11,795 bases of DNA from the IMG/VR virus record IMGVR_UViG_2728369560_000006, positions 1 through 11,795 of that record; one strand, written 5' to 3'. Positions 1 through 11,795 of the stretch are shown piece after piece. Origin of the DNA: a virus. Taxonomy: Duplodnaviria; Heunggongvirae; Uroviricota; Caudoviricetes. The notes below the pieces were generated by a model. That model ran no database searches and was not told the DNA's origin. It saw nothing but the letters and a program-made list of their open reading frames with translations. Positions within the stretch are counted from its first letter, which is position 1; each line of letters begins with the position of its first letter. A program made the translations under genes and the position numbers.

Positions 1-2
1 TA

Positions 3-689
3 GTTACAAACACAGAACAATTAAAAGCATCTATAAATCATATTTATGGTTATAGCATTGACTCACAAAAATATCTTGACAAGTTTATAAAATATACCAT
101 CACGCTTCCAGATACATGTTTGATAAATGGTCACAACGTATGTAAAGCCTCTGTTATATATTGGGATTATCTTGTAGAAAAAACAAGGTTATTGAATAAA
201 ATCAATAGATTATCAGGTGACTTTATCCGTGATTTAATTCAACGAACCAACTTATCATTACGTGAAACACAAACATTTTCACGCAATCTTAACATTTTTC
301 AACTGTTAAACGACGATGAGAACAAAAGCAGTAATCCTTTAATAAATATGATCTTTGTCGTAGCTGCCTTCATACATTGCTTTGGTAACAAGGAAAAACT
401 AAAACAAGAAATTACCGCTGAATCTATATCTTATTTAGCAGACCTGCTTAACATAAAAGAAATACCTTATTCTTATGAGAGAAGATCGCAAATCCCTGAA
501 ATATCCATTGTATTCTTCGGAATAATTAAAGACAGTATTACTCTTAATGAGCGATTTGCCCCTAAAAGTGATGAAGAACTTAAAAAATTCACAAATGTTT
601 ATACTGATTATGAACACATAAATTTTTGGAGTACTACACCCAGAGAGTTATTGATAAAATATATTAATCAAATGTCATTCATCCAGTAA
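3..689 (+). CDS. hypothetical protein, 5'-truncated at window edge (AT-rich accessory gene, function unknown)
   Basis: The frame of listed ORF 120..689 stays open with no stop back to position 3, so the gene begins upstream of the window and 120 (TTG) is not the true start. Visibly AT-rich compared with the neighbouring phage genes. Stop TAA at 687-689 is followed directly by a hairpin. Convergent with Q. No family recognised by eye. Confidence 0.5.
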   Translation, partial: VTNTEQLKASINHIYGYSIDSQKYLDKFIKYTITLPDTCLINGHNVCKASVIYWDYLVEKTRLLNKINRLSGDFIRDLIQRTNLSLRETQTFSRNLNIFQLLNDDENKSSNPLINMIFVVAAFIHCFGNKEKLKQEITAESISYLADLLNIKEIPYSYERRSQIPEISIVFFGIIKDSITLNERFAPKSDEELKKFTNVYTDYEHINFWSTTPRELLIKYINQMSFIQ

Positions 690-690
690 A

Positions 691-717
691 TAATACGCCC
701 CATGCAGGGGCGTATTA
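691..717. terminator. bidirectional intrinsic terminator between convergent genes
   Basis: Perfect inverted repeat TAATACGCCCC / GGGGCGTATTA with a 5-nt loop (ATGCA), GC-rich core with A/T-rich flanks on both sides. Sits between the stop of the plus-strand gene (689) and the stop of minus-strand Q (718). Confidence 0.7.
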
Positions 718-1086
718 TTAAACGTCCAAATCTAATGTTAGATCTAGCATGGAAAGGCAGCCATCAATAAATCCTTCGGCTAGCTGTATTTCTATACGTA
801 TCAATTTCTCATCTTTTTTACGAGCCTTGGCGAGCTTTCTTTTAGAGATACCGTATAGGTAATGGGCAACAAGAAGCGAATGTTCGTCCGGCCTTTTTTG
901 CTTTAGACGAGCAAGACAACCTTCAATAATTAAGGCATCACTATCCGAACAAGCCAAGCGTTTCTTGCTTGTATAGGGAAGAAGTCCCTTAAACCCAGCG
1001 GCTATAGGTGAATAATCAACGCCTGAACTATCACTCGCCGCCCATGCCCCCCAACGCTCCAGAACCATCTGAATATCACGCATCAA
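718..1086 (-). CDS. late-gene antitermination protein Q (QuuD / phage 21-82 Q-like family)
   Basis: 122 aa. N-terminus MRDIQMVLERWGAWAA and overall size recall the short Q antiterminators of lambdoid prophages (family assignment from memory, not searched). It is the last gene of the minus-strand early operon, the canonical Q position. Confidence 0.7.
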   Translation of the reverse strand: MMRDIQMVLERWGAWAASDSSGVDYSPIAAGFKGLLPYTSKKRLACSDSDALIIEGCLARLKQKRPDEHSLLVAHYLYGISKRKLAKARKKDEKLIRIEIQLAEGFIDGCLSMLDLTLDLDV

Positions 1087-1100
1087 CTTTCTCCACCAAA

Positions 1101-2096
1101 TCAGGCTAGCACACCAATTGCCAACGCACGGTCGATAAAACGAAATATCAGCTCCAGCTGGGAGCCATACTTCTCTTCAAATGCCACGGTATCCGCATGC
1201 AGCTCGTCGTGATGCTTTCTGCACAAAGGCAACACAAAGAGGTCATGCGCTTTTGTACTCATTCCCCCCTGACCGTGGCCTATCAGGTGGTGGGGATCAT
1301 CAGCAGGCTTTCCACAACATGCACACGGCTGTGTCTTAACCCAGCGCGTGTACTTTTCATTAACCCAGCGGCGACGTTTGGGGCGTAACATAAAAGACTC
1401 CGGCGACTCCGGCTCCACTTTCAGCGCCAGCACCTTTTTCGCCTTATCCTGGATGATGCTGGTGGCAGGAACCGAAGGCACAAGGTCACTTTCCCGGGTA
1501 ACAGACGGCACAACAGGCTTCGGTAATCTCAGTGCCTTACGGGCTGCACTTTCCGGTAAGGCATCCGCCAGATCATTACGAATCAGCCACCAGCACAGTT
1601 CCGGCATTGTCACAACGTGACTGTCATCAAAACCGAGATCCCGACGCACAACAGACAACACCCAGCGGGCACAGTTATCCGTTGCCATTGATTCCAGCCG
1701 TTCCGTGAACTGATCGCGCAGCTGGTTATCGCAGTGCCAGCACAGACGGATTGCGCCCGGAGCGTGTCGCATTGTGGTCATGTTCTCGCTGTGCCAGTCG
1801 GAATGAGGCCACTGGCAGCCTTTTTCACGAAGTAACCAGCTTTCAAGACATTCCACGCCACCAGCACGACGGATCACTGCCTCATTGCGGAACACGGCCT
1901 GAACGGCAGGATCATCCGCCAGCGGTTGTGATGCCGCCGGAACGGCACCACTGGCGAAAGATGAATAACGTTCCGGCTCAGGCTCCAGCAGGACACGCCC
2001 CTGCATAAACAGGGGCATCAGCTCTGAACCTGGTCTGAACAATACGATCCCCATACGCGGGGCAATTTCAGGGGTCAGTAGTGCTCTCACGGTCAC
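1101..2096 (-). CDS. DUF968-family protein (YdfU-like) with C-terminal Cys/His-rich HNH-like motif
   Basis: 331 aa. C-terminal CACCGKPADDPHHLIGHG ... CRKHHDELH is a zinc-finger/HNH-like signature. Size and position (between RusA/KilA-N and Q) match DUF968 proteins of lambdoid prophages; family assignment from memory. Confidence 0.6.
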   Translation of the reverse strand: MTVRALLTPEIAPRMGIVLFRPGSELMPLFMQGRVLLEPEPERYSSFASGAVPAASQPLADDPAVQAVFRNEAVIRRAGGVECLESWLLREKGCQWPHSDWHSENMTTMRHAPGAIRLCWHCDNQLRDQFTERLESMATDNCARWVLSVVRRDLGFDDSHVVTMPELCWWLIRNDLADALPESAARKALRLPKPVVPSVTRESDLVPSVPATSIIQDKAKKVLALKVEPESPESFMLRPKRRRWVNEKYTRWVKTQPCACCGKPADDPHHLIGHGQGGMSTKAHDLFVLPLCRKHHDELHADTVAFEEKYGSQLELIFRFIDRALAIGVLA

Positions 2097-2097
2097 C

Positions 2098-2895
2098 TCA
2101 ATGAACGGTATCGAGCAGCTTTAACAGCTCAGGGAATCGGGATTCGAAGAAATGCGGCTGCGTCTCGCGCGGATTTGCAGGACTGGTGATGTTCTTGCCG
2201 AACATGCAGCCTTTCGCCGTCAGCGACCAGAATTTTTTGATGTTGTTAATCGCGGTACGGCTGTATCGTTCGCGTTGTTCAACGATCCCCAGCTTCGCCA
2301 TCTGGTGATATGCCTGATTAGCTGTCAGGCAGATACCATACTGCTTCAGCAGTGCACTCAGTGACAGCGTGGGGCGGCTTGAGCCATCAGGCGCGTCAGC
2401 AGGAGCATCAATGGCATAGCGCGGTGCCAGATTCGGTAAGCCAACAGCCTCCTGGAGTTTCTGACAGGCACCAAGCACTGAAGAGTTAGACAGGTTTAAC
2501 TCCCGGCGCATAAAGTCCAGCAGGATCACGCCAGCCTGCATCTTGTCAGCAGCCTGCCCGGATAATTTTTCCGGTGTGCTGGTTACCATATCGAAAGTAC
2601 GGATCACCTTCAGATGGAATGACGGGCTGATCCACATTGCATAGGCATACACCAGTTCTTTGCAGACATACGTCCCTTGGTTATTTCCGCCACGAATAAC
2701 GTTAACTGGCGCTATATTGACCGAGTTGCAAATCTGCAACTCGCTTATTAAACGTTCGGTTTGCTCATTGCGGAGCCAGAATGCAGGCTTATGTTTATCC
2801 AGAGAACCGGCAGCCCTGTGCAGATCGTTCAGGCTGTAACGCCCATAAGCATCACGACGAACTTCAATACCATCAATAACCATCAGATTATTCAT
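2098..2895 (-). CDS. KilA-N domain-containing protein
   Basis: 265 aa. N-terminal region (MVIDGIEVRRDAYGRYSLNDLHRAAG ... KPAFWLRNEQTERLISEL) resembles the KilA-N/APSES-type DNA-binding domain common in prophage nin regions. Tightly packed with neighbours (2 nt from DUF968 start). Confidence 0.6.
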   Translation of the reverse strand: MNNLMVIDGIEVRRDAYGRYSLNDLHRAAGSLDKHKPAFWLRNEQTERLISELQICNSVNIAPVNVIRGGNNQGTYVCKELVYAYAMWISPSFHLKVIRTFDMVTSTPEKLSGQAADKMQAGVILLDFMRRELNLSNSSVLGACQKLQEAVGLPNLAPRYAIDAPADAPDGSSRPTLSLSALLKQYGICLTANQAYHQMAKLGIVEQRERYSRTAINNIKKFWSLTAKGCMFGKNITSPANPRETQPHFFESRFPELLKLLDTVH

Positions 2896-2914
2896 ACTTC
2901 GTTTCTCCTCTTAA

Positions 2915-3304
2915 TCAGGCGGCTGCACCCGCCGGTTTCTCGTACTTACTGATAGTGATCTCGACCTTCCCTTCCGGGATAACCGGTCCCCACTCCACCA
3001 GCATTCTTTTCACCTGACTGTCGTCTTCCCACACACCCGCGTGGGTCAGGGCGTCAAACAGCGCCTTGTTATAGTTGTCCAGATCGCGGATCCGGTTATC
3101 CGGAGGAAACAACACGATCTCCACTGAAGCAGGTGCCGACGTTGGTTTTGGCAGACGACGTAACTGCTCAACTATTGCTGCACACGCCGCGCTCTGGAAT
3201 TTGCGCCCCGCCGCGCTTATCAGGCTCTTACCAGCAAACGCCCCTTTGTTGGGGTGTCGCCAGTACGTGTTCACGCTGGGCGGAAAAGGCAGGATCAGCT
3301 TCAT
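2915..3304 (-). CDS. rusA: crossover junction endodeoxyribonuclease RusA (Holliday junction resolvase)
   Basis: 129 aa. Motifs LPFPPSVNTYWRH, RDLDNYNKALFDALT and GVWEDDSQV match the RusA family, including the catalytic Asp cluster. Start overlaps the stop of the upstream gene (3301-3304). Confidence 0.85.
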   Translation of the reverse strand: MKLILPFPPSVNTYWRHPNKGAFAGKSLISAAGRKFQSAACAAIVEQLRRLPKPTSAPASVEIVLFPPDNRIRDLDNYNKALFDALTHAGVWEDDSQVKRMLVEWGPVIPEGKVEITISKYEKPAGAAA

Positions 3305-3627
3305 ACTTTCAGGCCCCTCTCATGTAACCAGTGGGCTGCACGCAGCCTGGCGTTTTCCTCACCGGCAAGCAGTGAGCGGATAATCCCGACCGCCTCGCTG
3401 TCGTCGTCCTTCACCGCGGTATGAAGCGTTATCCCCCGTGCCACGCCACGCTTTATCGTGATGACGCCTTTTTTCTCCAGTGCGCGAAGATGCTCCACCG
3501 CTGCATTCACTGAACGGTATCCCAGCATGGTAGCCACCTCCTGATTGGTTGGCGGGAAGCCACGTTCTTTCTGATAAGAAATCAGCATATCCAGCACCTG
3601 CTGCTGGCATTGAGTTAATGTCGTCAT
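3301..3627 (-). CDS. LexA N-terminal DNA-binding-domain protein (winged-helix only; no S24 peptidase domain)
   Basis: 108 aa. LTQCQQQVLDMLISYQKERGFPPTNQEVATMLGYRSVNAAVEHLRALEKKGVITIKRGVARGITL aligns closely by eye with the E. coli LexA N-terminal domain (LTARQQEVFDLI...[36 protein letters not shown]...SRGIRL). The protein ends about 40 aa later with no Ala-Gly/Ser/Lys peptidase region. Confidence 0.7.
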   Translation of the reverse strand: MTTLTQCQQQVLDMLISYQKERGFPPTNQEVATMLGYRSVNAAVEHLRALEKKGVITIKRGVARGITLHTAVKDDDSEAVGIIRSLLAGEENARLRAAHWLHERGLKV

Positions 3628-4310
3628 GCCGCCATCTCCCTGACCAGTTTTTCCGCCTGCTGGCGAACCTGCGCCAGAAACGCCTCACCACATGTCTCAA
3701 GTTCATCGCGCCCGATGTAGCTGATTGCCGGTCCCTTCCAGGTCTTATCGAAAACAGCAATAGCACCAGCGAAGAACGCTCCTGTCGGCACCTGCTTCTC
3801 GTCTTTCGGGATAAACCAGACAGGCAGTTCAAAACCAATACGCCCGCGAATAAAAGCAATATGGTCTGCATCTTCCGGCCACCACACTTCGCTGGTGGCA
3901 GCTTTGATCAGGAAAACATAGCGCCCGCCTTTATCACGCATGGCACTGGCATGCTTCATGATGTAACGCATGCCGGTGATGTATTGCCCCTCATGCTGAC
4001 TGGCGCGGCTGTATGGGGGATTACCAAAGGCAGCACCTTTAAGCTCCGCAAGACGTTCTGACCAGTCATGCGCCAGCGCGTTGTCTTCCGCCGTGTAATA
4101 CGCGGCACATTTGGCGTTATCACCGTCAGTGAACAGATCCAGAACAAACGGACCAAACAGGGTGTTAATTCCCCAGAAAATGTTATCCGGCGTGCGCCAC
4201 TGATCTCCCACTTCCTTCAGTTCATGGGCTGGTTTATTCCGCAGTTCCACCAGCGCCTGGCAATATTTATTACTCATTAAGCCCCCACGTAATTCCCTGA
4301 CAGATACCAC
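3624..4310 (-). CDS. phage DNA N6-adenine methyltransferase (Dam family, orphan)
   Basis: Contains the (D/N)PPY motif IV (FGNPPYS) typical of N6-adenine/N4-cytosine methyltransferases, with no adjacent restriction gene. Start is uncertain: the ORF track gives 4310, but an internal ATG at about 4277 (MSNKYCQ...) forms a TAATG overlap with the upstream gene's stop and may be the true start. Confidence 0.7.
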   Translation of the reverse strand: MVSVRELRGGLMSNKYCQALVELRNKPAHELKEVGDQWRTPDNIFWGINTLFGPFVLDLFTDGDNAKCAAYYTAEDNALAHDWSERLAELKGAAFGNPPYSRASQHEGQYITGMRYIMKHASAMRDKGGRYVFLIKAATSEVWWPEDADHIAFIRGRIGFELPVWFIPKDEKQVPTGAFFAGAIAVFDKTWKGPAISYIGRDELETCGEAFLAQVRQQAEKLVREMAA

Positions 4311-4771
4311 TCTTCACCCGATGCAGCGCGCTTGCTGCTTTTCCGTAAGCACCGCTCACGACGCGCCAGAAAATTGTTTCGTTCTGGCTGGGAGTGGCTT
4401 TCACGGAATGCCGCCATCCACACGGTTGCAGCACGACGGTATAAGCCCCTTGACTCCAGTTCTTCCGCCTGGCGGGTCAGGCACAAAATCACCCGGGGAT
4501 CGTTAGTGCCGACATAGAAATTGCGCGCAGGTCTGGTTTCACGAACTGGTTGTGGTTCCGGCTCCTGCGCTCTCTCAGTCAGGCGCGGGAAATGTCTGCG
4601 TGTATCCCCTTCATAACGGTGAGCCACACGCCCACTCTGACGTAACTTGCTTGCTGACTGCAGAACGCGCTGCCGTGAGTAACCAGCAAAAGCATCCGCA
4701 ATGTCTCCGGAAGTACACCCCGGATGGGCTTCAATGAATTTCTGAACGTCATTTAACAGACTCATGATCAC
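4277..4771 (-). CDS. PerC-family-like putative transcriptional regulator
   Basis: 164 aa. C-terminal region carries GLYRRAATVWMAAF ... ARRERCLRK, resembling the GLWRRAA..W hallmark of PerC/Pch regulators (from memory). Start overlaps the O-like gene stop (4768-4771). Confidence 0.45.
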   Translation of the reverse strand: MIMSLLNDVQKFIEAHPGCTSGDIADAFAGYSRQRVLQSASKLRQSGRVAHRYEGDTRRHFPRLTERAQEPEPQPVRETRPARNFYVGTNDPRVILCLTRQAEELESRGLYRRAATVWMAAFRESHSQPERNNFLARRERCLRKSSKRAASGEEWYLSGNYVGA

Positions 4772-5709
4772 CCCCTGAATCCTGCCGGGATCTGGCTGTA
4801 GTCCACGTTGTCGTAACTGGATTTGAAGTACGGGTCTTCGCGTTTTTCGGTGTACGTGCTTACGGACGGCGATAAGCGCAGGGAAAGCTCATCCCATTTT
4901 TCCCGCAGCTTCGACGGGCTGAGCACGTTACGGCACCAGAACGGATCGCGGCTGACGCGGCTGTACATCTCGCAGATTTGTTTGTGAGTACGACCATCCT
5001 GCACACACATCAGGCGAATTTCGTTTGCCCAGGCTGTCCAGTTCGGTTCTTTGGGACGAACCACCTCGCCGTCACATTCGGCGGCCTGCTCGTACAGGGC
5101 GATGATTTTTTTCCAGAGCCACTGTGCGCAGGTCAAATCATCCTGCGTTCCCCACTGGCGCTTTTTAGGGCTGAATACAACCGCATCAGGATGGCGAGTT
5201 AAAAAATCCTGTTCATCCGTCTGCGTGTCCGGTTGCGAAGCGTCCGGACGAGAAGTTTTTTTATCTGACGGATCATGTTTTGATTTTACTGACGGATCCC
5301 CGCCAGATTCTGACGGGTGAAAACCCGCTTTTTTGCCAGATTTCGACGCATCAAATTTTGACGGGTCAGATTTTGATGCGTCAGATTTTGACGGGTCAGA
5401 ATCTGACAGTTGAGAAAATGCCGCTGCCTGAAGCTTCGCAACGTTAAGCTGATAAACATTCGACGCATTGCGGTTACCCTGGCGACGCGCCTTACGCGTT
5501 AACCAGCCTTCTGCTTCCAGCCGTGCGATAGCCGTTCTGACGGTACTCATCCCCGCGCCAATCTGGCGGGCAATGGTTTCAATTGATGGCCAGCACACAC
5601 CTTCGTCATTACTGAAATCAGCCAGGCGGGCCATAATTGCCACGCTGGATAATTTCATGCCTGATGCAGCGCAACTATCCCATACATAGCCGGTTAATTT
5701 AGTGCTCAT
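4768..5709 (-). CDS. phage replication initiation protein (O-like: N-terminal wHTH domain, repeat-encoded linker, C-terminal domain)
   Basis: 313 aa. N-terminal HTH region (SIETIARQIGAGMSTVRTAIARLEAEGWL), low-complexity linker SDSDPSKSDASKSDPSKFDASKSG encoded by tandem 15-bp DNA repeats (lambda O-like architecture with ori inside the gene), and a C-terminal domain. SD GAGG about 6 nt upstream of the ATG. Confidence 0.7.
   Translation of the reverse strand: MSTKLTGYVWDSCAASGMKLSSVAIMARLADFSNDEGVCWPSIETIARQIGAGMSTVRTAIARLEAEGWLTRKARRQGNRNASNVYQLNVAKLQAAAFSQLSDSDPSKSDASKSDPSKFDASKSGKKAGFHPSESGGDPSVKSKHDPSDKKTSRPDASQPDTQTDEQDFLTRHPDAVVFSPKKRQWGTQDDLTCAQWLWKKIIALYEQAAECDGEVVRPKEPNWTAWANEIRLMCVQDGRTHKQICEMYSRVSRDPFWCRNVLSPSKLREKWDELSLRLSPSVSTYTEKREDPYFKSSYDNVDYSQIPAGFRG
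5281..5410. repeat. iteron array (candidate phage origin of replication inside the initiator gene)
   Basis: About 7 copies of a 15-bp unit (plus-strand consensus TCAGATTTTGACGGG). Copies at about 5336-5410 are in perfect 15-bp phase (CCAGATTTCGACGCA, TCAAATTTTGACGGG, TCAGATTTTGATGCG, TCAGATTTTGACGGG, TCAGAATCTGACAGT), with further copies at about 5282-5318. A/T-rich patches lie immediately to the left. Confidence 0.65.
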
Positions 5710-5718
5710 GACCGACCT

Positions 5719-6057
5719 CTATTTCCCTGAATTTACGACGAAACTGTTCGAGCGGGCTGAAGCACTCATGCTCATAGCCTTCGCGGAGGTAGATAACCCG
5801 TTGTGTTTCCGGCTCCCAACGAATGACTCTGACGGGCACTCCGTAGTGATCTTTGAACCAGCGGTTAACTTGTCGCAAAGGACTGTCTCCTTCTGCCGGT
5901 TGAAATCACCCACAGCCCACTCTGCAAAGCTGTGGGTTACAATTTCCCTGTCACCTGGTACATTTACTGCATAGCAATACTCCACCTTCGCTTTTCCACC
6001 CGGTACAGGAAGCGCAATCAGTTGCGAGCGACGGTAGTGTGTTGTTAAACTGTTCAT
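5719..6057 (-). CDS. hypothetical protein (small ORF between CII-like and O-like genes)
   Basis: 112 aa. Same strand as the operon, start overlaps the CII-like stop (6054-6057), SD-like GGAG upstream. Against: low-complexity C-terminus, no recognisable family, and a strong 9-bp hairpin (about 5908-5937) inside the ORF. Confidence 0.35.
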
Positions 6058-6605
6058 GCGTTAGTTTCTCCACAGTCACGACACGCCACGGCGCCCGGAG
6101 CTGCACACTCGCGGGCGTCATTACTTTCTGAAATGCAAAAAATTTTGTAGACCAGTGCTGCATGCTCCTGCAGCTTCGAAATTGAGAGGTACAGCTCGTC
6201 GTTAATTGCTGTCTTCTCATGCGGTTCCACTACACCGTCTTCAATTGCTGAACGAATCTGTTTTGAATAACTGCCGATCTGTTCAATGACTTCCAGCAGG
6301 CGCTGGTTAATATCGGCGTTGTCCACATCCTCGACGTCAGGAAGAGACACAAAGACGCCATTTGCAGACTGCGCCACAGCGTCAGCAATGAAGTGAGTTC
6401 CACCAGCACGTTGCAAAATCATTGCCCATCCCAGCGGGAAAATCTGATCGCCATCGGCACGAAGGCGGTTAAATAATGCGTTCTCTGTTACATCCAGCCA
6501 GTCAGCAGCTTCAGCGTACCCCCCCGGCAACGCTGCGATAGTTTTTCTGACAGCTTTCACGTACCACTCAGGCTGTTTTTCTACTTTCCAGTGATGCTTA
6601 CCCAC
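6054..6605 (-). CDS. CII-like / YdaT-family phage regulatory protein
   Basis: 183 aa, directly downstream of the cro-like gene with overlapping start/stop, the canonical cII position. Size and position fit the roughly 180-aa CII(CP76)/YdaT-type proteins of enterobacterial prophages; family call is positional plus weak memory. Confidence 0.5.
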
Positions 6606-6858
6606 GGTTCACCTCCTGTTCCTGTGGTTTAAACCCATTCTGGTTTTGGCTAGATTGAAAACGTGCCGGATAAAGAATCTGCATTTCGCTGACTTCACCC
6701 TTAAAAAAATTGGCTAAACGTTCTGCAAGCTCGATAGATGGAATCTGCTCCAGCCTCTCAATACGACTCAACGTCGCTGGATTGACTTGAACACCCGCAG
6801 CAACATGCTGCAAAGTGAAACCATGCGCCTTACGCACATTTCGTAATGGTGATTGCAT
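6598..6858 (-). CDS. cro: Cro-like HTH (XRE family) transcriptional regulator
   Basis: 86 aa with a clear HTH (FTLQHVAAGVQVNPATLSRIERLE). Divergent from the CI-type repressor gene across a 97-bp operator region. Strong SD (GGAGGTC) upstream of the ATG. Confidence 0.8.
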   Translation of the reverse strand: MQSPLRNVRKAHGFTLQHVAAGVQVNPATLSRIERLEQIPSIELAERLANFFKGEVSEMQILYPARFQSSQNQNGFKPQEQEVNRG

Positions 6859-6955
6859 ATGACCTCCAAATATTGCGCGTTATGCATGTTATTTCACGCA
6901 ATTATTTTGCGCAAGTTGATTTGCTTATCACGCAATAAAGAAATGTAATAAACGC
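6859..6955. promoter_or_regulatory. immunity region OR: divergent pR/pRM promoters with repeated TTGC-N7-GCAA operator sites
   Basis: Repeated half-sites TTGCG/CGCAA: TTGCGCGTTATGCAT (about 6873-6887), ACGCAATTATTTTGCGCAA (about 6895-6915), TTGCTTATCACGCAA (about 6921-6935). Candidate pRM -35 TTGCTT / -10 TGTAAT ending about 7 nt before the cI ATG (leaderless-type cI mRNA, as in lambda). Candidate pR on the minus strand within the same interval. Confidence 0.55.

Positions 6956-11795: not shown

Follow-up and report, generated by a model that had tools for sequence, protein, structure and literature searches.

A KAP-Family NTPase Gene Convergent with the Antiterminator Gene Q as Candidate Single-Gene Anti-Phage Cargo of Lambdoid Prophages

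Introduction

KAP NTPases are named after Kidins220/ARMS and PifA (PMC13001434). The founding member PifA, which is encoded on the F plasmid and excludes T7, is devoid of transmembrane helices; when it aborts an infection by T7, the membrane is depolarised and nucleotides leak out (see the summary in PMC13001434). More recently, a KAP NTPase from Enterococcus, EF_KAP, which carries an uncharacterised C-terminal region, was found to protect against phage in a Walker B-dependent and apparently non-abortive manner, and three other KAP proteins with different tails were also protective (PMC12632615, a 2025 preprint published in 2026 as PMC13552941). Strong protection is likewise conferred by Reve, a single-gene ATPase/KAP system found in P4 satellite hotspots (PMC13586616, 2026), while Tmn is a member of the separate YobI family (PMC13001434).

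The DNA considered here is a window of 11,795 nucleotides, i.e., the whole stretch analysed (positions 1 to 11,795 of the IMG/VR virus record IMGVR_UViG_2728369560_000006), and it is the early region of a lambdoid prophage. Its left end holds the 3′ half of a KAP-family gene, which had originally been predicted from the letters alone to be an AT-rich accessory gene, possibly anti-phage or virulence cargo, without any family being recognised. The novelty of the feature is low because the family is already catalogued and the type of location is already known, and in this respect it is fairly ordinary. With it, the cargo known from lambdoid prophages of E. coli and Salmonella grows by another likely single-gene defence, and a site where such cargo is cleanly exchanged is documented.

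Reading Frame and Full-Length Gene

The frame on the plus strand of the window is open from position 3 to a TAA stop codon at 687–689, as predicted, and comprises 228 sense codons plus the stop. The predicted length of 229 or more residues was correct in describing the C-terminal part of a larger protein but counted the stop codon as a residue. The upstream sequence was recovered from E. coli XH990, which is 100% identical to window positions 1–1100 and in which the KAP gene extends 645 bases farther upstream, in agreement with the prediction that the start lies outside the window. The full-length product of XH990 has 443 aa (WP_063118234.1, annotated as 'KAP family NTPase'), and the window therefore carries residues 216–443, so that positions 3–689 represent codons 216–443 and the stop codon of a 443-aa KAP-family P-loop NTPase gene.

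Seven complete E. coli genomes contain loci with 100% identity to window positions 1–1100, and among the matches listed, at least 80% of this segment is covered in 50 complete E. coli genomes. The features annotated in the listed matches are always 'KAP family NTPase' and 'antiterminator Q family protein', and the KAP gene is an intact CDS in every E. coli match listed. The strong AT-richness noted in the original prediction is evident from a G+C content of 0.29–0.32 over window positions 1–750 compared to 0.45–0.59 over 750–2100; the in-window frame has approximately 31% G+C, and the full KAP gene has 32.7% compared to 52.2% for Q and the DUF968 gene together.

Family Assignment and Comparison with Known Systems

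The in-window fragment matches the Pfam family KAP_NTPase (PF07693) with an E value of 1.3e-17 (64.4 bits, cutoff of 20 bits), and its residues 1–102 align to profile positions 189–292 of 293, i.e., to the tail of the domain only. This end of the KAP NTPase domain occupies window positions 3–308 on the plus strand and includes the family-invariant residues Q221, H228, Y230, and G231, the YLDKF motif, and the LSLRE motif with R302 and R309. For the full-length protein, residues 15–317 align to profile positions 1–292 of 293 (E 7e-71, 239.2 bits). The Walker A motif (GAWGTGKT, residues 39–46) and the Walker B motif (IIIDELDRC, residues 182–190) of the full-length copy are both encoded in the 645-base 5′ part upstream of the window. 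The remaining Pfam matches of the protein are weaker AAA/P-loop-type families; the profile search suggested at the outset has thus recovered a P-loop NTPase, and no lysis or structural protein family of the late operon and no IS or transposase family, either of which would have spoken against accessory cargo, was matched. The gene product is a soluble KAP-family P-loop NTPase, and its identity is secure.

Among the defence models of PADLOC, the best match is the candidate family PDC-S20 (model PDLC04956), which is found with an E value of 1.7e-61 for the window fragment and of 2.1e-177 for the full-length protein, residues 3–442 of which align to profile positions 4–449 of 450. The gene stands alone, without a conserved partner; apart from Q and DUF968 or cI and int, the neighbours vary between the contexts examined. 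The KAP protein belongs to PDC-S20 itself, with no structural difference, and PDC-S20 is a computational candidate: in the literature searched, the term was absent and no experiment on the family was found. For the full-length protein, PifA comes next among the PADLOC models (E 2.8e-18, confined to the NTPase domain), followed by QatA (E 1e-11).

The protein shares with PifA a similar KAP core, the lack of transmembrane helices, and carriage as a single gene on a mobile element. The similarity, however, covers residues 7–252, which align only to positions 13–255 of the 720-position PifA model, and the 190-residue helical tail of the protein is unrelated to PifA. It is only for PifA that triggers (T7 gp1.2 and gp10) and a membrane-leakage phenotype are known. 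A PifA-type exclusion protein was rejected as an identification since there is no homology over the C-terminal ~470 residues. EF_KAP and the three metagenomic KAP proteins (Enterococcus faecalis) as well as Reve can be likened to the protein by their published descriptions; they combine a KAP P-loop domain with a C-terminal region that has no known domain, and they lie on mobile elements, as does the KAP gene here. EF_KAP differs in having two N-terminal transmembrane helices and a 322-aa tail, whereas the present protein lacks transmembrane helices and its tail comprises about 125–190 aa.

More remote systems of the same broad group could also be compared. The best solved-structure match to the AF2 model of the protein is RdrA, a ring-forming AAA+/STAND-like ATPase (Foldseek E 1e-5, TM 0.38–0.45), and Cdc6/ORC is matched as well. 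RdrA, in contrast, has about 800–850 aa, works with the deaminase RdrB, and is only 10–14% identical to the KAP protein; RADAR was rejected because the resemblance is at fold level only, no PDB sequence matches, and no deaminase gene is nearby. QatA and Tmn are P-loop NTPases of the same broad group, and the QatA models match the Walker B region. QatABCD was rejected on an NCBIfam QatA score of 34.2 bits against a cutoff of 600 and on the neighbouring genes, which are Q and a holin gene, with no QatBCD. As for Tmn, no Tmn model is among the PADLOC matches, and the KAP protein lacks the transmembrane insert.

No transmembrane helix was predicted in the full-length protein, in which the highest 19-residue Kyte-Doolittle mean is 1.53, and no signal peptide was found; a search for strongly amphipathic segments gave no clear one. 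The lack of transmembrane helices is not disqualifying for the KAP family because PifA also has none. Residues 112–154, between Walker A and Walker B, are conserved in sequence and are modelled with a pLDDT below 50. They are encoded upstream of the window (about 11691–11819 of the XH990 locus, L001) and occupy the place of the transmembrane helices in other KAP NTPases, with too little hydrophobicity to span a membrane.

Conserved Core and Variable C-Terminal Region

A database search with the protein gave 2130 homologues at E ≤ 1e-5, the best 120 of which are nearly all 440–447 aa long and come from Enterobacterales. In an alignment of 105 of these best 120, the residues G39 and W41-G-T-G-K45 of Walker A and D185-E-L-D-R-C190 of Walker B are invariant, as are an N-terminal RDE motif, R302, and R309; in the YLDKF motif (residues 239–243), Y239, L240, K242, and F243 are invariant and D241 is nearly so. 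The mean pairwise identity falls from 60% for residues 1–252 to 27% for residues 253–443. The latter form an all-alpha C-terminal region (window positions 114–686, plus strand), which evolves fast and is proposed to be a specificity or sensor module. A similar contrast is obtained with the E. coli and Salmonella copies, for which dN/dS is 0.15 overall, 0.08 in the N-terminal half, and 0.26 in the C-terminal half, indicating purifying selection on the KAP gene with a faster-evolving tail.

When the C-terminal 191 residues were used in a HMMER scan of 1.84 billion representatives, only nine clusters were obtained at E ≤ 1e-3, and the identified clusters among them (P0031 and P0062) are members of the same KAP family. 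The tail therefore appears, as far as these searches indicate, to be a family-private and rapidly diverging module. In the AF2 model, the part encoded by window positions 3–308 consists of helices and a small beta hairpin. Structure comparison found no enzyme fold in the C-terminal half, and no recognisable effector domain was found in the protein. A PDB sequence search with a profile of the 105 homologues matched no solved structure, and a search of viral structures in BFVD gave only generic AAA+/clamp-loader matches and one giant-virus KAP protein. The pattern of a conserved core and a hypervariable tail typifies proteins that contend with a variable target.

Convergent Q Gene and Spacer Hairpin

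The neighbour of the KAP gene, at window positions 718–1086 on the minus strand, encodes a 122-aa late antiterminator Q of the PF06530 type (Phage_antitermQ, E 1.8e-52), which is weakly similar to the solved Q21 structures (E 0.005). Upstream of Q lies a DUF968/HNH-like early gene (1101–2096, minus strand; Pfam DUF968, E 3.3e-80). Since the KAP frame is on the plus strand and the adjacent Q is on the minus strand, the two genes converge, as had been predicted.

Between them, a perfect 13-bp hairpin with a 5-nt loop (positions 689–719) takes up the entire 28-nt spacer and overlaps both stop codons. It folds with −20.8 kcal/mol on the plus strand (z = −6.5) and with −21.5 kcal/mol on the minus strand (z = −4.8), and no shuffled sequence folds as stably. 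A scan for consensus terminators did not call this hairpin, in which the U-tracts are imperfect; it is a putative bidirectional terminator or insulator. The claim that only a shared bidirectional terminator separates the KAP gene from Q stands in so far as the hairpin fills the spacer, and its action as a bidirectional terminator is a reasonable reading of its structure.

The hairpin is kept at the KAP–Q spacer in Salmonella, Citrobacter, Cronobacter, and Enterobacter loci. The E. coli hairpin (window positions 689–719) and the Salmonella hairpin (positions 7332–7362 of locus L009) have identical stems, and their 5-nt loops are reverse complements of one another (ATGCA and TGCAT, respectively), as expected if the loop of the palindrome had been flipped. 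In Citrobacter, Cronobacter, and Enterobacter, the hairpin is at the same place with unrelated stem sequences.

The Q-to-Holin Slot and Its Cargo

In XH990, the order is Q, the KAP gene, a lambda-family holin gene, and then the endolysin, spanin, and terminase genes. A comparison of the Q-to-holin interval across E. coli genomes showed variable contents between conserved flanks, which bears out the prediction that the interval between Q and the lysis genes is an insertion point for morons. The slot of a prophage with similar Q and holin holds a gene for an SDH/ClpP-like serine protease, that of another prophage holds a gene for a TIR protein (PADLOC TIR-TM, E 1.7e-57), and that of another holds a two-gene cassette for an NA37 nucleoid-associated protein and a hypothetical protein. 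In DLP12 of K-12, the porin gene nmpC lies between quuD and the conserved block upstream of essD, so that the nmpC precedent cited in the original prediction occupies literally the same slot, and in the same orientation. A stx-phage-like prophage has no cargo in the slot, and there the conserved block follows immediately on the stop codon of Q. Altogether, the interval from the Q stop codon to a block of ~95 bp has at least five alternative fillings and also occurs empty, and many prophages that share the same Q and holin lack the KAP gene. Every cargo runs in the direction opposite to Q and the late genes, including the KAP gene, whose orientation against the late operon had been predicted, and all cargo is AT-rich (32–44% G+C).

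Deviant G+C content, an orientation of its own, a 3′ hairpin, and polymorphism by presence/absence and by replacement are the features of a moron in a hotspot, and all of them were found. The KAP gene is a swappable single-gene prophage cargo in a Q-to-holin recombinational hotspot, and the strong hairpin would insulate it from Q.

In an alignment of seven Q-to-holin intervals, conservation resumes at the ~95-bp block (...GTCCGCAAAAA...TGTTAAGAGTGGTTACTTCGCCACACAGCTTAAACCCGCCGTCGAGCGGGTTTTGTCG...), which has a terminator-like late-strand hairpin at its end and is followed by the leader to the holin gene. The block lies at 11212–11304 of the XH990 locus (L001), ~1.4 kb upstream of window position 1 and outside the window, and at 2001–2076 and 2501–2591 of two other loci (L007 and L006, respectively). 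It is the only DNA conserved from Q to holin across cargo types, is found upstream of unrelated holins, and touches Q where there is no cargo; therefore, it is probably the module of the late promoter, qut, and tR′. By hand inspection, a −10-like hexamer (TAATCT/TATGCT/CAGTAT) with a poor −35 was noted as a candidate pR′. A promoter scanner that demands A at position 2 and 9 of 12 matches did not report this candidate, and an Rfam search of the Q-to-holin interval gave no match.

The cargo would then probably lie between Q and the late-leader/terminator block, outside the late transcript. The stx gene sits inside the late transcript and is co-oriented with it. The KAP gene, unlike this precedent from the original prediction, is opposed to the late transcript and appears to be upstream of the late leader. 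Both nmpC/lc porin genes and stx are morons at the same location as the KAP gene with unrelated products.

Carriage in Other Genera and Elements

In Salmonella, Citrobacter, Enterobacter, and Cronobacter, homologues with 42–92% identity likewise lie next to Q and converge with it. The Salmonella Typhimurium copy (92% identity) stands for a cluster with 2139 member sequences; it is part of a phage remnant, and the gene order there is holin–KAP–Q–DUF968. The Citrobacter (66%), Enterobacter (46%), and Cronobacter (42%) copies are 27–32 nt from a PF06530 Q gene; in these loci, the holin families differ, and Q is 74–82% identical compared to only 23–47% for the KAP tail. The DUF968 gene travels with Q and KAP in all five genera (the same order in L009, L013, L016, and L020). 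In one Citrobacter prophage with a Q-adjacent KAP gene (L015), ORFs of the early region contain colicin and GIY-YIG domains (10240–11466 and 12175–12948, respectively).

Members with 41–44% identity are found between cI and int of P2/186-like prophages of E. coli and Serratia, where they are co-oriented with cI and int (6001–7332 in L010–L012 and 6001–7341 in L018–L019). For a Vibrio phage related to P2, a position of this type has been described as a hotspot of defence genes (PMC9122126). No sequenced phage of the GenBank collection was found to have a close copy of the KAP gene, and plasmids carry only distant KAP proteins and one copy with 49% identity.

Proposed Function and Alternatives

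Taken together, these data make it fairly probable that the KAP gene encodes a lysogen-expressed, single-gene, anti-phage NTP-dependent sensor-switch with the variable helical domain as the sensor. The gene would be transcribed from its own promoter in the lysogen; a promoter scan gave a consensus match against the start codon, but the 8 sites found compared to 7.0 expected are at chance level. The variable C-terminal domain would recognise a component of a superinfecting phage, whereupon nucleotide binding or hydrolysis by the AAA+/Cdc6/RdrA-like core would drive oligomerisation or remodelling and block the infection. The outcome could be exclusion or abortive infection, in the manner of PifA and the validated single-gene KAP defences. 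Because no separate catalytic effector domain is present, the output would have to be the NTPase itself, which would consume nucleotides or remodel proteins, or else a partner from the host or the phage that acts in trans. This output step is the weakest part of the model, again because there is no effector domain, and the lack of both this domain and transmembrane helices speaks against the model at the killing or blocking step.

Five circumstantial lines point to the defence role: the protein belongs to a defence-candidate family; its core is akin to those of PifA and QatA; a conserved engine is combined with a variable tail; the same slot holds defence-like alternatives; and carriage recurs at lysogeny-associated accessory positions in two unrelated groups of temperate phages. 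It also weighs against this role that slot cargo is not always defensive, nmpC being a porin gene, that the similarity to PifA ends at the NTPase domain, and that the tight linkage to Q over a long divergence could reflect a phage-internal role. Three alternatives, namely conversion cargo without a defence function, a phage-internal role tied to Q, and a functionless passenger, are all less likely than the anti-phage switch.

The first alternative is lysogenic-conversion cargo without a defence function, in which the NTPase would alter host physiology, the envelope, or virulence. It has precedents in and near the slot, such as nmpC of DLP12 in the same slot and orientation, other nmpC/lc porin genes, bor/iss, which in related prophages are located just past the lysis genes, and the neighbouring sspH2 of Salmonella, where the 92% identical Typhimurium copy is beside a NEL/LRR effector gene and an OafA-like acyltransferase gene. 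However, the nearest characterised relatives of the NTPase core are the defence proteins PifA and QatA, the pattern of a conserved core and a hypervariable tail is atypical of housekeeping or envelope functions, and the protein has neither a signal peptide nor a membrane segment, all of which make such a conversion role unlikely.

A role in the prophage's own cycle, for example in Q-dependent late transcription, lysis timing, or induction, would explain why the KAP gene stays beside Q, and the convergent Q–hairpin–KAP arrangement is retained in five genera, with KAP identities that range from 92% to 42%, while the families of the holins on the other side change. On the other hand, prophages with 80–90% identical Q proteins carry unrelated cargo or none, so that the KAP gene is dispensable for the Q/late module. 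Moreover, other members of the family reside in P2/186-like prophages without any Q gene, no close copy is in the GenBank phage collection, and the gene runs counter to the late operon. A role of this kind is unlikely, slightly more so than conversion cargo.

A decaying or functionless passenger, i.e., horizontally acquired AT-rich DNA silenced in the host, would agree with 33% G+C inside a 52% G+C phage context and with the degraded prophage remnants that hold the Salmonella and Cronobacter copies, but it is very improbable in view of the low dN/dS (0.15, and 0.08 in the NTPase half), the invariant catalytic motifs in the 105 homologues, the uniform length of about 440–447 aa across genera among the best 120 of 2130 homologues, and the 2139-member cluster together with the intact CDS in every E. 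coli match listed.

Of most interest is whether the convergent geometry of Q, hairpin, and cargo, conserved as it is, has a regulatory role of its own. There is a slim chance that the Q–hairpin–KAP arrangement is a regulatory module that provides self-immunity by transcriptional collision. The KAP NTPase would be made in the lysogen, which it would protect from superinfection. Upon induction, early transcripts subject to antitermination would extend through Q and the hairpin, and this read-through, antisense across the KAP gene, would shut KAP off, so that the prophage would escape its own defence. If true, such a collision would also explain the shared orientation of every cargo in the slot. 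In practical terms, this small soluble KAP NTPase, which has natural variants with 92%, 66%, and 42% identity and sharply differing tails, offers a convenient system for addressing phage sensing and output by KAP NTPases, questions that are open even for PifA.

Prophage Context

The early rightward genes of the window are all on the minus strand. Besides the genes for DUF968/HNH and Q, the window contains genes for an integrase (10514–11698, plus strand), a cI-like S24 repressor (6956–7648, plus strand), a CII/CP76 regulator, a replication-initiator-like HTH protein, a PerC-like protein, RusA, and KilA-N, as well as a cro-like gene (6598–6858, minus strand). Compared to the XH990 prophage, window positions 1–6633 match at 99.5% and 7833–10304 at 97.8%, whereas blastn gave no match for 6634–7832, the immunity region with cI and cro, or for 10305–11795, the integrase end, indicating modular exchange on both sides of the shared early region.

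Two further genes could bear on restriction evasion or nucleotide pools: one for an apparently orphan Dam-type N6-adenine methyltransferase (3624–4310, minus strand; PADLOC MTase_II, E 1e-157) and one for a YfbR-like 5′-deoxynucleotidase (9118–9681, plus strand), the latter a weak match with 24.3 bits against a Pfam cutoff of 25.9. An AT-rich ORF of 144 aa near the repressor gene (8166–8600, minus strand; 36–39% G+C) had no Pfam or PADLOC match; its annotation in a related genome is 'ECs1072 family phage-associated protein', and the prophage may thus have a second accessory gene here. Pairs of AAA ATPase and RloB genes are linked to phage defence, and in XH990, genes of the AAA family ATPase and RloB families lie directly beyond the prophage integrase gene (L001 23721–25100, outside the window).

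Follow-up and report, generated by a model that had tools for sequence, protein, structure and literature searches.

An operator for the host SOS repressor inside the repressor gene of a phage, accompanied by a LexA look-alike that is immune to DNA damage, raises the question of whether the induction decision of this phage may be wired into the SOS response by a route that has not been described. The question matters because SOS-inducing antibiotics cause prophage induction and, as a consequence, Shiga-toxin release and gene transfer. The window analysed here, a stretch of 11,795 nucleotides from a Caudoviricetes record, represents the early region of an SfII/mEp460-type lambdoid prophage. Over positions 6500–8000 the window is matched at 100% by a prophage of ~40 kb in E. 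coli 90-1. With moderate confidence, at slightly better than even, we favour as the best explanation overall that the operator belongs to a LexA-operated, umuDC-like promoter nested in cI, and that the accompanying protein would be an uncleavable LexA-like regulator.

The LexA look-alike is a protein of 108 aa encoded at 3301–3627 on the minus strand. The preliminary description had taken it to be the DNA-binding domain of LexA without the peptidase domain, aligning with host LexA nearly residue for residue, and both statements hold. The Pfam profile LexA_DNA_bind (PF01726) covers residues 1–65 with all of its 65 positions (E = 2.9e-19), Peptidase_S24 (PF00717) has no Pfam match in the protein, which stops at residue 108, and phmmer aligns residues 2–69 with residues 2–69 of E. 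coli LexA without gaps and with ~51% identity. In addition, an AF2 model superimposes on the LexA N-terminal domain of the 3JSO DNA complex with 0.8 Å over 67 residues (51% identity), whereas the LexA equivalog model TIGR00498 (NCBIfam) yields 70.8 bits at a cut-off of 110.95 and is matched at model positions 1–91 only. The winged helix-turn-helix (residues 1–69) is followed by two family-specific C-terminal helices (74–87 and 93–103).

The protein belongs to PHROG 362 (phrog_362, E = 1.4e-59, positions 1–106 of 106), an uncharacterised phage family of ~106 aa annotated as 'transcriptional repressor'. Full-length matches fall into about a dozen clusters at 50% identity, and the C-terminal two-helix module is kept down to 42% identity. 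In the lytic early operon the gene has Dam on its upstream and RusA on its downstream side, shares ATGA overlaps with both and is translationally coupled inside the PR operon. Over LexA residues 2–69 the protein resembles the N-terminal cleavage fragment of LexA (1–84), and a single 4-residue gap extends the alignment to an 'AGE' in the Ala84-Gly85 region of LexA. Unlike this fragment, however, it is gene-encoded and stable and carries ~20 more residues, which form the second helix. Since the catalytic domain is missing, the protein is not cleavable by the LexA mechanism. Binding of operators by the isolated N-terminal domain of LexA is weak, and dimerisation of the 108-aa protein through its C-terminal helices is no more than conjecture.

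Four of the five DNA-contact residues of LexA (S39, N41, A42 and E45; list in PMC3091678) are retained in the 108-aa family over the range of 42–100% identity, while the fifth, E44, is replaced by Val in the protein studied here and varies across the family. Every examined phage that carries the gene also has at least one strong canonical LexA box. A role as an SOS-insensitive LexA mimic is plausible as judged from these sequence features. In the literature searched, neither a description nor ChIP or EMSA results were found for the cI-internal box, nor a description of the enterobacterial 108-aa protein.

The strongest competitor, although we regard it as doubtful, is that the 108-aa protein acts as an activator or as a regulator with shifted specificity and is functionally unlinked to the box in cI. 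Its model would be gp6 of the Bacillus thuringiensis tectivirus GIL01, likewise a phage-encoded truncated LexA homologue consisting of the DNA-binding domain only, which activates P3 by way of a site that overlaps the -35 element (PMC6182141). Both proteins are ~44–51% identical to the N-terminal domain of host LexA, the Val in place of E44 and the variability of this position would suit a changed specificity, and the conserved two-helix module could contact RNA polymerase or another partner. On the other hand, the C-terminal extension of gp6 consists of only 14 residues, with which the wing is completed, and the promoter that gp6 activates is a late one, whereas the 108-aa protein has the two-helix module, is encoded in a lambdoid nin-region operon and comes from another host clade with another type of box. 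Judged from sequence, the domain architecture appears to be the only feature shared with gp6-like activators. Against this reading, the other four contact residues persist to 42% identity in hosts that all use CTGT-N8-ACAG, at least one strong canonical box accompanies the gene in every phage examined, and no alternative conserved palindrome was identified, albeit without a systematic search.

The second element lies in the cI repressor gene (6956–7648, plus strand), which is preceded by the divergent cro-cI control region (OR/PR/PRM, 6859–6955, with a TTGC-N7-GCAA operator-like repeat at 6921). The repressor of 230 aa consists of an HTH_3 domain (residues 7–62), a variable linker and a UmuD-like Peptidase_S24 domain (104–218). 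An excellent SOS box had been reported within this gene, and it is indeed found exactly at 7165–7184, where TACTGTATATAAAAACAGTA occupies the linker codons (N70)T71-V-Y-K-N-S76(N77). The sequence is the same as that of the E. coli umuDC and sbmC operators (MG1655 sequence compared; umuD and sbmC boxes are given in PMC3009722, Table 4). Within the window it is the only exact CTGT-N8-ACAG and the only site with three or fewer mismatches to the 20-nt LexA consensus, a match reached in 0 of 200 dinucleotide-preserving shuffles. In the whole ~40-kb E. coli 90-1 prophage, too, it is the only strong LexA box. Its score of 26.3 bits falls near the top of the range of authentic LexA sites (12.8–26.4 bits), the matrix having been made from known operator sequences and serving for ranking only; the identity with the umuD/sbmC boxes was verified independently of this matrix. 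A lead to e14/cohE proved irrelevant, as the e14 induction papers deal with weak LexA boxes only and with a different repressor.

Conservation of the site at the nucleotide level in related cI genes had been set beforehand as a test, and the box was present in every related cI examined. It is found at gene nt 210 in all 126 unique cI nucleotide sequences (65–100% amino acid identity), which come from Escherichia, Salmonella, Citrobacter, Klebsiella, Kosakonia, Lonsdalea and other genera and give scores of 18.8–28.1 bits. A Cronobacter cI with 50% identity has the box as well; relatives at 43% identity or less have none. The entropy of the third codon positions in codons 70–76 is 0.04–0.05 bits, compared with an average of 1.15 over the gene. 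At the amino acid level codons 70, 73, 74 and 75 vary, and T71, V72 and S76 are invariant. Only 7 of the 107 conserved amino acid columns show a frozen codon; three of these are in the box, and a fourth, F63, lies inside the -35-like hexamer described below. The linker around the box is hypervariable and contains indels downstream, with none between this hexamer and the box. As the third codon positions of the box are frozen in spite of the hypervariable surroundings, selection must act on the DNA, and the box is under strong DNA-level purifying selection across the cI family. It provides a clean example of a transcription-factor site under selection in coding sequence. The two halves are not equal: the left half is better conserved than the right one, position 1 being T in 125 of the 126 sequences, while A (62) and G (63) are almost equally frequent at the mirror position 20.

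What the box might control is suggested by its surroundings. A putative -35 element, TTTACC (7142–7147), lies 17 nt 5' of TACTGT (7165–7170), which is the left half of the box and would serve as the -10 element on the plus strand; the better conservation of this half-site fits such a role. The layout is close to that of umuDC, which has the identical 20-bp box: TTGATC-17 nt-TACTGT with an ATG 19 nt past the box in umuDC, and TTTACC-17 nt-TACTGT with a GTG 20 nt past the box in cI. A synthetic 47-bp promoter of the type TTGACA-17-TACTGT-box has been reported to be functional (PMC9074414). The hexamer TTTACN occurs in 121 of the 126 homologues, and the F63 codon is frozen at TTT; since the hexamer falls in conserved L-F-T codons, its conservation is not independent evidence. 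As a -35 element, TTTACC is equalled in score by only 1.8% of the hexamers in the window. TACTGT matches the -10 consensus at 3 of 6 positions, and a consensus sigma-70 scan of 6700–8000 at a threshold of 4/6+4/6 yielded no promoter; the proposal is based on the analogy to umuDC and on our own scoring. In the sequence ENT47670 the -35 element is poor, and here a TGn extended -10 and a GGGGAGG Shine-Dalgarno (SD) sequence before an in-frame GTG are found.

Transcription from the putative promoter is predicted to start near 7177. An SD-like GAGGA (7190–7194) precedes an in-frame GTG at 7205 (alternatively 7214), and the putative nested reading frame (7205–7648, plus strand) would encode ~144–147 aa in the frame of cI. 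An in-frame start with an SD sequence of at most -5.5 kcal/mol is present 7–60 nt past the box in 98% of the cI sequences; at a threshold of -6.0 the proportion is 71%, compared with 0–6% in other 55-nt windows of cI. The best in-frame start is not located at one fixed column, as the codon at V87 reads GTG or TTG in 109 of the 126 sequences, the remaining 17 having GTA or GTT, and in ~57% of sequences an out-of-frame ATG uses the same SD sequence. The SD-like runs could also originate from the purine-rich Glu/Gly/Asp/Lys codons of the linker. An intrinsic terminator directly 3' of cI (7668–7690) would limit a nested transcript to the part for the C-terminal domain. Among 110 distinct downstream sequences of homologues, 100 have a hairpin with T-run after cI. 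Beyond it lies the OL/PL region with two TTGC-N7-GCAA operator-like repeats (7703–7739). Two database proteins with the size of the predicted product were rejected as separate genes: P0224 (144 aa) reflects an internal start chosen by the gene caller on an intact full cI reading frame, and P0121 (147 aa), a 'CTD-only' protein, is a contig-end artefact. That the gene caller preferred the internal start in P0224 counts in favour of translation from it.

The predicted nested product would comprise a short arm, the Ala-Gly cleavage site and the S24 domain, a UmuD-like protein consisting of the C-terminal domain only, and as in UmuD a short N-terminal arm would precede the cleavage site of an S24-fold protein. 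Indeed, the best match of the cI C-terminal domain among solved structures is UmuD/UmuD', with 36% identity to E. coli UmuD over 83 aa. In contrast to umuDC, the unit proposed here is nested in frame in a phage repressor gene, its product would be the C-terminal half of the repressor, no umuC-like gene adjoins cI, and the scores for the UmuD family models are far below their cut-offs (NF007621, 32.5 bits with a cut-off of 110; HumD, 21.4 with a cut-off of 120). No stand-alone close relatives of the C-terminal domain were found among the best 120 matches; Omnitron and ST-29, which matched in this domain only, were discarded because they have other N-termini or a truncated reading frame, and they lack the box.

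In the mechanism that we consider, the nested promoter would be held shut by host LexA in the lysogen. Destruction of LexA under the influence of RecA* would start the transcript, which would be translated from the SD sequence and one of the two GTG codons and end at the cI terminator. Its product, the UmuD-like S24/dimerisation domain of the repressor without the DNA-binding domain, would most likely form defective oligomers with full-length cI or cleave cI in trans, adding a LexA-gated feed-forward push to the RecA*-driven induction. The effect of the fragment may have either sign, however, and could favour or oppose induction. After induction, the 108-aa protein would be made from PR. As it keeps four of the five contact residues and is uncleavable, it would probably re-occupy LexA boxes while host LexA is gone, both in cI and at host SOS operators. 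The complete scheme, a gene within a gene in which the C-terminal domain is a self-directed antirepressor or trans-protease and the phage LexA mimic re-closes the cI box and host SOS operators after induction, so that this two-step SOS rewiring sets the induction thresholds of SfII, mEp460 and Stx2-converting phages, is put forward tentatively and we hold it to be possible rather than probable.

The need for such a second SOS input is not evident, since the repressor has an intact autocleavage apparatus. The predicted cleavage site Ala99-Gly100 (7250–7255) and the catalytic residues Ser144 (7385–7387) and Lys181 (7496–7498) are present and conserved, and together with the HTH they give cI the architecture of a lambda-type autocleaving repressor, for which cleavage is predicted from the sequence. 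Known systems provide analogies for parts of the scheme. In the Tn5 inhibitor Inh and the phiC31 repressor isoforms, an internal promoter or start gives rise to a product that lacks the N-terminus but has the oligomerisation domain in common with the full-length protein, which it antagonises, and Tum of coliphage 186 represents a LexA-controlled antirepressor module. We know of no case in which a LexA-operated SOS promoter serves as an internal promoter in a cI-type repressor. In the Salmonella Gifsy phages (GfoA/GftA; PMC3121763) there is likewise a canonical box through which host LexA gates a would-be repressor inactivator. There, however, a repressor that cannot be cleaved is combined with an antirepressor encoded by a small gene of its own, which lies beside dinI in a distant module, whereas here the repressor is of the S24 autocleaving type and the putative antagonist would be its own C-terminal domain expressed within the gene. 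A Gifsy-type arrangement also disagrees with the full S24 domain of cI and with the lack of any other strong LexA box in the prophage.

An explanation without promoter function is that LexA bound within cI acts as a roadblock and attenuates RNA polymerase coming from PRM. Expression of cI would then be trimmed in the lysogen and increase upon cleavage of LexA, which could set a threshold or aid recovery. A single transcription unit runs across the site, which lies ~210 nt inside this unit and equals the umuDC operator in strength. As 20 fixed bases are most easily accommodated in the interdomain linker, the position of the site would be accounted for, and the negative result of the stringent promoter scan would be expected. 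Nevertheless, we consider this unlikely, as it leaves unexplained the fixed 17-nt spacing to the -35-like hexamer, the frozen F63 codon, the stronger left half-site, the enrichment of in-frame SD sequences and starts, the extended -10 of ENT47670 and the near-umuDC layout. Moreover, more cI upon SOS induction would run counter to the RecA*-dependent cleavage of cI itself.

The preliminary description had instead suggested that the box and the 108-aa protein act together. If they form a dedicated pair, the box would mainly be the target of the non-cleavable phage mimic, which would shut off cI after induction. All 13 complete phage records with a box-type cI indeed have the LexA-like gene, as do all 15 viral loci with at least 90% cI identity; the prophage contains no other strong box, and the recognition helix of the protein is largely conserved. 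This pairing does not extend to the wider sample, however. Of the 109 cI loci with the box, only 40 (27 of 80 once dereplicated) had a LexA-NTD-like gene within at least 8 kb upstream in an HMM search, leaving 69 (53 of 80) that lack it within this distance. In a Lonsdalea prophage that has the box, the early operon is fully visible and contains no PF01726 gene. Conversely, the gene occurs in 50 phage records, of which 37 are outside the 13 that match most of the box-type cI region, and in the three such phages checked, SfV, SfIV and cdtI, there is no box in or near cI. The co-occurrence in E. coli is accounted for by linkage, since the two elements lie ~3.3 kb apart in one module. The dedicated pair is thus quite improbable: each element occurs without the other, the two can interact where both are present, and the box presumably serves host LexA first.

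A very improbable variant would have the box control a minus-strand SOS promoter directed toward cro and PR, which would interfere with PRM and read into the lytic operon. The box is palindromic, so that its right half reads TACTGT on the minus strand in the window, and such a promoter would put the lytic genes under direct LexA control. It was rejected on the counts of its elements: the minus-strand -10 TACTGT is found in 59 of 126 homologues only, most of the others having CACTGT or CACTGG, and a usable -35 element is present in 1.6% of the sequences, this side being the hypervariable, indel-bearing linker. Hardly credible, finally, is a site without LexA function (a chance match, a gene-fusion relic, an mRNA hairpin or a protein motif TVYKNS), for although the palindrome could fold a 5–6 bp RNA stem and T71, V72 and S76 are invariant as amino acids, none of the shuffled sequences was as good, synonymous positions are frozen while adjacent amino acids change, the bases that do not vary (TACTGTAT...CAGT) coincide with the LexA consensus, also in the would-be loop, variation occurs in the AT-rich centre of the box, and the site is kept over ~50% protein divergence.

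If the favoured explanation, a LexA-operated nested promoter together with an uncleavable LexA-like protein, is true, a second, LexA-level input in the repressor gene would revise the view of induction thresholds and of spontaneous induction, and the non-cleavable mimic could dampen the host SOS response, with effects on mutagenesis, competitor prophages and colicins. Both elements are widespread. Of 5426 complete E. coli genomes, 1040 contain the box-type cI and 2233 (41%) the LexA-like gene. A box-type cI is also the repressor of SfII, a serotype-converting phage of Shigella, and of several Stx2a- and Stx2k-converting phages, among them Stx2a_1447, WGPS2, phiSTEC1575-Stx2k and 1720a-02.

The window is the early and immunity region of a lambdoid prophage of the SfII/CPS-53 type; over the stretch compared (6500-8000), it shares 100% identity with E. 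coli strain 90-1 and 99.5% with Shigella phage SfII. The PR operon runs on the minus strand and comprises cro (6598-6858), cII/YmfL (6054-6605), an O-like replication gene (4768-5709), PerC (4277-4771), Dam (3624-4310), the gene for a 108-aa protein (3301-3627), RusA (2915-3304), KilA-N (2098-2895), DUF968 (1101-2096) and Q (718-1086). The repressor gene cI (6956-7648) lies on the plus strand and is followed there by a terminator (7668-7690) and, further downstream of OL/PL-like repeats, by the integrase (10514-11698). Inverted repeats TTGC-N7-GCAA on both sides of cI (6921-6935, 7703-7717 and 7725-7739) probably serve as the operators of cI (OR and OL) and have no relation to the LexA box.

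The excellent SOS box that the preliminary description had placed inside cI was confirmed. The sequence TACTGTATATAAAAACAGTA is located exactly at 7165-7184 and matches the umuD and sbmC operators base for base (PMC3009722, Table 4; MG1655 sequence), and none of 200 shuffles contained a match with three or fewer mismatches from the LexA consensus. It is the sole box in the window, and the whole E. coli 90-1 prophage has no second strong one. The box sits in the interdomain linker of cI, where it is read as codons (AA)T ACT GTA TAT AAA AAC AGT A(AT).

cI homologues were collected from one-genome-per-species contigs and IMG/VR (241 loci, 126 distinct nucleotide sequences, 65-100% amino-acid identity) and scored with a LexA matrix built from known operator sites. 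All 126 distinct sequences carry a high-scoring box at gene nt 210 (18.8-28.1 bits, 32 variants), in which CTGTAT...CAGT is invariant and the variable positions are central, while the flanking linker sequence is hypervariable, with indels on the downstream side. Mean entropy at third codon positions is 0.04-0.05 bits in the box versus 1.15 gene-wide, by far the lowest in the gene, and these positions are frozen even though the residues encoded by codons 70, 73, 74 and 75 vary; T71, V72 and S76 are three of the seven frozen codons among 107 conserved amino-acid columns. The site is thus conserved in related cI genes at the nucleotide level, as the earlier reading demanded, and this pattern reflects DNA-level selection for a LexA site.

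The box is also present in the cI genes of Lonsdalea and of a Cronobacter phage (50% identity), and absent from relatives with 43% identity or less (Turner, BTP1, HK022, PHL101, PSTCR7lys and an Stx2d phage). Citrobacter phage Omnitron (L253:2174-2938), in which a cI-like C-terminal domain (50% identity) is joined to a different N-terminal DNA-binding region, is likewise box-less, and its fusion shows that domains have been shuffled at the linker. Beyond the box and F63, the frozen codons are G4 (6965-6967, GGA in 126/126), F173 (7472-7474, TTT in 125/126) and D95 (7238-7240, GAT in 126/126), the last coming before another in-frame GTG that is frequent and has GAGGT as its Shine-Dalgarno (SD) sequence. 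An 'AA' at 7157-7158 (gene nt 202-203), 7-8 nt before the box, is kept in 126/126 and 121/126 sequences, respectively, though the amino acid of its codon varies (K/N/I).

The arrangement within cI mirrors that of the umuDC promoter. A putative -35 (7142-7147) reads TTTACC in cI and TTGATC in umuDC, both are separated by 17 nt from TACTGT (7165-7170 in cI), and the start codon past the box is a GTG at 20 nt (7205) in cI, with the ribosome-binding site GAGGA, and an ATG at 19 nt in umuDC. A published synthetic 47-bp promoter with TTGACA, 17 nt and a TACTGT-containing box is SOS-inducible (PMC9074414). TTTACN is found in 121 of the 126 homologues, with the F63 codon frozen as TTT, the interval to the box is free of indels, and only 1.8% of all hexamers in the window reach the -35 score of TTTACC. 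The left half-site is better conserved than its mirror image, as expected if TACTGT also serves as a plus-strand -10: position 1 of the box is T in 125/126 sequences, whereas at its mirror position 20 they are split between A (62) and G (63). The -35, spacing and half-site data favour such a nested plus-strand promoter, with the qualification that the -35 falls within conserved codons, that TACTGT is a weak -10 and that a stringent promoter scan of 6700-8000 detected no promoter. A minus-strand promoter was rejected, neither its -10 nor its -35 being conserved. The most distant box-bearing cI, that of Cronobacter phage ENT47670 (L255:1501-2190; 50% identity), has TVDTYS in place of TVYKNS and no TTTACC -35; TGA directly before TACTGT forms a TGn extended -10, and the SD GGGGAGG lies 7 nt before an in-frame GTG.

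With an SD threshold of -5.5 kcal/mol or lower, 98% of sequences have an in-frame start with an SD 7-60 nt past the box; with -6.0 kcal/mol or lower, 71% do, versus 0-6% in other gene windows, although such SD-like runs may reflect linker composition; no single start codon is fixed across homologues. At L246:3001-3435 a metagenome gene caller placed a 144-aa S24-only protein with the internal GTG as its start codon, although the upstream 229-aa cI ORF is intact, suggesting that the internal ribosome-binding site there outscores the true one. Of 110 distinct sequences downstream of cI, 100 have a terminator after the gene, which would leave the C-terminal domain as the sole product of a nested promoter. 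This domain holds the Ala99-Gly100 site, Ser144 and Lys181; its closest solved-structure match is UmuD/UmuD' (36% identity to E. coli UmuD), and it misses the UmuD and HumD family cut-offs.

The proposed mechanism is a second SOS input. In the lysogen, host LexA would keep the nested promoter closed, and during SOS the cI C-terminal domain would be produced free of the DNA-binding domain. S24 repressors dimerise via the C-terminal domain, so mixed, DNA-binding-defective oligomers with cI would be expected; alternatively, the fragment might act on cI in trans. RecA*-dependent cleavage would thereby be joined by an input gated by LexA, and an operator as strong as that of umuDC would make it a late, high-damage one. 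A decoy protecting cI, with the opposite sign of effect, is possible. The main rival is that LexA bound within cI is a roadblock to PRM transcription. An antisense promoter, an RNA hairpin, a protein motif or chance each match the conservation pattern poorly. After induction, the uncleavable 108-aa protein would be made from PR and could re-occupy the cI box and host SOS operators. Judging from the literature available here, this conserved, umuDC-like SOS operator inside a repressor gene has apparently not been described before, and it adds a new variant to LexA-controlled prophage switching.

The 108-aa protein had correctly been recognized as a LexA DNA-binding domain without peptidase. It matches the whole 65-position Pfam LexA_DNA_bind profile (E=2.9e-19), a Pfam search found no S24 domain in it, and its residues 2-69 align without gaps to E. 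coli LexA 2-69. The AlphaFold model (pLDDT 80) superposes at 0.8 A on the N-terminal domain (NTD) in the LexA-DNA crystal structure (51% identity). At 70.8 bits it falls below the cut-off of the NCBIfam LexA equivalog model (110.95), so that it counts as a LexA-domain protein and not as LexA itself. Two helices after the wing (74-87, 93-103) are kept in phage homologues (about 105-116 aa) down to 42% identity. LexA contacts DNA through S39, N41, A42, E44 and E45 (PMC3091678); across the family, S39, N41 and A42 are invariant and E45 is E or D, while position 44 is variable and Val in this protein. The family (PHROG 362) is annotated yet uncharacterised, no experimental work on the protein was found in the literature available here, and among characterised proteins GIL01 gp6, a LexA-DBD-only activator, comes closest. 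ATGA junctions overlap the gene with both Dam and RusA, which places it among the lytic early genes that are silent in a lysogen. Of 5426 complete E. coli genomes, 2233 carry it, as do 50 phage records (among them SfII, SfV, SfIV, mEp460, cdtI and Stx2c/Stx2a phages), and its place in the nin region is always the same.

The coupling proposed between this protein and the box is supported in part. Both features occur together in 13/13 complete phage records with a box-type cI and in 15/15 loci with at least 90% cI identity. However, a LexA-NTD-like gene within at least 8 kb upstream was found at only 40 of 109 box-bearing loci (27/80 after dereplication), 37 of the 50 phage records that carry the 108-aa gene fall outside those matching box-type cI, and the cI genes of SfV, SfIV and cdtI, the three checked, all with the 108-aa gene, are box-less. 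Box and gene are separable modules, linked in E. coli; the observation thus stands, and its interpretation holds in part.

Within the LexA-like gene, CACTGAACGGTATCCCAGCA (3508-3527) fits CTG-N10-CAG, scores below 10 bits and is probably meaningless. In SfV (L091:34170), mEp460 (L092:41021), cdtI (L094:2920) and Stx2c_PV98-693 (L095:3712), all four of which carry the LexA-NTD-like gene, the 'DNA methylase'/orf48 gene immediately following Q contains the strong LexA box TACTGTAAAAATAAACAGTG (22.6 bits) 8 nt in from its 5' end, a further SOS box embedded in coding sequence. In SfIV (L093:7101-7120), the strong box TACTGTTCATAAATACAGTA (23.4 bits) sits between KilA-N and the LexA-like gene, in a gap with no annotation, and adjoins an apparent RusA remnant. 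Finally, mEp460 has two tandem LexA boxes (L092:23255 and 23283) upstream of a DinI-like gene beside the integrase, a classical SOS-regulated moron similar to the Gifsy dinI locus.

Follow-up and report, generated by a model that had tools for sequence, protein, structure and literature searches.

The window, by which we mean the whole 11,795-nucleotide stretch that was analysed, is the minus-strand early-right operon of an e14/SfII/LLS-type lambdoid prophage, and the complete SfII genome is 98% identical to it. The prophage class is Chi-rich and lacks a Rec module. The gene of interest encodes a replication initiator that matches phrog_391 ('replication initiation O-like', E 2e-135) along its whole length. 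Its family is very common in Enterobacterales prophages, with more than 2300 homologues in databases; members are found in SfII, SfIV, LLS, the e14 and CPS-53 remnants and Rac relatives, usually annotated merely as 'helix-turn-helix domain-containing protein'. The genes and the parts of the initiator are as follows.

4277-4771, minus strand: PerC/YfdN-like gene (Pfam PerC, PF06069), with a 4-nt overlap at the initiator stop codon
4768-5709, minus strand: initiator gene, 313 aa (N-terminal winged helix, disordered linker, lambda O-like C-domain, DnaT-like tail)
5416-5709, minus strand: N-terminal winged-helix DNA-binding domain, aa 1-98, presumed iteron-binding module
5227-5415, minus strand: linker-coding region, aa 99-161, peptide predicted disordered (AF2)
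4876-5226, minus strand: lambda O-like C-terminal domain, aa 162-278 (tblastn, BLASTP, AF2)
4771-4875, minus strand: disordered tail, aa 279-313 (AF2 model)
4771-4791, minus strand: C-terminal motif IPAGFRG, aa 307-313 (match to the DnaT motif IPxGFRG)
5719-6057, minus strand: YmfM-like small gene, 112 aa, just upstream of the initiator (phrog_1170)

The original prediction had called the protein an O-like initiator, a description that fits its C-domain, which is homologous to that of lambda O (aa 131-277, 35.6% identity, E 1e-18 by tblastn; aa 70-277, 31% identity, E 4e-26 by BLASTP, the alignment starting only at aa 70), but not its N-domain, which is Pfam HTH_36 (PF13730, spanning aa 23-70, with matches to related winged helices). 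Phage_rep_O (PF04492) gave no Pfam match to the initiator at E <= 0.01, a Pfam search of the lambda O-like C-domain returned zero matching models, and a PDB sequence search returned weak MarR-type matches to the N-domain and nothing else. In the AF2 model the C-domain is helical (pLDDT 81-95) and the linker has pLDDT 33-43 across aa 103-161. Comparison of homologues showed that the N-domain and the repeats described below move as one unit between two unrelated C-domains.

These repeats, and the A+T-rich patch beside them, occupy the linker-coding region.

5335-5407, minus strand: iterons 1-5, 13-bp dyads, 15 bp centre to centre (Tandem Repeats Finder, 15-mer search, family logo)
5395-5407, minus strand: iteron 1, GTCAGATTCTGAC
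5380-5392, minus strand: iteron 2, GTCAAAATCTGAC
5365-5377, minus strand: iteron 3, ATCAAAATCTGAC
5350-5362, minus strand: iteron 4, GTCAAAATTTGAT
5335-5347, minus strand: iteron 5, GTCGAAATCTGGC
5302-5314, minus strand: iteron 6, GTCAGAATCTGGC, 33 bp from iteron 5 (recurring distal copy)
5250-5299, no strand: A+T-rich patch, G+C 30-37%, candidate DNA-unwinding element (composition, homologue comparison)

The iteron consensus, GTCA-R-A-W-TCTGAC, has dyad symmetry, sites 1 and 6 being perfect or near-perfect palindromes. Tandem Repeats Finder reported 5337-5400 at period 15 (4.3 copies, 81% matches) and also period 30 at 88%, while the 15-mer GACCCGTCAAAATCT, allowing up to three mismatches, occurred six times in the window, every time within 5305-5404, against an expectation of 0.27 and with none of 200 shuffles reaching six. 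Neither search found a similar repeat family in the rest of the 11.8-kb window. Translated from the coding (minus) strand, on which it is in frame, the array gives the peptide QLSDS-DPSKS-DASKS-DPSKF-DASKS; the six sites together (5302-5407) correspond to codons 101-136, inside the AF2-disordered linker between the DNA-binding domain and the C-domain. Repeat finder, 15-mer search and translation agree with what had been read from the sequence at the outset, namely five tandem copies and two degenerate ones, in frame and encoding SDxSK, and the feature lies where it had been placed (5281-5410), although its actual span, about 5250-5407, is slightly wider. The sole RNA-family match, to a eukaryotic miRNA family, was far below threshold and produced by the palindromes; no known RNA family fits. 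A logo for the family drew on 418 sites in 69 loci, with 4-10 sites per locus and 15-nt spacing in 256 cases, and a distal copy at 33 or 48 nt recurs from locus to locus. The 15-bp spacing is unusual among iteron origins.

Beyond iteron 6 lies the most A+T-rich stretch of the initiator gene (5250-5299). A comparison of 72 homologous genes put the start of the 36-nt segment richest in A+T at the same position, just past the distal site, in 87.5% of them. GATC density is 21 per kb in the patch vs 4.75 per kb gene-wide, and two direct repeats GATCCGTCAG within the patch (5289-5298 and 5265-5274) are half-copies of the iteron. A local match between the A+T-rich segments of the window origin and the lambda origin was set aside as marginal (23 of 30 positions identical, with 4 of 500 shuffles equally good).

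The linker is conserved as DNA rather than as peptide across 69 diverged homologues from Enterobacterales. Among four diverged homologues, nucleotide identity was higher in the linker (81-89%) than in the N-domain (76-78%), whereas amino-acid identity was lower (69-82% vs 87-88%). At codon columns invariant for the amino acid, synonymous variation was seen in 59 of 70 (84%) in the N-domain vs 8 of 35 (23%) in the linker (Fisher p = 9e-10; our p-values overstate independence, the loci being phylogenetically related and the 80 IMG/VR loci near-identical). Codon choice was likewise skewed across 68 genes (linker codon-usage chi-square 410), with Lys encoded by AAA at 98% in the linker vs 67% elsewhere, Ser by TCA or TCT at 81% vs 39%, and Ser by AGC at 4% vs 27%. 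The variable residue of each pentapeptide corresponds to the inter-site spacer. A flanking block without repeats also keeps its codons, and iteron 6 sits in a block whose codons are kept in all four of the diverged homologues compared. When the N-domain differs so do the sites: a diverged Rac-type N-domain accompanies other dyads, TCAA-NNN-TTGA, at the same position and period, and SfV has another N-domain together with another repeat set. An overlapping reading frame was rejected as the cause of the conservation; the sole alternative frame ever open is open in just 28 of 68 loci. Codon constraint, logo and composition all support the original proposal of a candidate origin: the repeats act like a cis DNA element within an inter-domain linker, and an A+T-rich patch lies next to them as in lambda.

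The repeats could instead be no more than a low-complexity, slippage-prone expansion of the sequence coding for a disordered Ser/Asp/Lys linker, their DNA having no cis role. In favour of this, disorder is predicted for the peptide that they encode, Ser/Asp/Lys-rich linkers are common, and near-identical prophages differ in copy number by one or two units. The reading is nonetheless extremely improbable, since the synonymous sites of the linker are far more conserved than those of the N-domain while its peptide is less so, codon choice is extreme, the non-repeated flank is constrained too, and dyad symmetry and the fixed 15-nt spacing persist across genera.

A cis element need not be an origin. 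The sites, if the N-domain does bind them, could be operators for autoregulation, for incompatibility or for copy control by handcuffing, and replication would then start at another place; palindrome-binding repressors are typical of the MarR/ArsR-type winged helices, and plasmid iterons also serve copy control. We consider this very unlikely, since the sites are intragenic, about 300 nt from the gene start rather than in a promoter (a search around them gave no promoter-like site), a conserved A+T-rich patch with GATC repeats directly adjoins the array, the 11.8-kb window holds no similar repeats elsewhere, and the arrangement agrees with the annotated lambda ori. We infer that the N-domain binds the dyad sites, and the replication origin would very probably be 5250-5407, firing within the linker-coding part of the initiator gene.

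Lambda is the textbook example of an origin carried within the gene for its own initiator, and the array alone would be an uncharacterised member of this known ori-in-O design. As in lambda O, the repeats lie mid-gene, in the linker between a DNA-binding N-domain and a homologous C-domain; each site has dyad symmetry, and beyond the sites, reading along the gene, comes an A+T-rich region. The details differ, however: the window N-domain is HTH_36, with no detectable homology to lambda O, whose own is Phage_rep_O, and lambda has four 18-bp TCCCTC..GAGGGA dyads at 20-24 bp, whereas the window has six 13-bp GTCAGA.TCTGAC dyads, the tandem ones at 15 bp. The likeness to the lambda iteron core that had been pointed out is therefore superficial, the 'CC' of that comparison falling in the variable spacer of the window's array, and homology between the two sets of repeats was rejected, given the different dyad sequence and spacing and the lack of detectable homology between the N-domains. 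Judged from its sequence, the array is a putative iteron origin built on the lambda ori-in-O plan, although the DNA-binding domain of its initiator is not homologous to that of lambda O.

Two further systems combine some of these features. In iteron plasmids (pSC101, RK2, F, P1 Rep), repeated initiator sites lie beside an A+T-rich region, and winged-helix initiators recruit host DnaB-DnaC without a plasmid-encoded loader; the window shares the multiple direct-repeat sites, the A+T-rich region, the winged-helix initiator and the lack of its own loader. Plasmid iterons, however, are longer (about 17-22 bp), more widely spaced (about 22 bp) and intergenic, whereas those of the window are inside a gene, and plasmid Rep proteins carry WH1 and WH2 domains in tandem and generally depend on DnaA boxes. 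The Rac YdaU type (ydaU-ydaV, oriJ) is closer, sharing the HTH_36 N-domain, linker dyads with a 15-nt period, the lambda O-like type of C-domain and a C-terminus that reads IPPGFRG, but it has the TCAA-NNN-TTGA dyad and its own DnaC/IstB-like loader gene downstream. Plasmids based on oriJ replicate (Potrykus et al. 2000, cited in PMC11014345). We found no nucleotide-level map in the literature on oriJ, and nothing in the literature on the origin of SfII, SfIV or SfV.

The second part of the original prediction concerned the helicase: that neither a helicase nor a loader is encoded downstream, that the next gene is a PerC-like regulator, and that host helicase would be recruited by another route. 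Pfam and PHROG matches revealed no helicase or loader gene in the window's operon, none is present anywhere in the complete, 98%-identical SfII genome, and tblastn found no P-like sequence in the window or in 127 related loci. Phage LLS likewise has no helicase or loader, its initiator being the sole replication gene. With no such phage gene, the host helicase must come by another route, as had been claimed. The next gene is indeed PerC-like: its product carries a PerC domain (PF06069, aa 100-151) scoring 36.2 bits against a Pfam gathering cut-off of 22.6 and has a full-length match to phrog_1324, 'transcriptional activator'.

LLS offers a closely related case. Its initiator, gp44, shares with that of the window the N-domain, the repeat-linker DNA, a GFRG ending and the position of sole replication gene, in a Chi-rich phage without a Rec module, but its C-domain is Phg_2220_C (PF09524) and not lambda O-like. 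LLS plates on E. coli K-12, its growth is enhanced by RecBCD, O-only phages make up 34 of 314 lambdoid phages, and how they replicate is 'not yet understood', according to Zheng et al. 2025 (PMC12315714). The available portion of that paper notes the missing loader and describes neither an origin nor a DnaT-like tail (Zheng et al. 2025, PMC12315714).

An examination of the C-terminal region for DnaT-like features, which had been proposed as a check, did find one, at the very end of the protein. The initiator ends in SQIPAGFRG and E. coli DnaT (primosomal protein i) in SQIPPGFRG, with eight of nine residues identical, and IPxGFRG is invariant in 105 DnaT orthologues. In both proteins the motif stands at the extreme C-terminus, after a variable and presumably flexible segment, and DnaT acts upstream of DnaB-DnaC loading, as the window initiator is proposed to do. 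The likeness is confined to this motif: BLASTP of the initiator against DnaT found no similarity beyond the tail and neither the N-terminal oligomerisation domain nor the acidic PriB-binding linker, and PF17948, the ssDNA-binding C-terminal domain of DnaT, is absent from the initiator and from its C-terminal half (the E. coli DnaT control gave E 3.7e-21). Moreover, DnaT joins a fork-bound complex, whereas the phage initiator is predicted to recognise specific duplex DNA. Literature searches turned up no function for the DnaT tail, and in the preprimosome model the DnaT CTD is built from residues 84-153, the C-terminal tail being absent.

Among phages the tail has a distinctive distribution. 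None of the 129 loci with a GFR tail has P; 127 have no loader and two have a DnaC-like gene. Lambda itself has P and an O protein that ends ...TDWIYGVDL, in contrast to the window, and both loci with a lambda-type tail have P, their initiators being near-identical to tail-bearing ones and then followed by P. We had entertained the rule that a GFRG tail means no loader, but dropped it after the Rac-type case, in which a tail-bearing initiator is paired with a downstream DnaC-like gene, an arrangement that mirrors the host dnaT-dnaC operon; as revised, the rule is that a GFRG tail is never paired with P. The C-domains of the phage initiators bearing IPxGFRG are of three or more unrelated kinds, namely lambda O-like, Phg_2220_C and that of SfV. 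The last 33 residues, common to SfV, could in part be a mosaic recombination junction with the downstream module. Another 23 related, loader-less initiators lack the tail and have a different C-terminal extension, WxxIW, so the tail is not the sole solution. The DnaT motif at the end of the initiator suggests how the phage may borrow the host helicase; we give slightly less than even weight to the tail being a recruitment device for that helicase.

A phage loader may nonetheless be present but unrecognised, as the YmfM-like protein or the N-terminal half of the PerC/YfdN-like protein, the GFRG tail then binding that protein or being irrelevant. Small non-AAA+ loaders exist, lambda P among them; both candidate proteins have regions of unassigned function, the YmfM-like gene is upstream of the initiator in 51 of 66 loci, and the overlap of the PerC-like gene with the initiator stop (possible translational coupling) recalls that of P with O in lambda. 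Such a loader seems improbable to us, because neither gene is universal: the tail-bearing, loader-less phiNP, LLS, L087 and L154 are without a YmfM-like gene, a PerC-like gene or both, the YmfM-like gene being absent from some tail-bearing loci, and the PerC-like gene (cluster C3, 19 ORFs) comes directly after the initiator in just 17 of about 65 loci and is not a conserved partner of it. On these grounds we rejected both genes as obligatory partners. In addition, locus L126 has a YmfM-like gene alongside a true lambda P, and the motif, being common to host DnaT, points to a host partner.

There is a modest chance that the host partner is the restart machinery, either because the tail recruits PriA and/or PriB or because the initiator does no more than open the origin or make an R- or D-loop, after which loading would proceed through host PriA-PriB-DnaT, as for ColE1-type plasmids and phage Mu. 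DnaT does operate within the PriA-PriB-DnaT preprimosome, and a Chi-rich class without a Rec module, together with RecBCD-enhanced growth of LLS, fits a reliance on host recombination and restart. By cryo-EM, however, it is the helical CTD of DnaT that meets PriA and the acidic linker of DnaT that meets PriB, the phage protein having neither element, and the Rac-type relative, with the same tail and its own DnaC-like gene, is better fitted by a loader partner.

We therefore favour a reading that joins an iteron origin within the initiator gene to tail-mediated recruitment of host DnaB-DnaC, and judge it, as a whole, to be probable. Dimers of the N-terminal winged helix would bind the six dyad-symmetric 13-bp iterons, five at 15-bp spacing and one 33 bp on, and the nucleoprotein complex would open the adjoining A+T-rich, GATC-bearing patch. 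As the phage has no helicase or loader, we propose that the C-terminal half of the initiator, comprising the lambda O-like helical domain and the IPAGFRG tail, would bring in host DnaB-DnaC, the tail docking on the helicase-loading partner of DnaT, most likely DnaC or DnaB-DnaC and alternatively PriA or PriB. More generally, and tentatively, with somewhat more doubt than confidence, IPxGFRG may be a portable C-terminal peptide, common to DnaT and phage initiators, that docks on the helicase-loading machinery of enterobacteria (in the simplest case DnaC or DnaB-DnaC); phages with the peptide would dispense with P and hijack DnaB-DnaC at an iteron origin.

The candidate origin of this common initiator family is now placed to the nucleotide, and explicit gaps left by two recent papers, Zheng et al. 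2025 and Ducos et al., both become testable. If IPxGFRG is indeed such a docking peptide, it would explain how 'O-only' lambdoid phages replicate and would identify the element of DnaT that hands the preprimosome to DnaB-DnaC.

The window spans a lambdoid prophage's immunity and early region:

6956-7648, plus strand: cI
6598-6858, minus strand: cro
6054-6605, minus strand: YmfL/CII-like gene
5719-6057, minus strand: YmfM-like gene
4768-5709, minus strand: initiator gene
4277-4771, minus strand: PerC/YfdN-like gene
3624-4310: Dam gene
3301-3627, minus strand: 108-aa LexA-DBD protein (Pfam E 2.9e-19)
Other genes: RusA, KilA-N, DUF968/HNH, Q and, at the right end, integrase

Positions 4200-6700 match Shigella phages SfII and SfIV at 98% identity and several temperate phages of E. 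coli at 97-98%. The 108-aa protein is a LexA DNA-binding domain alone, without the S24 peptidase domain; its gene is kept downstream in many related loci, in some of them fused to RusA (cluster C2). The early-left region of the window has no recombination (Rec) module, and Chi (GCTGGTGG) occurs at eight sites in the 11.8 kb (1458-9847; 0.39 expected), six on the minus strand. Both traits are shared with the 'O-only' lambdoid phage LLS, and the prophage belongs in the 'no Rec module, Chi-rich' class described for that phage.

Within the initiator gene, the segment 5250-5407 very probably serves as the origin for an initiator family that is widespread but unstudied. The original prediction, that repeats inside this gene form an origin unaccompanied by a helicase loader gene, is supported by DNA-level constraint, by layout and by absence of a loader. 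The 15-bp tandem array that it described was recovered by Tandem Repeats Finder (5337-5400, period 15, 4.3 copies); allowing up to three mismatches, the unit occurs six times, all in 5305-5404, against 0.27 expected, a count reached in none of 200 shuffles. The in-frame SDxSK coding was likewise borne out, the coding-strand units giving QLSDS-DPSKS-DASKS-DPSKF-DASKS. Inside every unit is a 13-bp dyad, GTCA-R-A-W-TCTGAC:

5395-5407, 5380-5392, 5365-5377, 5350-5362, 5335-5347: iterons 1-5, centres spaced exactly 15 bp
5302-5314: iteron 6, GTCAGAATCTGGC
5250-5299: A+T-rich patch beyond iteron 6, G+C 30-37%, the gene's most A+T-rich part
5289-5298 and 5265-5274: GATC-containing direct repeats GATCCGTCAG inside the patch

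The GATCCGTCAG repeats were also found in a homologue of the Rac type (relatives of the Rac prophage YdaU initiator). In 87.5% of 72 genes, the 36-nt window with the highest A+T content in the gene begins just past the distal site, and over the same 72 genes GATC is enriched 4.4-fold in the patch. Immediately downstream of these initiators, the gene most often found encodes a DNA methyltransferase, and methylation control of the candidate origin is conceivable. A terminator-like hairpin, antisense to the gene, separates iteron 5 from iteron 6 (5314-5327, plus strand: CGGGTGAAAACCCG then CTTTTTTGCC); it is not conserved in the Klebsiella homologue and is probably incidental.

Constraint on the DNA, as opposed to a repetitive peptide, was assessed by comparing codons with those of diverged homologues from three phages (Klebsiella phage Kp4878-1, Escherichia phage Phi06_2987 and Citrobacter phage phiNP). 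Among codon columns with an invariant amino acid, synonymous changes affected 59 of 70 in the N-domain vs. 8 of 35 in the linker (Fisher p = 9e-10); DNA identity was 81-89% in the linker vs. 76-78% in the N-domain, and peptide identity 69-82% vs. 87-88%. A scan of species-representative genomes yielded 76 loci, in Enterobacterales, with N-domain identities of 68-99%, and all their complete genes have SDxSK repeats followed by GFHPSESGGDPSV. The 69 distinct loci contain 418 sites (4-10 per locus), with 15-nt spacing in 256 cases. When codons were counted without motif-based selection, serine was TCA or TCT in 81% of cases in the linker vs. 39% elsewhere in the same genes, serine AGC made up 4% vs. 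27%, and lysine was AAA in 98% vs. 67% (codon skew chi-square 410); the loci are mutually related, such that this and the Fisher p-value overstate independence, while the effects are large and seen across many genera. The spacer between dyads encodes the single variable residue of each pentapeptide (P/A/T/G), and in Pantoea the peptide shifts (K to E, N or D) with the DNA still within TCA-R-A-W-TCTGA. The array region has no conserved overlapping ORF, no fit in an RNA family search and no promoter-like site.

The enterobacterial prophage module also turns up, at 81-89% identity, on three contigs (L093, L119 and L121) whose titles name Vagococcus sp., Chryseobacterium sp. and Martelella alba; assembly contamination is the likely cause. 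Near-identical prophages include array copy-number variants (one extra unit, 318 aa; two, 323 aa). One copy is frameshifted (145 aa), e14 ymfN-type fusions (455 aa) join the first 79 residues to a different ORF, and yfdO-like remnants of the 3' end retain the C-terminal tail (all from L025, L032, L037, L031, L015, L138, L158, L160 and L161).

The layout is common to lambda ori, whose annotated iterons (18-bp TCCCTC..GAGGGA dyads at 20-24-bp spacing) lie mid-O and are followed by an A-rich stretch, but the site sequences differ. The proposed resemblance to the lambda iteron core is superficial, depending as it does on a 'CC' that is variable spacer in this initiator family. The candidate origin follows the lambda design, but its initiator uses another DNA-binding domain, its sites differ and are packed more closely, and no loader accompanies it. 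The best local match pairs window 5253-5300 with lambda 39140-39170 (L167:541-571) over the A-rich stretch plus CGTCAGA (23/30 identical); 4 of 500 shuffles were as good, and its significance is marginal. Lambda right arm CGTCAGAGAATTCTGGCGAATCC is also similar to window CCGTCAGAATCTGGCGGGGATCC.

An AlphaFold2 model from 30 homologues gave a confident winged helix (aa 1-98), a disordered segment (aa 103-161) that is exactly the repeat-encoded part, a confident helical C-domain (aa 162-278) and a disordered tail. Pfam assigns the N-domain to HTH_36, and it is similar to the winged helices of MarR/ArsR/Crp and to the N-domain of DnaD. Against lambda O, homology is seen in the C-domain (E 4e-26) and is not detectable in the N-domain. 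N-domain and repeat linker are found joined either to a lambda O-like C-domain or to the unrelated Phg_2220_C domain, and behave as one module. The diverged N-domain of Rac-type initiators goes with other dyads, TCAA-NNN-TTGA, in the same place and period. SfV orf39 (L168:2778-3596) has yet another HTH_36 N-domain, linker repeats of period 21-24 nt (L168:3063-3148), a different C-domain and no loader gene; its last 33 residues, including IPAGFRG, are the same as in the window initiator. Repeats that are inherited together with, and vary together with, the DNA-binding domain beside them are as predicted for an initiator-origin pair.

No helicase, loader or primase was found in the rest of the window, and none is annotated in the complete 41.5-kb SfII genome. 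Zheng et al. (Genome Res 2025, PMC12315714) give an O homologue as the sole replication gene of LLS, and describe an O-only class of 34 of 314 lambdoid phages whose mode of replication, in their words, 'is not yet understood'. The window initiator's family includes LLS gp44, which has the same repeat DNA and a GFRG end, and E. coli K-12 supports plating of LLS. PerC-like and YmfM-like proteins are ruled out as obligatory initiator partners: the former's gene is first downstream in only 17 of ~65 loci, and the latter's is upstream in 51 of 66, in one of them alongside a true P.

A specific and testable, if still tentative, explanation for the missing loader is a DnaT-like tail. A search for DnaT-like features in the C-terminus, which the original prediction had proposed, was rewarded: the initiator ends SQIPAGFRG, and E. 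coli DnaT SQIPPGFRG. I-P-x-G-F-R-G is essentially invariant in 105 DnaT orthologues and the 20 residues before it vary, the pattern expected of a short linear motif used for docking. Initiators with lambda O-like, Phg_2220_C and SfV-type C-domains all share this ending, and PHROGs includes phage initiators bearing the DnaT C-terminal domain plus tail. We found no description of DnaT tail function in the literature consulted; the preprimosome cryo-EM model was limited to DnaT residues 84-153 and therefore does not include the tail, and its authors, for whom DnaB/DnaC recruitment is unknown, favour the DnaT N-domain.

Initiator endings were set against neighbouring loaders at all collected loci.

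Loaders near each class of initiator end (lambda P; DnaC-like gene; neither of them)
GFR tail (129 loci): 0; 2; 127
Lambda-type tail (2 loci): 2; 0; 0
WxxIW (23 loci): 0; 0; 23

The two lambda-type cases are Pantoea initiators with the same N-domain and lambda O-like C-domain, ending ..TDWIYGIEE.., each with lambda P next. Of the two genome loci whose initiators end otherwise, L126 has P next and L130 a DnaC/IstB-like gene. Rac-type initiators ending IPPGFRG have a DnaC-like gene next, mirroring the host dnaT-dnaC operon. As partner of the tail, DnaC or DnaB-DnaC would best fit these gene neighbourhoods, PriA or PriB being the alternative.

The WxxIW initiators (297-374 aa, mostly 335-351) have no GFRG tail and neither P nor a DnaC-like gene nearby; they end in a ~50-residue extension with conserved W-x-x-I-W (e.g. 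..RWNAIWKEQAQRG..) and come mostly from Yersinia, Rahnella, Ewingella, Erwinia, Proteus, Providencia and Buttiauxella (L099, L100, L104, L122-L124, L134-L137, L142-L153 and L159). This class is a second loader-less solution and shows that the tail is not the sole one. The initiator of Vibrio phage K71 (L170:2605-3534), with an HTH_36-like N-domain and lambda O-like C-domain, lacks GFRG and has an acidic end, ..DFSDDSEGDPQFRF, reminiscent of SSB-type acidic tips. Its host clade uses DciA, not DnaC, and the end may be a host-clade-specific docking tail.
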